This document shows positions 1-64,000 of a stretch of 64,000 bases of DNA, one piece after another. The translations under genes were made by a program, and so were the position numbers. Origin of the DNA: Gemmatimonadota bacterium (GTDB taxonomy: Bacteria; Gemmatimonadota; Gemmatimonadetes; Gemmatimonadales; Gemmatimonadaceae); assembly GCA_040389905.1 (NCBI GenBank), contig JAZJZK010000008.1, forward strand, positions 1 through 64,000, given 5' to 3'. The notes under the pieces were generated by a model that made no database searches, was not told the DNA's origin, and worked only from the letters and a program-made list of their open reading frames with translations. How positions within the stretch are numbered: the first letter of the stretch is position 1; each line of letters starts with the position of its first letter.

Positions 1-93
1 GTCCTCTGTGTCCTCTGTGTCCTCTGTGTCCTCTGTGTCCTCTGTGTCCTCTGTGTCCTCTGTGTCCTCTGTGTCCTCTGTGTCCTCTGTGGT
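1..93. repeat. Tandem 9-mer (GTCCTCTGT)x10, truncated by the window edge; expanded right arm of palindromic repeat family A
   Basis: Ten perfect units at 1-90 followed by GGT, the same ending as CTCTGTGTCCTCTGTGGT at 14360-14377. Confidence 0.95.
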
Positions 94-153
94 AAATGCA
101 GTTCCGCTGGTAATAGGTGCAGCTCCGCTCGTGACAATCTCTTAAGGACTCCA

Positions 154-3100
154 ATGTTCATTTCGGATTTTGCGATCAAGAAGCCACTCATCACCGTCGT
201 CTCGATGGTGGCGCTCGTGGTGTTCGGCTTGTTCGCGCTGCTCAAACTCAAGACAGACGAATTCCCCGACGTCGCCCCACCCGTCGTGATGGTTGGCATT
301 CCGTATCCTGGCGCATCGCCCGATGGCGTCGAGAAGGAAATCCTCGATCCCATCGAAGAGCAGATCGCGTCGATCAGTGGCGTCAAGCACATCAGCGGCA
401 AGGCGTACGACGGATTCGGACAGATCATCATCGAGTTCGAATTCTCGAAGGATCTCGCCGAGGCCACGCAGGATCTCCGTGACGCGATTTCGTCGAAGCG
501 TGCGGACCTTCCCGTCGAGATGAAAGAGCCGATCATCAAGAAGTTCAACGACACCGATCGTCCCATCGTGTCGCTTGCGCTGTCCAGCGTCACGCTGTCA
601 CAGGCGGAGCTCACGCGGCTCGCGGATCCCACGATCACCCGCGAACTGCGGTCGATCTCCGGTGTCGCGGAAGTCACCGTCGCCGGCACGATCGAGCGCG
701 AACTCACCGTTGAGCTGGATCCTTCGCGCATGCAGGCCGCACAGGTGAGCGTTGGTCAGGTTGTGCAGGCACTCCAGGCGCAGAACCTCGCTGCCCCCGT
801 GGGCCGCGTCACCGGTGCGATGGACGAGCGCTCCATTCGCCTCAAGGGGCGCATGGAGAATGCGCAGGAGTTCACGCAACTCGTCGTGGCCGACCGCAAT
901 GGCATCATCACGCGACTCGGCGACGTCGCCAACGTGCGGGATGGAACGGAAGAGCCGCGCACCCTCGCGCTCTATGGGTCTGGCGGTAGCGAGCGTGAGG
1001 CCGTTGGCATCGATATCAAGAAGTCGAAAGGATTCAGCACCACCGACGTGAGCGACCGCATCCGCGCTCGGGTCGAACAACTCCAGCCAACACTTGGACA
1101 AGGGACGAAGCTCGAGCTCGTGAAGGACACAGGTGTGCGCGTGGACCATGCGGTGTGGAACGTCGAAGAGGCGCTGCTTGAAGGCGCCGTGCTCACCGTT
1201 CTCGTCGTCTTCCTCTTCCTCAACTCCTGGCGGTCCACCGTCATCACGGGACTCGCGCTACCCGTCTCCGTGCTGGCGAGCTTCATCGCCGTCTGGGTGA
1301 TGGGCTTCAAGCTCGAAACCATGTCGTTGCTCGGCCTCTCGCTCGCGATCGGCATCCTGATTGACGACGCCATCGTGGTTCGAGAGAACATCGTGCGTCA
1401 CGTCGAAATGGGGAAAGACCATTTCCTTGCGGCAAAGGAGGGCACCGATGAAATCGGACTCGCCGTTGCCGCGACGACGTTCTCGATTCTCGCGGTATTC
1501 TTCCCCATTGGCTTCATGCCCGGCGTTGGAGGGCAGTGGTTCAAGCCGTTTGCGCTGACGATCGCGTGCTCCGTGCTCGTGTCGCTCTTCGTGTCGTTCT
1601 CGCTCGATCCCATGCTCTCCGCCTACTGGGCGGATCCGCACCGCACGGAAGAGCAGAAGTCCTGGATCACGAAGAAGCTCGACATCTTCAACAACTGGTT
1701 CAACCGGCAGGCGGAGAATTACAAGCTCGTCATCGCATGGGCGCTCGATCATCGGTCGGCGATGGTGGCGCTTGCGATCGGCACCTTCTTCGCGTCATTC
1801 ACGCTGTTCACCGCGGGCCTGCTCGGCCTGGTGGCTGCCTTGGCGAGCGTCGGCGTCGTGGTGTTCGCCCTGACGAGCAAGCGGCTCGTGACTCCCGTGA
1901 AGGTGGTCGTGGCAGTTCTGGGCATTGCGATGTTCGTGAAGCTCCCTGCGCTCGTTGCAAAGCAGGGAGGCGTGATGCGCACCGTTGGGGTTGGCTTCTT
2001 CCCTGAAGACGACAAGGCGGAGTTCACGATTGCCCTCGAGACGCCGCCGGGCTCCAACCTCGCCTACACGCGGCTCAAGGCGCAGGAAGCCGCGCGCGTC
2101 GCCCGCAGTCACAAGGAAGTGAAGTACACCTACACCACACTCGGTGGCGGAGCCTCCGGCACGGTGGACGAAGGGGCGATCTACGTTCGCCTGATCCCGA
2201 AGGATGAACGCAGCTTGAGCGCGGAGGAGTTCGCGCAGGTGCTCCGCGGTGAGATGAAGAACATCGCCGGCGTGTCACTCTCGGTCTTCACGAGCGACTT
2301 CGGCGGCGGTCGCAAGCAGTTGCAGTACCAACTCCGCGGCAACGATCTCCATGCCATCAACCAGGCAGCGGAGCAGGTGCTGGCACTCGTAAAGGCCACA
2401 CCGGGCGCGGTCGACGTTGATTTGTCGACCAAGGGCCAGAAGCCCGAACTCAACATCGACCTGAATCGCGGCGTGGCGGGATCACTCGGCGTCACGGTGG
2501 GCCAGCTCGCGCAATCGCTGCGGCCGGCCTTTGCCGGAATCGATGTTGGCGACTGGCAGGATCCCGCGGGTGAGATGCGCAATGTCGAAGTTCGGCTCAT
2601 CCCCGAAGCGCGTCGCAATGCGGAAGATCTTCGAAAGATTCCGCTCGTGGTGATCGGCCCGAATGGGGCGCCAAGCACGCTGCCCCTCGGACAGGTGGCC
2701 ACCATTCGCGAAGGCACAGGGCCCGCGATCATCGATCACTTCGATCGCAGTCTGGTGGTCGCCGTTCAGGCGAACGCCTCTGGCCGCGCCACCGGTGACA
2801 TCACCAATGACGTGGTTGCGAAGGTCGCGAAGATGACGTTGCCGCCCGGTGTACGATTTTCCCTCGCTGGCGACGCCGAAGGCCAGAACGAGGTCTTCGG
2901 ACAGATTGGCTTTGCGCTGGGCGTCGCGGTCATGCTCATGTATCTCATCCTCGTCGTGCAGTTCGGATCCTTCCTCGATCCGCTCGCGATTCTCATGTCA
3001 CTGCCGTTGTCCCTCATCGGCGTGCTGCTCGCACTGTCGATCACGAAGAACACGATCAACATCATGTCCCTCATTGGCGTGATCCTGCTGATGGGTATCG

Positions 3101-3477
3101 TTGCGAAGAACGCGATCCTGCTCATCGACTTCGCGAAATGGGCGCGTGAGAAGGATGGCAAGCCGCTTCGCGAAGCGCTCATCGAAGCCGGTGCGATCCG
3201 CTTGCGTCCGATTCTCATGACGACGTTCGCACTCATCGCCGGTATGATCCCCGTGGCGCTGGGCAGCGGCGAGGGCGCGCAGTTCCGTGCGCCGCTCGGC
3301 ATCGCGATCATCGGAGGCGTGCTCACCAGCACGTTGCTCACGCTGCTCGTGATTCCGACCTTCTACGAAGTGATGGACGAAATGCGCCAGTGGCTCGCGC
3401 GACGCTTCGGCTTCAACCCGCCGATGACGGCGGAGCACCCGGTACCCGCGGCCGCCCGTCCCGCCATGGGCAACTGA
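154..3477 (+). CDS. RND efflux permease (AcrB/AcrD/AcrF family)
   Basis: 1107 aa; motifs GILIDDAIVVRENI, GIVAKNAILLID and RLRPILMTT; AAGGA RBS. Confidence 0.95.
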   Translation: MFISDFAIKKPLITVVSMVALVVFGLFALLKLKTDEFPDVAPPVVMVGIPYPGASPDGVEKEILDPIEEQIASISGVKHISGKAYDGFGQIIIEFEFSKDLAEATQDLRDAISSKRADLPVEMKEPIIKKFNDTDRPIVSLALSSVTLSQAELTRLADPTITRELRSISGVAEVTVAGTIERELTVELDPSRMQAAQVSVGQVVQALQAQNLAAPVGRVTGAMDERSIRLKGRMENAQEFTQLVVADRNGIITRLGDVANVRDGTEEPRTLALYGSGGSEREAVGIDIKKSKGFSTTDVSDRIRARVEQLQPTLGQGTKLELVKDTGVRVDHAVWNVEEALLEGAVLTVLVVFLFLNSWRSTVITGLALPVSVLASFIAVWVMGFKLETMSLLGLSLAIGILIDDAIVVRENIVRHVEMGKDHFLAAKEGTDEIGLAVAATTFSILAVFFPIGFMPGVGGQWFKPFALTIACSVLVSLFVSFSLDPMLSAYWADPHRTEEQKSWITKKLDIFNNWFNRQAENYKLVIAWALDHRSAMVALAIGTFFASFTLFTAGLLGLVAALASVGVVVFALTSKRLVTPVKVVVAVLGIAMFVKLPALVAKQGGVMRTVGVGFFPEDDKAEFTIALETPPGSNLAYTRLKAQEAARVARSHKEVKYTYTTLGGGASGTVDEGAIYVRLIPKDERSLSAEEFAQVLRGEMKNIAGVSLSVFTSDFGGGRKQLQYQLRGNDLHAINQAAEQVLALVKATPGAVDVDLSTKGQKPELNIDLNRGVAGSLGVTVGQLAQSLRPAFAGIDVGDWQDPAGEMRNVEVRLIPEARRNAEDLRKIPLVVIGPNGAPSTLPLGQVATIREGTGPAIIDHFDRSLVVAVQANASGRATGDITNDVVAKVAKMTLPPGVRFSLAGDAEGQNEVFGQIGFALGVAVMLMYLILVVQFGSFLDPLAILMSLPLSLIGVLLALSITKNTINIMSLIGVILLMGIVAKNAILLIDFAKWAREKDGKPLREALIEAGAIRLRPILMTTFALIAGMIPVALGSGEGAQFRAPLGIAIIGGVLTSTLLTLLVIPTFYEVMDEMRQWLARRFGFNPPMTAEHPVPAAARPAMGN

Positions 3478-3713
3478 TGGCCGACGAGTCCATCGCAGCG
3501 AGGCGCACCGCTATGCGGCGCGCAACGCTGCACTTGGTCCTCGGCATCATTATCCTTGATGCCGTCGCGCTGGGCGCGTACAAGCTGTTCGATATACAGT
3601 TCGCGCCGTACAAGACGCAGGTGATGTTCACGGTCGGCTGGACCGTCGCGACGGCTCTCGTCGTCGCTTTCCTGCTGAAGCGGGTGCGTGCGCTCAGAGG
3701 ACAACGACGCTGA
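3477..3713 (+). CDS. Small two-TM membrane protein (78 aa)
   Basis: ATG overlaps the RND stop (TGATG); two hydrophobic segments. Confidence 0.65.
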   Translation: MADESIAARRTAMRRATLHLVLGIIILDAVALGAYKLFDIQFAPYKTQVMFTVGWTVATALVVAFLLKRVRALRGQRR

Positions 3714-3714
3714 T

Positions 3715-3820
3715 TGACTCGGCTCGGATGACAGGTTCGTTTTGTCGCCCTAAACGAAGTGAAGGGCCTGCACCTGCTGTCACCCCGAGCGAGCGAAGCG
3801 AGTCGAGCGGGTCTGCACCT
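3715..3820. repeat. REP/RPE-like palindromic element cluster (family B)
   Basis: TGTCGCCCTAAACGAAGTGAAGGGCCTGCACC (3743) and TGTCACCCCGAGCG...TCGAGCGGGTCTGCACC (3778); similar copies at seven other loci. Confidence 0.85.
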
Positions 3821-3831
3821 CGCGCTGTTGG

Positions 3832-6800
3832 TCACGCCCACGCGGACAGCGCCGACTCCTCGACATCACTCGCGTTGATATCATCCTGCTCGGCCCACGC
3901 CGGAGCGTGAACCGGATGGAGACGCGGCAACGGAAACGGCTTCGCGTCTGCTACTGCACTCTTTGGCGACACTCGGCGGAATAGCTTCCGCGTCGCCGAC
4001 CAATTCTCCAGGAGCCGCTCCGCCGGCCGGCTCCCGGTGGCGTGAACGTGCCGGGCCAGAAGCTCGTGAATCCACAACTCGTCCGACGCCGAGAGGCTCT
4101 CCTCGATTCGCACCCATTCCTTATGGACGCGCGTTTCGAGTGCACCCTCTACGTCCAGTGCGAACAACACGCCTCCAGTCATCCCAGCACCGAGGTTGCG
4201 CCCCGTAGGCCCGAGGATGAGCACTCCACCGGCGGTCATGTATTCTGCGGCATGGTCGCCCGCGCCTTCCACGACGGCCACGGCACCGCTGTTGCGCACC
4301 GCGAATCGCTCGCCGACGCTACCCGCCAGGTAAGCGACACCACCCGTTGCACCGTAGAGCAGGGTGTTGCCCGCGATCACCTCATTCGTGCCGTCACGAT
4401 CGCCTGCCGTCGATGGTCGAATGACGATCTCTCCCCCCGACATGCCTTTGCCGACGTAGTCATTGGCCTCGCCATCGACGACGAGACGCATGCCGTCCAC
4501 GCAGAACGCGCCGAAGCTCTGACCCGCCGAGCCGCGGAAATGCAGGTGCACCGTGCGAGGGCCAACGGACCCTCCTCGCGACCACGACACCAGTTGGCCG
4601 GCAATGCGCGCCCCCACGGCGCGATCGGCATTCGAGATCGGAAGAATCAGTTCGACTGGGCAGACTCGGCCGTCCTCGAAGCGCAGTTCTCGCAACACGC
4701 GCTCGTCAATGCCGGCACCCGTCCGTGGAGGCGTGTTTCGGCGTGGCGTCGAATGGCGCTCGCTATCCGCTGGCGTCTCGAGAAGCACACGCTCGAGTCG
4801 TACGCGGCCGGCCTTGCCACCCACTTTCCCGTGCTGCACGAGCAGATCCGTGCGCCCTACGAGATCCGCGACGCGGCGCACACCAAGCATCGCGAGAATC
4901 TCTCGCACCTCCTCGGCCACGGCGACGAAAAAGCGGATCACATCGTCCGGTGTGCCGTCGAACTTCTTTCGCAGGTCCTCGCGTTGGGTGGCGATGCCCG
5001 CCGGACAGGTGTTCATGTGGCATTGCCGCGCCATGACGCAACCAGCCGCGACCAACGCCGCAGTGCCAAATCCGAACTCCTCCGCGCCAAGCATGGCGGC
5101 GATCACCACATCGCGTCCCGTTTTCATGCCGCCGTCCACCTGGAGCCGCACGCGCCCACGCAGGCCGCCGCGGACGAGCCCTTGCTGCGTTTCACTCAAC
5201 CCAAGCTCCCATGGCGTGCCGGCATTCTTGATCGACCCACGTGGTGACGCGCCGGTGCCGCCGTCGTGGCCACTGATCTGAATCGCATCGGCGTAGGCTT
5301 TTGCCACACCCACGGCGATCGTCCCGATGCCCGCGGACGACACGAGTTTTACACTGACGCTCGCGGCGGGATTGACACTCTTCAGGTCGTAAATGAGTTG
5401 TGAGAGATCTTCGATGCTGTAGATGTCATGATGCGGTGGCGGCGAGATGAGCGTGGTTCCAGCAACCGCGTGGCGCACGCGCGCGATGTGCTCGGTGACC
5501 TTCACTCCCGGAATCTGTCCACCTTCGCCAGGCTTGGATCCCTGCGCCATCTTGATCTGGATTTCGTCCGCGGACATCAGGTACGCCGCGGTCACGCCAA
5601 AGCGGCCCGACGCAACCTGCTTGATCCGTGCGCTCGCGCGGTCTGAACCCGATGTCGGCTTCCAGTGCAGCTCGTGTGGCTCACCACCTTCGCCGCTGTT
5701 GCTCCGCGCTCCCATCCGGTTCATGGCAATGGAGATTGCCTGCTGCGCCTCCGGCGAGAGAGAGCCAAGTGACATCGCCGCACTCATGAATCGCGGAAGG
5801 ATGTCCTCGACGGGCTCGACCTCCGAGAGCGCGATCGACTCCTGCGTCTTGAACTCCATCAGGTCACGCAGTGCGACGGGCGCTCGACTGTGCACGAGTT
5901 CCGCGAAGGCGCGATAGTCGAGCTTTGTGCCGGTGCGAATGGCGGTGTGGAGTGCCTTCACGACCCGTGGCTCGTAGGCGTGCGTGTCGCCGCCCTTCCG
6001 ATAGCGGTGCCACCCACCGTCTTCGAGTGCCGCGTCACTCTCGGTGAACGCGGCGCGGTGCCGCGCGAGCGTTTCGTCGGCGATGCCAGCGATGCCGAGT
6101 CCACTCACACTCGACGGTGTCCCTGTGAAATGGCGCGCAATGACGTGATTGGCGATGCCGATCGCCTCGAACAGTCCCGCCCCACGATACGATCGGAGTG
6201 TGGAGACCCCCATCTTCGCGATGATCTTCCGGAGCCCCTTCGCCAACGCCGCCCGATACCGTGTCTGCGCAACCTCGGCATCCATTGCATCATGCGCCGA
6301 CGACAGTTCGATCGCGGCGTATCCGAGGCGCGGGAACACCGCGTCGGCACCGAAGCCGAGGAGTGCCGCCACGGCGTGGTCGTCGCGCGCGTCGCCCGAG
6401 TCGACGACCAGACTCGTTTGAAGCCGCAGCCCCGCTCGGCTGAGATGCTGATGCAGTGCGGCGACAGCGAGCAGTGTGGGAAGGGCTGCGTGTGTCGCGT
6501 CGACTCCATCGTCGCAAAGGATCAGGCACGACGCGCCGCCGCGCGCCGCCTGGTCGCCATCGGCGACGAAGGCGTCGAGGGCCTTTGCGAATCCTCCACT
6601 TCCTTCCGCCGGATCGAACAGCAGCCCAAGGCGATGTGCCCTCCAATCCCTGTTCTGGTAGTCGAGTAGCGCTTCGATGTCGCCGGGCTCGAGAATGGGA
6701 TTGTCGAGATGGACGTGCGAGCCCGCCAAGGGCGCGTCCGCCAGCAGTGAGCCAGCAGCGCCAAGCCGAACGTCGAGAGACATCGTAAGCCCTTCGCGCA

Positions 6801-8424
6801 GGGAATCGATGGGCGGATTGGTCACCTGCGCGAATCGCTGGCGGAAATACGAAAAGAGCGATCGGTCGGTCGTCGACAACACGGCGAGCGGTGAGTCGTC
6901 GCCCATTGAACCGACTGGTTCGATCCCTTCCGCATACATGGGTCCCAGGACGAGCAGCAACTCCTCTCGTGTGCATCCCATGGCGCGAAGCGCACGAAGG
7001 TCGACGGCAGGAGAGACCACAGGACGTGCGGTGTCACTCGCCGCGCGCACGGCGGCGATCGGAATGCGACGCTCCCTCAGCCAATCAGCGTAAGGATGGC
7101 GAACGGCAAACTCGCGGTGCACGGCGTCTCGCTCGAGGAGGCACTGCCGCTCGAAGTCCACGATCAACATGTCGCCGGGTCCAAGTCGTCCGCGTCGTGC
7201 GACTCGCGCGCTATCCACGTCGAGCACACCGGCTTCCGATGACAGAAGCACAAGATGGTCAGTGGTGACGAGAAAACGGGCGGGCCGAAGGCCGTTACGA
7301 TCGAGGGCCGCGCCCGCGACGCGTCCATCGCTGAAGACGACGAGAGCGGGTCCGTCCCACGGTTCCATGAGCGAGGCCTGGTAGTCGAAGAAGGCGCGAA
7401 TGTCCGGCGCCATCGCGTCGTCTCCTTCCCAGGCGGGCGGCATGAGCAGCGACACGCCTTGCGACAGTTCGCGGCCCACCGACGTCACGGACGCCAATGC
7501 ATCGTCGAAACTCGCCGAGTCACTGGTGCCACGTGGTGTGCGCAATGCGCCCAACTGCGGTCCGCGGCCGCGATCGAACGAGGCCAGCTGCTGTGCGCGG
7601 GCCTGCATCCACCGCCGATTGCCGGCAATGGTGTTGATCTCACCATTGTGTGCGGCAAGACGAAACGGCTGCGTCATTCGCCAGGACGGTGCCGTATTGG
7701 TACTGAAGCGCTGATGAAAGAGCGCGAACGACGTCGCGTACGCGGTGTCTCTGAGATCGGGAAAGACGGCGACGAGATCGGTGGCGCGCACGAGTGCCTT
7801 GTAAACGAGCGTGCGGTGGCTGAGCGACGCGACATACAACTCATCAACGCCTGTGCCTGCGGCGCGCAACTCGATGACCCGACGAACGGCGAGTAACTCC
7901 CGCTCAAAGTCGGGTCGCGCAATGGAGTCCGGGCGCGGCACCAGCAGGTGCGCGAGCGCGGGTCGCGACTGGCGTGCCTTGGCGCCCAAGGCACTTTCGT
8001 CGAAGCGCACGGCGCGCCATCCGCACTTGGCGAATCCGCGTTGCGCAAGGATTCGTTCGACCAGTGCACGGGCGGCCTCCGAGGCGGCGACGTCACGTGG
8101 CAGAAAGACAAGGCCCACCGCCAACTCGCCAGGCGAGCAATCGAAGCCGAGCGCCTCGACTTCGGGCCGCAGCATGTCGAAGGGAATTTGCGTCATGACG
8201 CCGGCGCCATCACCGGTACGTCCATCGGCGTCGATGGCGCCGCGATGGGCCATGCGCGATAACGCGATCAACGCCTGCGCGAGCACGGAGTGACTCGCCC
8301 GGCCCCGAATATCGGCAAGGAGTCCAACGCCGCACGCGTCTTTCACTTCCTCTGGGAAACCGGTTCGTTCCGCCTGTTCTGTCGCCCTGAGCGTAGCGAA
8401 GGGCCCGCACGTGCTCTTGCTCAT
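3832..8424 (-). CDS. gltB: Glutamate synthase large subunit
   Basis: DACGVG Ntn-amidotransferase start, HQRFSTNT, AHNGEINT, IKMAQGSKPGEGG, CVMARQCHMNTCPAG 3Fe-4S motif; start moved to ATG 8424, which follows GGAGGAGG. Confidence 0.97.
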   Translation of the reverse strand: MSKSTCGPFATLRATEQAERTGFPEEVKDACGVGLLADIRGRASHSVLAQALIALSRMAHRGAIDADGRTGDGAGVMTQIPFDMLRPEVEALGFDCSPGELAVGLVFLPRDVAASEAARALVERILAQRGFAKCGWRAVRFDESALGAKARQSRPALAHLLVPRPDSIARPDFERELLAVRRVIELRAAGTGVDELYVASLSHRTLVYKALVRATDLVAVFPDLRDTAYATSFALFHQRFSTNTAPSWRMTQPFRLAAHNGEINTIAGNRRWMQARAQQLASFDRGRGPQLGALRTPRGTSDSASFDDALASVTSVGRELSQGVSLLMPPAWEGDDAMAPDIRAFFDYQASLMEPWDGPALVVFSDGRVAGAALDRNGLRPARFLVTTDHLVLLSSEAGVLDVDSARVARRGRLGPGDMLIVDFERQCLLERDAVHREFAVRHPYADWLRERRIPIAAVRAASDTARPVVSPAVDLRALRAMGCTREELLLVLGPMYAEGIEPVGSMGDDSPLAVLSTTDRSLFSYFRQRFAQVTNPPIDSLREGLTMSLDVRLGAAGSLLADAPLAGSHVHLDNPILEPGDIEALLDYQNRDWRAHRLGLLFDPAEGSGGFAKALDAFVADGDQAARGGASCLILCDDGVDATHAALPTLLAVAALHQHLSRAGLRLQTSLVVDSGDARDDHAVAALLGFGADAVFPRLGYAAIELSSAHDAMDAEVAQTRYRAALAKGLRKIIAKMGVSTLRSYRGAGLFEAIGIANHVIARHFTGTPSSVSGLGIAGIADETLARHRAAFTESDAALEDGGWHRYRKGGDTHAYEPRVVKALHTAIRTGTKLDYRAFAELVHSRAPVALRDLMEFKTQESIALSEVEPVEDILPRFMSAAMSLGSLSPEAQQAISIAMNRMGARSNSGEGGEPHELHWKPTSGSDRASARIKQVASGRFGVTAAYLMSADEIQIKMAQGSKPGEGGQIPGVKVTEHIARVRHAVAGTTLISPPPHHDIYSIEDLSQLIYDLKSVNPAASVSVKLVSSAGIGTIAVGVAKAYADAIQISGHDGGTGASPRGSIKNAGTPWELGLSETQQGLVRGGLRGRVRLQVDGGMKTGRDVVIAAMLGAEEFGFGTAALVAAGCVMARQCHMNTCPAGIATQREDLRKKFDGTPDDVIRFFVAVAEEVREILAMLGVRRVADLVGRTDLLVQHGKVGGKAGRVRLERVLLETPADSERHSTPRRNTPPRTGAGIDERVLRELRFEDGRVCPVELILPISNADRAVGARIAGQLVSWSRGGSVGPRTVHLHFRGSAGQSFGAFCVDGMRLVVDGEANDYVGKGMSGGEIVIRPSTAGDRDGTNEVIAGNTLLYGATGGVAYLAGSVGERFAVRNSGAVAVVEGAGDHAAEYMTAGGVLILGPTGRNLGAGMTGGVLFALDVEGALETRVHKEWVRIEESLSASDELWIHELLARHVHATGSRPAERLLENWSATRKLFRRVSPKSAVADAKPFPLPRLHPVHAPAWAEQDDINASDVEESALSAWA
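8380..8414. repeat. Family B repeat copy inside the gltB 5' coding region
   Basis: TGTCGCCCTGAGCGTAGCGAAGGGCCCGCAC is nearly identical to 43776-43807 and similar to 3743-3773. Confidence 0.85.
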
Positions 8425-8449
8425 TCGCCAATCCTCCTCCGATGGACGG

Positions 8450-8515
8450 AGAATGATCAGGCGAAGGCTATGCGTCAAACACAATTAAATCATGCAACCC
8501 ATGCCGAAAATGCAT
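8450..8515 (-). promoter_or_regulatory. Putative sigma70 promoter of gltB with LysR box
   Basis: Minus-strand TTGACG-17nt-CATTCT (8478-8450); ATGC-N7-GCAT T-N11-A palindrome at 8501-8515. Confidence 0.6.
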
Positions 8516-8535
8516 AGACTAATGGGAGCTATGGA

Positions 8536-8616
8536 CTAGGGGACCAGAGACAAGGAGCTGATTTGAATCATCGGCACCTGTCCCCTGTCTCCTGTCCCCT
8601 GTCCCCTGTTCCCTAG
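8536..8616. repeat. Heptamer (CCTGTCC)n inverted-repeat element
   Basis: Five CCTGTYY units at 8577-8611; degenerate complementary arm CTAGGGGACCAGAGACAAGG at 8536-8555; CTAG at both ends. Confidence 0.7.
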
Positions 8617-8646
8617 CACGTAGCCCTTAGCCTGGAGTCTCGCCCC

Positions 8647-9567
8647 ATGGATGTCCGGCAGCTCGAGATGTTCCGCGCGGTCGTCGAAGAGGGCTCGTTT
8701 ACACGAGCTGCTCTTCGGCTGCATGTCTCGCAGTCCGCAGTCAGCCGTCAATTGCAGCTGCTGGAAAGCGAGCTCGGGGGGCCGCTTCTCCACCGATCGG
8801 TGAAAGGCGTGACGCTGACCCCGGAGGGCGAGGTGCTGCTCCGGACGGCGAATCGCATCGAGCGCGACATTCGCGAGGTCGTCTGGGAGATCTCGGAGAC
8901 GCAGAAGCTCAAACGCGGCCAGCTTCGCATTGCCGGTGGTGGTACGGTCTGCCTGTATGTGCTCCCGAAGCTGCTCAAGCGATTCCATGCCCAACATAAG
9001 GATGTCGATTTGCTCGTAAAGACCGGGAGCACGATCGCCGTGCTGCAGTTGCTGCGGAATCACCAACTCGACCTCGCATTATTGACCCTTCCTATTCCCG
9101 GCGCCGACATGGAAGTCCGCTCGGTGCTGCGCGAGGAGCTCGTCGTCATAACCGCGCCCAAGCATCCGCTCACCTTGCGCAAGACGATCGATGCCAGAAG
9201 TCTGTCGGAACATCCGTTGGTCCTGTTCGAGCCTGGCTCGAACACGCGAATGCTGGTTGATCAGTTCTTCGCCGACCAGCAATTGCCGATGACCGTCGCC
9301 ATGGAAACGGAAAGTGTCGAGATCATCAAGGCCATGGTCGCGAGCGGACTCGGTATCGCGCTCGTGCCGTATGTGGCCATCGCCGCCGAAGTGCGCGCTC
9401 GCCGTTTCGCGTGGGCGCGCATTCATGGGCAGCGGCTCTACCGCGAACAGGGGTGGGTCTACCTCAAGTCAGACTACCTGCCGCGGCCCATCGTCGAAGT
9501 GCTGCGCGTGTTCGACGAAATGAAATCGGAATTCGGAGAGAAACCGCCCTCCAGAAAGGTGACGTAG
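8647..9567 (+). CDS. LysR-family regulator, divergent from gltB (GltC-like arrangement)
   Basis: N-terminal LysR HTH GSFTRAALRLHVSQSAVSRQL; 306 aa. Confidence 0.95.
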   Translation: MDVRQLEMFRAVVEEGSFTRAALRLHVSQSAVSRQLQLLESELGGPLLHRSVKGVTLTPEGEVLLRTANRIERDIREVVWEISETQKLKRGQLRIAGGGTVCLYVLPKLLKRFHAQHKDVDLLVKTGSTIAVLQLLRNHQLDLALLTLPIPGADMEVRSVLREELVVITAPKHPLTLRKTIDARSLSEHPLVLFEPGSNTRMLVDQFFADQQLPMTVAMETESVEIIKAMVASGLGIALVPYVAIAAEVRARRFAWARIHGQRLYREQGWVYLKSDYLPRPIVEVLRVFDEMKSEFGEKPPSRKVT

Positions 9568-9583
9568 GTCGCTCCACCTGAAG

Positions 9584-9729
9584 TGTGCGACGATTGCCAC
9601 ACGGTGTTGAGAATACGCAACACAATCGCCGCAGCGAGAGGCCGTTATCCCACCGTTATCTGTTCAAGCCATGAAGTAGCAATGAGTTACAGAGCATGAG
9701 AAAACGGTTGCCGTAGCATCGGGATTGCT
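9584..9729 (+). promoter_or_regulatory. Putative sigma54 promoter module of PEP-CTERM gene 1
   Basis: TGTGC-N8-CCACA (9584), TGTTG-N8-CAACA (9605), 23-bp box at 9666-9688, AG-N10-GC site TAGCATCGGGATTGC (9714; imperfect -24). Confidence 0.55.
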
Positions 9730-9792
9730 GTTCGAAAGGGTCTAGACTCGTCGCCAGAGTCATCGATCTCGCTTCTTCGGCCGCTGAAACCC

Positions 9793-10599
9793 ATGCGCAT
9801 CTCGCCCGCCGTTCGCCTCTCTGTCGCCTTGATTGCGCTGATGGCGTCACCGCAGACCTCGCACGCCCAGCTTGGCAAATCCCAATCGTGGACAGTCTGT
9901 ACTCAAATCACAGGTGGAGGTGCGTGTGGAAAGGTGACCCTCCGGACCGCCGCGACGATTGCCGGAACGGATATCAAGGTCACGCTCCAGAACCTTCAGG
10001 GGCAGGGCTTTGGCGACAACACGTTCTGGAACGCGATCACACAGGTGCGGTTCTGGGACCTGATCTCCCCCGTGTCCCCCGGCGTTGAGGGTGGATTCGT
10101 GAATGGCGTCCTCGAAAATGGCGCATCAGGACAGATACCGAGCTACTACGCGCAGTCGATACACCAATCCGGCGGAGGCGTCATCAACCTTCAGGATGTC
10201 AACTGGCCAAACACCTTCGGGGTGCGCGGTTGCGCCAAGGGCATCTATGCGGATCAGTACGGCGGCGGCACCGAGACCTGCGGAGCGGACGAGAGCGTCT
10301 CGTTTTCCTGGTCGACGTCGCAGATCTGGGACGCGTTCTTCATCGGCTCGATGTCCTACACCGCAACGGGATCGGTATTCAACGGCGCCGATACCAACGG
10401 TTTGGTCTGCAATACCAGTCCGAATGCGAGCTTCCCTGTCACGCAGCAGCCCGCATGCGGGGTCATCGAGAATTCCATGGAGGATGAAAGCGCTGCCGCA
10501 CCTGAACCCGCCACACTCGTGCTCTTCGGCACTGGGCTCATCGGGATCGCCGCGTTCGCTCGCCGCCGCGCGCTAGCCGGCACCCGAGCGGAAAAATGA
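9793..10599 (+). CDS. PEP-CTERM sorting-domain protein
   Basis: Signal peptide; C-terminal APEPATLVLFGTGLIGIAAFARRR. Confidence 0.93.
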   Translation: MRISPAVRLSVALIALMASPQTSHAQLGKSQSWTVCTQITGGGACGKVTLRTAATIAGTDIKVTLQNLQGQGFGDNTFWNAITQVRFWDLISPVSPGVEGGFVNGVLENGASGQIPSYYAQSIHQSGGGVINLQDVNWPNTFGVRGCAKGIYADQYGGGTETCGADESVSFSWSTSQIWDAFFIGSMSYTATGSVFNGADTNGLVCNTSPNASFPVTQQPACGVIENSMEDESAAAPEPATLVLFGTGLIGIAAFARRRALAGTRAEK

Positions 10600-11269
10600 T
10601 GCCATGAGGTCCCCGAGCAGGCGGTGATCCACCTGCTCGAATGGGTGTGATGTGCCGGGCAACACAGCGAGTGATCCACCCGGGAGGAGGTGGCACACAC
10701 GCATGCTTTTCATCCACACCGACCGTGGCATCACGGTCACCCACGCCGACACAGATTGGCTGCGCGATACGGCCAAGCTCCTCTGGACGGAGCTGAGGCC
10801 GCTCTCCAATCGTGTGCATCAGCGCCGCAGTATTGCCGAGAACGGTTTCCCAACCGCCCGCGATCCTGTGCCTGAATTCGAGCGACTCCGCGAATTTCGG
10901 CACCTTCGCCCTGATCTTGACCGGATCAAGACGGCTTGTCTCGCGCTCCGCAATGGCACGCGTCCACTCGAACTTGGTGCCGAGGGTCATCACGCGTCGC
11001 ACGCGCGCCGGATGCGTAAGCGCAACGACGAGCGCGACATATCCACCCAAGCTGTAACCCAGGAAGTCCGCCTCGTCGCACGCATCCGCATCCAGCATCG
11101 CGACGATGTGCTCGGCGAATGCGTCGATCGAGAAGGGCACACCGTTGAGTGGCGTGTGACCGTGGCCCGGTAGTTCGATGACACGTACATCCCGCTGCCA
11201 CAATGCGTCTTCGAGAGGCTGCATCTGGTCAGCGGCGCCCAATGCGCCGTGGATCAGGTAGAGCGGCAC
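10573..11269 (-). pseudogene. Alpha/beta hydrolase with a 1-nt frameshift at 10707-10710 (pseudogene or sequencing error)
   Basis: HG and GYSLGG motifs and GDRD lie in one frame; the catalytic-His segment LAVLPGTSHPFEQ lies in another; deleting one A from GAAAAG restores VDESMRVCHLLPGG. Confidence 0.75.
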
Positions 11270-11272
11270 GTG

Positions 11273-12358
11273 CTAATGCAGCGCGGGCAGGGGAGGCAGC
11301 GAATCGAGGAACTTCGCGAACGGTTCCTTCCAGACTTTGGCGACGGTGTGCGTTCCGTGGCCGCGCGTGTCGGAGCTGATCGGAAGCATCAGGAAGCGGC
11401 CCTTGGGCACGCGCGTGATGAGCCGTTCGATGATACCGAGTTCCGGAGGATTCACCTGGTCGTCCGCGGAGTTGATCGCAAGCAGTGGGACTTTGATCTG
11501 GCCGAGCATCGGCTCGGGGTTGTAGTCCCGCGATGCATCGAAGGCGTAGAGAAAATCGTTCGCGTCGCTCGTCCGCATTCGCTGGTCGAGGTACCGCGTG
11601 ATGATGGAATCCGCCGCGTCCCGAGTCGGGGCGTCGCGATGCTGGACCAACGGCGCGCTGCTCATGATGTACAGGAGCTGACTCGCGGCCCGAAGTCCGG
11701 ACGGCTGCGAGGTATACTCGCCATTCTTCCACTCCGGGTCGTTCCGGATGTCGTCCATCGCCATCTTGCGGATCATGCGATTGCGACCGGCGATCTGCAC
11801 CGGCACGCTGGCAAGAGGAACCGCGCCGTCCATGAAGTCGGGGTAGCGTTCCGCCCACACCCAGCTGTGCATCCCGCCCATCGACGTCCCCATCACGAGA
11901 CGCAGGTGCGCCACGCCAAGCCTCTCCGTCAGCAGGCGGTGGTCGGCCTCTACCATGTCGTCGTAGCTGTAGTGCGGGAAGCGCGCATGCAGTCCTTCAC
12001 TTGGACGACTCGATAAGCCATGACCGATGCCGTCGCGAAGGATGAGATAGTAGCGCGTCGTGTCGAGCGGCTGGCCGGCGCCATAGAGATCGTTCGCGAA
12101 TACGGCGCCGAGAAACTGCGTGCCGGCGCCACCTGTCCCATGCATGATCAGCACGGCGTTTCGAACCACGCCGGTCGCGTCACGTTTCGGCTGGCCGATG
12201 GTACGAAAGTGGAGCTTGAGTTCCGGAAGCGTCTCACCGCTCGCGAACTTGAAGTTGCGAATGACGTAGTCGCCTTCGACGCCGACGGTCGGTCGCGCGT
12301 TCTGGGCGGACAGCGTGCTCGAGACGGTCAGGATGAGGGCGGCAAGATGTCGGCGCAT
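11273..12358 (-). CDS. Secreted alpha/beta hydrolase, homoserine O-acetyltransferase (MetX)-like
   Basis: Signal peptide; FASGETLPELKLH, GTSMGGM nucleophile elbow, GHGTH. Confidence 0.88.
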   Translation of the reverse strand: MRRHLAALILTVSSTLSAQNARPTVGVEGDYVIRNFKFASGETLPELKLHFRTIGQPKRDATGVVRNAVLIMHGTGGAGTQFLGAVFANDLYGAGQPLDTTRYYLILRDGIGHGLSSRPSEGLHARFPHYSYDDMVEADHRLLTERLGVAHLRLVMGTSMGGMHSWVWAERYPDFMDGAVPLASVPVQIAGRNRMIRKMAMDDIRNDPEWKNGEYTSQPSGLRAASQLLYIMSSAPLVQHRDAPTRDAADSIITRYLDQRMRTSDANDFLYAFDASRDYNPEPMLGQIKVPLLAINSADDQVNPPELGIIERLITRVPKGRFLMLPISSDTRGHGTHTVAKVWKEPFAKFLDSLPPLPALH

Positions 12359-12401
12359 CGGACGGCCGTGGCTGAGGGTGAAAAAACAGGTGCGACAATA
12401 C

Positions 12402-12521
12402 TGTCATCCCGCAGGAGCAAGCGCAGCGAGCGACTGACGGGATCTACTCAGCGTGCGCATGGGGTGTTTCGGCGCCGAGAAGGTAGATCCCGTCACGCGC
12501 GTTCGCTCGTGCGGGATGACA
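12402..12521. repeat. Family B inverted pair
   Basis: TGTCATCCCGCA...TGACGGGATCTAC pairs with GTAGATCCCGTCA...TGCGGGATGACA. Confidence 0.85.
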
Positions 12522-12528
12522 AGAACGG

Positions 12529-12870
12529 TCAGCGCCGCGGCCCCGTCCGTTCGAAGAGCACCGTCCCCTCTCCATCAGGCGCAGCGAGCACCAGCGCGGG
12601 ATGCCATTGCGCAAAAGGGAGAAGCCCGGAGAGCGTAGCTGAGGCGCGGTCGAGAAAAGCGTCGAACCCCGGTGCCTTCTCATGAAATTCCAGTGCGGTA
12701 CCATCGGCCAGGTCGATACCAAGTCGCAGCGCGTCGTCCGTTCGGTAAGCACGCAGACGGCGTATGTCCGACCACCGAGCGGCGCCGATGCAGCGCCCGC
12801 CGCGCCAGAGGGCAAACCCGGCGGCGACGACGACGATGCGTCCGCGATCGTCGTTCGCCGAGTCGCTCAC
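12529..12870 (-). CDS. Hypothetical protein (113 aa)
   Basis: GTGA overlap with the upstream gene; plausible composition. Confidence 0.6.
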   Translation of the reverse strand: MSDSANDDRGRIVVVAAGFALWRGGRCIGAARWSDIRRLRAYRTDDALRLGIDLADGTALEFHEKAPGFDAFLDRASATLSGLLPFAQWHPALVLAAPDGEGTVLFERTGPRR

Positions 12871-13193
12871 GTGCTCGCGAAGCCCGGTCGTGCTTTGACG
12901 TTCGAAATCGCAGGGTCGAGGACGACGGCCGCGATACTCTCGTACGCAATCACTGCCCGATACGTCGGCTCCCCGCCACCGGGGCGATTGGCGTCGGCAA
13001 AACGTGACCGCTCGTGCGACAAGTCTCCACGCGCCTGATAGGCGTCGAGCGTAACGGTGTGCGAATTGGCGGAGACGATCGCCAGCACGCGGTGCGAGTG
13101 ACCGCTCATGAGTTGGATCTCCACGACGGGCTGGCCACCGACGGCGTCGACGTCGCGCTGCAGGATGACGTCAAAGTATTCCTGATCGAACAT
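12867..13193 (-). CDS. Hypothetical protein (108 aa)
   Basis: Globular-looking sequence, GAG RBS, coupled to the next gene. Confidence 0.7.
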   Translation of the reverse strand: MFDQEYFDVILQRDVDAVGGQPVVEIQLMSGHSHRVLAIVSANSHTVTLDAYQARGDLSHERSRFADANRPGGGEPTYRAVIAYESIAAVVLDPAISNVKARPGFAST

Positions 13194-13357
13194 GGGGACT
13201 CGATTGAAGGGACGAGCGAGACGCTAGATTGGCGCCATGCCACGATTGCCGAATTGGGTACCGCGAAATCCGGGTTGCGGCTGTCTCGTGCTGCTTCTGG
13301 CCGCTGTTGCCGCCCTACTGTTGCTCGGTGACGGCTGAATACCGGAAGATATAGCAC

Positions 13358-13495
13358 AGCAGCGTTCAGGCGACAGAACCGTCGAGATGGCGCGACACTT
13401 CACATGTCGTTATCTAGCCGTTACCTCCGCAACCCATTGCTTGGTAACGACTTGCGTGCAGGCATCCAGACACGGTTGAGGGCATGACGCGTGCA
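13358..13495 (+). promoter_or_regulatory. Putative sigma54 promoter module of PEP-CTERM gene 2
   Basis: CGTCG-N8-CGACA (13380) plus a half-site 22 bp upstream; box AACCCATTG-N6-AACGACTT (13431); GG-N10-GC site GGGCATGACGCGTGCA (13480). Confidence 0.65.
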
Positions 13496-13530
13496 CGCCC
13501 GCGTCATGAGAATCCCTCACCGTCGCCCTC

Positions 13531-14220
13531 ATGCGTCTCAGTCACAGAATTGCGTTGTTCGCCGTTCTCCTCTGCGTCAGCGCGTCTGCCAGGGCGCAGG
13601 TGACCACGACGGTGAATTTCAATAACGGAACACCTGAGATCGGTGTCGCGCCCGGCTTCTATGCCGGACAGGGAGTGGCCGTATTGAACGCCACCTGGAG
13701 TGACTTCCTCGGCGGCCGAAGCGGGTCCACGCCCCTCCCCGACGGCGCGGAGTATCCCAACGACAGCAATTACTGGTTGTTCGGTTGCTGTAGCATCAAG
13801 TCGACGTCGAGCGGAAACTATGTCCCACCGACCGACCCCATCATCGCGTTATTCACGCAAGCCATGCAATCGGTCAGCATTCGCGGACTCGATGTGAGTT
13901 TTCTCGGGCTCCGCCTCGAGGCGTTTGACTTCAATGGGCTTCTCGTCGGCACCGCGACCGCCGGCGGCCCCAACAGCGGCGGCGTGGGTCAAACGGTCAC
14001 GGTCAATGGAAGCGACATTTGGCGTGTGGAGTTCTCGCAGGACGTCAGCGGAACACCGGGCTCTGACGGCATCGCCTTCGATGACCTGACGTTCACGACG
14101 CAGGAATCGGCGACGCCCGAGCCAGCTACCGTGCTGTTGCTGGCGCCCGCACTCTGCGCCATCGCAGTCGGGGCTCGGCGCCGCAAGGGGATATCGCACA
14201 GGAAGGACGTCCACCGCTAA
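13531..14220 (+). CDS. PEP-CTERM sorting-domain protein
   Basis: Signal peptide ending ARA; C-terminal TPEPATVLLLAPALCAIAVGARRRK. Confidence 0.9.
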   Translation: MRLSHRIALFAVLLCVSASARAQVTTTVNFNNGTPEIGVAPGFYAGQGVAVLNATWSDFLGGRSGSTPLPDGAEYPNDSNYWLFGCCSIKSTSSGNYVPPTDPIIALFTQAMQSVSIRGLDVSFLGLRLEAFDFNGLLVGTATAGGPNSGGVGQTVTVNGSDIWRVEFSQDVSGTPGSDGIAFDDLTFTTQESATPEPATVLLLAPALCAIAVGARRRKGISHRKDVHR

Positions 14221-14223
14221 CGT

Positions 14224-14491
14224 CTAGTGGAGTGTTACTCAAATACAGGCAGCACGTGCCTGTTCAGATCGCTCGACAAGGCATCGACCGCAGAGCAACG
14301 GTAGCAACAACCGCGAACCACAGAGGACACAGAGAACCACGTGAGTGTTTCTCTGTGACCTCTGTGTCCTCTGTGGTTCATTCGTTGTGCTGTCCGCAGT
14401 CCACTAAGATCCGCGGCGACTTCTGCAGTGAGATTCTCGTCCGATTTGTTGAATCGGTCATGCTATCGATAGATCGGAAACGTTCCACTAG
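14224..14491. mobile_element. MITE-like element with CTAGTGGA...TCCACTAG ends, enclosing a family A palindrome
   Basis: Inverted termini; right 31 nt match 24245-24275 at 24/31; perfect 20-bp inverted repeat at 14315-14334 and 14360-14379 inside. Confidence 0.6.
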
Positions 14492-16590
14492 GGCACGACC
14501 GGCGGTGGAGGGACCGGCGCGGGAATTCCCGCGGCCTCGAACGACGGCAGCTTTCTCGTTCGTGTGTATTCGGACCGCGTGAGCGCGAACTTATCAGCAC
14601 GCGACTGCCAGAGCTGAGTCGCGAGGTCGAATTTCGTCAGCACGTTGTGGATCCAGTACGGGCGATTCTCACGCATCCACGCTGCCTCGTAGAGGTCGCG
14701 CGTCAGGGCGTATCCGTCGCGTAGATCCTGGAGCCGCCCATTGATCCCGGAGATGTCACCGAGTGCGCGATTGCGATCCTTGCTCGCCGTATCGCTGGCC
14801 AGCGAATACGACCGCCGGATGTCGTCCGCAAACTGAAACTTCATCCCGATCAGGTCGAGTCGCCGAGCGCCGAGTTCCATGGCGTCGATGACGTCAAGGT
14901 GCCGCGTTGGCTTCGTCGCACGAAAGATGGCCAGGTGGACGAGCGCTGATTCCGCGGCGATACGCATCTCGCGCGACACCGGCCGGATACGCTCTGCGTT
15001 GAGCACGCCATCGGCACTGAACGGATCCCGCCAGAACAGCGCGTCGCTTCCCTCGCTGAGCCCCGCACGCTCCAGCGCCTTGTGCGAGGCCATCAAGAGC
15101 CGCTCCGCCGCGTCGATGCTCCCGGTCGTATCACCGAAGAACGCTCGGCCGTATGACTGCTGGAAGCGCTCGATGCTGCTTTCTCCCTTTTGCCAGCCCG
15201 CCGCCGCACCGAAGAGGACGCCGGCCCACACCTGATTGAACAACGCCTCGCCGTCGTCGTCCCAGCTCGTGTTGAGCAGGCCCGTCGCGCCGAGTCGCTG
15301 ACCGTCGCGAACGAAATTCCGGATGTTGACGAAGGCGACGTTGTAGTTGGGATAGACGCGGTTCCAGCTGCTCACTCCCGGGGACACCCATGTCTCGAAG
15401 CCCGCCTGCGTGAACGGCGTGATCTGTCGATCGAAGCTATTCGAGGCACCGTACGACCACGCCACCGCCACCATTTCCTTCGGGAGCATTTTCACGAGCT
15501 CCGGATGATTTCCCGCGACGTCACCCCAGAACAGGTACTTCTTACCGGGTCGCTTGATGGACTCGACGATGTCCTTCAGGAAGCCGAGGTAGACGGGGCC
15601 GATGCTGTCGCGCTGGATACGCTCCGCCGTCTGGCCACGGCCGAGCTCGAATGTTTCGTCGGCGCCGATGTGTACGTATTTGCTCGGAAAGAGGGTGTCG
15701 ATCTCGGCGAACCACTGCTTGATGAGGGCCATGGAACCCGGCTGGCCCGGCGCCAGCACGTGGCCATGCGGAGTCTCCGCGAGCGGCGCGTACAGCTCGT
15801 ATTTGAGGACGTGATGCAAGTGCCCGAACGCTTCCTGCTCGGGGATGACGTCGATAAAGTACTTGCTCGCGTACGCCACGATCTCGCGGATATCCTCACG
15901 CGAGAGCGCCCCACCCGGTGGTGCGATGAGCGGGTTCGCGCCGTACGCGAGCGTGTGCTCGAAGTAGGGGGAGTACACGTTCATCTTGTACGTCGCGAAC
16001 GTGCGTAGCTGGCGCTTGATATAGTCGAGCGATGGAACCGGCCCGCGCGATAGGTCGTCATGCAGGCCGCGCTTCCGCATTGCGGGCCAGTCGCGGACCT
16101 GCGCCATGCGGAGCGTCGCGCGCGCGCCCCGCCCAGTAACGAGTTGCTTCACCGTCTGCACGCCGTAGAAGACGCCCCGCGCCGTTGCGCCGATGACGTT
16201 CAGCGTCGAACCATCCGGAACCAGCGCGTACCCCTCGTCATGCATCGCGGAATCGAACACGATGGCGGCGCGTGTCATCAAGGCGCGTGCGGCGGGTGAC
16301 GAGGCGCGCAACAGGACAATGCGAGCGCTCGACGAGCCGTCCGCGACACGCACACCAGCCTCCTTCATGGCATCGCGCAGATCGCCCGCCGCGAACGCAT
16401 CCTCGCGGTTCGACGGGGAGGCTACGGCAATCCCGCGCGCGAGCTCAACGTCCCGGTCGGCTGTGGATTCTCGCGGTTGCGGAACGAGCAGCAACGGGCG
16501 CGGTGACTGTGCATGTGCGACCGGGCACAGGAACGCCAACAGGAGCAACAGCTGAGCGGTTGAACGCATCGAGATCCTCGAGATCGTCAT
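14488..16590 (-). CDS. GH20 beta-N-acetylhexosaminidase, secreted (start 16590 or 16569)
   Basis: DEGY, RDWPAMRKRG, catalytic HIGADE; signal peptide. Confidence 0.93.
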   Translation of the reverse strand: MTISRISMRSTAQLLLLLAFLCPVAHAQSPRPLLLVPQPRESTADRDVELARGIAVASPSNREDAFAAGDLRDAMKEAGVRVADGSSSARIVLLRASSPAARALMTRAAIVFDSAMHDEGYALVPDGSTLNVIGATARGVFYGVQTVKQLVTGRGARATLRMAQVRDWPAMRKRGLHDDLSRGPVPSLDYIKRQLRTFATYKMNVYSPYFEHTLAYGANPLIAPPGGALSREDIREIVAYASKYFIDVIPEQEAFGHLHHVLKYELYAPLAETPHGHVLAPGQPGSMALIKQWFAEIDTLFPSKYVHIGADETFELGRGQTAERIQRDSIGPVYLGFLKDIVESIKRPGKKYLFWGDVAGNHPELVKMLPKEMVAVAWSYGASNSFDRQITPFTQAGFETWVSPGVSSWNRVYPNYNVAFVNIRNFVRDGQRLGATGLLNTSWDDDGEALFNQVWAGVLFGAAAGWQKGESSIERFQQSYGRAFFGDTTGSIDAAERLLMASHKALERAGLSEGSDALFWRDPFSADGVLNAERIRPVSREMRIAAESALVHLAIFRATKPTRHLDVIDAMELGARRLDLIGMKFQFADDIRRSYSLASDTASKDRNRALGDISGINGRLQDLRDGYALTRDLYEAAWMRENRPYWIHNVLTKFDLATQLWQSRADKFALTRSEYTRTRKLPSFEAAGIPAPVPPPPVVP

Positions 16591-16741
16591 GAAGGCGGGA
16601 GACTCTGGCCCTGGAGTTGGCTCACGAACCGTTGCACGCCAGTAAATTGCGCACTTCGAACGGCGAACCAGTGCGGAGAATGGTCGTATCCTAGTCGTCA
16701 TCCTGCAATCCACCGAACCGGTGTTGCGGCATCTCCAGCGG

Positions 16742-17299
16742 ATGTCGCTGCTGGAGCGCATTGGCAAGTACGCGGCCTTCGGCGCGTCGAGCATCATCGG
16801 CGAGGAGACAAACCCGATCCTCGGCGGTATCGCCGCGCGGCACGGTCGCGCCGACATGATCGCCGTGGTGGTGTCCGTGGCGCTCGGCACGTGGGTGGCG
16901 ACCCTGGCCCTCTACTATCTGGGATTGTGGCGAATCGAGTGGGTACATGCGCGGTGGCCGCACAAGCGCCGACTGCTCGATGAGGCACTCGAAATGGTTG
17001 CCCGTCATCCCTGGCGCTCGTCCCTCATGCTGCGCTTTGCATACGGCGTCCGGCTTCCGCTCCCGTTGGCCTGCGGTGCAGCCCGAGTTCCGATCGGACA
17101 GTTCCTCATCGGCAGCGGAATCAGCTGCTGGCTGTGGTCCTTGGCATTCGCGTATCTCGGCCTCGTAGCGGGAGGCACGGCCCTCAAGCTGATTCACTTC
17201 ACGACGCGGCTCGATGTGCGGCTGAGCGTCATCGCCTTCGTGTTGCTGATCGTACTGACGTATCTCGTGCGTCGCCGGAGATCCGAGCAAGGCCCATAG
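16742..17299 (+). CDS. DedA/VTT-family membrane protein
   Basis: GEE motif and RFAYGVR...LACGA typical of DedA; start uncertain (16721 or 16742). Confidence 0.8.
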   Translation: MSLLERIGKYAAFGASSIIGEETNPILGGIAARHGRADMIAVVVSVALGTWVATLALYYLGLWRIEWVHARWPHKRRLLDEALEMVARHPWRSSLMLRFAYGVRLPLPLACGAARVPIGQFLIGSGISCWLWSLAFAYLGLVAGGTALKLIHFTTRLDVRLSVIAFVLLIVLTYLVRRRRSEQGP

Positions 17300-17361
17300 G
17301 CGTTCTCATTTTCACCGCCGCTCTCGGGCATCAGGCTACGTCGAGTAGCGTTCTCGTTTTT

Positions 17362-17535
17362 ACCGCAGAGGGCGCCGAGGAGCAGAGGGGCGCAGAGGAC
17401 TGCGGAGGTGCGGGCCCTTCGCGATGAGCGAACCTCAAAGCCTTGTCACCCCGAGCGAGCGACGCGAGTCGAGGGTCTACGCCTGCTGTTACGCTTTTCC
17501 TCTGCGTCCCTCTGCTCCTCGGCGCCCTCTGCGGT
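17362..17535. repeat. Family A-type 38-bp inverted repeat enclosing family B halves
   Basis: 17362-17399 and 17498-17535 are complementary at 37/38; GGTGCGGGCCCTTCGC and TGTCACCCCGAGCG...GAGGGTCTAC lie inside. Confidence 0.9.
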
Positions 17536-17589
17536 GACAATGACGACGACAGGGTATTGTAAGCCGATGCCCGAATTGGGCGACACCGG

Positions 17590-18675
17590 CTATCGCCAGC
17601 GAAATAGCTTGAACGCAATCGCGAAACTCACCACGAGCCACCCGAAGATGATCGCGATCGACGGCGCGACCGTCGACCAACCGGCGCCCTGCAGCATCGT
17701 CGCTCGCAGCGCATTGTTCGTTGCCGTTAGCGGCAGCGCCTGAATGAACGGCTGCGCCACCTTCGGGAAGTTGCTCGACGAGAAGAACACGCCCGAGAGC
17801 ACCCACATTGGCATCATCGTGAGGTTCATCAGGCCGGACACGCCTTCCATCGTGCGCGCGCGCGACGCGATCATCAGTCCGATACCGCCGAAGGCGAGTG
17901 CCGCGGAGAAGCAGACCACGAGGAGTTGCAGGATCGACCCGCGCATTGGCACCTCGAACAGCAATCGCGCGGCCCCGACGACCACCGCTACCTCGACGAT
18001 GAGCAGCAGGAAGCGGGAGAAGAGAAACGACGCGAGATAGTGCGCTTTCCGCATCGGTGTCGAAACGAACCGCTTGAGCAAGTTGCGGCGACGCGCCTCG
18101 ACAATAGTGAATCCGAGCCCCCAGATTCCCCCACCCATGATGTTCATCCCCAGCAGTCCAGGCACGACGAAATCGATGTAGCGCGAACCTTTCTCCTGCA
18201 CCTTCTCCTCGGATACGGCGATGGGATCGCGCCGGCCGGCCGCTCGCTGCAGCGCATCGTCCGCGAGTGAGCGCGCGGACCGCCCCTCCGGCCTCGTATC
18301 GTCGAATCGATACGTGACTGCGCCAGTTTCACCCGGCGTTGCCACCAGCGCGACATCTCCCGTACGCAGCGCGCGCGCGGCACCCGAGTCGTCCATCGAC
18401 TCGATTCGGAGCCCCGGTGCCTTGGTGAGGCGGGCAGCTAGCGAATCGCCGGCGGGCGTACCGCGCACGACGGCGATCGCGATCACATCCGCGGGCTTGT
18501 TACGAAACGCAACGCCCAGGCCGAGCGCGAGAATGATCGGGAACGCGATGGTCCAGAACACCGCTTCCGGCTCACGGATGAACTCCTTGAAGCGCACCTG
18601 CGTGAGCTGCGCCAGCGATCCCTCATGCCACGCGCGCTTCGGGCTCGATGCGTCGCGCATCAGTGGCTCAGGCAT
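17590..18675 (-). CDS. ABC-2 type transporter permease
   Basis: REPEAVFW, YIDFVVPGLLGM, LSGVFF; multiple TM segments. Confidence 0.92.
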   Translation of the reverse strand: MPEPLMRDASSPKRAWHEGSLAQLTQVRFKEFIREPEAVFWTIAFPIILALGLGVAFRNKPADVIAIAVVRGTPAGDSLAARLTKAPGLRIESMDDSGAARALRTGDVALVATPGETGAVTYRFDDTRPEGRSARSLADDALQRAAGRRDPIAVSEEKVQEKGSRYIDFVVPGLLGMNIMGGGIWGLGFTIVEARRRNLLKRFVSTPMRKAHYLASFLFSRFLLLIVEVAVVVGAARLLFEVPMRGSILQLLVVCFSAALAFGGIGLMIASRARTMEGVSGLMNLTMMPMWVLSGVFFSSSNFPKVAQPFIQALPLTATNNALRATMLQGAGWSTVAPSIAIIFGWLVVSFAIAFKLFRWR

Positions 18676-19603
18676 CGCGCAGTTGTCTCCCGGTAAGCGA
18701 AACGAACACATCCTCGAGCGTCGCCGAATGGGTGGCAAGCTCGCCGAGCGCGAGCTGCCGGCGCTGGAGCTCCGCAACAAGCGCCGGCACGGCGCGCGAC
18801 AACTGCACGACCTCCAAGGTCCAGCGCCCATCGTGCTCGCGCGCGGCCGTCACTCCGTCCAACGTGCGGAGGTCGTTCACGTCGATGGCGCCCGGCTGCG
18901 CGCCCGGTGTCGTGAACTCGACGACATGTTCCGCGTGCAGCGTCGAGATGAGCTCTCGTGGCGAACCCAGGGCAATGACGTGCCCGTGGTCCACGATGGC
19001 CACTCGGTCGCAGAGCTTCTCCGCCTCGTCCATGTAGTGCGTCGTGAGCACGATGCTGCGCCCACTCGCGCGCAACTCGACGATGAGATCCCAGAGTTGG
19101 CGGCGCGATTGCGGATCTAGGCCAGTGGTCGGCTCGTCGAGAAAGAGCAATTCCGGATCGCCGACGATCGCGCACGCCAACGCGAGGCGCTGCTTCTGGC
19201 CGCCAGACAGCTTGCCCACACGCGACTCACGTTTCTCGCCGAGCTGCACGACATCGATCACGTCGTCCACCTCGCGGCCGCGTGCATAAAAGCTGCGAAA
19301 CAGCCTGACCGTCTCCTGAACGGTGAGCTTCTCGGCGAGTTGTGTGTCCTGGAGTTGAACGCCGAGGCGTTCACGCAACGCGTGCTCGTCGCTCTCCCAC
19401 CGCAGGCCAAGCACCTCGACAACCCCCGCGTCGGGTTCGGTGAGCCCTTCACAGATCTCGATCGTTGTCGTCTTCCCGGCGCCATTCGGGCCAAGCAGCC
19501 CGAAACACTCGCCGCTGTTCACGGTGAGATCGAGCCCGTCAACGGCCCGAACGTCGCCGTACGACTTCCGTAGTCCTTCGACTCTGAGTGCGGCTACCGG
19601 CAT
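18668..19603 (-). CDS. ABC-2 type transporter ATP-binding protein
   Basis: GPNGAGKTT, LSGGQKQR, DEPTTGLD. Confidence 0.95.
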   Translation of the reverse strand: MPVAALRVEGLRKSYGDVRAVDGLDLTVNSGECFGLLGPNGAGKTTTIEICEGLTEPDAGVVEVLGLRWESDEHALRERLGVQLQDTQLAEKLTVQETVRLFRSFYARGREVDDVIDVVQLGEKRESRVGKLSGGQKQRLALACAIVGDPELLFLDEPTTGLDPQSRRQLWDLIVELRASGRSIVLTTHYMDEAEKLCDRVAIVDHGHVIALGSPRELISTLHAEHVVEFTTPGAQPGAIDVNDLRTLDGVTAAREHDGRWTLEVVQLSRAVPALVAELQRRQLALGELATHSATLEDVFVSLTGRQLRDA

Positions 19604-19622
19604 GTGCCCAAGATACGTAACG

Positions 19623-20495
19623 CTAGAGCGGCTCGCCATCGAACCACGCACACCCGCGCACGAAATAGGCATGTGTCGCCGCCGTGTCCCCACGCGACAG
19701 CGCGTCACGAAGTACGTGCAGCTGCCGTTCCACGGCATCCATCGCATGCACGAGGGCGACCCCGTTGTCTTCGACGATCGACGTCCACATCGATGCCGCG
19801 CCGCCTGAAAGCCGCGTCATGTCGCGCCCACCCGGACCGAGCGCCGAGCGTTGGATGTGCGCGTCGCGGAGCGCGAGCGAGAGCGCGGTCGAAAGGACAT
19901 GCGGAAGATGACTTCGCCACGCCATCTGCTCGTCGTGGACCGACGCGTCGATGACTTCCACGCCGGCGCGCAGGCCGCGCCAGAAGCCTTCGGCGAGTCG
20001 AAGCGCGTCTGGCGTCGTCACCTCGGTGGGGCACAGAAACACGCGCGCGTCGTCGAACAAGGTGGCGCGTGAAGCGCGCCAACCCGAGCGGTGACTGCCC
20101 GTGAGCGGATGCGCGCCGACGTATCGCTCACCAAGGCCGGACGCGTGCGCGGAGGTCACGATGCTCCGCTTGGTGCTCGCCACATCCATGACCAACCGCG
20201 CGCCGCGCAGCTTCGCGGCAACGCGGGGGAGTGTGGCAAGCGTCGCATCGACGGGCAGCGCGAACACCACCACGTCCGCACGCTCCACGCCGTCGAGGAG
20301 CGCGCCCAGTCGCTCGTGCACGATGCCTTCACCCTCCGCCGCATCGAGCGAATCCGGCGCGCTGTCGTAACCGAGCACGTACACGTCTCGCGCCGCCAGC
20401 GCGCGCGCGAGGGACCCACCCATGAGACCCAACCCGATGACCGCGACGCGCTGAATCGGCGTTGGGTCCGTGGTAAATCGATCGACTGCGGTCAC
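19623..20495 (-). CDS. tyrA: Prephenate/arogenate dehydrogenase
   Basis: GLGLMGGS, DVASTK, HPLTGS, SHLPH, RDMTR motifs. Confidence 0.92.
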   Translation of the reverse strand: MTAVDRFTTDPTPIQRVAVIGLGLMGGSLARALAARDVYVLGYDSAPDSLDAAEGEGIVHERLGALLDGVERADVVVFALPVDATLATLPRVAAKLRGARLVMDVASTKRSIVTSAHASGLGERYVGAHPLTGSHRSGWRASRATLFDDARVFLCPTEVTTPDALRLAEGFWRGLRAGVEVIDASVHDEQMAWRSHLPHVLSTALSLALRDAHIQRSALGPGGRDMTRLSGGAASMWTSIVEDNGVALVHAMDAVERQLHVLRDALSRGDTAATHAYFVRGCAWFDGEPL

Positions 20496-20782
20496 GGTGC
20501 GTCTTCCTGGGCGCGGCGCGATAATCCAACGACCTGCCAGAACAACTCGCGAACCGACTCGACGGGCAAGTCGTGTTCGCGTGCTGTCGTGACGGCACGA
20601 CGAATCACCTCGGCCTCGCGCTGCGGATCGAGGATCGGCAACCCTGCCGCGCGCTTGATTTCTGCCGTTTCACGGCCAAGCGCTACGCGATCCGCCAGCA
20701 GCGCAATGATCCGCCGGTCGATTTCCTCGATTTTCGCACGACGCTCGGCGAGGTCGAGAAGATGCCTTCCGTCGTCCGTCAT
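20492..20782 (-). CDS. Chorismate mutase (AroQ)
   Basis: RAKIEEIDRRIIALLADR...DPQREAEV; 4-nt overlaps with both neighbours. Confidence 0.92.
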   Translation of the reverse strand: MTDDGRHLLDLAERRAKIEEIDRRIIALLADRVALGRETAEIKRAAGLPILDPQREAEVIRRAVTTAREHDLPVESVRELFWQVVGLSRRAQEDAP

Positions 20783-21837
20783 GCGACAGCGACCGCACTG
20801 AGGGGAGCTTCTGGTTGCGGTGTAAAAGAGCGCTCCGCGGCCGCGGCGAACGCGGGTACCCGCTTCATCAGCGAGGCGAATGCGGCGAAGTCGAGCGACT
20901 GGTCGCCATCGGACAGCGCCGTCTCCGGGTCTGGATGCACCTCGATGATCAACCCATCGGCGCCCGCCGCAATCGCAGCGAACGCCAACGGGGCGACGAG
21001 TTTTGCGTCACCGCCCGCATGGCTCGGATCGACGATGACCGGCAAGTGGGTCTCGCGCTGCAACACGGGAATCGCGGAGACATCGAGCGTATTGCGCGTC
21101 GCGCGCTCGAAGGTCCGAATGCCCCGCTCGCACAACACCACCTGGTGGTTGCCGTGCGCCATGATGTACTCGGCGGCCATCAACAGTTCCGTGATCGTGC
21201 CCGACAGGCCGCGCTTGAGCAGAATGGGACGTTGCACGCGTCCGAGCTCGGCCAGGAGTGCGTAGTTCTGCATGTTGCGCGCACCAACCTGCAGCATGTC
21301 GGCATGCTCGGCCACGAGGTCCACATCTCGCGTGTCGAGCACTTCAGTGACGACGGGAAGTCCCTGTTCCTTGCGTACGCCGACGAGGAGTTGGAGCGCT
21401 TCCTTGCCGAGCCCCTGGAAGGAATAGGGTGACGACCGTGGCTTGAAGGCGCCACCGCGAAGAATCGTGGCGCCGGCGGAACGCACGGCGGCGGCCGTCT
21501 CGTGCAGCATGGCGCGATTCTCGACGGAACAGGGGCCGGCGATGATCGTGAGCTCGTGCCCTCCGATGACGGCGTTGTTGCCCACGCGCACGACCGTGCG
21601 ATTCACCGCGAACTCTCTGGACGCGAGCTTGTATGGCTTGAGCACGGGAAGCACGGACTCGACGCCGGGAATGGAACGGAGCGGGAGTTCCATGAGCTTG
21701 GCCTCGTCACCAATACAGCCGACAATGGTGCGGTGCTCGCCGCGCGAGAGGTGCGTGTGCAGTCCGGCCGCCTCGATGCGCTCGCGCAAGTGATCGAGCT
21801 CGTCGTTGGTGATGTCGGGGCGTGTGATGATGATCAT
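20779..21837 (-). CDS. aroF: DAHP synthase type I-beta with N-terminal regulatory domain
   Basis: [36 protein letters not shown]; start MIIITRPD lies downstream of the attenuator. Confidence 0.95.
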
Positions 21838-21872
21838 GGCTCTTCTCTGGAGTGTGGGCGGGCTTCGACGTG

Positions 21873-21906
21873 AAAAAAAAAGCGGCCCGTGGAGTTCCAC
21901 GGGCCG
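21873..21906 (-). terminator. Attenuator terminator upstream of aroF
   Basis: CGGCCCGTGG-AACT-CCACGGGCCG followed by C and T9 on the minus strand. Confidence 0.9.
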
Positions 21907-21938
21907 GCGGGGTTTCGTAGCGGGAGCGTTTGCTCCGG

Positions 21939-22028
21939 TCAGTCGCGCGTACGTCTCCATCCACGGCCCGTCGAGGGGTAGCCGTAGCTAAATGAAAAGA
22001 AGACGTAATAGTTGGCGCTGGCGATCAT
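21939..22028 (-). CDS. Tyr/Phe-rich leader peptide MIASANYYVFFSFSYGYPSTGRGWRRTRD (29 aa)
   Basis: 4 Tyr and 3 Phe in codons 7-17; contains ACGGGCCG, complementary to the terminator 5' arm. Confidence 0.88.
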   Translation of the reverse strand: MIASANYYVFFSFSYGYPSTGRGWRRTRD

Positions 22029-22033
22029 GCCGT

Positions 22034-22062
22034 ATGATGAGGCACTGTCGCTCGTTCGTCAA
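22034..22062 (-). promoter_or_regulatory. sigma70-like promoter giving a leaderless leader transcript
   Basis: TTGACG-17nt-CATCAT-5nt-ATG. Confidence 0.65.
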
Positions 22063-22110
22063 GGACAAATTGATCTGACGTGCTACGCTGACTTGTCGCA
22101 TCTTTGACGA

Positions 22111-23283
22111 ATGCGAATTGCGAATCTGCTCGCCTTCGGAGTCGTCACGTTTTCTGCACTCGCGCCGACAGCAGCGGCGCAGGCGCGTGTCCGCGCACGC
22201 GAGCTCGGCGTCGCGCCGGGAATCTTTGCGCCCGGTCCAAACAACGCCATCACGGATGTCGCTGGCGTGAAGGTCGGCCACGCCACCGTGATTCTCGGCG
22301 ACTCGGTTCACACGGGCGTCACTGCAATTCTTCCGCATGGCGGGAACCTGTTTCAGGATCGTGTGCCCGCCGCCGTGCACATTGGCAACGCCTTCGGCAA
22401 GCTGGTTGGGGCGACGCAGGTCCAGGAGCTCGGCGAGCTGGAGACGCCGATACTGCTCACCTGTACCCTCTGTGTCTGGCGCGCCGCCGACGCACTCGTC
22501 GGCGAGTTGCTCGCGCAGCCGGGCATGGAAAGAGTTGGGTCGATCAATCCCGTCATTGGCGAGACCAATGACGGAACGCTCAACGCGATTCGGTCGCGAC
22601 CCATCTCGTCCGAGGCGGTTCATACGGCCTTAGCGACGGCGTCGAGCGGACCGGTCGCCGAGGGCAGTGTCGGTGCCGGCGCCGGAACCATCGCCTTCGA
22701 GTGGAAAGGCGGCATCGGCACGTCATCCCGTCGTATACCGCGAACGCTGGGTGGATGGACGGTCGGTGTCCTCGTACAGACCAACTTCGGCGGCGTTCTT
22801 CAGGTGCTCGGCGCTCCTGTGGGGCGCGAGCTCGGCAAGTACGCCTTCAAGAACGCCGTCGAGCGCGAACGAGGTGATGGTTCCATCATGATGGTGGTTG
22901 CGACGGACGCCCCGATCTCGGACCGAAATCTCCAACGACTCGCGGCGCGTGCGATCATGGGGTTGGCGCGCACCGGTTCGAGCGCTTCGAACGGATCGGG
23001 CGATTTCGTGATTGCCTTCTCCACCGCGCAGGCTGTTCGGCGCACTCCCGCCAACGTCGTGCGATCGCCGGCGGACAGTGCCACGCGACTGCTCGCGACA
23101 CAGGAGCTCTCCAACGACGACATGTCCGCGCTGTTCGAAGGTGTCGTCGAAGCGACAGAGGAAGCGATCTACAACTCACTCTTCATGGCCACGACAGTGA
23201 CGAGTCGAGGACGCACCGTGGAGGCCATTCCACTCGATCGCGTCCGCGAGATTCTCGCCCGGTACAATGCCGGCAAGCGCTGA
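22111..23283 (+). CDS. DmpA-like (S58/P1) aminopeptidase, secreted
   Basis: NAITDVAGVKVGH, GNAFGKLVG, GDG/SI autoprocessing site, NGSGD. Confidence 0.93.
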   Translation: MRIANLLAFGVVTFSALAPTAAAQARVRARELGVAPGIFAPGPNNAITDVAGVKVGHATVILGDSVHTGVTAILPHGGNLFQDRVPAAVHIGNAFGKLVGATQVQELGELETPILLTCTLCVWRAADALVGELLAQPGMERVGSINPVIGETNDGTLNAIRSRPISSEAVHTALATASSGPVAEGSVGAGAGTIAFEWKGGIGTSSRRIPRTLGGWTVGVLVQTNFGGVLQVLGAPVGRELGKYAFKNAVERERGDGSIMMVVATDAPISDRNLQRLAARAIMGLARTGSSASNGSGDFVIAFSTAQAVRRTPANVVRSPADSATRLLATQELSNDDMSALFEGVVEATEEAIYNSLFMATTVTSRGRTVEAIPLDRVREILARYNAGKR

Positions 23284-24106
23284 GGCGTCGCCGTTTACGA
23301 TGACACAGCCGGGCGAAAAGCTCGGAGAGTACGTGCGCGGCATCTGGACATTGGAACTTCCCGCCTCGATCACCGGTCAATCCGAGGATCCCATCGTTCC
23401 AGACGGTTGTCCCGAGTTGATCTTCAATCTCGGTGATCCGATCCACCGCGCGCACAGTTCGGGTTACGACGTGCACATACGTCCGCAGCTCGCCGGACAA
23501 CTCACGCGGGCCATCACGCTCCGACCGCAGGGGCGCGTCTCGATCGTCGGCGTTCGGCTGCATCCGTGGGCGATGCATGCGCTGCTCGGCGTCGGCCCGC
23601 GAGAAACGCGCGAGCGAATCGTGCCGGCCGATTTGGCGATCGGTACATCATTGACCGCGGCCCTCGATGCGATCGATCCGGCGACAGATCCAGGCACCTT
23701 CGCGCGCGCGCTCACGTGCGCGCTCACGCGACATGTCGCAAACAGGCCAGCCCCTGAACCAGCCGCGACGACGGTGTACCGCGCCCTTCGCCATTCCGTC
23801 GGCGGAGATCCGGACGCCACCGTGCGATCGGTCGCGCGGACGCTGGGCCGCAGCGAACGCCAGCTCCAGCGCGTGTTTGAAGAAAGCGTGGGGATCTCGC
23901 CGAAAATGTATCTCCGACTGAACCGGATTCAGCGCACGCTGCGCTTTGCTGAACGCCATCCAGAGCAGAGCTGGTCGGCCATCGCGGCATCGTGTCACTT
24001 CTACGACCACTCGCATCTTGTACGAGACATGCAGCGTTTTGCGGGTTGCTCTCCGACCGAATTCGATGCACGGGCGGGCGTTTTTACCCGCTCGCTTGTT
24101 GGCTAG
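23267..24106 (+). CDS. AraC-family transcriptional regulator
   Basis: PDGCPEL N-terminal domain; SERQLQRVF...GISPK; FYDHSHLVRD. Confidence 0.9.
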   Translation: MPASAEASPFTMTQPGEKLGEYVRGIWTLELPASITGQSEDPIVPDGCPELIFNLGDPIHRAHSSGYDVHIRPQLAGQLTRAITLRPQGRVSIVGVRLHPWAMHALLGVGPRETRERIVPADLAIGTSLTAALDAIDPATDPGTFARALTCALTRHVANRPAPEPAATTVYRALRHSVGGDPDATVRSVARTLGRSERQLQRVFEESVGISPKMYLRLNRIQRTLRFAERHPEQSWSAIAASCHFYDHSHLVRDMQRFAGCSPTEFDARAGVFTRSLVG

Positions 24107-24275
24107 TGAACTGTTTCACAACTACTGATAGCAGCAGCGTTGTCACCCCGAGCGTAGTCGAGGGGTCTGCACGTTCCGCCTGTGTACGAGGTGCAGACCC
24201 GCTCGACTCGCTGTGCTCGCTCGGGGTGACAACCGGGCAACACCTGCTATCAACAGTCGAGAAACGCTCCACTAG
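24103..24275. mobile_element. MITE-like element with CTAG ends, enclosing a family B inverted pair (24141-24231)
   Basis: 32-bp imperfect TIR CTAGTGAACTGTTTCACAACTACTGATAGCAG / CTGCTATCAACAGTCGAGAAACGCTCCACTAG. Confidence 0.7.
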
Positions 24276-24304
24276 GAACCGAAGAACCCCATACCTCCTC
24301 GACG

Positions 24305-26632
24305 ATGAATTCCCGCAGATGTCTCCTACTGGCCAGCCTGCTGATTTCGACAGGCGCGTCCGCACAATCGCCACGGGTGCCGACGCCCGCGTCCGTGATC
24401 GGCTTCGAACCCGGTGCCGACCGAAAACTCCCCGAGTGGCAGCAGGTCGTCGCGTACTTCAAGGCGCTCGATGCGGCGTCGCCGCGCGTGCAGACGCGCG
24501 TCCTGGGTAAGACGACCCTCGGCCGTCCCTTCGTCGCGGTATTCATCGGCGACTCATCGACATTGGCGAATCTGCCCCGCGTCAAGGAGAGCCAACGAAA
24601 GCTGGCGGATCCGCGTCAGGCGACGGCGCAGGAACGCGCGGCGCTCGAGCGCGACGGCAAGGTCGTCGTCCTGGTGACGTCGAGCATTCACTCGACGGAG
24701 GTCGGCGGCATTCTCACGCCGATGCCGCTCGCCTACCGGCTGGCGACGAGTGAGGATGAAGAGGCGCGCGAGATCCGCCGGAACACCGTCGTGATTCTCG
24801 TTCCATCACTCAATCCCGACGGCGTCGACATCGTCGGTAATTGGTACAAGAGCTCACTCGGCACGGCGTGGGAAGGGACCGGACCTCCGGTGCTCTATCA
24901 CTATTACACGGGACACGACAACAATCGCGACTGGTACGCCTTCTCGCAGGTCGAGACGCAAATGGTCATCGACTCGCTCTACAGCCAGTGGCACCCGCAG
25001 ATCGTGAACGACATCCATCAGCAGGGCTCGAATGGAACGCGCATCTTCATTCCACCCTATATGGATCCGATCGAGCCGAACATCGATCCCATCCTCATGG
25101 CCGGCGTTGCGCAGATGGGAAAGTCGATGACATGGCGGCTCACGTCGCAGGGATTGGTCGGTGTCGCGAACAACACGTCGTACGATGCGTGGACGCCGGC
25201 TCGCGCTTATCAGCATTATCACGGCGCGATCCGCATTCTCACCGAGACGGCAAGTGCATCGCTCGCCTCGCCGATCACCGTGGCCTTCGAGTCGCTGCGC
25301 CCCGGGTACAACGTCGATCCGAAGGTTGCCGGCGTCGATTTTCTCACAACATGGAAGGGCGGTGCGTGGGGAATCGGTGACATCGTGAAGTACCAGGTCG
25401 CTGCTTCGTGGGCGCTGCTCGCACAGGCGGCCGACGATCGCGCGCTCTGGTTGTCGAGCTATTCCGCGGTGCAGCGCCACGCGATCCAGGGCAAGGAAGC
25501 GCCCGGCCGTTCGGACTGGCCGGCCACGATTGTGATTCCCTCGCAACCGACCCGCGACACCGCGGTCAATTTCGCGCTTCGCATTCTGCAGCGTGGCCAA
25601 GTGGAAATTCGGCGCGCCCGTGTGTCATTCACGGCGAACGGTCAGACCTTCGCGGCGGGGAGCTATCTCATCAACACGGCGCAGCCGTACGGCGCGTTCG
25701 CCAAAACACTGCTCGAGCGCCAGCACTATCCGGACCTGCACGAGTATCCCGGCGGCCCGCCGAAGCGCCCGTACGACGTCGTCGCGCACACGCTGCCGCT
25801 GCTCATGGGGTTCGATGTGGCCTTCGTTCCCGACGCCGTGACCGTGGATGCGACGCCGCTCGCACCCGTCGCACAGACGCCATGGATCGCCAGCGGCCTG
25901 ACGAACAACCGGGGCCGCCGCATCGCGATCTTCCAGAATTACTCCCCCTCGATGGACGAAGGGTGGACGCGCTGGGTGTTCGACCAGTACAAGATTCCCT
26001 TCACCGTCATCACGTCGAGAGACATCAAGGCGGGTAACCTGTCATCGAAGTTCGATGTCGTGCTGCTCCCGGATCAACAGGCGAACGCAATCGCGCGTGG
26101 GCCGAACGGTGCGGCGCCCGATTCACTCAAGGGCGGCGTCGGTGAGGCGGGCGCTGCGGCGCTGGCGTCGTTCGTCGAAGCAGGCGGAACACTCGTCGCG
26201 TTCAATGAAGCGAGCAACTACGCAATCGAGTCGCTCAAACTGCCGGTGACGAATGTGCTGGCAGGCATCCGGTCGAACGACTTCTATGCGCCCGGGTCCC
26301 TGCTAAAAGTGGAGATTGACCGTGGCAGCCCGCTCGCGGCGGGCTACGCAGCGCCGGCACCCGCCGTATGGTTCGAGGGCTCGCCGGCATTCGACGTGAC
26401 GGATGCATCCGCCGCCTCTGTCGTCGCCAGATATCCGGCTGCCGGAACCGATCCGCTACTCTCAGGCTGGCTACTCGGCGCACCGAAGCTCGCGGGGAAA
26501 GCGGCGATGGTCGACGTCAAACGCGGGAAGGGACACGTGGTCTTGTTCGGTTTCCGCCCGCAATACCGCGCGCAAACCATGGCGACGTTGCCGCTGCTCT
26601 GGAATGCGTTGCGTGCTCCTATGGTGCCTTGA
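24305..26632 (+). CDS. M14-family zinc metallopeptidase, secreted
   Basis: HSTE, NPDG, DNNRD, DIHQ zinc/substrate motifs; C-terminal GATase-like domain. Confidence 0.92.
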   Translation: MNSRRCLLLASLLISTGASAQSPRVPTPASVIGFEPGADRKLPEWQQVVAYFKALDAASPRVQTRVLGKTTLGRPFVAVFIGDSSTLANLPRVKESQRKLADPRQATAQERAALERDGKVVVLVTSSIHSTEVGGILTPMPLAYRLATSEDEEAREIRRNTVVILVPSLNPDGVDIVGNWYKSSLGTAWEGTGPPVLYHYYTGHDNNRDWYAFSQVETQMVIDSLYSQWHPQIVNDIHQQGSNGTRIFIPPYMDPIEPNIDPILMAGVAQMGKSMTWRLTSQGLVGVANNTSYDAWTPARAYQHYHGAIRILTETASASLASPITVAFESLRPGYNVDPKVAGVDFLTTWKGGAWGIGDIVKYQVAASWALLAQAADDRALWLSSYSAVQRHAIQGKEAPGRSDWPATIVIPSQPTRDTAVNFALRILQRGQVEIRRARVSFTANGQTFAAGSYLINTAQPYGAFAKTLLERQHYPDLHEYPGGPPKRPYDVVAHTLPLLMGFDVAFVPDAVTVDATPLAPVAQTPWIASGLTNNRGRRIAIFQNYSPSMDEGWTRWVFDQYKIPFTVITSRDIKAGNLSSKFDVVLLPDQQANAIARGPNGAAPDSLKGGVGEAGAAALASFVEAGGTLVAFNEASNYAIESLKLPVTNVLAGIRSNDFYAPGSLLKVEIDRGSPLAAGYAAPAPAVWFEGSPAFDVTDASAASVVARYPAAGTDPLLSGWLLGAPKLAGKAAMVDVKRGKGHVVLFGFRPQYRAQTMATLPLLWNALRAPMVP

Positions 26633-26639
26633 GCGCGCT

Positions 26640-26818
26640 GGCACATTGAACCTCGCCGGCACATTGAACCTCGCCGGCACATTGAACCTCGCCGGCACAT
26701 TGAACGCGGATTGAGCGGATGGATGCGGATAAGGTCTGATTCAAGCAACTTGCACCCAAGAAATGCTTGATCAGACGTTATCCGCCTAAATTCGCTCAAT
26801 CCGCGTTCAATGTGCCGG
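26640..26818. repeat. Family C hairpin element preceded by tandem 18-mers
   Basis: (GGCACATTGAACCTCGCC)x3 plus a partial unit; perfect 26-bp inverted repeat at 26692-26717 and 26793-26818. Confidence 0.9.
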
Positions 26819-26825
26819 TGCACTC

Positions 26826-28229
26826 CTACTGCGCAGCGCGCAAAATGTCGTAGACGAACTTTACACCGGCGCCGACATTCACGACGGAAAGGCGCTCGTC
26901 ATTGCCATGCGTGCCGCGTTGCTCATCGACAGCCTCGACCTTGAACGGGTCGAGGCCGTATGCAATGATGCCCAGCTTTCGGTACGTCGGACGGTCCGTC
27001 GCGCCCGTCATCATCGAGCTCGTGACGAACGCACTCGGATCGCGCTCCCTGGCCACGCGCTCGATCGCGCGAAAGAGATCCGTGTTCGTCGGGCTTTCGA
27101 ATGGTGTCTTCGGCTTGAGCAGTGGCTCGAAATGCACCGCGGTGTCACCGACGATCTTCTTCAACACCGCGAGCACGGAATCCGCGTCCTGATCGGGAAG
27201 CAAACGAATATCGACCTCCGCCGACGCTTCCGCAGGAATGACGTTCGTCTTGTTCGATCCCTGCAACACCGTCAGCGAAATCGTGTTGCGGAGAATCGCA
27301 TTCCAATAGACGTCGCCGAGAATCCACTCACGCGCGCGCTTGTTCTCGAGTCCGCGTCGTACGTTGTCGAGCCAGCGCCGGCGTTCACCCGTGTAGTTCC
27401 CGCTGATGTCATGAAAGAACTTCTGCACCGCGGGGGTCACGTGGAGTGGCGTCTCGAATTTCGCGAGCCGGCCGAGCGCCGCGACGAGCCGCGGCACCGG
27501 GTTGGCCTTCGTCGGACGTGAGCCGTGCGACGGGGTGCCTCGCACCGTGAGCCGCTGCCAGAAGGTGCGCTTCTCCGCGACGCCCACGCTGTAGTACTCC
27601 AGCTTTCCATCACGGAAGACGTTCGCGCCACCTTCCGTGATGAGATACTCCACATCACGAATGAGGTCAGCGTGCCGATCGACGAACACGAGCGCGCCTG
27701 TGCTCCCCAACTCTTCGTCCGCGTTGGCGATGAACACGATATCGCGTGTCAACGGCACGCCGCTCCGCTTGAGCGCGACCATCGCCATCAAATGCGCGAT
27801 CCCGTGACTCTTCATGTCCAGCGCACCGCGACCGTAGATGAATCCGTCCTTGATCTCCCCTCCAAAAGGGGGCACCGTCCAGAATGCCGGCGTCACCGGC
27901 ACGACATCCATGTGGTGGACGAGCGCGATCGCCTTCTTCGATCCGTTGCCTTTCAGTCGCGCATAGAGATTCGCGCGCCCTTTTCCCAGCTCGGCGGTAT
28001 CGAGAATCTGTGCCTCGATGCCCTCCTTCTCGAGAAACGCCTTCAGGAATCTGGCTGTTTCGAGCTCGTTGCCCGGCGGGTTGGTCGTATTGATGCGAAG
28101 ATATTGGCGCATCACGTCCACCGTCTCGCCCTGCAACGCCGCCCAGTCGATGGGCCTCGCGGGCGTGCCCTGCGCGGCAAGCCCAATGGGAAGTAACAGC
28201 GCGACGAGTGTGCTTCGAATCAAACGCAT
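26826..28229 (-). CDS. M20/M25/M40 metallopeptidase, secreted
   Basis: HMDVVP, GRGALDMK, ADEE, HGNDER. Confidence 0.93.
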   Translation of the reverse strand: MRLIRSTLVALLLPIGLAAQGTPARPIDWAALQGETVDVMRQYLRINTTNPPGNELETARFLKAFLEKEGIEAQILDTAELGKGRANLYARLKGNGSKKAIALVHHMDVVPVTPAFWTVPPFGGEIKDGFIYGRGALDMKSHGIAHLMAMVALKRSGVPLTRDIVFIANADEELGSTGALVFVDRHADLIRDVEYLITEGGANVFRDGKLEYYSVGVAEKRTFWQRLTVRGTPSHGSRPTKANPVPRLVAALGRLAKFETPLHVTPAVQKFFHDISGNYTGERRRWLDNVRRGLENKRAREWILGDVYWNAILRNTISLTVLQGSNKTNVIPAEASAEVDIRLLPDQDADSVLAVLKKIVGDTAVHFEPLLKPKTPFESPTNTDLFRAIERVARERDPSAFVTSSMMTGATDRPTYRKLGIIAYGLDPFKVEAVDEQRGTHGNDERLSVVNVGAGVKFVYDILRAAQ

Positions 28230-28903
28230 AGGACTTCCGGTGCGGCTCGAGGATACTTCTTGGCCAGGACCCATCCTGCGGCCATGTCATAAAGGGCATG
28301 AACGAGCATCGCGGGGCCGAGCGCGCCTGTCGCATAGATCAGTGCCTGCGCGCCGAGTGCGAAGAGAAAGGTAACGAGCATGCCGCGCTTGCCCTGGGCG
28401 GCGTGTACGATGCCAAATGCGCCGGCGCAGATGATGGACGCGGGCAGCAGGCCGCCCGCGTACCACGCGAGCAGCGTCGTCCCGACGCCGCGGTACACGT
28501 ATTCCTCGACGACACCGGCAGTGCACGACGTCACGATCCAGATGATCCCCTCCTTCGTACCGTGCGGCGCAAGCTTTTCCGGCGTCAGGACCGCGTCACT
28601 GGGCGCGCGCGGTGCACGCCAGCGCGTCACGAGCCATCCCGCACAGACGGCCGCGAAGAGTAGTGTCCAGGGAAGCGCCGTCGCGACATTGCGAGGGCGA
28701 ATACCCAGTGCGAGGCCGTTCCCTCGGGCGGTCATATATGCCAGCAGGAAGATCATGGCCATCATGGCGAGCGTCCCCTGCTGTCGCTTGCCGGTTGGGG
28801 GAATCGCGACCGTCCCCTTACGCACGCGACGAACACCACGCACTGCGGCGTAAGGCAGGAACACAAACAGATAGGCGAGGAAGAACAGGTCAAGCGGCTG
28901 CAT
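28220..28903 (-). CDS. CPBP (CAAX/Abi) intramembrane metalloprotease
   Basis: EEYVYRG, FGIVH, HALYD motifs. Confidence 0.9.
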   Translation of the reverse strand: MQPLDLFFLAYLFVFLPYAAVRGVRRVRKGTVAIPPTGKRQQGTLAMMAMIFLLAYMTARGNGLALGIRPRNVATALPWTLLFAAVCAGWLVTRWRAPRAPSDAVLTPEKLAPHGTKEGIIWIVTSCTAGVVEEYVYRGVGTTLLAWYAGGLLPASIICAGAFGIVHAAQGKRGMLVTFLFALGAQALIYATGALGPAMLVHALYDMAAGWVLAKKYPRAAPEVLCV

Positions 28904-29023
28904 GGGTGGCCTGAGGTTGGCGACGGCCAAACATATTTCACGGGACCGGCCTCCGGCATCAGGAAACTTTCAGGGGTGACGGGCGTACGAGGGGACGATC
29001 CCCCACCTCAACAGGGTTGTCGT

Positions 29024-31369
29024 ATGCTGGCTCACATTGTCATCGCTCTCCTCCAGGTCACGTCTCCACCGCAGACGACGCGCAAGACACCAGCGCCGCC
29101 GCCGAAGCAGCAGGACCGGGACTCGACCACCAGCATGCATCGCCCGAAGAAGGATCCGAAGCGGATCGCCGTCACCGCCGAGATGCTGGCGTCGGCCTAT
29201 AAGAACGCGGAAACACAGAAGCTTCTGCTGACCGCGCGCGACGCGCGGCTGCGTCAGGATTCCGCGCTCCAGAGCTATGATGCCACGACCTACCAACGTG
29301 TCTCGGTGGGAATGGGCTTCACAAAATTCGGCCGTGACCGCCTCGCCTTCCGGAGCGAGCAAGCCACCAAGGTTCGGTGGCGTCGTGGCATTGGCGCCTA
29401 TGTCGACGTCACCGGATCGCGCGCGGTCGTTCCCATCGCCGGCAAGTCGGCTGCGATTCGGATGGACGGCAATGTTTCACCAATCCCGTATTACCCTGGC
29501 AGCGAGACTCTGTGGATCGGATCAAGCGCCGCCAACGAAGCCGTCGACGAAAACGAAGGCATCATTCATCCGCTCGCGGACGGCTCGGAAGCCTACTACA
29601 CCTACGCCGCCGGCGACTCCGCGACCTTTCGGCTACCGGATGGGACGGCGATTCGTCTGCGCGAGCTTCAGGTGCGCCCGCGCACGCCGAAGTGGAATCT
29701 CGCCGTTGGCTCCTTGTGGTTCGATCTCGCAGGTGGTCAGCTCGTGCGTGCTGCCTATCGCATGAGTGTGCCGATGGACATCAAGGCTGTCGCCGAAGAA
29801 GATGACTCGACCTCGTTCGAAGATGTGCCGGCCCTCGTGAAACCAATGATTTTCCCCATGACGGCATCGGTGAGCGCCATTGGCGTGGAATTCGGTCTCT
29901 ATCAGGGGCGATTCTGGCTGCCGCGCGTGCAGGTGATGGAGGGTGGCGCGAACGTGAGCTTTGTCCGCGTGCCCTTCAAGCTCGAGCAGTCCTACCAATA
30001 CGAGAACGTCAATTCCGGCGCGAAGTTGCCACCCATCGCTCGACCGGATTCGAATGCGCCGCGACAGGCGGGCGGTGTCAGCGTCAACGTCAACGTCGGT
30101 GGCCAGAGCAGGGCCGATTCCGTACGCGCCGCTCGGCGAAACTCACGACGCAGGGCGCAGTGCGACACCAGCGCGAACTATGTCTACACACGCGCGCCGC
30201 GAGACAATCCGAATCTCATCTTCACGAGCATCCCCTGTGATTCCGCGAAGCTCGCGAACTCGCCAGACCTGCCGCCGTCCATCTATGACAAAGATGAGGA
30301 ACGCTTCGGCGGCGAGGAGATGGACGCACTCGTTTCACAGGCGCTGTCGATGGGCGCGCAGGCAGACTTCTCGCCCCTCCCCATGACAGCGCAGTGGAAC
30401 AACCCGCGGTACAATCGCATCGAAGGCGTGTCGGTGGGTGGACGCGTGGATCAACAGCTCGGGGCAGGCTACTCGCTCCACGCTGAGGGACGCATTGGCA
30501 GCGCTGATTTCCAGCCCGCTGTCGAACTCACCGGTTCTCGCAGCGACCTTCGGCGCACGATGTCCATCAGTGCCTACAATCACCTCGTGTCCGCAGGAGA
30601 CTGGGGCAATCCGCTGACGCTCGGCGCATCGATTTCCGCGTTCCTGTTCGGCCGAGATGAAGGGTTCTATTATCGCGCCTCGGGGTTGGAATTGAGTTCG
30701 GTGCCGGATCAGGCGGCCGGTGGGGCGTTCATCTGGTCCGTGTTCGCGGAGCAGCAGCGGACGGCAACCCTCGGGACGTCGTTCTCGGTTGCGCACGCCG
30801 TGCACGGATCGACCTTCGAGCCCAACCTCGTGGCGACGCGCGGCGTCTTCGCTGGCGCGAGAAGCCGCTACACCGCGACCTTTGGACTCGATCCGGACGG
30901 TTTCCGTCTGTTCAGCGATTTCCGCGTCGAAGGGGCGCGTGCGGACACGGGAGCGTACGGACGCGCGGCGCTCGACGTGACGGTGTCGCATACCATTGGG
31001 AGCGGAGGAGTTTCCCTCACGCTCGCCGGCGGAAGTTCAATTGGAGTACTCCCGCCGCAACGGCAATGGTATCTCGGCGGTACGCAGACCGTTCGTGGCG
31101 AGCGCCCCGGCGCGCCTGGTGGTGTGGGTGACGCGTTCTGGCTCGCCCGCACCGAGTTCGCATTGAGCAATGGCGTAGTGAAGCCGGTCATCTTCGCCGA
31201 TCTCGGATGGGCGGGCGATCGCACGAAGCTCGACACGATTGGGTTGCCGATGTCCGGCGCGGGCTTCGGCTGGTCGATGCTCGACGGGTTGATTCGCTTC
31301 GACATCGCACGCGGGATCAACCCCGAGCGGGCGTGGCGCGTCGACACCTACATCGAGGCCCGTTTCTAG
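29024..31369 (+). CDS. Outer-membrane beta-barrel protein (Omp85/ShlB-like C-terminus)
   Basis: YNRIEG, LGGTQTVRG lid motif, terminal Phe. Confidence 0.75.
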   Translation: MLAHIVIALLQVTSPPQTTRKTPAPPPKQQDRDSTTSMHRPKKDPKRIAVTAEMLASAYKNAETQKLLLTARDARLRQDSALQSYDATTYQRVSVGMGFTKFGRDRLAFRSEQATKVRWRRGIGAYVDVTGSRAVVPIAGKSAAIRMDGNVSPIPYYPGSETLWIGSSAANEAVDENEGIIHPLADGSEAYYTYAAGDSATFRLPDGTAIRLRELQVRPRTPKWNLAVGSLWFDLAGGQLVRAAYRMSVPMDIKAVAEEDDSTSFEDVPALVKPMIFPMTASVSAIGVEFGLYQGRFWLPRVQVMEGGANVSFVRVPFKLEQSYQYENVNSGAKLPPIARPDSNAPRQAGGVSVNVNVGGQSRADSVRAARRNSRRRAQCDTSANYVYTRAPRDNPNLIFTSIPCDSAKLANSPDLPPSIYDKDEERFGGEEMDALVSQALSMGAQADFSPLPMTAQWNNPRYNRIEGVSVGGRVDQQLGAGYSLHAEGRIGSADFQPAVELTGSRSDLRRTMSISAYNHLVSAGDWGNPLTLGASISAFLFGRDEGFYYRASGLELSSVPDQAAGGAFIWSVFAEQQRTATLGTSFSVAHAVHGSTFEPNLVATRGVFAGARSRYTATFGLDPDGFRLFSDFRVEGARADTGAYGRAALDVTVSHTIGSGGVSLTLAGGSSIGVLPPQRQWYLGGTQTVRGERPGAPGGVGDAFWLARTEFALSNGVVKPVIFADLGWAGDRTKLDTIGLPMSGAGFGWSMLDGLIRFDIARGINPERAWRVDTYIEARF

Positions 31370-31389
31370 GCGAGGCGCTGCGGTGGTGA

Positions 31390-31424
31390 TGTCATCCCGA
31401 GCGAAGTCGAGGGATCTGCACCTG
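31390..31424. repeat. Family B single copy
   Basis: TGTCATCCCGAGCGAAGTCGAGGGATCTGCACCTG. Confidence 0.85.
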
Positions 31425-31495
31425 TCAGTCTGGGTTTGAGGCGTCGACGACTGCTCTTGACGAACCGCAGCGCCCGTGAGAGAATTGCCCTCAAT

Positions 31496-32632
31496 ATGTA
31501 TACAGAATCGTCGGCAATAACTCGTGGGCTGTTCCTCCTGACGTTCCTGGTCGCGCCACTCGCTGGCGCCCAGGAACCCGTGCGGCTTCCTGGCGTCAAC
31601 GTCACCGCTGAGTGGACCAAGCCGGGCCCGAGGCTCATGACAGGAGTCGTGCGCGACACCGGCGACTTCCTGCTCGATGGCGCAGAGATAACCCTCCCGG
31701 CGATCCGGCGACGCACCTTCTCCAAGCCTGATGGCACGTTTCGCCTCGACAGCCTCCCGCGAGGAAAGTACGAGGTTCGCGCCAGGAAATTCGGCTACGC
31801 CCCGCAGATCAGAACCGTGATCGTCGATAGCCTCGGCGGTATTGCGGAGTTTGCCCTGCTTCCCATGCCGCGTGCCCTGCCGGCAGTCATCGCCTCCGCC
31901 GTGCGCGGCGGTTTGAGTGGTGTCGTCGCGGACACGTCGTACAACATCGTGCCCGGCGCCGCAGTGCGCGTGATGGGTAAGAGCATCCGGACGACGACTG
32001 ATTCAGTCGGTGAATTCTTCATGCCGCTCCAACCGGGGAGCTATATGGTGGCAGTCCAGATGGAAGGGATGGAATCGAAGATCGTGGGAGTGAACATCCC
32101 GAGTGACAGCGGCCGACGGATTTCCGTCTTCCTTCAGCCGCCCTCCGCGCCGCGTCCGGTGCGCGAAGCGTTCAACATTGAAGATCTCACTCAACGACTC
32201 GGCGCGCGTAACAAGCAGCTCACCGCGGTTTACTCACGCGAAGAGCTCCAGAAGCTCGGCATCGAGTGGGTGATCGGGGCCGTGAACATGGGCGGGATGG
32301 ACTGGTACAGTGAAGACTGTGCTGTCATCATCAACGGGGGGCCGAGGACCGCGAGGCTCGGTAATCTCACGGTTGATGAGATTGAAAGTGTCGAGGTCTA
32401 CGGAGGCCGACGTGACATCGCCGCGCTCGTCGCCACGTCCATGGCAAACACGAAGGCGGGTGCCGGCAGCGGAAAGAAAGGCGTCGCGACCAAGGGAGCG
32501 CCTGGGATGAAGGTCCCACCGCTCGAAGAGCTGGACCGAATGAGCGCGATGTCCAACATCGACGAAGCACTTCGTCGGAATGCGGGGGTGGCGGCTATTT
32601 GCCCGGGAGCGGCGTATGTGTGGATGCGATAA
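31496..32632 (+). CDS. Secreted protein with two carboxypeptidase-regulatory-like domains and a plug-like C-terminus
   Basis: GVVRD...DGTFRL...GKYEVRARKFGY repeated; IESVEVY. Confidence 0.8.
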   Translation: MYTESSAITRGLFLLTFLVAPLAGAQEPVRLPGVNVTAEWTKPGPRLMTGVVRDTGDFLLDGAEITLPAIRRRTFSKPDGTFRLDSLPRGKYEVRARKFGYAPQIRTVIVDSLGGIAEFALLPMPRALPAVIASAVRGGLSGVVADTSYNIVPGAAVRVMGKSIRTTTDSVGEFFMPLQPGSYMVAVQMEGMESKIVGVNIPSDSGRRISVFLQPPSAPRPVREAFNIEDLTQRLGARNKQLTAVYSREELQKLGIEWVIGAVNMGGMDWYSEDCAVIINGGPRTARLGNLTVDEIESVEVYGGRRDIAALVATSMANTKAGAGSGKKGVATKGAPGMKVPPLEELDRMSAMSNIDEALRRNAGVAAICPGAAYVWMR

Positions 32633-32635
32633 GCC

Positions 32636-32663
32636 TTGACTTGTCCGCAGTCGCGGCCATATT
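32636..32663 (+). promoter_or_regulatory. sigma70-like promoter giving a leaderless leader transcript
   Basis: TTGACT-16nt-CATATT-6nt-ATG. Confidence 0.65.
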
Positions 32664-32669
32664 CGTCTT

Positions 32670-32756
32670 ATGACTTCACGAGCCGCGCAGTGTATGTGTC
32701 CCGTTTGTATGCCCATGTCGCGTATGCGACAGGGGATCGGTGACGCGCACTCGTAA
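32670..32756 (+). CDS. Cys/Met-rich leader peptide MTSRAAQCMCPVCMPMSRMRQGIGDAHS (28 aa)
   Basis: 3 Cys and 4 internal Met in codons 8-19; GGGATCGG (32733-32740) is complementary to the terminator 5' arm. Confidence 0.82.
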   Translation: MTSRAAQCMCPVCMPMSRMRQGIGDAHS

Positions 32757-32783
32757 GTCTCGACGTTAGCACACGTCGCCGAC

Positions 32784-32822
32784 GCGCCCCGATCCCACGC
32801 GGATCGGGGCGCTCTCTTTTTC
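32784..32822 (+). terminator. Attenuator terminator upstream of the ATP-grasp/LLM operon
   Basis: 12-bp stem GCGCCCCGATCC/GGATCGGGGCGC with a 5-nt loop, then TCTCTTTTTC. Confidence 0.85.
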
Positions 32823-32896
32823 TGGGCAACTTGGGATTCGCGAACGGATCGAGGTGCGGAGCGACACACCGTTCCCCTCTCCAAGGATGCCCAGCA

Positions 32897-33868
32897 ATGC
32901 GACCGATCGCCGTCTACCACGAGCACCCCGACTGGTTCAAGCCACTCTTCGCCGAGCTCGAGCGACGCGGACTTCCGTACGTCCGCCTCGATGCCTCATC
33001 GCACCGGTACGACCCCGCCGAGCGGACGTCGCCCTATTCGCTTGTGGTCAACCGCGCGAGTCCGTCGGCGTATCTGCGCGGGCATGCCGCCTCTACCTTC
33101 CACACGTTGCACTGGCTCCGCCACCTCGAGCGCGTCGGCACGCCCGTCATCAACGGCAGCAAGACGTACGGTTACGAGCTCTCCAAGGCGTCACAGGCCG
33201 ATGCACTTGCGGAACTCGGCATTCCCGTACCGCGATCGGTGGTCATCAACAATCCCGATCAAGCCGTACGCGCAGCGATCGATCTGCGCTATCCCGTTCT
33301 GGTCAAGGCAAACATCGGTGGCAGTGGCGCCGGCATCACCAAATACGAGACGGCCGCTGCGCTCGAAGCCGCCGTCGCACGCGGTGACGTGAACCTCGGC
33401 GTCGACGGCGTGGCGCTGGTGCAGGAAGCCGCACCACTTCGCGACGGTCACATCACCCGCGTCGAGACACTCGACGGCAACTATCTCTATGCCATCAACG
33501 TGTATCCAGCCATCGGCTCGTTCGATCTCTGTCCTGCCGACGCCTGCCAGACGACAACTGGCGTCGAGTTGGTGGGCGCCGCCTGCGCGGTCGATGCCGT
33601 GAAGAGCGGTCTTCGCGTCGAGGGGTACACGCCTCCGACGGAGATCATCGAGCAGGTCGAGCGTATCTCACGCTTTACGGGGCTCGATATCGGCGGCATC
33701 GAATACTTGATCGATGACCGCGACGGCAAGCCCTACTTCTACGACGTCAACGCCCTTTCCAACTTCGTCGCCGACGCACCGAACGTCATCGGCTTCGATC
33801 CGTGGGTGAACTTCGTGGACTACATCGAGGCCCGCATCGCGGATGCGCGCACCGAGGTCGCGGCATGA
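32897..33868 (+). CDS. RimK-like ATP-grasp protein
   Basis: YPVLVKANIGGSGAGI, LVQE, GGIEYL, FYDVNALSNF. Confidence 0.88.
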   Translation: MRPIAVYHEHPDWFKPLFAELERRGLPYVRLDASSHRYDPAERTSPYSLVVNRASPSAYLRGHAASTFHTLHWLRHLERVGTPVINGSKTYGYELSKASQADALAELGIPVPRSVVINNPDQAVRAAIDLRYPVLVKANIGGSGAGITKYETAAALEAAVARGDVNLGVDGVALVQEAAPLRDGHITRVETLDGNYLYAINVYPAIGSFDLCPADACQTTTGVELVGAACAVDAVKSGLRVEGYTPPTEIIEQVERISRFTGLDIGGIEYLIDDRDGKPYFYDVNALSNFVADAPNVIGFDPWVNFVDYIEARIADARTEVAA

Positions 33869-34953
33869 GTGCAACCATTGCTCCCGAGCGCCGATCAGCG
33901 AGTCCAGGCGCCGAAGCCCCCAGTCGCATGCGCTTCGGCTACTGGCTTCCCGTGTTCGGTGGCTGGCTGCGCAACGTCGACGACGAACGCATGGACGCGA
34001 GTTGGAGCTACACTCGGCGGCTGGCGCAGCGCAGTGAGGAGATCGGCTTCGATCTTACACTGATTGCGGAATTGTTTCTCAACGACATCAAAGGTGCGGA
34101 CGCACCTGCGCTGGACGCATGGAGTACGGCAGCCGCGCTCGCCGCGGTCACGGAACGACTCGAGCTCATGGTGGCCGTCCGGCCGCAATACCATCCCCCC
34201 GCGCAGCTCGCCAAGCAGGCAGCGAACATCGATCAGATCTCCAACGGGCGCCTGGCGCTGAATGTCGTGAGCGCGTGGTGGGCCGACGAAGCACGTCGGT
34301 ACGGCGTGCATTTCGACAAGCACGACGACCGCTACGCGCGCACTGCCGAGTGGCTGGATGTGGTGAGTGGCGCATGGCGCGAATCGCGACTGACGCACAA
34401 GGGCAGCTACTACACGGTCGACGACCTCATCGTCGAGCCAAAGCCCGTCCGTCGTCCCGGACCGACGATCTACGCCGGTGGAGAATCGGAAACCGCAAAG
34501 AATCTCATCGCCAGCAAGTGCGACGCGTACGTCATGCACGGTGATCCCGTCGAACGGATCGCACCGAAGGTGACCGACATGCGCACACGGCGCGAGACCG
34601 CTGGTGGGCCCGCCATGGAGTTCGGCATGGCGGCATACGTCATCGTCAGGGAGAGCGAGGCGGACGCGGAACGCGAACGCGCGCGCATCACCAACGTGAC
34701 GGTGGGGTCACCCGGCTATCACAACTATCAGGATTGGCTGGCGAACACCCAACTCGAGCAGCGCGTCTCACTCGAGGACTACTCGGTCTCGAATCGCGGG
34801 CTGCGCGCGGGTCTCGTCGGCACGGCGGAACAGGTCGCCGATCAGATCCGCGGTTTTCAGGACGCGGGCATTGGCTTGCTGCTCCTGCAATGCAGCCCGC
34901 AACTCGAAGAGATGGAACGCTTCGCGGAGGAGGTCATGCCGTTGGTGAACTAG
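33865..34953 (+). CDS. LLM-class flavin-dependent monooxygenase (SfnG/SsuD-like)
   Basis: FGYWLPVFGG, AAALAAVTERLELMVAVRP, IDQISNGRLALNVVS, YAGGES; ATGA overlap. Confidence 0.92.
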   Translation: MSATIAPERRSASPGAEAPSRMRFGYWLPVFGGWLRNVDDERMDASWSYTRRLAQRSEEIGFDLTLIAELFLNDIKGADAPALDAWSTAAALAAVTERLELMVAVRPQYHPPAQLAKQAANIDQISNGRLALNVVSAWWADEARRYGVHFDKHDDRYARTAEWLDVVSGAWRESRLTHKGSYYTVDDLIVEPKPVRRPGPTIYAGGESETAKNLIASKCDAYVMHGDPVERIAPKVTDMRTRRETAGGPAMEFGMAAYVIVRESEADAERERARITNVTVGSPGYHNYQDWLANTQLEQRVSLEDYSVSNRGLRAGLVGTAEQVADQIRGFQDAGIGLLLLQCSPQLEEMERFAEEVMPLVN

Positions 34954-34994
34954 GCCGCGAACCATCCGAGCGGAGGAGGAGTTAATCTTTCCTC

Positions 34995-36803
34995 ATGCGA
35001 ACTCTCCTCCGCTATCTCAAGCCGTACTGGCCGCTGGTCGTCCTGGCGCTCGTTCTCGCCACGATCAATCAGGTCTTTTCGCTGCTCGATCCGGCCATCC
35101 TGCGGCACATCGTCGACGACTACGCCTCCCAACGTGACAAGTACACGAAGGAGGAGTTCATCACGGGCATCGCGAAGTTGCTCGGCATGGCCGTCGGCGT
35201 GGCGTTCGTCAGCCGAGTGGCGAAGAACTTCCAGGATTATTTCCTGAATGTGGTAGTACAGCGAGTGGGCGCTGACCTGTATTCGGACGGCATCCGCCAC
35301 TCGCTCGCACTCCCCTTCCAGACCTTCGAGGATCAACGAAGCGGCGAGACGCTGGGCAAGCTCCAGAAAGTCCGCTCCGACACCGAGCGCTTCATCAACC
35401 AGTTCGTGAACTTCGTGTTCACCACCATCGTCGGCGTGGTGTTCGTGATGGTGTACTCATTCTCCGTGCACTGGTCCATCGGGCCGGCGTTCGTTCTGAC
35501 CGTTCCCGTGCTGGCGTTCATCAGCAACACCCTCAGCAAACGCGTCAAGGCGATTCAGAAGACCATCGTGAAGGAAACGACGGCCCTCGCCGGCGCCACC
35601 ACGGAATCGCTGCGCAACATCGAGTTGGTGAAGAGTCTTGGCCTCGCGAAACAGGAGGAGCTTCGCCTGAACGCCACGACGAACAAGATCCTTCAGCTCG
35701 AGCTGAAGAAGGTCCGATACATCCGATCCATCAGCTTCATCCAGGGCACGGCGGTGAACTTCATCCGCACCTGCATTCTCTTCCTCATGTTGTTCCTGAT
35801 CTTTCAGGGGAAGATGTCGGTGGGGCAGTACTTCTCGTTGATGATCTACAGCTTCTTCATTTTCGGACCGATGCAGGAGCTGGGCAACGTCGTCAACACG
35901 TTCCGCGAGACGGAGGCGTCGCTCGAGAACTTCGAGGCGATCTTCCGTATTCCCGTCGACCCGAAACCGGTCAACCCGGTTCCGATCGACGACCTCCATA
36001 CGTTCTCGTTCACGGATGTGAGCTTCACGCATGCGACGGCCACCGGCCCTGCGCTCGCCGATGTGTCGTTCGAGGCGCACAGGGGACAGACGCTCGCGTT
36101 CGTCGGACCGTCCGGCGCGGGGAAGACCACGCTCGTGAAGCTGCTCGTCGGACTCTATCGGCCGAGTCACGGGCAGATCCTGTATAACGGCATTTCGAGC
36201 GAGCGCATCGACCTGGACCGATTCCGTGAACGTATCGGCTTCGTGACGCAGGATGCGCAGCTCTTCAGCGGAACGATCCGCGAAAACCTGCTCTTCGTGC
36301 GACCGGACGCGACTGATGAGCAGTGTCTCGCGGTGATGAAGCGCGCGGCGGCGAACTCGCTGCTCAATCGGGCCGACAAGGGGCTCGACACCGTGATCGG
36401 CGAGGGCGGGATGAAGATTTCCGGCGGTGAGAAGCAACGCCTGTCGATTGCCCGTGCGCTCCTCCGCGACCCGCAACTCCTCGTCTTCGACGAGGCGACG
36501 AGCTCGCTCGACTCCCTCACCGAAGAGGAGATCAGTCGGACGATGCGCGACGTCTCCGAAACATCCGACGTGATCACGGTGCTGATTGCACACCGCCTGA
36601 GCACCGTTCTGCATGCCGATCAGATCTTCGTCCTGGAGCGTGGCCGAGTGATCGAGCAAGGACGCCACGACGAGTTGCTCGAGCGGAAGGGACTCTACTA
36701 CGCCATGTGGCGCCAGCAAGTCGGGGAGCGTCGGACGATTACCGCCACGGGACCTGCCGTCGCCGGAAAACCGCCGCTCTCGTCGGGCGCGATCGCCGGT
36801 TGA
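34995..36803 (+). CDS. Fused ABC exporter (TMD plus NBD)
   Basis: GPSGAGKT, ISGGEKQR, DEATS, IAHRLST. Confidence 0.95.
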   Translation: MRTLLRYLKPYWPLVVLALVLATINQVFSLLDPAILRHIVDDYASQRDKYTKEEFITGIAKLLGMAVGVAFVSRVAKNFQDYFLNVVVQRVGADLYSDGIRHSLALPFQTFEDQRSGETLGKLQKVRSDTERFINQFVNFVFTTIVGVVFVMVYSFSVHWSIGPAFVLTVPVLAFISNTLSKRVKAIQKTIVKETTALAGATTESLRNIELVKSLGLAKQEELRLNATTNKILQLELKKVRYIRSISFIQGTAVNFIRTCILFLMLFLIFQGKMSVGQYFSLMIYSFFIFGPMQELGNVVNTFRETEASLENFEAIFRIPVDPKPVNPVPIDDLHTFSFTDVSFTHATATGPALADVSFEAHRGQTLAFVGPSGAGKTTLVKLLVGLYRPSHGQILYNGISSERIDLDRFRERIGFVTQDAQLFSGTIRENLLFVRPDATDEQCLAVMKRAAANSLLNRADKGLDTVIGEGGMKISGGEKQRLSIARALLRDPQLLVFDEATSSLDSLTEEEISRTMRDVSETSDVITVLIAHRLSTVLHADQIFVLERGRVIEQGRHDELLERKGLYYAMWRQQVGERRTITATGPAVAGKPPLSSGAIAG

Positions 36804-36974
36804 CCGCCGGCAATCAGGACATTTCGGCCGATTTGTATCGGTGACACCGCGCACTGGCAGCGCGACGATCTGGTTCTTTGGTGATTCAACGCACAAGCAC
36901 CCTTCGTGCAGAATGAGCCATTTGCCGCAGACCGCCCTGCCTTGATCTACTCGCCGATGCGTCGAGCTCGGCGC

Positions 36975-37030
36975 AAGTAGATGTGGGACAGCAGCTTGCG
37001 AGTGATCTGCATTCTGGCACATGGATCGCT
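36975..37030 (+). promoter_or_regulatory. Putative sigma54 promoter with 23-bp IHF-like box
   Basis: AAGTAGATG-N6-AGCAGCTT (36975) and TGGCACATGGATCGC (37015). Confidence 0.6.
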
Positions 37031-37098
37031 TCACTGCACATATTGTGAACGCTATTACTCCTGGTCCCCAAGTGGCAGTCAAGGTGACCGAGGAGGCG

Positions 37099-38406
37099 AT
37101 GGTTGGCTCATCAGAGTCCGACCGAGTCGCCCCCGAGGAGCGTCGCGCCATCGCGGCAGCCTCTGTCTTGCGGGCTCAGCTGCCAACGCGACTGACCGTC
37201 GGCGTCGTCGTCAGCGTTGTCCAGCTTTTCATGTTGGCCTGGACGACGGGATGGGAGAGGGCAACGGATGTCGCCGCAACGGTCGCCGTCATCCTTGCGG
37301 CATACTGCGCTGGACTCGCACTGATTCACGCGACGCGCGTCAAGTCGATGGCAATTCCAGCCTGCGTGACCTGCGTGCTCGCCCTGGACCTCGCCTTCGT
37401 GTTCGCGATGACTGGCGCAACGTCCGCGCCGGCACACTATGATCGCGCGCTCCTGGGCATGATCATCATCGTCCACGTGGCGAACTACTTCTTTGGCGGT
37501 CAGCATGCGTGGCGCGCCCTGCAGATGGGGTTCGCTGCGCATCTGGCACTCATCTACTACGCGAAGGTACGACATTTCCCGATCGACGTCCCTGAAGAGC
37601 TCTGGACGCTGGCGCTCTGTGCGGCCGGTATCTCCGTCATCGTAATCCACTCGACGGACGTCCGGCGACGGCTTCGTTCCCTGGTCGGACTCTTCGAGCA
37701 CGCCGAGGAAGGCGACTTTACGCGAGCGTACGATGTGGCCGCCGATAGCAGGCCGGATGGCATCACACGGGTTGGCCAGGCCTACAACCGCGTGCGCACG
37801 CAGCTCTCGAGCATGGTGCTCACCGATCCGCTGACCGGTTGCCTCAATCGGCGCGGTTTCGATCAGGCGCTCGCGCGCGAGGCAGCACGCGCGACACGTG
37901 CCGGCGGCGAGTTCGGCCTGATCGCCATCGATCTCGATCACTTCAAGTCGGTGAACGACACGTATGGTCACCTCGCCGGAGATGTCGTTCTCCGCGACGT
38001 GGGCGCACTCCTGCTCGCATCGGGGCGCGCGGGTGACGTGGTGGCGCGGGTGGGTGGGGAAGAGTTCGCGATTCTGCTCCCCGATACCGGGGTACCAGGC
38101 GCGTACCTGTTTGCCGCTCGGCTCTGCGAGTGCGTCCGATCGCACCGCTTCGTCGTCGACGCGTCCGCCGCCGTCGTTTCGCTCACGACGAGTGTAGGTG
38201 TCGCCGTGGGATCACCGCGCGGCGAGCCAAACTTCCCCGCAGTGCTCTGGTCGCGCGCCGACAGCGCGCTGTATGCGGCCAAGCGTGCGGATCGGGACTG
38301 CGTGCGCGCGTGGGGTGAGGATACTGAACACTCGGGAGAACACGAGGTGATCGCGTCGCCTGGGTCAGGGCTCGAAGCGACGGCTCGTCGAGAGGACTCG
38401 CTTTAA
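37099..38406 (+). CDS. Membrane-bound diguanylate cyclase
   Basis: TM region, HAMP-like linker, TDPLTG, DLDHFK, GGEEF; start 37099 after GAGGAGG (ORF track gives 37021). Confidence 0.92.
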   Translation: MVGSSESDRVAPEERRAIAAASVLRAQLPTRLTVGVVVSVVQLFMLAWTTGWERATDVAATVAVILAAYCAGLALIHATRVKSMAIPACVTCVLALDLAFVFAMTGATSAPAHYDRALLGMIIIVHVANYFFGGQHAWRALQMGFAAHLALIYYAKVRHFPIDVPEELWTLALCAAGISVIVIHSTDVRRRLRSLVGLFEHAEEGDFTRAYDVAADSRPDGITRVGQAYNRVRTQLSSMVLTDPLTGCLNRRGFDQALAREAARATRAGGEFGLIAIDLDHFKSVNDTYGHLAGDVVLRDVGALLLASGRAGDVVARVGGEEFAILLPDTGVPGAYLFAARLCECVRSHRFVVDASAAVVSLTTSVGVAVGSPRGEPNFPAVLWSRADSALYAAKRADRDCVRAWGEDTEHSGEHEVIASPGSGLEATARREDSL

Positions 38407-38462
38407 TCGCGCTCAACACCTGACAATCTGTTGGGTGGCGCCGAACAATCGAACGGCGAGAG

Positions 38463-39572
38463 TCAATCCAAAAGCGCGTCAAACACCGCGTCGCACGCGC
38501 CGAGGCACCGCTCCAGCCCCTCGAGCGTGTGATCCCCCATGTGCCCGATTCGCACTGACGTCTCCTTGTTCTTCCCGTACCCGCTGCCAATCGTAAATCC
38601 TCGCTCCGCCACCGCACGCAACACCGTCGATGACGTCAGCGACGGGGGAAGCACGATACTCGTGACACTTGGCGAGCGATGCCCCGGCCCAGCCGCGATG
38701 CTCAGTGCTCCTTCATGACGCGCTGACGACGCGTCCACCCACGCGTACGTTCGCTCCGCCATCGCCTTATGTCGCGCCCAGCGAACCGGCATCGTCTCTT
38801 CCGCGATCGCGGCGAGCTGCACATCCGCGGCGTAAAAGAGCGGAAGAGCCGGTGTGTTCGGTGTCTGATGCTTGACGGCGTAGGCGTCGAACTCCACGAC
38901 ATCGAAGTACAGGCCGCGGCGGTCCTGCGAACGCGCACTGTCGATGAACGCCGGCGTGGCCGCGGCGAACGCGAGACCGGGCGGCAGGGCGAGTGCCTTC
39001 TGTGAACCGGTGAGCGCGAAGTCGAGCTGCCAATCATCGAATCGAAGTTCTGCGGCACCGATGCCCGTCACAGAATCGACGAGGCACACCGCACCGTGCT
39101 CGTGTGCGAGCCGCGTGACGGCGCGGACGTCAGTCAGCGCGCCGGTTGACGTCTCCGAATGCGCGACGGTTACGGCCGCATACTCGCGCGCGCTGAGGCG
39201 AATGGTCAACTCATCCAGGTCGACCGTGCTCCCCCAGGGAATGTCGATCACGACGGTCTCGCGACCACACGCGGTCGCGATCGCCGCGAAGCGTGCGGAA
39301 AACGCACCATTGACGATGGAGAGCACGCGACCAGCGGGCGCGCAGCGAATGGCGGATTCCATCAGCCCGGTCGCCGATGAACTGCTGACATACACCGGGC
39401 GCGCCGTCCCGAAGATATGTTGGAGGGATGTCTGGATTCGTGCATACATCGACTCGAACGCAGGACCGCGGTGCGCGATCATCGGCTGTGTCATTGCATC
39501 GAGCACGACCTGTCGCACTTCGGTGGGACCAGGGAAGAAAAACGTGCCCTGCGTAAGGAGTGGCATGGTCAT
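38463..39572 (-). CDS. Class V PLP aminotransferase (AGAT/serine-glyoxylate family; probable SerC role)
   Basis: PGPT, HSETSTG, VDSVT, GSQKALALPPG, RIGHMG; ser operon context. Confidence 0.9.
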   Translation of the reverse strand: MTMPLLTQGTFFFPGPTEVRQVVLDAMTQPMIAHRGPAFESMYARIQTSLQHIFGTARPVYVSSSSATGLMESAIRCAPAGRVLSIVNGAFSARFAAIATACGRETVVIDIPWGSTVDLDELTIRLSAREYAAVTVAHSETSTGALTDVRAVTRLAHEHGAVCLVDSVTGIGAAELRFDDWQLDFALTGSQKALALPPGLAFAAATPAFIDSARSQDRRGLYFDVVEFDAYAVKHQTPNTPALPLFYAADVQLAAIAEETMPVRWARHKAMAERTYAWVDASSARHEGALSIAAGPGHRSPSVTSIVLPPSLTSSTVLRAVAERGFTIGSGYGKNKETSVRIGHMGDHTLEGLERCLGACDAVFDALLD

Positions 39573-40219
39573 GCGAGAACGAGCTCCACGAGCTGATCGA
39601 ACGATTCAAGGACCACATCGGCCAGTTCCACGACCTGGTCACGATGCACGAAGCCGGTAAAGGCGGCAAAAGCGTCAACAGCGGGTCGCATCGCAAGGTC
39701 GGTGACACCATCACCCATCGCAAGCACGCGCGGCGGCAGGCCGATCGACTCCGCGACGGCGCGCTTGCCCGTGGCGGTTGCGAGGGGTGAGTCTGACTCG
39801 AAGCCGATGAACTCCCCCAGCTCGTCGAACCGTGTCGAGACGGCATAGACATCGCGCCGCGGTATGCCGAGCCGAAGCGCGACCGGCAGGATCGCCTCGC
39901 GAATGCCGCCGCTCACCAGCACGACGCGACGCTCCGCTGCCACCAGCCTCCGCACGGCGTCTTCCGCACCAGGCGCCAACGTCTCTGCATACGCGTTGGC
40001 CAGCGCTGCGATATCGTCCCACGTGGGATGCACGAGCGCCAGCCGCTCCGCATAAACGTTCTCGAGCGCGATCTCTCCCCGCATTGCGCGATCGGTCAGT
40101 TTCGCAACGTGATCACACACCTCCGCACCACGACGACGCGCGAGCCAATCGATGCCTTCCACGCGACACAGCGTGGAATCGACGTCGAGGATGACACTCG
40201 CGAACCCGTTGAGGCTCAC
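39569..40219 (-). CDS. serB: Phosphoserine phosphatase (HAD-IB)
   Basis: DVDSTL, VSGG, GDGVTD motifs. Confidence 0.88.
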   Translation of the reverse strand: MSLNGFASVILDVDSTLCRVEGIDWLARRRGAEVCDHVAKLTDRAMRGEIALENVYAERLALVHPTWDDIAALANAYAETLAPGAEDAVRRLVAAERRVVLVSGGIREAILPVALRLGIPRRDVYAVSTRFDELGEFIGFESDSPLATATGKRAVAESIGLPPRVLAMGDGVTDLAMRPAVDAFAAFTGFVHRDQVVELADVVLESFDQLVELVLA

Positions 40220-41598
40220 AGCACGTTACCTGGCGCGAGAATGCCCGTCGGATCGAGTTCCCGTTTCATGGCACTCATGGCGCGCATCTGCAGCGGCGAC
40301 ATCTGGAGGGGAAGCCATTTGCGCTTGATCTTCCCGATGCCGTGCTCCGCGGCGACTGTTCCACCCAATGCGATGACCTCACGCAGGGTGGCCTCGACAA
40401 CCCGTTCGATTCGCGCGAGCGCGACGGCGTCGTCGGCAATGAAGTTCTGGTGCGGGTGGCCATTGCCGGCATGCCCGTAGATGACGGCCTGTTCGATCCC
40501 TGCGTCTGTCGCAAGCGAACGCGCACGACCAATCGCTCGGCCAAGCTGGGCATATGGCACGGCCCAGTCGGTCGACACCTTCCGTCCACCGTGCGCACGC
40601 CGCGCCCCTCCACGCTCATTCATGTGCGCGGGTACGGCGTGCCGGACCCGGCGCGCCTCGCGAAGCGCCGCTTCTCCCTCATAGACGCGAACGTCGTCGA
40701 CGATCGCGCCGTGCGCCTGGGCGAGCGAGAGCCACTCGTCCAGGGCAGGCTCCGCTCCACGAGAAGGCACCTCCTCAACGTACACGAACGCTGCTGCTCC
40801 GAGCGCCCATTCCGGCGTCCCCTCGGCATCGCGCGCGATGCCCAACGCGAGAATGTCGAAGTACTCGAGGCATCTCGGATGAACGCCGGCTCCCCGCCGC
40901 GCTGCGACGACGAATTCCAGGGCGGCATGCTCCGTTGCGAAGGGGATCGAAAGGCCGACCACATGGTCCGGCAGCGGCAGGAGTCCGAGCTCGGCTTCAA
41001 CGATGACACCGAGCGTTCCCTCGCTGCCGATGAACCAATCCACAGGATCATGTGCAAACGCGTAGCCGACGGTGTTCTTTTCCAGCGCGGTCCGCCGCAG
41101 ATCGACGAACGACCCATCGGCGAGTGCGACCTTGAGCGCGCGCACGTGCGGACGTGTTGCGCCGTAACGCAACGACCGTGCGCCGGATGCATTGCAGGCG
41201 ATCGCGCCGCCAATCGTGCACTCATCTTCGCTCGTTGGATCGGGGGCGAAGAGCAGATCGTGCTCCGCGCACAAACGCTTCATGTCGCCGACGAGGACTC
41301 CCGGCTCGACGCGGATCGTTCGTGCGCGCGGATCGATGTCGATCACGCGCTGCATCGCGCGCGTCGACATGAGGAGGCCGACGTCGGTGATGGACGCCCC
41401 GGTCGTACTCGTCTGCCCGCCCGCAGGCGTGACGGGTGTGTTCGACGCATGAGCTTCCGCCAGCAACGCGGAGACTTCACCCGCAGACGCAGGTCTCGCC
41501 ACGCCTTCGGGAACGAGCACCAATCCCGAGACGTCCGACGCGTACGCGCGGCGAACCTCTTCGTCGCGCGCGATAGAAGGAATACCGAGGTGTGTCAC
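40216..41598 (-). CDS. FAD-linked oxidase, GlcD/D-lactate/D-2-hydroxyglutarate dehydrogenase family
   Basis: IGGAIACNASG, GSEGTLG, GHAGNGHPH, EHGIG, LDPTGILAPG; start probably GTG 41598, since the longer ORF runs into a repeat. Confidence 0.9.
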   Translation of the reverse strand: MTHLGIPSIARDEEVRRAYASDVSGLVLVPEGVARPASAGEVSALLAEAHASNTPVTPAGGQTSTTGASITDVGLLMSTRAMQRVIDIDPRARTIRVEPGVLVGDMKRLCAEHDLLFAPDPTSEDECTIGGAIACNASGARSLRYGATRPHVRALKVALADGSFVDLRRTALEKNTVGYAFAHDPVDWFIGSEGTLGVIVEAELGLLPLPDHVVGLSIPFATEHAALEFVVAARRGAGVHPRCLEYFDILALGIARDAEGTPEWALGAAAFVYVEEVPSRGAEPALDEWLSLAQAHGAIVDDVRVYEGEAALREARRVRHAVPAHMNERGGARRAHGGRKVSTDWAVPYAQLGRAIGRARSLATDAGIEQAVIYGHAGNGHPHQNFIADDAVALARIERVVEATLREVIALGGTVAAEHGIGKIKRKWLPLQMSPLQMRAMSAMKRELDPTGILAPGNVL

Positions 41599-41603
41599 GA
41601 CGC

Positions 41604-41758
41604 TGTCATCCCGAGCGAGCGCAGCAGCCTGCCCTCGAGGAGCGCGAGCGACGAAGGGAGGGATCTGCACCTGCCGTTACGCTCCTTTTGTCGCCTGCCT
41701 GCCCTCGAGGAGCGCAAGCGACGAAGGGAGCGAAGCGAAGGGCCTGCACCTGCTGTTG
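41604..41758. repeat. Two family B copies, each carrying the same 34-nt insert
   Basis: 41627-41660 and 41697-41730 are identical at 33/34. Confidence 0.9.
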
Positions 41759-41775
41759 CCCAGTTGGATGTGGCA

Positions 41776-43380
41776 TCACGCGCGGAAGTGAACGACCGTT
41801 GCCGACAGGATATCAGGCAACTTGAGGAGCGCGTCGCGAACGCCGCTGCCGACGCTCCCATCCACGCTGATTGCCGCGAGCGCCTCCCCACCCTGCGCGA
41901 GCCGCGCCTGGTGATACTCGGCGATGTTGACGCCGGCGTCGCCGAGGAGCGTGCCGACGCGGCCGATGACCCCTGGGACGTCGTGGTTCGTGAGAATGAC
42001 GAGCGTATCACGCGGCGCAACGTCCACATGAAATCCGCCGATTCTCGTGAGGCGACCCGCCGATCCCTCGGGGGCCACGCCGGCCACCGCAAGCTCCTGC
42101 ATGCCTCCACTGAGGCTGACTTGGACGCCGAAGGGGCCAAGGGACTCGCTCTTCGAGCACGAGAGCTCCATGCCGCGTGCCTCGGCGAGCGAGCGGGCAT
42201 TGATGAGGTTGAGCCGCTCCACCTCGATGGCGCCCTCGAGCACGCCGGCCGCCGCCGCCGCCAGGAGCGCCGCCGATGCACTCGCGATCTCCGAGCCGCA
42301 CCGCAGCGACACGCGCTGCACGACCCGCGCTCCGCGGTCCGCGAGGATCGCTCGCGCCACGGCGGCCGCGCGTCGCGTGACGAGAAGCGCGGACTGGAGT
42401 TCCCGCCAGTCACCGATTCCAGCCCCTGCGACATTGATCGATCGCGAGAGCTCATCGTGCAGCAATGCGTCGCGCACCGCGGCGCAGGCATCGACGGCGA
42501 CGTTGCGCTGCGCTTCCGCGCTCGACGCACCGATGTGCGGTGTCAGCAGCGTGTTCGGCGCGCGGCGCAGCGGGTGGTCGGCCGCCAGCGGTTCCTTGCT
42601 GAAGGCATCGACGATTGCGCCACGGAGTTGGCCACTCTCGAGCGCGCTGACCAGCGCCGCCTCCTCAATGATCCCACCACGCGCCATGTTGACCGCGATG
42701 GCGCCACCCTTGAGTCGCGCTAGCTCGCGCTTGCCGATCATGCCATGTGTTTCTTCCGTCAGCGGCGTGTGCACCGTGAGAAAATCTGCGACGTCGAGCC
42801 CCTCTTCCAGCGTGGCGAGCTTCCGGATGCGCAATGCGTGAAAGCGCTCATCGGCGATGTAGGGATCGAAGCCGGCGACATCCATGCCGAACGCGAGTGC
42901 GCGTGTTGCAATCTCTCCGCCGATGCGACCGACTCCGACGATGACGAGCGTCTTGCCCTTGAGCTCCGTACCGAGGAGTTGCGAACGATCCCAGCGGCCG
43001 TCGCGCATCGAGCTAGCTGCCTGCGGCAGGTGTCGCAGCAGGCCGATGACCGCACCGAAGAACAATTCGACCACGGCGATCGTATTGCCCGCGGGCGCAT
43101 TGATGACCGCAATGCCGAGTGCCGTTGCCGCTTCGATGGCGATGTTGTCCACGCCGACGCCGGCGCGGCCGACGACTCGGAGTCGCTTTGCGCGAGCGAG
43201 AAGTTCCGCCGTGATGCGAGTGGCGCTGCGCCCCACAAACGCGTCATAGTCGCCGATGCGCTCGAGGAGTTCAGCGGGTGGCAGCGTTGGAAGCTCGTCG
43301 ACGACGAACGACGGTTCGGCGGTGAGCAGGGCGACGCCATCGGCGTCGATGTCATCCGTAACGAGTATTCTGTAAGACAA
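41776..43380 (-). CDS. serA: D-3-phosphoglycerate dehydrogenase (long form with ACT domain)
   Basis: GRAGVGVDNI, GVGRIG, NMARGG, TPHIGAS, C-terminal ACT NHDVPGVIG; TTG start. Confidence 0.96.
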   Translation of the reverse strand: MSYRILVTDDIDADGVALLTAEPSFVVDELPTLPPAELLERIGDYDAFVGRSATRITAELLARAKRLRVVGRAGVGVDNIAIEAATALGIAVINAPAGNTIAVVELFFGAVIGLLRHLPQAASSMRDGRWDRSQLLGTELKGKTLVIVGVGRIGGEIATRALAFGMDVAGFDPYIADERFHALRIRKLATLEEGLDVADFLTVHTPLTEETHGMIGKRELARLKGGAIAVNMARGGIIEEAALVSALESGQLRGAIVDAFSKEPLAADHPLRRAPNTLLTPHIGASSAEAQRNVAVDACAAVRDALLHDELSRSINVAGAGIGDWRELQSALLVTRRAAAVARAILADRGARVVQRVSLRCGSEIASASAALLAAAAAGVLEGAIEVERLNLINARSLAEARGMELSCSKSESLGPFGVQVSLSGGMQELAVAGVAPEGSAGRLTRIGGFHVDVAPRDTLVILTNHDVPGVIGRVGTLLGDAGVNIAEYHQARLAQGGEALAAISVDGSVGSGVRDALLKLPDILSATVVHFRA

Positions 43381-43474
43381 GCGGCGCGGGGGTGCGGGTC
43401 ATCGCAAGCTGGTGGCTCGACAATCGTCGGGCAACCCATAGGCGACGGGGTGTTCGAAGGGCATATTCAGTTCC

Positions 43475-43756
43475 ATGGCGACCGTCTCACGTCAGGCTCG
43501 GCTGATCGATCTCGCGGCACTCGTGTGCATCATTGTCGGTGCGGGCCTCTGCCTCGTGTCGAACGACCGTTTGCAGGCATTGACGAAATTGTCGTACCAG
43601 CATCCCGGCCCCCGGAGCCAATCCGCACTCGCGGCCGCAGATCGCGCCCGCTACATCGCCTACGGCGGCGTCGCCTTTATCGTCCTCGGCTGCGTGGTGG
43701 GCGCCGGCGGTGCGATCGCGATGGCGCGCCGCAAGCGCCTCGCAGCCGCCCCATAG
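43475..43756 (+). CDS. Small two-TM membrane protein
   Basis: 93 aa with two hydrophobic helices; fills an intergenic gap. Confidence 0.65.
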   Translation: MATVSRQARLIDLAALVCIIVGAGLCLVSNDRLQALTKLSYQHPGPRSQSALAAADRARYIAYGGVAFIVLGCVVGAGGAIAMARRKRLAAAP

Positions 43757-43775
43757 CTGGTCCGAACGCTCGTTT

Positions 43776-43809
43776 TGTCGCCCTGAGCGCAGCGAGAGGG
43801 CCCGCACCT
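43776..43809. repeat. Family B single copy between convergent genes
   Basis: TGTCGCCCTGAGCGCAGCGAGAGGGCCCGCACCT. Confidence 0.85.
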
Positions 43810-43815
43810 TCGCCC

Positions 43816-44730
43816 TTATGCAATCTCCATCAACCCTTCGCTCATCATCACCGACCCGCCGCCAACGCGAACGGCAGTGACGCGGCCCGCCGTCACGTCC
43901 GCCTCCGCTTCGATGATGCTCGGCCGCCCCATCTCGAACCCCTGTTCCACGCGCCAGTGCAGCGTTCCGTCACGACGCGAATCGCGGACGGCGAGATAGC
44001 CCGCGAGCGCGGCGCAGGCGCTGCCGGTCGCAGGATCCTCCGGGATATTCAGTGCGGGAGCAAACATGCGAGCATGAATGTCGGAGCCCTCGCGTTCACC
44101 ACCCTCGGCAAACAGAAAGATCTCGGCGGCCCACGCATCCTTGAGGGTGCGTTCCCAGGTGTCCATGCTGAGTCGCGCGCGCGCAACCGAGGCGATGTCG
44201 CGGAGCGGGACGAAGAGCAATGGAAGCCCGCACGATACCGACTGCGGCATCCACGGGTCGGCTCGCAGGTCGTCCACGCCAACGCCGATCAGTCGCGCCA
44301 CGGTCTCGCGATCGGGAGGAGGAGGGCCGACCTCAGGCAGCTTCGCCGCGGTGAGCTCAACAAACACCGGAACGCCGTCGCGTGCGCGAATCGAAATGGG
44401 AACGGGGCCGACACCTTCCTCGAACACGATGCGCGTCACATCGCCATCCAGCGCGATGTCACCAATCGCGGCCAGTACATGGGCGGTTCCAACCGTCGGA
44501 TGCCCCGCAAAGGGCAACTCGGCACCGGGCGTAAAGATCCGCACTCGCCGTGTGTTCGCTGGGTCGACCGCGGGATACACGAACGTGGTTTCGGAGTAGT
44601 TGAACTCGCGACAGACGTCCTGGAGACGCGCCTCGGGGATGCCGCGCGCGTCCGGGAACACCGCCAGTTGATTGCCTCCAAAGGGCGTATCGGTGAAGAC
44701 GTCGACGGTGAGATACCGGAATTTTGCCAT
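43816..44730 (-). CDS. PhzF-family isomerase/epimerase
   Basis: VDVFT...GGNQLAV, NYSETTF, ELPFAGHPT, EDPATGSA. Confidence 0.94.
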   Translation of the reverse strand: MAKFRYLTVDVFTDTPFGGNQLAVFPDARGIPEARLQDVCREFNYSETTFVYPAVDPANTRRVRIFTPGAELPFAGHPTVGTAHVLAAIGDIALDGDVTRIVFEEGVGPVPISIRARDGVPVFVELTAAKLPEVGPPPPDRETVARLIGVGVDDLRADPWMPQSVSCGLPLLFVPLRDIASVARARLSMDTWERTLKDAWAAEIFLFAEGGEREGSDIHARMFAPALNIPEDPATGSACAALAGYLAVRDSRRDGTLHWRVEQGFEMGRPSIIEAEADVTAGRVTAVRVGGGSVMMSEGLMEIA

Positions 44731-44738
44731 GGCCGCCG

Positions 44739-46463
44739 CTACTTCTCGTCCATGAATGGATACCGGTAGTCGGTCGGCGGTGAGAACGTTTCCTTCATGC
44801 TGCGCGCGCTCACCCAGCGCACGAGATTCAACTTCGACCCTGCCTTGTCGTTCGTGCCGGACGCACGTGCCCCGCCGAACGGTTGCTGTCCGACCACCGC
44901 ACCGGTGGGCTTGTCGTTGACGTAGAAGTTTCCGGCGGCGTTGCGCAGCGCGAACATTGCCTCGCGCACCGCGCGGCGGTCGTTCGCGAAGACCGCGCCC
45001 GTGAGCGCATAGGGCGACGTGGTGTCCACGATCCGCAACGTCTCGTGCCACTTGGCGTCGTCGTAGACATGCACCGTCACGACTGGGCCGAAGATTTCCT
45101 CGCAGAGGAGACGGTAACCCGGGTCCTGTGTCTCGACCAGCGTTGGATGAATGAAATAGCCGTCTTTCCCGTCGACCGTGCCTCCCGCGATGACCGTTGC
45201 GTTCCGCTTCGCATCATCGATGTACTCCGAAATCTTCGTAAACGCCTTCTTGTCGATGACGGCGCCCATGAAATTCCTGAAGTCGGTAATGTCACCGACC
45301 TTCAGCTCCTCGATGATCGCCACCGTGCGCTCGCGCACGTCCTTCCAGATGGAGCGCGGTACATAAACGCGGCTGGCGGCGGAGCACTTCTGCCCCTGAT
45401 ACTCAAAACCGCCGCGCGCGATCGCGACCGCCAGTGCTTGTGGATCGGCTGACGCGTGCGCCACGATGAAGTCCTTTCCGCCCGTTTCACCCACGATGCG
45501 CGGGTAGCTCGCATACCGTGACATATCGGAGCCGATCGTCTGCCACATCGAATTGAACACACCGGTGCTGCCCGTGAAGTGCACGCCGGCGAGGCTCCGG
45601 TCCGCGAGCGCGATGTTCGAGATCGACACCGCGTCTCCGGGAACGAGATTGATCACGCCGGGCGGGAGGCCAGCGGCTTCGAGCAGCTTCATGATGTAGT
45701 ACGACGACAACATCGACGTCCCGGCTGGCTTCCAGACCACCGTGTTGCCCATCAACGCCGGTGCCGTCGGGAGGTTTCCGGCAATGGACGTGAAGTTGAA
45801 GGGCGTGACCGCATACACGAAGCCCTCGAGCGCCCGGTAGTCGAGCTGATTCCACATCATGTTGTTGCTGAGTGGCTGCTCGCTGTAGAGCTCCTGTGCG
45901 TACGCCGGATTGAAGCGCCAGAAGTCGATCAGCTCACAGGCGGAATCGATCTCCGCCTGAAAAGCAGTTTTCGATTGTCCGAGCATCGTGGATGCGTTGA
46001 TCGTCTGCCGCCACGTGGTCGTGAGGAGCTCTGCCGCGCGCAGGAACACCGCGGCACGGTCTTCCCACGCCCAGTTCGACCATTCCGCGCTGGCAGCCTT
46101 GGCCGCCGCGATCGCCCGGTGCACGACCTCCGGGGACGCGCGATGCCAATCCGCCAGCACGTGACGATGGTCGTGCGGCATGACGCTCTGCGCCAGGTCT
46201 CCCGTCCGAATCTCTTGACCCCCGATGATGATCGGAATGTCGATGTGTTCCTTCGCCATGCTCGCGAGTCGCGACTTGAGCGCGGCGCGTTCCGGGGTGC
46301 CGGGCGCGTAGCTCTTGACCGGCTCGTTGACCGGAGGTGGAACGCGTCGCGTTCCAGAAAAAGCCGCAAGCGCGCTGCGCGGTGACATCGCCTCGGCGGA
46401 CTGTTGCGATTCGGCGGCGCCTTGAGCGGGCGCAGAGCTCGTGGGCAGGGCAGTGTCAGCCAT
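44739..46463 (-). CDS. pruA: 1-pyrroline-5-carboxylate (glutamate semialdehyde) dehydrogenase
   Basis: QAEIDSACELIDFWRFN, FTGST, GETGGKDF, YQGQKCSA, SGTNDKAGS. Confidence 0.95.
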   Translation of the reverse strand: MADTALPTSSAPAQGAAESQQSAEAMSPRSALAAFSGTRRVPPPVNEPVKSYAPGTPERAALKSRLASMAKEHIDIPIIIGGQEIRTGDLAQSVMPHDHRHVLADWHRASPEVVHRAIAAAKAASAEWSNWAWEDRAAVFLRAAELLTTTWRQTINASTMLGQSKTAFQAEIDSACELIDFWRFNPAYAQELYSEQPLSNNMMWNQLDYRALEGFVYAVTPFNFTSIAGNLPTAPALMGNTVVWKPAGTSMLSSYYIMKLLEAAGLPPGVINLVPGDAVSISNIALADRSLAGVHFTGSTGVFNSMWQTIGSDMSRYASYPRIVGETGGKDFIVAHASADPQALAVAIARGGFEYQGQKCSAASRVYVPRSIWKDVRERTVAIIEELKVGDITDFRNFMGAVIDKKAFTKISEYIDDAKRNATVIAGGTVDGKDGYFIHPTLVETQDPGYRLLCEEIFGPVVTVHVYDDAKWHETLRIVDTTSPYALTGAVFANDRRAVREAMFALRNAAGNFYVNDKPTGAVVGQQPFGGARASGTNDKAGSKLNLVRWVSARSMKETFSPPTDYRYPFMDEK

Positions 46464-46576
46464 GGTCGAACGGGTTGAGTGGCGGAGGGGGCGGTGACAG
46501 CCAAGAAAGATAATCCGGAGGTGCGGACGAGCGCGCGTCGCTGTCGCAGCGTGGACGCAGGGACTATCCTCCGCCA

Positions 46577-47374
46577 ATGATCGCGCCCCGAGGCCCTCTC
46601 GCAGTCCGGACTCTCCTCATCCTCGCGCTGGCGGGGTGCGACACGCCTCCGGTTGCGTGGTCCGCCGTTCGCTCGCTCCCGGCGAGTAGTGGCATCGTCC
46701 GGCTCACCGGCAACGGGGACATCGTAGCAGATTCACTCGTTGCGATCAACGTCGAAACACACCTCCCAGCGCCAGCCTGTCCGGGATCGATCCGGTATGC
46801 GAGAGACGGAGCGTCGCTCGTCGCCGTGTGGTGGTCGCCGCGCCCCGATAGCAGTGCATCCCTGGTCTTCTCGCGGAAGCGTTACGGAGCGGAATGGGGC
46901 GTCGTCGTGCCTGTTGACACGACGGATCGCGGCGTGACAGGGTGCCGGCGCTCACCGCCCGCTGTGACGGCAGACTCGGCGACACGCTACATCCATGTCA
47001 GCTATGGGCTGGTCGGTGTGGAAGGGCCCGGCATCTTCTTTTCGCACTCGATGGACGCGGGCGCGCTCTTTCATTCTCCCGTGTCCATCGTCTACGGGGA
47101 GCACATCGGTGCGACGAGTGTGGCGTCCGACGGCGATCGCGTGGCCGTGGCCTTCGAGGATCCAAATGGTGGCGCGGCGCGAATCGGGCTCGCGTTGTCT
47201 CGAACGATGGGCCACATTTTCGAAGACCGTATTCTTCCTGTTTCCGCAGACAACGGTTCGGCGACGCAGCCGCTCGTGGCCATTCGAGGCCGCACCATTG
47301 CCGTTGCGTGGCAGGAACGCGCGGGGTCAGCCGGCATCGCAGCGTTTCGTGTCCGCACTGGCAGTCTTCACTGA
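46577..47374 (+). CDS. Putative lipoprotein with BNR/sialidase-like repeats
   Basis: Lipobox LAGC; SMDAGALF and SRTMGHIF Asp-box-like motifs. Confidence 0.7.
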   Translation: MIAPRGPLAVRTLLILALAGCDTPPVAWSAVRSLPASSGIVRLTGNGDIVADSLVAINVETHLPAPACPGSIRYARDGASLVAVWWSPRPDSSASLVFSRKRYGAEWGVVVPVDTTDRGVTGCRRSPPAVTADSATRYIHVSYGLVGVEGPGIFFSHSMDAGALFHSPVSIVYGEHIGATSVASDGDRVAVAFEDPNGGAARIGLALSRTMGHIFEDRILPVSADNGSATQPLVAIRGRTIAVAWQERAGSAGIAAFRVRTGSLH

Positions 47375-47393
47375 CACACACCCGCGCCAAGAC

Positions 47394-48077
47394 ATGCGCG
47401 TACTCTTCGCCGACGACGATGCAATGGCCCGAACGCTGATGGCCGCGGTCCTTGCCGACCTCGACCATGAAGCGTCAATGGCGGAAGACGGCGTCCAGGC
47501 TTGGGAGCAGTTCCAGCGCGCGCCCGCTCCGCTGGTCATCCTTGACATCAACATGCCTGGGCTCGACGGGCTCGAGGTGTGCCGCCGAATTCGAGCGCAC
47601 GACACCGGCCGCGACGTCTTCGTCCTGATTGTCACCGCACGCGATGGCCGGGACGACCTCGCCAACGTGCTCGAGGCGGGGGCCGACGACTATGTGACCA
47701 AGCCAAGCTCGCCCGAGAATCTTCGCGCTCGACTGGAAATCGCGAAGCGGCGCATCGCGCAGGACGACGCGCGCCGTCGCACGGAAGCCGAGCTCGCCAG
47801 GTCGCGTTGGCTTGCTGGAATCGGCGAAACGACGATTGCGTTGGAACACGAGATCAACAACCCCCTCTCCGCGCTACTGGGCCACGCCGAGTTGCTGCTC
47901 ATGGACAAGGAGCTGTCGCCCGACCAACTCGATCAACTGCGCATCATTCAGGAGCAGGCTTCGCGCATCGCACAGGTCGTGCGGCGTCTCGCGAAACTCA
48001 AGAATCCGCAGTCGGTGGAGTATCTGGCCGGATCGTTGATGCTGGATCTGTCGTCGCGCACGAGTCGGCCGGAATAA
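47394..48077 (+). CDS. Response regulator with C-terminal HisKA helix pair and no ATPase domain
   Basis: ADDD...ILDINMP...TKP; HEINNPL. Confidence 0.9.
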   Translation: MRVLFADDDAMARTLMAAVLADLDHEASMAEDGVQAWEQFQRAPAPLVILDINMPGLDGLEVCRRIRAHDTGRDVFVLIVTARDGRDDLANVLEAGADDYVTKPSSPENLRARLEIAKRRIAQDDARRRTEAELARSRWLAGIGETTIALEHEINNPLSALLGHAELLLMDKELSPDQLDQLRIIQEQASRIAQVVRRLAKLKNPQSVEYLAGSLMLDLSSRTSRPE

Positions 48078-48148
48078 TCTCTTGGCGGTGCGCGTTGGAG
48101 CGTTCAGGTCGACGAGACTGGCCAAAACGACCCAGGGTCCTGGGAGCA

Positions 48149-48179
48149 GATTCGACGGATTCAACGGATTTGACGGATT
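48149..48179. repeat. Short tandem CGGATT 9-mers (family C left arm)
   Basis: GATTCGACGGATTCAACGGATTTGACGGATT. Confidence 0.6.
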
Positions 48180-48251
48180 GCCTCCGAGTCGGAGACGCTG
48201 TGGGTGCCGAATTGGGGTCGAACTGTCTTCGCTACTCACTTAGGAGTCTCA

Positions 48252-49142
48252 GTGACCCACTATTTCGGATCCCACACCGTCCCCAATGGCGGCATTCACA
48301 TGGCCGCGCGCCGCGCGCACAACGCGGGTCTCACCGCGCTCCAGATCTTCACCGCCATTCCGAAGTACTACAACGACAAGGTATCGATCAAGCCGGACCG
48401 TGTTGCGCGCTTTCGCGACGTGCTCGCCACGACGAACATCGCGCCCGCGCGCGTCGTGGTGCATGCGGCCTACGTGCTGAACACTGCGACGCCGGAGGAG
48501 GACAAGTGGATCCGCGCCCGCGATGGACTCGCCAAGGAGTTGGAGCGCTCGACGATGCTGGGCGTGGGGGCAGTCTGCTGGCATCCGGGCGCAGCGACGG
48601 ACGACAATCGCGAGGCGGCCGCCGAGCGCATTGCGGCGGCGATCGTGTTCGCCCTCGAGCGCGTGCAGGGCGCGACGCGCTTGCTCGTCGAGAACACGGC
48701 GGGTGCGGGACGCACGATGGGGCGCACGCCCGCCGAAGTCGGCAGCATTCTCCGTCACGTTCCTGCGCATCTTCGCGCCCGAACGGGATACGGTCTGGAT
48801 ACGTGTCACTTGTTCGCGAGCGGTTTCGACCTGCGTGAATCGCCGCTGGCGGCGAGCGCGATCCTCGATGCCTTCGAGGCAGAAACCGGCGAAGCACCGG
48901 GCTTCTTCCATCTCAACGACAGCGAGGGCGCGCTCGGCTCCAACCGCGACCGGCACATGCTGATCGGCGAGGGGCTCATCGGCGACGAGGCGTTCGGATG
49001 GCTGCTGGCCGACCGGCGAACGCGAAACATCCCGCTCATACTCGAAACGCCGCAGCTGAACAACGAGATCGCCGACGATGATGAGACGGCGGATCCGTAC
49101 GATCTGCGAATGGCTGAGTTGCTTGGTCGCTTGGCAAGGTAG
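48252..49142 (+). CDS. nfo: Endonuclease IV
   Basis: HAAYVLN, HPG, ENTAG, DTCHLF, HLNDS, DRH, ILETP; AGGAG RBS before GTG. Confidence 0.94.
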   Translation: MTHYFGSHTVPNGGIHMAARRAHNAGLTALQIFTAIPKYYNDKVSIKPDRVARFRDVLATTNIAPARVVVHAAYVLNTATPEEDKWIRARDGLAKELERSTMLGVGAVCWHPGAATDDNREAAAERIAAAIVFALERVQGATRLLVENTAGAGRTMGRTPAEVGSILRHVPAHLRARTGYGLDTCHLFASGFDLRESPLAASAILDAFEAETGEAPGFFHLNDSEGALGSNRDRHMLIGEGLIGDEAFGWLLADRRTRNIPLILETPQLNNEIADDDETADPYDLRMAELLGRLAR

Positions 49143-49146
49143 GCTC

Positions 49147-49187
49147 TTGACTATTGTCTACTTAGCTAATTAGCTTATCAGCTAAGT
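49147..49187 (+). promoter_or_regulatory. Promoter with palindromic ArsR-type operator
   Basis: TTGACT at 49147; ACTTAGCT-N12-AGCTAAGT (49160-49187) with an overlapping AGCTAATTAGCT palindrome. Confidence 0.7.
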
Positions 49188-49460
49188 ATGGACAACGCCT
49201 TCAGAGCACTCGCCGATCCCACCAGACGGGACATTCTTCGCCTCCTCCGCGACGGGCCGCTCACGTCCGGCGAAATCGCGCAGCACTTCGACGCCGCGTG
49301 GCCCACGGTCTCGCGCCACCTCGCCGTGCTGCGCGAAGCGCAACTCGTGCTCTCCACCCGCGTTGGACAACAGATCGTCTATGAGCTCAACACGAGCGTC
49401 TTTCAGGACGTCGTCGAACATCTCTGGTCATGGATGCGCCCAGGAGGGCGTGATGTCTAG
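49188..49460 (+). CDS. ArsR-family autorepressor, SdpR-like
   Basis: FRALADPTRRDIL...SRHLAVL...YELNTSVFQD. Confidence 0.92.
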   Translation: MDNAFRALADPTRRDILRLLRDGPLTSGEIAQHFDAAWPTVSRHLAVLREAQLVLSTRVGQQIVYELNTSVFQDVVEHLWSWMRPGGRDV

Positions 49461-50103
49461 CCACCTCAAACGTACCTATCCCCTCGCGCTGGTCATCGTT
49501 GGCGTCGCGCTCTCGCTTGTTGTCTTCGACAGGCTCCCCGCACAGATGCCCGTGCACTGGGCCATGGATGGCCAGCCGAATGGCTGGATGCCCCGTGTGA
49601 TCGGAGCCTTCGTCGCCCCGTTGGGCATGATCGCCATCTGGGTGGTACTCCGCGTCGTTCCGGTCATCGACCCACGCCGAGAGAACTACGCAAAGTTCGA
49701 ACGCGCCTACGACATCACCATTGCCGCCGCCCTCACGTTGCTCTTCGCGATTCACGTCATCACGATTGCCTGGTCGCTTGGGCTTCCCGTGCCGATCGCG
49801 CGTGCGGCGCCCGTCCTCTCGGGGGTACTCTTTCTCGTCATCGGGAATGTCATGCCGCTCGCACGCTCGAACTTCATGTTCGGTGTGCGCACACCGTGGA
49901 CGCTCTCGAATGAACGCGTCTGGGCGCGCACGCATCGGCTCGCGGGATACACGATGACCGCGGCAGGGCTCTTCATGATCATCGGCGGCCTTCTGCTGCC
50001 GCAGGACGCCGCGATGGCCGTCATCGTCGGTTCCGTTGGCGCTGCCGTCATCGCGCCTGTCGTGTACTCGTACCTCACCTGGAAGCGGGAGATGTCCCAA
50101 TGA
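49453..50103 (+). CDS. SdpI-family membrane protein
   Basis: LPAQMPVHW..DGQPNGW, GVRTPWTLSNERVWARTHR. Confidence 0.92.
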   Translation: MSSHLKRTYPLALVIVGVALSLVVFDRLPAQMPVHWAMDGQPNGWMPRVIGAFVAPLGMIAIWVVLRVVPVIDPRRENYAKFERAYDITIAAALTLLFAIHVITIAWSLGLPVPIARAAPVLSGVLFLVIGNVMPLARSNFMFGVRTPWTLSNERVWARTHRLAGYTMTAAGLFMIIGGLLLPQDAAMAVIVGSVGAAVIAPVVYSYLTWKREMSQ

Positions 50104-51686
50104 ACGCCACCAAGCTCCTGTGCTGCGCGATCGTCGCGTGCACCGCGAGTTCCTCGATCAGTTCAGCGCAGTCCTCCGAACGCGCCGTCTTCGTCGTCCG
50201 CATTGGCAACGACACGTTGGCGGTCGAGAATGCCATGTTCTCCTCGACGCGCATTGACGCCGTGCTGCTCCTGAAATCACCGATGGGTCGCATCACGCAA
50301 AAGCTCGAGCTCACGCCAACCGGTTCGGTAGCACGATCGGCGATCGCGTTCGGCCGTGGCGTGCAGGGGGACAGCGCCATGCAGAGCACCGCGCTGAGTG
50401 TCACGGGCGACTCCGCAGCGGTTCACGTCGAAATGGGGCCCATGAAGGCGGACAACCGCATTGGCATTCCGAAACGCACGGTACCATTCACGAATCTTTC
50501 CGGAACGTCGCTCGAGCTCATCCTCCGCATGTCGCGTGCAATCGGCGGCGACACCGCTCAGGTTCCCATCATCGTCGGCCCTGGCCAGCTGCTGACCGCC
50601 ACCGTCATTGCCGTCGGGTCCGACTCGGCGGTCGTCGTCATAGGTGGTGTGCCGCTGCGCACGCGTACGGACAAGGCAGGGCACTTCCTTGGCGCTACAG
50701 TGCCCTCGCAGCGCCTCAACATCGACCGTCGCGATGGTGATTCACCCGCTGGCGCATGGACGCCAGCGCCCACGAGCTACGCAGCGCCAGCAGGCGCGCC
50801 GTACACAGCGCGCGACATCACGCTCCGCGCGCCAGCAGGCAACGTGCTCGCTGGTACGCTTACGCAACCGACGAACGCGGGCGCCACGAGTGTTCCTGCC
50901 GTCGTGCTGATCACCGGATCCGGTGCCCAGGATCGAGACGAAGCGCTCATCACCATCGGTGAGATCCGTGCGTTTCGCGAGATCGCTGACACCCTCTCGC
51001 GCAGGGGTATCGCCGTCCTTCGGCTCGACGATCGCGGCGTCGGCGGATCGGACGGCGGGGCCGCTGGCGCCACATCGGCAGACTTCGCCGACGACATCCG
51101 GGCTGGCGTCGAGTGGCTGCGCACGCAAAAGGGAATCGACCCGGTTCGCATCGGGCTGGTCGGGCACAGCGAAGGCGGAATGATCGCGCCGATGATCGCA
51201 GCATCGGACCCGCGCATTCGTGCGATCGCGCTCATCGCCGGTCCCGCAAAGAGCGGTCGCGAGATCTCCGCGTTCCAGCGACGCCAGGCGATCGATCAGC
51301 TCCCGCGTCTCACGGCGCGACAGAAGGATTCACTGTTCGCCGAGAGCACGCGACAGACGGATTCGGCGTTCGCGCTGCCGGGCTGGTGGCATTTCTTCTC
51401 CACCTACGACCCGCTCGCCACGGCGAAGAAGGTACGTACGCCCACGCTCATCCTGCAGGGAGAAACGGACCGTCAGGTGACACCGGAGCAGGCGGGAGTG
51501 CTCGCTGACGCGATGAGAAAAGCAGGCAACACGCGAGTGACCGTACGCCTGTTTCCTCGCTTGAATCACATCATGCTCGATGATCCGTCTGGCGATCCCA
51601 GCGGCTATGCTGCCCTCCGTCCGCAGCGTGTCCGCAAGGATATTCTCGGCGTCCTCGCCGACTGGTTGGTGACGAATCTCAAGTGA
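50100..51686 (+). CDS. Secreted alpha/beta serine hydrolase
   Basis: GSGAQDRDE, DDRGVGGS, GHSEGG, QGETDRQV, LNH. Confidence 0.92.
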   Translation: MNATKLLCCAIVACTASSSISSAQSSERAVFVVRIGNDTLAVENAMFSSTRIDAVLLLKSPMGRITQKLELTPTGSVARSAIAFGRGVQGDSAMQSTALSVTGDSAAVHVEMGPMKADNRIGIPKRTVPFTNLSGTSLELILRMSRAIGGDTAQVPIIVGPGQLLTATVIAVGSDSAVVVIGGVPLRTRTDKAGHFLGATVPSQRLNIDRRDGDSPAGAWTPAPTSYAAPAGAPYTARDITLRAPAGNVLAGTLTQPTNAGATSVPAVVLITGSGAQDRDEALITIGEIRAFREIADTLSRRGIAVLRLDDRGVGGSDGGAAGATSADFADDIRAGVEWLRTQKGIDPVRIGLVGHSEGGMIAPMIAASDPRIRAIALIAGPAKSGREISAFQRRQAIDQLPRLTARQKDSLFAESTRQTDSAFALPGWWHFFSTYDPLATAKKVRTPTLILQGETDRQVTPEQAGVLADAMRKAGNTRVTVRLFPRLNHIMLDDPSGDPSGYAALRPQRVRKDILGVLADWLVTNLK

Positions 51687-51857
51687 GAATTCGCACGCCC
51701 AGAGGAGAAAACACGCGATTTCCCAGTGGAAATATCGATTCTCATAGGGAAAATCGTCATCCTCCCTATTGCGCGACCCTCAAGTCATTGTATCTTCCGC
51801 CGCGCAGTAGAGTGTTTCGCTCACAGCGAGAACCAGTTCTTTTTCCGGGAGACGAGC

Positions 51858-52256
51858 ATGGCCGCGAAGAAAGGTGGAGCGAAGAAAGCAGCAAAGAAGG
51901 GCGCTGCGAAGAAAGCACCAGCAAAGAAGGCTGCGGCGAAGAAGGGCGGCGCCAAGAAGGCGGCGAAGCCCGCGAAGAAGGCTGCCAAGAAGTCTGGCGC
52001 CAAGCGTACGCCGAATGCCGCATTCATGAAGGCGATGACTCCCAGCGCGGCGCTGTCGACCGTCGTTGGCAGCACGCCGCTTCCGCGCACGGAAGTCACG
52101 AAGAAGCTGTGGGCCTATATCAAGAAGAAGGGCCTCCAGGATGCCAAGAACCGCCGCAACATCAACGCCGACGACAACCTCAAGCCCGTCTTCGGTGGCA
52201 AGAGCCAGGTGTCAATGTTCGAAATGACGAAGCTCGTCAACAAGCACCTCAAGTAA
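51858..52256 (+). CDS. SWIB/MDM2-domain protein with Lys/Ala-rich histone H1-like N-terminus
   Basis: About 45 aa of AKK repeats, then PRTEVTKKLWAYIKKKGLQDAKNRRNINAD. Confidence 0.93.
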   Translation: MAAKKGGAKKAAKKGAAKKAPAKKAAAKKGGAKKAAKPAKKAAKKSGAKRTPNAAFMKAMTPSAALSTVVGSTPLPRTEVTKKLWAYIKKKGLQDAKNRRNINADDNLKPVFGGKSQVSMFEMTKLVNKHLK

Positions 52257-52283
52257 GTCGAGCCTCGCTGTTTCACGTCGTAT

Positions 52284-52326
52284 CGAGGGGGCGTGCCGAT
52301 TCGTCGGCACGCCCCCTCGCGCTTTT
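52284..52326 (+). terminator. Intrinsic terminator-like hairpin
   Basis: 16-bp perfect stem with TTCG loop, followed by CGCTTTT. Confidence 0.7.
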
Positions 52327-52403
52327 GTCCGTATGAACCCTTGCCCAGCGCCGATACGTAGGGAGATTTCATTGTCTCCCCTTCTTACTCCCCTCAGTCG
52401 TCC

Positions 52404-53183
52404 ATGGCATCAAACCCCGTCGCCAACGCTCGCCGCGGAAAGGCAGCGAAGGCTCCGTTGATCACTACCGTCTGGGAAAACATCAAGTCGCTCGCAGGAG
52501 CGATCCTGATCTATCTCGTCATCAACACCCTGCTCATCGCCGCCTATCGCATTCCCTCCGGCTCGATGGTGCCCACATTGCTCATCGGCGATTGGCTGTT
52601 CGTGAACAAGGCGGTGTATGGACCGCACATTCCCTTCACCAACTCGCATCTGCCCTCCTTCAGTGAGCCGAAGCGCGGTGAGGTCATTGTCTTCGTATCG
52701 CCGTACCAGGCGGACAATGCGCCGGATTTCACGCCGACGCTCGTGAAGCGCATGGTTGGCATGCCCGGTGACACGCTCTACATGCGCAACGGGCTCTTGT
52801 ATCTGAATGGGCTCCCCCAGCGTCAGGGATATGGGATCGTGAGCATCCCGAGGCCGGGTGGCTCGCAGCCCACGGACATCGCACCGAATTTCGAGTGGCA
52901 GCACAAGATCGAAGTCAAGCAGTCGCGGTTCGGCCCCGCGCCTGCACAGCCGCAGCTCGACAACTGGGGCCCGCTGCTCATTCCCGCCGGCCACTATTTC
53001 ATGATGGGCGACGCGCGCTATGAGTCCAAGGACAGCCGCTACTGGGGCGTCGTTCCTCGCGAGAACATTCGTGGCCGCCCGAGTTTCGTCTACTACTCGT
53101 ACCGCAGTGGCGACGAAACGGATCGCCCCCTCTCGTTCATCACGGACATCAGGTGGGGACGCATCGGGACGAGGATTCACTGA
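52404..53183 (+). CDS. lepB: Signal peptidase I
   Basis: IPSGSMVPTL, VKR, MGDARYESKDSRYWG. Confidence 0.95.
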   Translation: MASNPVANARRGKAAKAPLITTVWENIKSLAGAILIYLVINTLLIAAYRIPSGSMVPTLLIGDWLFVNKAVYGPHIPFTNSHLPSFSEPKRGEVIVFVSPYQADNAPDFTPTLVKRMVGMPGDTLYMRNGLLYLNGLPQRQGYGIVSIPRPGGSQPTDIAPNFEWQHKIEVKQSRFGPAPAQPQLDNWGPLLIPAGHYFMMGDARYESKDSRYWGVVPRENIRGRPSFVYYSYRSGDETDRPLSFITDIRWGRIGTRIH

Positions 53184-53203
53184 GCCGCTGACGTGATCTC
53201 TCC

Positions 53204-55705
53204 ATGAGGACGGCGTCGCTCGCTCCTGCCACGCTCATTTCACGGTTGATCGCGTGCTCGCAGCTCGCGTGCGTCGTCCTGTTTGGCGTGTTGCTGCTGG
53301 GTCCGTGGCAAGCCACAGCCCCACCACTTGGCGCCGCATTCGTCCTGGCCTGCGTCGCGTTCGCGATCGCCTCGGGCGTCATCGTGTGGTCGTCGCGCGG
53401 CATCGTGCGCGTCGTGTTTGGATCGTTCGCGTTGCTGGCCACATTGCTCGGTGTCGGCGAATTGTGGTTACTCCTTTCGCCGGCGTCCACGGTGTTGCTG
53501 GGCCTTCAGGAGGCGAGCAGTCTCGAGCTTGCCGTTGCCATGGCTGCGCTCAATGGCCTGCTGGCGTTGTATGGCAGCTTTGCCCTGTCGCAGGAACGTG
53601 TTGCCGCCGAGAATCTTCAAGTCCGGATCAGTGCCGAGCAGGTGCTCAAGGAAACGCTCGAGCAGCGCGTGGCGCAACGAACCCTCGAACTGGATGACGC
53701 ACAGCGCGTCCTGCACCGGATGTGGTGGCTCGGCCAGCAGATCACGTTGGAGCTCGATCCGCGGCGCGTGCTCGACCGCTTTCTCGAAGCGGCTGCCGAC
53801 GTCGCGCAAGCCGATGGCGCGGCACTTGGCCTCATTGCCGATGATGGTATGCTGGAACTCGTGGCGTCGAGCGGCTCGCTTCAGACCGCCGCGACCGTAA
53901 AGATCCCGCTCGCCGGTTCGGCCATGGGGCGCGTCATTCGCTCTGGCGGCACATGGAGTGTTGCCGACGTCCTCGAGCATCCCACACAGGTGAATCGCAG
54001 CTGGCTCGACACGCTGGCCGCGCCGGTGCGCGGAATGGCGGTTGTTCCCGTACACCGCCGCGGTGAGCGCATCGGTGCGGTTGGCATCGTGTCCAAAGTC
54101 GTGCATACCTTCTCGCCGCTCGAGCTCGAGCGCGTCGAGGCCATGGCGGACCTCCTCTCCGTCGCACTGGCGAACGCGGAACTGTTCCAGACGATGAAGC
54201 AGGCGGAGTGGCGATTCCGCACGCTGTTCCGCGCGGCACCTGATGCCGTGCTCACCGTGCTGCACGGCACCGGTCGCATCAGGGAAGCGAACGACGCCGT
54301 GCGCGATGTTTTTGGTATCGAACCGCATCAGGTCATTGGGCGCAGCCTCGTGGACTTGCTGCTGCCTGTGGACCGAGCAGCCCTCGAGGGGGCACTCGCT
54401 GCGGCGTTCGATGGCAGTCCGGCGCGCGTCGAGGTCCAGGTGACGCTCAACGGCGGCGCAACGCGCGTGGTCGCCTTGGCGGCGAGCCGCTTGCCCGAGG
54501 CCGACCCACCGAGCGTGCTGCTCATCGGCCGCGACATGACGCAGGAGCGAGAGCTCCGGGTTCGCTTGATGGAGTCGGATCGTCTGGCGGCCGTCGGCGA
54601 ACTCGTTGCCGGAGTCGCGCACGAAGTCAACAATCCGCTCAGCAGCATCAGCGCATTTGCGCAGCTCCTGTTGCGAGAGACGACACTCAATCCATCGCAA
54701 CGCGAGTCCATCGAGGTCATTCGCGCCGAAACGATGCGCGCGAGCCAGGTGGTGAAGGACCTTCTTGCCTTCGCGAGGCGCAGCGATCAACAGCGCGCGC
54801 CACTCGACCTGAATGGCGTTGTCGCCCGCACGGTGCGGATGCGGCAGTACCAGTTCACCGAGGCGAACGTTCGCGTCGAAACGGAGCTCGCCGAGGAGTT
54901 GCCATCCGTCATGGGCGACGCGCGCCAGTTGCAGCAGGTCTGCCTGAACCTGCTCACCAATGCCGTTCAAGCGATGGTTCCCCTCGGCGGCGGCGCGCTG
55001 CGGGTGCGCACATACACGGCGGATGGAGCGGTGCGGCTCGAGGTCAAGGACAGTGGTCCCGGAATCGCCCCGAGCGTGAAAGCGCACATCTTCGAGCCCT
55101 TCTTCACCACCAAGAAGGAGGGTGAAGGAACGGGCCTCGGCCTCAGCGTGAGCTATGGCATCATTACGGCGCATGGCGGCAGCATCGAGGTCGTCGACAC
55201 GGGCGCCGAGGGCACGACATTCCGCGTCACGCTGCCTGCGGTCGCGGCAGAGCCGCGGGATGCCGAAGGTCCCGGAGACGCGGTGACGTTCACGCTTCGC
55301 TCGCCGCTGGCCGGCATCCGGTTGTTGTTCGTCGATGACGAACCGGCCCTCAGGAATGGGATGGAGGCGTTCGGTGCGATGCGTGGCTTCAGCGTGGTTG
55401 TCGCAGCGAACGGCGCGGCCGCGCTCGAGGCAGCACGAACCGGCGGCGTGGACGCGATCGTGTGCGACCTGCGCATGCCGGGGATGGACGGTTACGCCTT
55501 TCACGAGCGCCTTCGCGTCGAGCGACCAGGACTCGCCGCCCGCACGGTCTTCATCACCGGTGACGTGGTGACGTCGGCATCGCGCGGATCGGTTTCGCGG
55601 CAGCCGGTGTTGACCAAGCCGTTTTCATTCGACCGCATCGAAGAAGCGTTGATCGCGGTCATGCGCGGAACCCCGTACACGCCGGGCGACCGCGCCCTGC
55701 GCTGA
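53204..55705 (+). CDS. Hybrid sensor histidine kinase (TM-GAF-PAS-HisKA-HATPase-REC)
   Basis: AHEVNNPL, NLLTNA, DSGPG, GTGLGL, VDDE...CDLRMP. Confidence 0.95.
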   Translation: MRTASLAPATLISRLIACSQLACVVLFGVLLLGPWQATAPPLGAAFVLACVAFAIASGVIVWSSRGIVRVVFGSFALLATLLGVGELWLLLSPASTVLLGLQEASSLELAVAMAALNGLLALYGSFALSQERVAAENLQVRISAEQVLKETLEQRVAQRTLELDDAQRVLHRMWWLGQQITLELDPRRVLDRFLEAAADVAQADGAALGLIADDGMLELVASSGSLQTAATVKIPLAGSAMGRVIRSGGTWSVADVLEHPTQVNRSWLDTLAAPVRGMAVVPVHRRGERIGAVGIVSKVVHTFSPLELERVEAMADLLSVALANAELFQTMKQAEWRFRTLFRAAPDAVLTVLHGTGRIREANDAVRDVFGIEPHQVIGRSLVDLLLPVDRAALEGALAAAFDGSPARVEVQVTLNGGATRVVALAASRLPEADPPSVLLIGRDMTQERELRVRLMESDRLAAVGELVAGVAHEVNNPLSSISAFAQLLLRETTLNPSQRESIEVIRAETMRASQVVKDLLAFARRSDQQRAPLDLNGVVARTVRMRQYQFTEANVRVETELAEELPSVMGDARQLQQVCLNLLTNAVQAMVPLGGGALRVRTYTADGAVRLEVKDSGPGIAPSVKAHIFEPFFTTKKEGEGTGLGLSVSYGIITAHGGSIEVVDTGAEGTTFRVTLPAVAAEPRDAEGPGDAVTFTLRSPLAGIRLLFVDDEPALRNGMEAFGAMRGFSVVVAANGAAALEAARTGGVDAIVCDLRMPGMDGYAFHERLRVERPGLAARTVFITGDVVTSASRGSVSRQPVLTKPFSFDRIEEALIAVMRGTPYTPGDRALR

Positions 55706-55802
55706 CCGGATACGCAACGATCGGATCCGCCGTGCTGTCCAAGAGTCGTGGCACAAGCACGTCGCCTTGCCGCGGTCACCTTCCCGTGCGACCTTGAGCG
55801 CG

Positions 55803-56336
55803 ATGCCTTCCTTCTTTCCGCGAAGCACCATCGAATGGCATGTCGAGGAGCCTCCCGCCTTCCGGCGGCTCTCGCTTTCGCTGGTGGAGATGGCGCTCCT
55901 CACGGGCATCGTATTGCGCCTCATCCGCGCGTTTGCATTCACCTACGGCCACGCGAGCTGGCTCTACTACGGCCTCGTATTCGTCGTGGGAACGCTGATC
56001 GTGCTGGGGATGACCACAGCGCACCTCGCGAACTTTCCGGTGCGTGCATGGGGCTGGAGAGCGCCCGTGTTCGCCCTTGTGGAAGTGGCTGGCGAGATGG
56101 GCACGAGTCTGCTGCTCATCGCGCTGCGCCGCGAGCCGGAAGGCACGGCGCGCGCGGATTTTCACGATTGGCCGAGCATGTCGGTGCGCGCGCTGCTGCA
56201 AAGCGAGCTGTCCATCTGCCTCTGGGCGCTCCTGCTCGCCGCGGTCATCGTCTTCGTGCGGCGGAGCGGCATGGCGAAGGACGTGGATGCTGATCCGCTC
56301 GACCCTGCACTGCCGGCGCCGCCGCCGCCCGTCTGA
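55803..56336 (+). CDS. Hypothetical four-TM membrane protein
   Basis: Four hydrophobic helices. Confidence 0.75.
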   Translation: MPSFFPRSTIEWHVEEPPAFRRLSLSLVEMALLTGIVLRLIRAFAFTYGHASWLYYGLVFVVGTLIVLGMTTAHLANFPVRAWGWRAPVFALVEVAGEMGTSLLLIALRREPEGTARADFHDWPSMSVRALLQSELSICLWALLLAAVIVFVRRSGMAKDVDADPLDPALPAPPPPV

Positions 56337-56340
56337 CTGA

Positions 56341-56537
56341 GCGTCCGCGGGCTGGCGTCACAGCTGCCGTGGTAGGTACAGAGGGTCGTCTTTGAGGAAC
56401 GGATTCTACCGATGCGCCTGAAACGGCCAGATCAGGCCGAGCGCACGATTCCGAGCTCGTGATCCGGTTGCTCCCGTTGCATTCGTCGAATCCGTTCCTT
56501 AGTCGCTCGGCGGCTGAGTGTGAGGTGGCCGCGACGC
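56341..56537. ncRNA. Candidate structured RNA or foldback element (unassigned)
   Basis: Nested complementary segments 56341-50/56529-37, 56361-69/56508-16 and 56395-406/56488-99. Confidence 0.35.
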
Positions 56538-56555
56538 AACCGCCTTCCCTGCAAA

Positions 56556-56595
56556 CGAAAAAGGTCCCGGGCGTTTTCGCCCGGGACCTTTTTCG
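56556..56595. terminator. Bidirectional intrinsic terminator
   Basis: CGAAAAAGGTCCCGGGCG-TTTT-CGCCCGGGACCTTTTTCG between convergent genes. Confidence 0.9.
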
Positions 56596-56610
56596 TCGAG
56601 TCAGACCGAC

Positions 56611-57300
56611 TCACATCTTGTTGAGTCGCTTCCGGCGGATGCGGACCGCAGCAAGTCCGACGAGGCCTGTTCCGACCAGCAGCAGCGACGCGGGTTCCGG
56701 CGTGGGTGTTTCGCTGTTCGGGTTGGTGGGCAAGCTCGGATCCCACACGATGAATTCCTGCACCGTACCGTCATGGACATTGCCGTTCGCGTTCTTGTCC
56801 GTGATGACGTAGAACTTGCTGAGGTCGATACCGGCCTGCGCGACCTGTGCGGCCGAGATCGCTGCCGCCTGCGCCGCATCCGGCGTGAATGCGCCGCCAG
56901 GAGCGTTGCCAAACAGGTTCCACAGGGCGGACTGCGTGGCGTTCACGTTCGAACCGCTGTAGTTCGCCACGAGCTGTGCGGCCAACTTGTAGTCGCTGAA
57001 CGACGACGGGTTGCGAGTCTTCGAAAGATCAGGCGTACCGCCGAGATTGGTGATATAGGCGTCCCACTCCTCATCCCACGTGACGTGGTGGAAGAAGTCG
57101 ATGCAATTCACGGAGATCTGGGTCTCCGCGCTCGTATTGGGGTCGCGGAGCGCGTAAAAGACCCCAACGTACTGCCCGCCGTACTGTGCGCCGTTCACGT
57201 CGTAGAAGCTGAAGTGAACAGTCGCCTGCGCCTGAAGCTGAATCGGAGCGGCAGACAGCACCGACGCCGTCAATAAGAGAGCTGCGAGACGTGAACGCAT
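56611..57300 (-). CDS. PEP-CTERM sorting-domain protein
   Basis: Signal peptide; C-terminal TPEPASLLLVGTGLVGLAAVRIRRKR. Confidence 0.93.
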   Translation of the reverse strand: MRSRLAALLLTASVLSAAPIQLQAQATVHFSFYDVNGAQYGGQYVGVFYALRDPNTSAETQISVNCIDFFHHVTWDEEWDAYITNLGGTPDLSKTRNPSSFSDYKLAAQLVANYSGSNVNATQSALWNLFGNAPGGAFTPDAAQAAAISAAQVAQAGIDLSKFYVITDKNANGNVHDGTVQEFIVWDPSLPTNPNSETPTPEPASLLLVGTGLVGLAAVRIRRKRLNKM

Positions 57301-57369
57301 GAGGGGAACCGGTGACGTTTTAGTGTAGTTCGGAGCGCCTGAACAAGCGACCCTTCGGACCTGAGACAA

Positions 57370-57529
57370 AGCACGAATCATTCCCACGTGCCGCAGCCGA
57401 GCTCAGGCCGGAAAATGTAGCTATCTTGTTTATTTACAACAACTTACAAAGTGTTTAAATACTAATCACCGGCGGCGAGATCGGGAAAAAGAAGTAATTG
57501 TGCCACAATCATGTGGCGGTTACACCACA
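57370..57529 (-). promoter_or_regulatory. Putative sigma54 promoter module of PEP-CTERM gene 3
   Basis: TGTGG-N8-CCACA (57512) plus a half-site 22 bp away; box at 57423-57445; GGGAATGATTCGTGCT (57385-57370). Confidence 0.65.
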
Positions 57530-57573
57530 CGTCGACAGCCCGCCAATCGCGAAAAATCGGCCGAAAACAAGCC

Positions 57574-58047
57574 TCAGCGCCGCCCCTGCGCCGGCTTGAC
57601 CGGCTGGCCAATTGGCGCCTCCGGGCGACCCGCATACCCGATGACAGCGAACGTGAGCGCGCCAATGAGCAGCTTTGCCGTGGCCGTAATGCTGGCGAGC
57701 TTGGCGGAACGCTTGAACGCCGGGTTGAGCGTCCCGCGCGCCTGGAGCGCATCGAGCAGGAAGACAATCGCAGCCACGACCAGCAGCATCGCGACAGCCC
57801 ATGTCAGAATCCGCATGATGAAGAGCAAACGCGTATGCGACAGGTTCATCGCAGCGAAGAACGCGATGAGCAGGCCCAGCGCCGGAAGCAGGAGCGCATT
57901 GCTCAGCAGGCCGATCGCGCCGAAGCGCCAGGCGCTGCTTCCCGGATGCAACGGCACCACGGACATCAGGTTGTCCACCATCGGAATCACGAGAAACAGC
58001 ACGGCGAGAAGGTATGCGGCCGGTGCAAGTCGTTTGAAGTTGTTCAT
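57574..58047 (-). CDS. Hypothetical four-TM membrane protein
   Basis: Hydrophobic helices; WRFGA motif. Confidence 0.8.
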   Translation of the reverse strand: MNNFKRLAPAAYLLAVLFLVIPMVDNLMSVVPLHPGSSAWRFGAIGLLSNALLLPALGLLIAFFAAMNLSHTRLLFIMRILTWAVAMLLVVAAIVFLLDALQARGTLNPAFKRSAKLASITATAKLLIGALTFAVIGYAGRPEAPIGQPVKPAQGRR

Positions 58048-58101
58048 TCGTCGAGGAGGGACGGAATGGAGGAAGGAATTGCGGAGAAGTTCGCGGGTGC
58101 T

Positions 58102-59175
58102 CTATGCCCTTCGTAGATCGATCTCGAACGAGAAGCGTGTACCGGTCTCCGGGGTCGAGTCCACCTGCAGCGTCGATCCCATCGATCCCAGAAAGTCCTG
58201 ACAGATAGCGAGCCCCAGACCGGCATTCGAAAAGCGAATGCCCGAGGCGCTTGGCCGAAAACCGTCGAACAGCATGCCCATGACGCTGGGAGGAATGCCC
58301 TGGCCGGTATCCGACACCCAGAAGGACATGCGCGTCTCGCTCAGCTCCGTCGCGCCGATAGTGACTGAACCCTCATTCGTGTACTTGAGGGCATTCGTCA
58401 TGAGATTGAGCAACACTCGCCCGAGCGCTCCCGGGTAGCCGATCCGGCCATCGACTGCCGGCAAAATGTGCGTGATCGGCAGCCCCTTTTCCTCACTGAT
58501 CGGCCGGACGGTGTCGCAGACGCCGAGCATGACTTCGGCAACGGAGAAGGGAATCGGTCGGCCGTCGACGAGCCGCTGACCGCCCCGGACTGCGTCGATG
58601 ACGTCGCACGCGAGCGTATTGAGGCCGAGCGCCGCGCCGTAGATCAATCCGAGTTGACGTTCCTGTACCGTGGTGACAGGCCCGCTCCGGCCGCGGCGGA
58701 GCGTTTCAACGAGGAAGAGAATCGAGGTCAGCGGCGATCGCATGTCGTGCGCGATCTCGACGACCGCGTTGACCGACTGCGAGCTCGAGAGATGGCGCGT
58801 GAACTCGTTGGGTCGATCGTTGCCGTGCGGTGATTCCACCGCGTCAAGCGCGGTGATGAGTGCGGCGAGCTCAGCAGCGCCAACCGCTCCACCTTCTTGA
58901 ATAACGACGCTCAACAGGGCACGGCGCAGGGCTGCCGCATAGTGACGCGGGACGGCGGGGCGAGACATCGCTTGTGTCTCGCCGAAGTCCATGCTCGACA
59001 ACTCCCCGGTGACTGCCAGGCCGAGGAGCACGAGCCGGGTCAACTGTTCCCGTACGTCCGGCAGCGGAGTCCCATCGGTGCTCGATAGCTCCGCCGTCGC
59101 GCGGTCTGCCGCGAGATGGAGCAAGTCGTGCAGCGACGGGCTGACGATGTCGGCCGCGATATGCGTAGAAGGCAA
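58102..59175 (-). CDS. Cytoplasmic histidine kinase
   Basis: AHDMRSPL, NLMTNALKY, DTGQG, GLGLAI; no TM segment. Confidence 0.92.
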   Translation of the reverse strand: MPSTHIAADIVSPSLHDLLHLAADRATAELSSTDGTPLPDVREQLTRLVLLGLAVTGELSSMDFGETQAMSRPAVPRHYAAALRRALLSVVIQEGGAVGAAELAALITALDAVESPHGNDRPNEFTRHLSSSQSVNAVVEIAHDMRSPLTSILFLVETLRRGRSGPVTTVQERQLGLIYGAALGLNTLACDVIDAVRGGQRLVDGRPIPFSVAEVMLGVCDTVRPISEEKGLPITHILPAVDGRIGYPGALGRVLLNLMTNALKYTNEGSVTIGATELSETRMSFWVSDTGQGIPPSVMGMLFDGFRPSASGIRFSNAGLGLAICQDFLGSMGSTLQVDSTPETGTRFSFEIDLRRA

Positions 59176-59291
59176 CCGCTTTCGGATGCGTGACAGGTAG
59201 GATTCTGCTGCCTTTGGGCCATCCGTCGAGAACGTATCGGAGGGGCCGAAGGGATTGAACTTGGGAAGGCTATAACGTACTGCGCGAGGAG

Positions 59292-60866
59292 CTAGAGCGT
59301 GAGCGTTTCATTCGCGTCACGCCTGAACCCATGCCGCTCGAGCAGGCGGTACAGCGTTGTCCGATCGACGCTCGCCAGCCGCGCGGCGCGCGACATGTTT
59401 CCTGCGGCACGCGACACGAGACGCGTCACGTACTCCTTCTCGAAGGACGCAAGAACCTGCTCCTTCGCAACGTGATAGGCGTCGTGCATCGGCACGCCGA
59501 CGGTGATGGATGGGTCGCTGAACGAATCATCCTGCCCCATGGGAATGTCCTCCGGGACGATCAGGCTCCCGGGGGCGGTGAGGACGACGAGGTGCTCCAC
59601 CACATTCTGCAGTTCGCGCACATTGCCGCGCCACGACCTGCCCTGGAGAAACTCGATCGCTTCCGGGCTGAAGGTGGGCAACTCGTCGCGCGAGGTATGA
59701 TGCCGCTTCCAGAAATGCGCGAGGAAGTGGTTCGCGAGGATCGCAATATCCTCAATGCGTGAGCGAAGAGGCGGGAGCGCAATCGACACCACGTTCAGGC
59801 GGTAATACAGATCCTCACGCAGGTGCTTGCTCTGAATCGCCAGGCGCGGATCCCGATTGGTGGCGGAGATGAAGCGGATGTCCACCTGGGCATCCTGCTG
59901 CTCGCTGCCGACACGCCGCACCACCCCATCCTGAACGACGCGCAACAGCTTCGCCTGAAGCGGCAGCGCCATCTCGGTGAGCTCGTCGAGGAAGAATGTG
60001 CCTCCATGTGCCGCCTCGAGGAGGCCGGTCTTCTCGCGATCGGCACCCGTAAACGCGCCCTTGCGATGACCGAACATTTCCGACTCGAGGAGATGCTCCG
60101 GCATGGCCGCGCAGTTGATCGGGACCAGTGCCTCCCCGGAGCGCCGGCTGTGCCGGTGAATGAACTGCGCGAACATTTCCTTGCCCGTTCCGCTCTCGCC
60201 CACGAGCATCACGGAGGCGTTCGTCGCCGCCACCTTGCGCGCGAGCTCGACCGCCGTCCGAAAGGCGGGAGAGACGCCGAGCAACGTGATCTGATCGCTG
60301 TTGCCGTGCGCCGGAACGAGATCCGACGCGGACTCCGTCGCAGCGCGATTGGTGAGCACCGCGTGGGCCGCGCGACCGAACATGAGGTGCAGGTGCGTCC
60401 CCGAAAAGGGCTTGGGCAGATAGTCCCAGGCTCCGATGCGCATGGCCTCGAGGCTGGACGCGACGCTGGGATTGCCGGTCATCACGATGACGATCGTGTT
60501 CGGCTGCGCCTCCAGGACGGCCTTGAGGATCTCGATCCCGGGGACGGGCGTCATGTAGAGATCGACCAGCACAATATCGAAACGAGAGCGACGGAAGAGC
60601 TCGATCGCTTCATCGCCGCGTCCACTCGAGGCGACATTGTACCCCTCGACCTGCAGGACGCTCGCGCACCCCTCTCGCAGGATCCTGTCGTCGTCCACGA
60701 CGAGCACCCGAATTGACGCCCGGGCTTCCATCGGAACCATTGCGGTATCCGGAATCTGTGTCTCACCAACTGGGACGCGGAGCGAGACCGCTGAGTCCGT
60801 CAAACGTGAGACGACATCCACCTCGCTACTCCGGAGGGGCCCGGAACTGCTATTACTGATCGGCAT
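59292..60866 (-). CDS. sigma54-dependent NtrC-family enhancer-binding response regulator
   Basis: REC domain, GESGTGKE, GAFTGA, FLDE, RGNVRELQN, Fis-type HTH; start uncertain. Confidence 0.96.
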   Translation of the reverse strand: MPISNSSSGPLRSSEVDVVSRLTDSAVSLRVPVGETQIPDTAMVPMEARASIRVLVVDDDRILREGCASVLQVEGYNVASSGRGDEAIELFRRSRFDIVLVDLYMTPVPGIEILKAVLEAQPNTIVIVMTGNPSVASSLEAMRIGAWDYLPKPFSGTHLHLMFGRAAHAVLTNRAATESASDLVPAHGNSDQITLLGVSPAFRTAVELARKVAATNASVMLVGESGTGKEMFAQFIHRHSRRSGEALVPINCAAMPEHLLESEMFGHRKGAFTGADREKTGLLEAAHGGTFFLDELTEMALPLQAKLLRVVQDGVVRRVGSEQQDAQVDIRFISATNRDPRLAIQSKHLREDLYYRLNVVSIALPPLRSRIEDIAILANHFLAHFWKRHHTSRDELPTFSPEAIEFLQGRSWRGNVRELQNVVEHLVVLTAPGSLIVPEDIPMGQDDSFSDPSITVGVPMHDAYHVAKEQVLASFEKEYVTRLVSRAAGNMSRAARLASVDRTTLYRLLERHGFRRDANETLTL

Positions 60867-61105
60867 TTCGTGTCCCGACGTCGGGGGGAATGCGGTGCGA
60901 GCCGTGTGAGCGCCAGTGTTGCTTGTCCACAACAACAATAGTAGGTGTCGCGCGTCACCAACGTCCCATGCCAGAGCCAAAATGTCAAGGAAATCCCCTG
61001 AATTGGCCTAAATCTACAAAAAAAGTCCGCGACCAAGTGATTGATCGCGGACCACGCGACTAGCATCAGGACGACTCTGTTGCGATGCCGCAACAGCTGG
61101 CCTGA

Positions 61106-62044
61106 TCAGCTCACGGGCAACTCGCTGAAGCTGAAGGCACCACTCGAGCGCTTTCCCTCCATCTGTTTCTGCGTGTGGGTCAGGGCGGCCTTGGCCCGGC
61201 GAACCACCTCATTGGCATCGACCCCTGCCGCGCTGAAATCAGGTACCGCGTAGTATCCCGCGTGCAGTCCGGCATACGGCTGCTCCATTTCGAGATTCGA
61301 CGAGGTCTTCGTCACCGCACGCGTGAGCCTGTCGACGAACAGTCGCGCGCCTTGCTCATCCGTATCGGGCGCCAGGATCGCGAAACGGCTCTCTCCGACG
61401 TATCCGATGACGTCCGACTTGCGGCTCTGTGCCCGACAGACGTCCGCCATGTACGTCAACTCGGCGCTCGCGGGCTTGTTGGTGTACCCGTCCGCCACGG
61501 CATTCGAGGTGACGGCGACACACGCGAACGGTTCATGCTTCCGCGATGCCCGTGCACCAAGCTGCTCCGCCCACTGTTGAAGCCCGTACACGCTGTACAG
61601 GCCGGTCAACGGATCGATCAGCGAGGACGCTTGGACATCCTCCAACCGCCGCCGAGCGCGTACGTAGGTGCTCATCTTGAGCAGCAGCGTTTCGATATCG
61701 AGTGGCTGGCTACAGAAGTCCCACGCTCCCGCCTCGTAGGCGGCGAGACGGACGCGGTTCGACGCCGGCGCGGGCGAGGTGACGATTACCGGGATGGAAT
61801 GATCGAAAAGTGGGTCGTCCCGCAGCGCACGACACACCTCGACGCCGCCCATTTCGGAGAGCGAATCATCGAGGAGGATGGCGTCTGGATTGACGCGTCT
61901 CGCGAGGTCGAGTGCGCGGCGGCCACCCGCCACACGCAGGACCGTGAATCCGTTCAACTCGAGCACACTCTCGACGGAACGGCCGACCCATTCGCCATGG
62001 CTGGCGATGAGTACGAGCATTGGGCGCTTGGAAAGTTCAACCAT
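61106..62044 (-). CDS. Receiver plus degenerate GGDEF protein
   Basis: DPLTGLY; VGESRF in place of GGDEF; IASHG in place of the acidic pocket. Confidence 0.85.
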   Translation of the reverse strand: MVELSKRPMLVLIASHGEWVGRSVESVLELNGFTVLRVAGGRRALDLARRVNPDAILLDDSLSEMGGVEVCRALRDDPLFDHSIPVIVTSPAPASNRVRLAAYEAGAWDFCSQPLDIETLLLKMSTYVRARRRLEDVQASSLIDPLTGLYSVYGLQQWAEQLGARASRKHEPFACVAVTSNAVADGYTNKPASAELTYMADVCRAQSRKSDVIGYVGESRFAILAPDTDEQGARLFVDRLTRAVTKTSSNLEMEQPYAGLHAGYYAVPDFSAAGVDANEVVRRAKAALTHTQKQMEGKRSSGAFSFSELPVS

Positions 62045-62095
62045 GGTCGGACACGTTGAGACAGGTGGTGACGATGACTACCAACGAACGAAGTA

Positions 62096-63169
62096 CTAAT
62101 GAGGTGCCGTGACGAGTGATTCCGACGACAGATACTGCGTCGCGTACCAATGCAACGCTTCGCGCAGGCCATCCGCCGTCGAGCGAAGCGGTTCGTACCC
62201 AAGGGAATGGCGCGCCTTGCTGATGTCCGCCACGGACCGGCGAATGTCACCGAGGCGCTCCGGTGCATAGGACGGCGTTGCGTTGGCGACCACAGGATGT
62301 ACGGCCGCGAGTCCGTCGCGGATGATGTAGAACAGCTCGTTGAGCGTGGTTTCCGCGCCACAGGCGATGTTGTATGCCTGCGACGTGACCACTGGGTCCG
62401 GCGCCGTTGCCGCCAACACATTCGCCTGCACGACGTTGGCGACGTAACAGAAATCTCGGCTCGCACCACCATCGCCGAATACTTCGCAGGGTTGCTCGCT
62501 GAGCAGCTTCGCGGTCCAGCGCGGAATCACGGCGGCATAAGCGCCCTCCGGATCCTGCCGGCGACCGAAAATGTTGTAGTAGCGAAGACCCACCGTTTCG
62601 AGTCCGTAGCTCCGCTGGAAGGCGGCCGCATAGAGCTCATTCGCCGCCTTCGACGCCGCATATGGCGACAAGACCATTCCGGTGTCGTGCTCGACCTGCG
62701 GGACGGTCGCCGCGTCACCATAGACGGCGCTGGAGGATGCATACACCACACGTTGCGCTGACGCATCACGTGCGGCGAGCATCACGTTGAGAAATCCGTC
62801 CACGTTCACCTGGCAGCTCGTCAACGGATCGACCAGAGACTCCGGCACGGACGCAAGCGCCGCATGGTGTAGTACGTAGTCCACACCGTCCGCCGCCTTC
62901 CGGCAGATCGCCGTGTCGCGAATGTCACCCTCGACAAAGGAAAACACGCCGGACGCGCCTGCGGTCGCGGCGACTACGTCATCCAGATTGGCGCGATGGC
63001 CCGTGGAGAAGTTGTCGAGACCGACCACGCGCTGACCGAGCGCGACGAGCTCCTCAACCAGATTCGACCCAATGAAGCCCGCAGCACCCGTCACCAGCCA
63101 GACCTTCGGCGAGGCGATGAGCTCGCTACGCACAAGGTCGTATCGAGTTGGATTGGGTGGCTGACTCAT
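62096..63169 (-). CDS. NAD-dependent nucleotide-sugar epimerase (WbpP-like UDP-GlcNAc 4-epimerase)
   Basis: WLVTGAAGFIGSNL, YAASK, LRYYNIFGRRQDPEGAYAAVIP. Confidence 0.92.
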   Translation of the reverse strand: MSQPPNPTRYDLVRSELIASPKVWLVTGAAGFIGSNLVEELVALGQRVVGLDNFSTGHRANLDDVVAATAGASGVFSFVEGDIRDTAICRKAADGVDYVLHHAALASVPESLVDPLTSCQVNVDGFLNVMLAARDASAQRVVYASSSAVYGDAATVPQVEHDTGMVLSPYAASKAANELYAAAFQRSYGLETVGLRYYNIFGRRQDPEGAYAAVIPRWTAKLLSEQPCEVFGDGGASRDFCYVANVVQANVLAATAPDPVVTSQAYNIACGAETTLNELFYIIRDGLAAVHPVVANATPSYAPERLGDIRRSVADISKARHSLGYEPLRSTADGLREALHWYATQYLSSESLVTAPH

Positions 63170-63209
63170 GGTTGGTCGCTGGAAGATGCAAATTGCCAAC
63201 ACCGCATCG

Positions 63210-63361
63210 GGCATCTTCCATTCCCCACGAGTGCCCTTGATGACAAAGCGGCTAACATGTTGACAAATAACAACTTGCGAAATATTGCGTCCGCTCACTC
63301 CCGTGAGCCATGTCACAGAAGTGTCGCAGCTATCCCGCACATTTGTCGCCTAGATGCCGCA
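63210..63361 (-). promoter_or_regulatory. Putative sigma54 promoter module of the epimerase/signalling unit
   Basis: Two TGTCG-N8-CCGCA sites (63322, 63344); box at 63254-63276; GGGAATGGAAGATGCC (63225-63210). Confidence 0.6.
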
Positions 63362-63507
63362 AATAGCCACTGTGGGCCAGAGCGGGGCCCAAGCTTCAAC
63401 TTCACCGTTCAAGTGGTTGCCCGAGCCCCGTGGCCAGGGGCACCAGGTTCGCCGTCGGCGGCTCGACGCAACAAACAGTCGCTCAATCCGCGTTCATTAA
63501 ACAGCGC

Positions 63508-64000
63508 TTACGGTGTTAGGGAGAGCTGAAACCCAACACTCCGAGACCGGGGAAGCTGTCCAAGCTCTGCCCCGCGATACGTCGACGTGCTGAGGATCGT
63601 TTCCGGGTCGATGTTCGCAGCCGGCGTCCACATCGCCAGATTACGGCCGATAAAGGAGAGTCGAATACTCTGCGCCCGTAGCGCCTCGAAGAATCGCAAC
63701 GGGAGCGCATAGCTCAACCGGAACTCACGCAGCTTTACGAAGCTCGCGTCGTAAATCCACCGCTCCGAGATGCTCCCGAGGGCATGGTAGTAATCCTCGG
63801 TCGTGGCGTGGGTTGTGTTGGGCCGTCCCGTCACCACGTCGAGCCCCACGATCAGCAGCCCCGTGTCGGGGCGAAAGGCCGTTTCCTCCAGCACACCTGA
63901 GTAGGCGCCGGCGCGGTTACTGGCACTATAAATCTTCCCGCCGTGATGCGCATCGAGGAGCAGGCTCACCTCCGCCCCCTTGAAGCGAAGCGATGACGAG
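63508..64000 (-). CDS. SusC/RagA-like TonB-dependent receptor, C-terminal part (5' end outside window)
   Basis: YDASFVKLREFRLSY, IGRNL, IDPE, LPRSRSVGFQLSLTP. Confidence 0.88.
   Translation of the reverse strand, partial: SSSLRFKGAEVSLLLDAHHGGKIYSASNRAGAYSGVLEETAFRPDTGLLIVGLDVVTGRPNTTHATTEDYYHALGSISERWIYDASFVKLREFRLSYALPLRFFEALRAQSIRLSFIGRNLAMWTPAANIDPETILSTSTYRGAELGQLPRSRSVGFQLSLTP

Follow-up and report, generated by a model that had tools for sequence, protein, structure and literature searches.

The window analyzed here is a stretch of 64,000 nt (positions 1 to 64,000, forward strand) of contig JAZJZK010000008.1 from assembly GCA_040389905.1, a MAG of a Gemmatimonadota bacterium (Gemmatimonadaceae). 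At the locus under study, a promoter-like site, a short leader ORF (uORF) and three predicted RNA hairpins precede an operon of an ATP-grasp ligase, a luciferase-like monooxygenase (LLM), and an ABC protein (Table 1). A preliminary description of the locus had noted the promoter, the uORF, two complementary segments, and the terminator, and had proposed that they form a transcription attenuator sensing both cysteine and methionine in front of an organosulfur operon. When the sequence was re-read, each of these elements was found at the position it had been given.

Table 1. Features of the leader region and of the operon that follows it (positions in the window)
Feature	Position	Strand	Basis or remark
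−35 hexamer TTGACT	32636..32641	+	Promoter-like site scan; TTGAC[AT] in 18/18 aligned genus leaders
−10 hexamer CATATT	32658..32663	+	16-nt spacer after −35; then six bases to ATG 32670
Leader ORF (uORF), 28 codons + stop	32670..32756	+	Frame kept in 18/18 leaders
Putative sensor codons, Cys 8, 10, 13 and Met 9, 14, 16, 19	32691..32726	+	Sequence reading
P1, long imperfect hairpin spanning uORF	32672..32759	+	Folding; inner helix 32709-32721 with 32726-32737
Region 2, proposed 5′ strand of antiterminator	32733..32748	+	Would pair with 32784-32796
P2, small hairpin just 3′ of uORF stop codon	32761..32778	+	Alignment and folding
Intrinsic terminator	32784..32822	+	Stem 32784-32795 with 32801-32812; U-rich tail 32813-32822
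ATP-grasp ligase (RimK/LysX-like), first structural gene	32897..33868	+
Luciferase-like FMNH2-type monooxygenase (SfnG/SsuD-like clade)	33865..34953	+	ATG overlaps ATP-grasp stop codon (ATGA)
Fused ABC permease/ATPase, exporter type	34995..36803	+

The monooxygenase scored below the equivalog cut-offs of both TIGR04021 (237 versus 383) and TIGR03565 (175.5 versus 518). Its closest solved chains are 3rao (uncharacterized, 427 bits), 8vw6 (named alkanesulfonate monooxygenase, 375), and SfnG 8t0u (178). By sequence, the protein is assigned to a clade related to SfnG/SsuD and not to that group itself. In the available text of a published study, 3RAO is cited only as an uncharacterized search model (PMC11588060). 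The PDB search with the ATP-grasp protein lists RimK, LysX, and cyanophycin synthetase chains. The ATP-grasp/LLM module is found in several phyla, with an FMN reductase added in some lineages; at loci examined elsewhere than in the window, the ABC gene was not seen beside the two enzyme genes. A RiPP/graspetide-like system was considered and rejected, since the ATP-grasp protein reached 20.4 bits against the RiPP-maturase model TIGR04187, whose cut-off is 350, and since the enzymes occur without the peptide. The operon may have the organosulfur role suggested in the preliminary description.

The locus was compared with those of relatives (in one collection, 80 of at least 595 relatives were kept); all genomes compared were MAGs. 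A check of public sequencing runs listed none from RNA. The −35 and −10 hexamers, start codon, Cys/Met cluster, P1, P2, and terminator were found together in 18 of the 22 same-genus loci that had enough upstream DNA. A covariance model of the whole unit gave one strong match (>100 bits) per genome in 27 of 55 genus genomes, and the copies sit at the ATP-grasp/LLM operon in every locus checked. Counting diverged forms, 42 of the 101 unique loci from the order have the unit, and its place is always the 5′ end of the operon. The diverged leaders come from Gemmatimonadaceae outside the genus and from three further families of the order; they retain no more than the architecture and the richness in Cys and Met. 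No such leader was found in 4 of the 22 genus loci and 41 of the 101 loci overall. The four uORF-less genus loci (L004, L014, L018, and L029) share a box that may be read as sigma-54-like, and Rfam found no family at L014.

The unit is still present where the upstream neighbor is divergent (L069 and L080), and where an FMN-reductase gene opens the operon, the unit precedes that gene. The scan found no promoter-like site in 32823-32896, between the terminator and the ATP-grasp start. The possibility, raised in the preliminary description, that the terminator merely serves the upstream gene is thus not borne out: the terminator stays together with the uORF and the operon. Between uORF and operon, a strong G+C hairpin is present in all 18 genus leaders, and likewise in 18 folded diverged leaders (a set that includes the window and L027) and in L024-L026.

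The promoter-like site scored 9 of 12 in our scan; the terminator was scored with 12 pairs (10 of them G-C), a loop of 5, and the tail TCTCTTTTTC. Over 8 kb, 3 promoters were returned compared to 1.4 in shuffles, and 6 terminators compared to 4.7. Since these counts do not exceed the shuffles, the scan by itself proves little; it is the conservation of the unit that sets it apart from a chance arrangement. Among the 18 genus leaders, the distance from the −35 hexamer to the start codon is 34 to 37 nt in all. A −10-like hexamer (A at position 2, T at position 6) follows the −35 hexamer by 16 to 18 nt in 17 of the 18, and ends 6 to 8 nt before the start codon, again in 17. The start codon is ATG in 16 leaders and GTG in 2. 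On reading the sequence upstream of the uORF start, no Shine-Dalgarno sequence was seen. The uORF start codon falls on the predicted start of transcription, so a leaderless transcript is predicted.

The uORF translates to MTSRAAQCMCPVCMPMSRMRQGIGDAHS. Seven of the 12 codons from 8 to 19 specify Cys (three, all TGT) or Met (four). In a set of 39 leaders selected on the presence of at least two Cys, with Met not used as a selection criterion, Cys accounts for 11.0% and Met for 10.6% of residues, compared to 0.61% and 1.79% in 11 genes of the window. An internal Met is present in 38 of the 39 leaders and the dipeptide MC in 31. Met is less well conserved than Cys, with one internal Met in L016, L023, and L035 and none in L077. 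Consecutive Cys codons are absent from the leader of the window (C-M-C..C, no CC); runs are present in L041, L080, and L103.

The distance between the start codon and the conserved Cys/Met block varies from 29 to 47 nt and falls into seven length classes, with a single frame throughout in 18 of 18 genus leaders. This pattern points to a reading frame under constraint, as expected for a translated leader, and the preliminary description, which had made its proposal dependent on a conserved uORF, is supported on this point by the presence of the uORF in 18 of the 22 genus loci. The N-termini of the peptide vary freely, even inside the genus. In the window, the inner helix of P1 departs from the consensus at paired positions, and the peptide changes from ..MW.QP.G to ..MSRMRQG. 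At the P1 inner helix, it is the RNA that is conserved and not the peptide. Part of the Met signal could reflect constraint on the RNA, because ATG-TGY repeats pair inside P1.

The segment 32664-32830 folds at −78.6 kcal/mol (z = −4.52), and none of 200 shuffled sequences was equally stable. Helices 1 and 2 of P1 are 93 to 97% paired in alignment A1, with 4 pairs that change on both sides. P2 is 97.2% paired (1 pair with changes on both sides), and the terminator is 100% paired in 18 sequences (2 such pairs). For P1, P2, and the terminator together, 97.7% pairing and seven pairs changed on both sides were obtained, and none of 500 shuffles reached any of the five measures used. Compensatory changes, proposed earlier as a check, are thus present in all three hairpins. 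The Cys/Met codons are located in the 5′ arm of P1. The terminator has a folding energy of −26.1 kcal/mol and lies ~85 nt before the start of the ATP-grasp gene, whose Shine-Dalgarno region is outside the structure. By hand count, the U-tract is broken in 5 of the 18 genus terminators, as in TCTGCATTC. An Rfam search of 31000-34500 at a permissive threshold returned five weak matches (best E-value 1.8), none to a SAM family; a SAM riboswitch, which might have explained the region, is therefore not detected at this locus.

The proposed antiterminator would form between GGGATCGG at 32733-32740 and CCGATCCC at 32789-32796. The GGGATCGG:CCGATCCC pairing is conserved, with 83.7% of cells paired compared to 30 to 57% in slid controls. 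The helix between regions 2 and 3 stacked on P2 has an energy of −29.5 kcal/mol. When the stalled-ribosome state was imitated by masking the 5′ arm of P1 and leaving out the 3′ arm of the terminator, a 2:3 helix of 11 to 15 bp was obtained in 17 of 18 leaders. Several controls gave comparable values. The covariation score of the 2:3 helix is 0.120 versus 0.111 for column shuffles, and 65 of 500 shuffles reach it. Shuffled region 2 still forms about nine pairs on average. In 18 diverged leaders, region 2 paired just as well with the region 3 of another leader as with its own. Of random 48-mers taken from the locus concerned, a median fraction of 0.33 paired as well; for the window, the fraction is 0.125. 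The antiterminator described initially is a conserved pairing with no signal above the shuffled, swapped, and random controls. The exact pairing given here is best taken as a candidate.

The regulatory surroundings of orthologous operons were also considered. A SAM-II riboswitch (RF00521) lies directly upstream of the orthologous gene in 18 loci; the enzyme pair occurs without any leader peptide in 16 SAM-II-only loci, and SAM-II stands in tandem with a Cys/Met uORF in L053 and L098. In Hymenobacteraceae, SAM-I (RF00162) lies directly upstream at 19 of 20 orthologous loci, and 15 of those 19 carry a uORF ending in polyCys as well. Of the 427 residues of these Hymenobacteraceae uORFs, 74 are Cys and 6 internal Met (hand count). 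Terminators follow both SAM-II and SAM-I.

Within the genus of the window, hom or metX is preceded by a SAM-II riboswitch and, after it, by a paralogous leader with mainly Met codons. This leader occurs in the genome of the window itself (G000), where the covariance model found it, and in 14 of 17 fetched genus loci. When the whole G000 genome was scanned for Cys/Met sORFs accompanied by a TTGAC promoter or by a terminator, only the element of the window looked real; the Met-rich hom leader was missed because at least two Cys were required. The hom/metX leaders have the same architecture and share the design of the sensor-codon hairpin; some of them (L154 and L158) contain no Cys. The logic of regions 2 and 3 is common to P1 and the terminator in the two paralogous leader families. 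The SAM riboswitches at orthologous operons and the paralogous hom/metX leader lend independent support to a sulfur–amino acid logic.

Our results suggest that the element is, with good probability, a ribosome-mediated (leader-peptide) transcription attenuator with Cys/Met specificity. The anatomy of the leader is conserved, its frame is constrained, P1, P2, and the terminator covary, and the regulon context points to sulfur amino acids. In the proposed mechanism, transcription would start at or next to the AUG of the 28-codon uORF, and the nascent RNA would fold into P1, whose 5′ arm bears the three Cys and four Met codons. With ample Cys-tRNA and Met-tRNA, the ribosome would reach the stop codon (32754-32756) and cover region 2, the 3′ arm of P1. 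With region 2 covered, the 12-bp terminator (32784-32812) would form and transcription would end before the ATP-grasp/LLM/ABC operon. Without translation, P1 itself would sequester region 2, and termination would follow too. When Cys and/or Met are scarce, the ribosome would stall on the Cys/Met cluster and so open P1 on its 5′ side; region 2, thereby released, would pair with the 5′ strand of the terminator stem in a helix stacked on P2, and RNA polymerase would read through. Translation would be leaderless in this scheme, and Cys, Met, or both may be the amino acids whose shortage stalls the ribosome. Dual sensing, as named in the preliminary description, may apply if both do.

We also propose, tentatively and with slightly less than even confidence, a wider reading. 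Gemmatimonadaceae may run a ribosome-read Met/Cys regulon of at least two targets, with terminator-ending leaders on the methionine branch (hom/metX, in series with SAM-II) and on the widely conserved ATP-grasp/FMNH2-monooxygenase module. The leaderless peptide of the window would merge the inputs of charged tRNA-Met and tRNA-Cys, and so serve the function of the SAM riboswitch and polyCys uORF that stand in series in Hymenobacteraceae and in some Gemmatimonadaceae.

Of the other explanations, a sensor of Cys only is the most probable, and we consider it unlikely. The Met codons would then be by-products of ATG-TGY repeats that supply P1 with a self-complementary, G-U-rich RNA. In its favor, Met codons contribute their U and G to pairs in P1 (columns 47-52 with 89-94), Met is found zero times or once in L016, L023, L035, L074, L077, and L098, and all 39 leaders have at least two Cys, although this was the selection filter. 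The uORFs of Hymenobacteraceae are pure polyCys, and the known precedents, as described for mycobacteria in the accessible text (10.1101/834739), sense Cys alone. However, the enrichment in Met (10.6% versus 1.79%) recurs in leader subfamilies of differing RNA sequence. In addition, hom/metX leaders are mainly Met-rich, some with no Cys, and stand before methionine-pathway genes, while polyCys without Met occurs where a SAM-I riboswitch already reports methionine status. A Cys/Met-specific attenuator is our preferred reading.

It is less likely still that the uORF acts by another route, such as Rho-dependent polarity, mRNA stability, or translational coupling or occlusion, with the hairpin being a constitutive leaky terminator or a stabilizer. 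The lack of statistical support for the antiterminator and the poor U-tracts in 5 of 18 terminators would agree with such a route, as would the mycobacterial polyCys leader, which, in the portion of the report available, acts on translation and not on termination (10.1101/834739). In contrast, the strong G+C hairpin between uORF and operon recurs in all three groups of leaders named above (genus, folded diverged, and L024-L026), and the logic of regions 2 and 3 is present in both paralogous families. The position of the terminator ~85 nt ahead of the ATP-grasp start, excluding the Shine-Dalgarno sequence of that gene, also argues for transcription attenuation.

A functional peptide is very improbable. 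The uORF would encode a RiPP precursor, or a scaffold or carrier, that is modified by the ATP-grasp and LLM enzymes and secreted by the ABC protein, and the hairpin would only set the stoichiometry of precursor to enzymes. A gene for a Cys-rich peptide indeed adjoins an ATP-grasp ligase, an oxygenase, and an exporter-type ABC protein, and relatives of RimK/LysX act on protein C-termini. Yet the peptide sequence is not kept where the RNA pairing is, its N-termini vary freely, the 16 SAM-II-only loci have the enzyme pair without the peptide, the ABC gene is outside the conserved unit, and control by SAM riboswitches points to primary sulfur metabolism. Least probable of all, a chance ORF followed by the terminator of the upstream CarboxypepD_reg gene (31436-32632), which might be considered since the hairpin lies 150 nt past the stop codon of that gene and a 28-codon open frame is not rare at 63% G+C, already conflicts with the comparison of loci: the unit stays with the downstream operon irrespective of the upstream gene and its strand, the frame is kept in 18 of 18 leaders, and each genome with a strong covariance-model match has one copy, at this operon in the loci checked.

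Leader-peptide attenuation is a textbook mechanism. Like the classical attenuators (trpL, hisL, leuL, thrL, pheL, and ilv leaders), the leader described here has a short ORF enriched in the regulated codons, a 1:2 hairpin containing the sensor codons, a terminator before the first gene, a proposed 2:3 helix, and a stop codon placed so that a terminating ribosome could cover region 2. It differs from them in its Cys and Met sensor codons, in a start codon at the predicted 5′ end of the transcript with no Shine-Dalgarno sequence, in the extra conserved hairpin P2 inside the antiterminator loop, in the phylum (Gemmatimonadota), and in target genes that belong to no biosynthetic pathway of known function. 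To our knowledge, neither Cys nor Met is among the classical cases, and our literature search found no classical attenuator for either. As far as we know, riboswitches, T-boxes, and protein regulators are the only controls tied to methionine so far, and translational polyCys leaders in Actinobacteria the only ones tied to cysteine. Leader-peptide control appears not yet described for methionine or for Gemmatimonadota.

Also close are the polycysteine leaderless sORFs of mycobacteria (the “Cys ribulon” of Canestrari et al., 10.1101/834739), at whose Cys codons ribosomes pause. According to the part of that report available, attenuation there is translational: the Shine-Dalgarno sequence of the following gene is sequestered in a duplex, transcription termination was not seen with a reporter, the Cys codons follow one another at the C-terminal end, and Met is given no role. 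The two systems are alike in a sensory ORF (leaderless there and predicted to be so here), in Cys codons, in sulfur- or cysteine-linked operons, and in several loci per genome. The system described here differs in its intrinsic terminator and in Met and Cys codons that are interleaved in the middle of the ORF, with no consecutive Cys. Candidate Cys leader peptides of Actinobacteria (Seliverstov et al. 2005, PMC1262725) are likewise short ORFs with Cys codons, arranged in runs upstream of cys/cbs genes. They belong to a different phylum, and in the accessible portion of the article they are without Met codons, no terminator hairpins are reported, and Rho dependence is suggested.

SAM-II and SAM-I riboswitches control the orthologous operon in other Gemmatimonadaceae and in Hymenobacteraceae, as well as hom/metX in the genus, but bind a metabolite and contain no ribosome-read ORF; at some loci, riboswitch and leader stand in series. 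An ATP-grasp enzyme under Met/Cys regulation is also known in Staphylococcus, where the amino-acid ligase LdmS is under S-box/CymR control (PMC9486568). The partner of LdmS is an M20 peptidase and not an LLM, its control is not by a leader peptide, and no chain so named is among those listed in the PDB search with the ATP-grasp protein of the window.

If the regulon reading is true, the leaders would represent the first attenuator to read methionine codons, and their tandem with a riboswitch would be the first of its kind described. One operon is preceded in different lineages by a Cys/Met leader, by SAM-II or SAM-I, or by both in series, which allows sensing of SAM to be compared with sensing of tRNA charging. 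The lineage series also shows the evolutionary replacement or supplementing of one regulator by another. Codon-composition scans beside terminators can uncover regulons in uncultured phyla. Finally, the regulation marks the ATP-grasp/LLM module as part of a Met/Cys starvation response and so provides a handle on its substrate.

The Cys/Met-rich uORF precedes an operon that starts with an ATP-grasp gene in G000, a 5.08-Mb metagenome-assembled genome (MAG) of 66 contigs and 84.6% completeness, the window being contig C8. The promoter hexamers, the ATG and uORF, the Cys/Met cluster, the pairing segments, and the hairpin named in the preliminary description were each found in place (see the table below). 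Codons 8-19 of the uORF include three Cys (all TGT) and four Met codons, and no Shine-Dalgarno sequence is present before its ATG. The 32664-32830 segment folds at −78.6 kcal/mol (z = −4.52), and none of 200 shuffled sequences was equally stable. A permissive Rfam scan of 31000-34500 returned five matches, all with E ≥ 1.8 and none to a SAM family. Since promoter and terminator counts over 8 kb were not above those in shuffled sequences, the case for the leader rests on comparative data.

Features of the leader region and its operon, and of the tandem leader on contig C66 of the same genome
Feature	Position	Strand	Remarks
CarboxypepD_reg-domain gene	31436-32632		upstream of leader
−35 hexamer TTGACT	32636-32641	+	promoter-like site
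−10 hexamer CATATT	32658-32663	+	16-nt spacer from TTGACT; six bases to ATG
uORF, MTSRAAQCMCPVCMPMSRMRQGIGDAHS	32670 (ATG) to stop 32754-32756	+	28 codons; sequence reading
P1 (long hairpin within uORF)	32672-32759; inner helix 32709-32721 with 32726-32737	+	fold of window leader
GGGATCGG	32733-32740	+	5′ partner in proposed antiterminator
P2 (small hairpin past stop codon)	32761-32766 with 32773-32778	+	fold of window leader
Terminator stem	32784-32795 with 32801-32812	+	12 pairs (10 G-C), then TCTCTTTTTC
CCGATCCC	32789-32796	+	3′ partner in proposed antiterminator
ATP-grasp ligase, RimK/LysX-like	32897-33868		first downstream gene; best NCBIfam 55.5 bits, below cut-off
Luciferase-like monooxygenase (LLM)	ATG at 33865		overlaps ATP-grasp stop codon; Pfam Bac_luciferase E = 7.9e-59
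Fused exporter-type ABC protein	34995-36803		last of the three downstream genes
Tandem leader	C66 ~4300-3974 (locus L110 ~1284-1610)	−	second leader of the genome
SAM-II-like match	C66 4191-4260	−	28.5 bits, cut-off 36 (sub-threshold)
Weak covariance-model match	C66 3987-4159	−	directly downstream of SAM-II match

Of 61 related genomes, 26 have the ATP-grasp gene; for the genus, without G000, the count is 21 of 36 genomes. Enough upstream DNA was available at 22 genus loci, and 18 of them have the promoter/uORF/hairpin/terminator unit. In all 18 leaders, TTGAC[AT] is found 34-37 nt upstream of the start codon (ATG in 16, GTG in 2), and 17 have a −10-like hexamer that stops 6-8 nt short of it. 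This −35/−10 geometry puts transcription start on the start codon, and the transcript, that of the window leader included, is therefore predicted to be leaderless. Peptide N-termini vary, and 29, 32, 35, 38, 41, 44, or 47 nt separate the start from the conserved Cys/Met block; these seven length classes are all in one frame (18 of 18). A single frame over seven lengths would be expected of translation and not of a non-coding spacer. With a covariance model built from the 18 leaders, 27 of 55 genus genomes had a single strong match each (102-167 bits). The uORF is thus conserved in the genus.

The four genus loci without the unit (L004, L014, L018 of the unpublished genome G012, and L029) have another upstream region in common, with a conserved box, ..GCTATCCTGCA.., located ~95 nt before the ATP-grasp start. 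The GG/GC spacing of this box resembles that of the sigma-54 promoter consensus; Rfam gave no match on the L014 upstream region. A genome-wide scan of G000 revealed two more small Cys-rich ORFs, at 3661-3554 (−) of contig C48 and 138424-138594 (+) of contig C20, one of 35 aa with 9 Cys and one of 56 aa with CxxC pairs. Comparable terminators are absent after them, and they look like small proteins more than leaders.

The monooxygenase of the operon had been described as SfnG/SsuD-like. Its scores, 237 bits for SfnG (cut-off 383) and 175.5 bits for SsuD (cut-off 518), support a neighbouring clade but not membership. Its nearest solved relatives are 3rao (uncharacterised, 427 bits), 8vw6 (375 bits), and SfnG 8t0u (178 bits). 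Among the structural genes, it is the ATP-grasp/LLM pair that is conserved, with the LLM found after ATP-grasp in 13 of 15 loci by Pfam; the ABC gene is not. In L051, a Gemmatimonas sp. chromosome, an amidase-domain ORF and not an LLM lies downstream of the ATP-grasp gene, and in L105, from Gemmata, the submitted ORFs showed no LLM. In L024-L026, which belong to other families of the order, a gene for NADPH-dependent FMN reductase (PF03358) precedes and overlaps the ATP-grasp start, which fits a two-component FMNH2 monooxygenase system. In the window, a 797-aa ORF (28976-31369, +) with no Pfam or NCBIfam matches lies between the M20 peptidase and CarboxypepD_reg genes.

Scanning of species-representative genomes yielded at least 595 ATP-grasp relatives, and 80 loci were kept; pooling them with the loci of the related-genome search and removing six duplicates gave 101 unique loci. 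At 39 of these, a Cys-containing uORF followed by a terminator lies no more than 450 nt from the ATP-grasp gene. In L024-L026, a Cys/Met uORF and terminator are located in front of the FMN reductase gene, bringing the loci with a leader to 42 of 101. Judging from these loci, the leader tracks the 5′ end of the operon and not any particular neighbour. The leaders form many subfamilies with unrelated RNA and peptide sequences; what unites these is a −35/−10 pair near the start codon, clustering of Cys and Met codons, and a terminator. In the 39 leaders (1107 residues), Cys accounts for 11.0% and Met for 10.6%, compared to 0.61% and 1.79% in 11 window genes; the leader filter required two nearby Cys, so that the Cys excess is partly built in, while the Met excess is not. 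Internal Met occurs in 38 of the 39 and the dipeptide MC in 31, counts that overstate independence since many of these leaders are kin. The comparative basis relies on MAGs.

Besides the strong matches, the covariance model gave 23 weak ones (26-38 bits) in the genus. In G000, the weak match belongs to a tandem arrangement on contig C66: promoter, SAM-II-like aptamer with its own terminator, uORF, small hairpin, second terminator, and homoserine dehydrogenase gene (PF00742; PRK06349, 264 bits against a cut-off of 205). The uORF has 30 codons with four internal Met and one Cys, and the second terminator is of the same sequence type as the window terminator. Among 17 loci fetched from the 22 other weak matches, 14 carry a tandem leader of this type and 3 are unrelated; 11 of the 14 leaders precede hom, 2 precede metX (NF006449, 326 bits against 296), and 1 is in G012. 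RNAalifold analysis of 14 of these 15 leaders (that of G000 included, that of G012 left out) gave the architecture of the window leader again: it placed the Met/Cys codons in the 5′ arm of a long hairpin followed by P2 and the terminator, with six pairs changed on both sides. The occurrence of Met-rich leaders before methionine-pathway genes is the best available argument that the AUG codons are read as a signal. Some of them lack Cys altogether. This leader family speaks against sensing of Cys only, which is possible but which we consider rather unlikely.

For the 18 genus leaders of the ATP-grasp operon, RNAalifold recovered P1, whose 5′ arm holds the Cys/Met codons; P2 just past the stop codon; and the terminator. 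This consensus structure pairs 97.7% of cells, and both sides have changed in 7 of its 29 pairs; not one of the five measures was reached in 500 column shuffles, and slid registers pair 29-49%. The P1 inner helix exists in three sequence versions, GGC:GCC, CGC:GCG (window), and GUC:GAC (L013), which alter the encoded residues from ..MW.QP.G to ..MSRMRQG or ..MCQSTHG. As read from this alignment, selection at the inner helix acts on the RNA and not on the peptide.

The antiterminator of the preliminary description, GGGATCGG:CCGATCCC plus the CGCG:CGCG extension, falls on columns 79-93 and 139-152 of the alignment. It shares bases with the P1 3′ arm (region 2) and the terminator 5′ arm (region 3), as the classical scheme needs, and encloses P2; window segment 32726-32798 folds in this way at −29.5 kcal/mol. 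When the P1 5′ arm was masked, as by a stalled ribosome, and the terminator 3′ arm was left unmade, an 11-15 bp 2:3 helix formed in 17 of 18 leaders, while P1 and the terminator formed in 18 of 18 unmasked full-length RNAs. Across the 18 leaders, 83.7% of antiterminator cells are paired, against 30-57% in slid registers, but the specificity of the pairing did not exceed the controls. Covariation was not above shuffles, and shuffled region 2 still yields ~9 pairs on average. In 18 diverged leaders, the own region 2/3 partner was no better than a swapped one. Nor did it surpass 48-mers drawn at random within each locus: the share of these that paired equally well had a median of 0.33 (window, 0.125). 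In this G+C-rich setting, the 2:3 helix is conserved and plausible rather than proven.

The data show the anatomy, the frame constraint, the regulon context, and covariation within all three hairpins (P1, P2, terminator). The attenuator reading is supported in its core, and the window element probably works by classical ribosome-mediated attenuation. In the course of events that we infer, initiation at the uORF start codon would be leaderless. Low Cys-tRNA or Met-tRNA would stall the ribosome at codons 8-16, releasing region 2, so that the 2:3 helix could form stacked on P2 and allow read-through. With ample Cys and Met, the ribosome would reach the stop codon and cover ~32739-32768, leaving the terminator free to form; with no translation, P1 would hold region 2, and termination would again follow. 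Since a ribosome stalled at Met codon 19 would sit on region 2, the early codons should be the productive ones. The weak antiterminator statistics and a U-tract broken in 5 of the 18 terminators leave some room for regulation by a route other than the terminator, which appears quite improbable to us.

At the gathering threshold, Rfam detected same-strand SAM-II immediately before the ATP-grasp gene at 10 Gemmatimonadaceae loci among 54 and SAM-I at both Hymenobacteraceae loci of this set, with gaps of 63-420 nt to the gene. A search with the SAM-II conserved core raised the total to 18 loci. The Gemmatimonadaceae SAM-II aptamers (L040-L098) have a nearly invariant core, and a G+C hairpin plus T-tract comes after every one of them; they therefore appear to act on transcription termination. 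In L053 (~3665-3934) and L098 (~3664-3990), SAM-II and its terminator are followed by a Cys/Met uORF, a second terminator, and the ATP-grasp gene. Among 81 sampled Hymenobacteraceae genomes, 20 have the ATP-grasp gene, and SAM-I lies upstream at 19 of these 20 loci (L113-L132). In 15 of the 19, a short ORF ending in 3-7 consecutive Cys is located between the riboswitch and the ATP-grasp/LLM operon; by hand count, the 427 residues of these ORFs include 74 Cys but only 6 internal Met. Thus, control of the same operon appears to rest on a SAM sensor in some lineages, a Cys(/Met)-codon sensor in others, and the two together in still others, and on this comparative evidence the operon belongs to the Met/SAM regulon. 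That the uORF product is a functional or RiPP-like peptide is hardly credible: stretches with conserved RNA do not show a conserved peptide, 16 SAM-II-only loci have the enzymes but no such peptide, and the RiPP ATP-grasp model scored 20 bits against a cut-off of 350. A chance ORF in front of a hairpin that merely terminates the upstream gene is contradicted by the genus conservation and frame and by the leader sitting at the operon 5′ end whatever the neighbour.

According to one report, mycobacterial polyCys leaderless ORFs act at the level of translation, with no termination in a reporter, and uORF-mediated attenuation had not previously been described for cysteine (10.1101/834739); the window leader differs in having an intrinsic terminator. 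Cys leader peptides predicted in Actinobacteria are described by Seliverstov et al. 2005 as "without obvious terminators" (PMC1262725). In the open-access and bioRxiv literature, we found no methionine-codon attenuator, Cys/Met leader, or such system in Gemmatimonadota, and no riboswitch–polyCys-uORF tandem of the Hymenobacteraceae type; a description in a subscription journal is possible. The terms uORF, leader peptide, and attenuat- do not occur in a tandem-riboswitch review (PMC9481103). The leader family is wider than the window alone suggests: Met/Cys leader-peptide attenuators are likely a family in Gemmatimonadaceae, used alone or in series with SAM-II, and, as judged from genome comparison, a polyCys-plus-SAM-I counterpart exists in Hymenobacteraceae.
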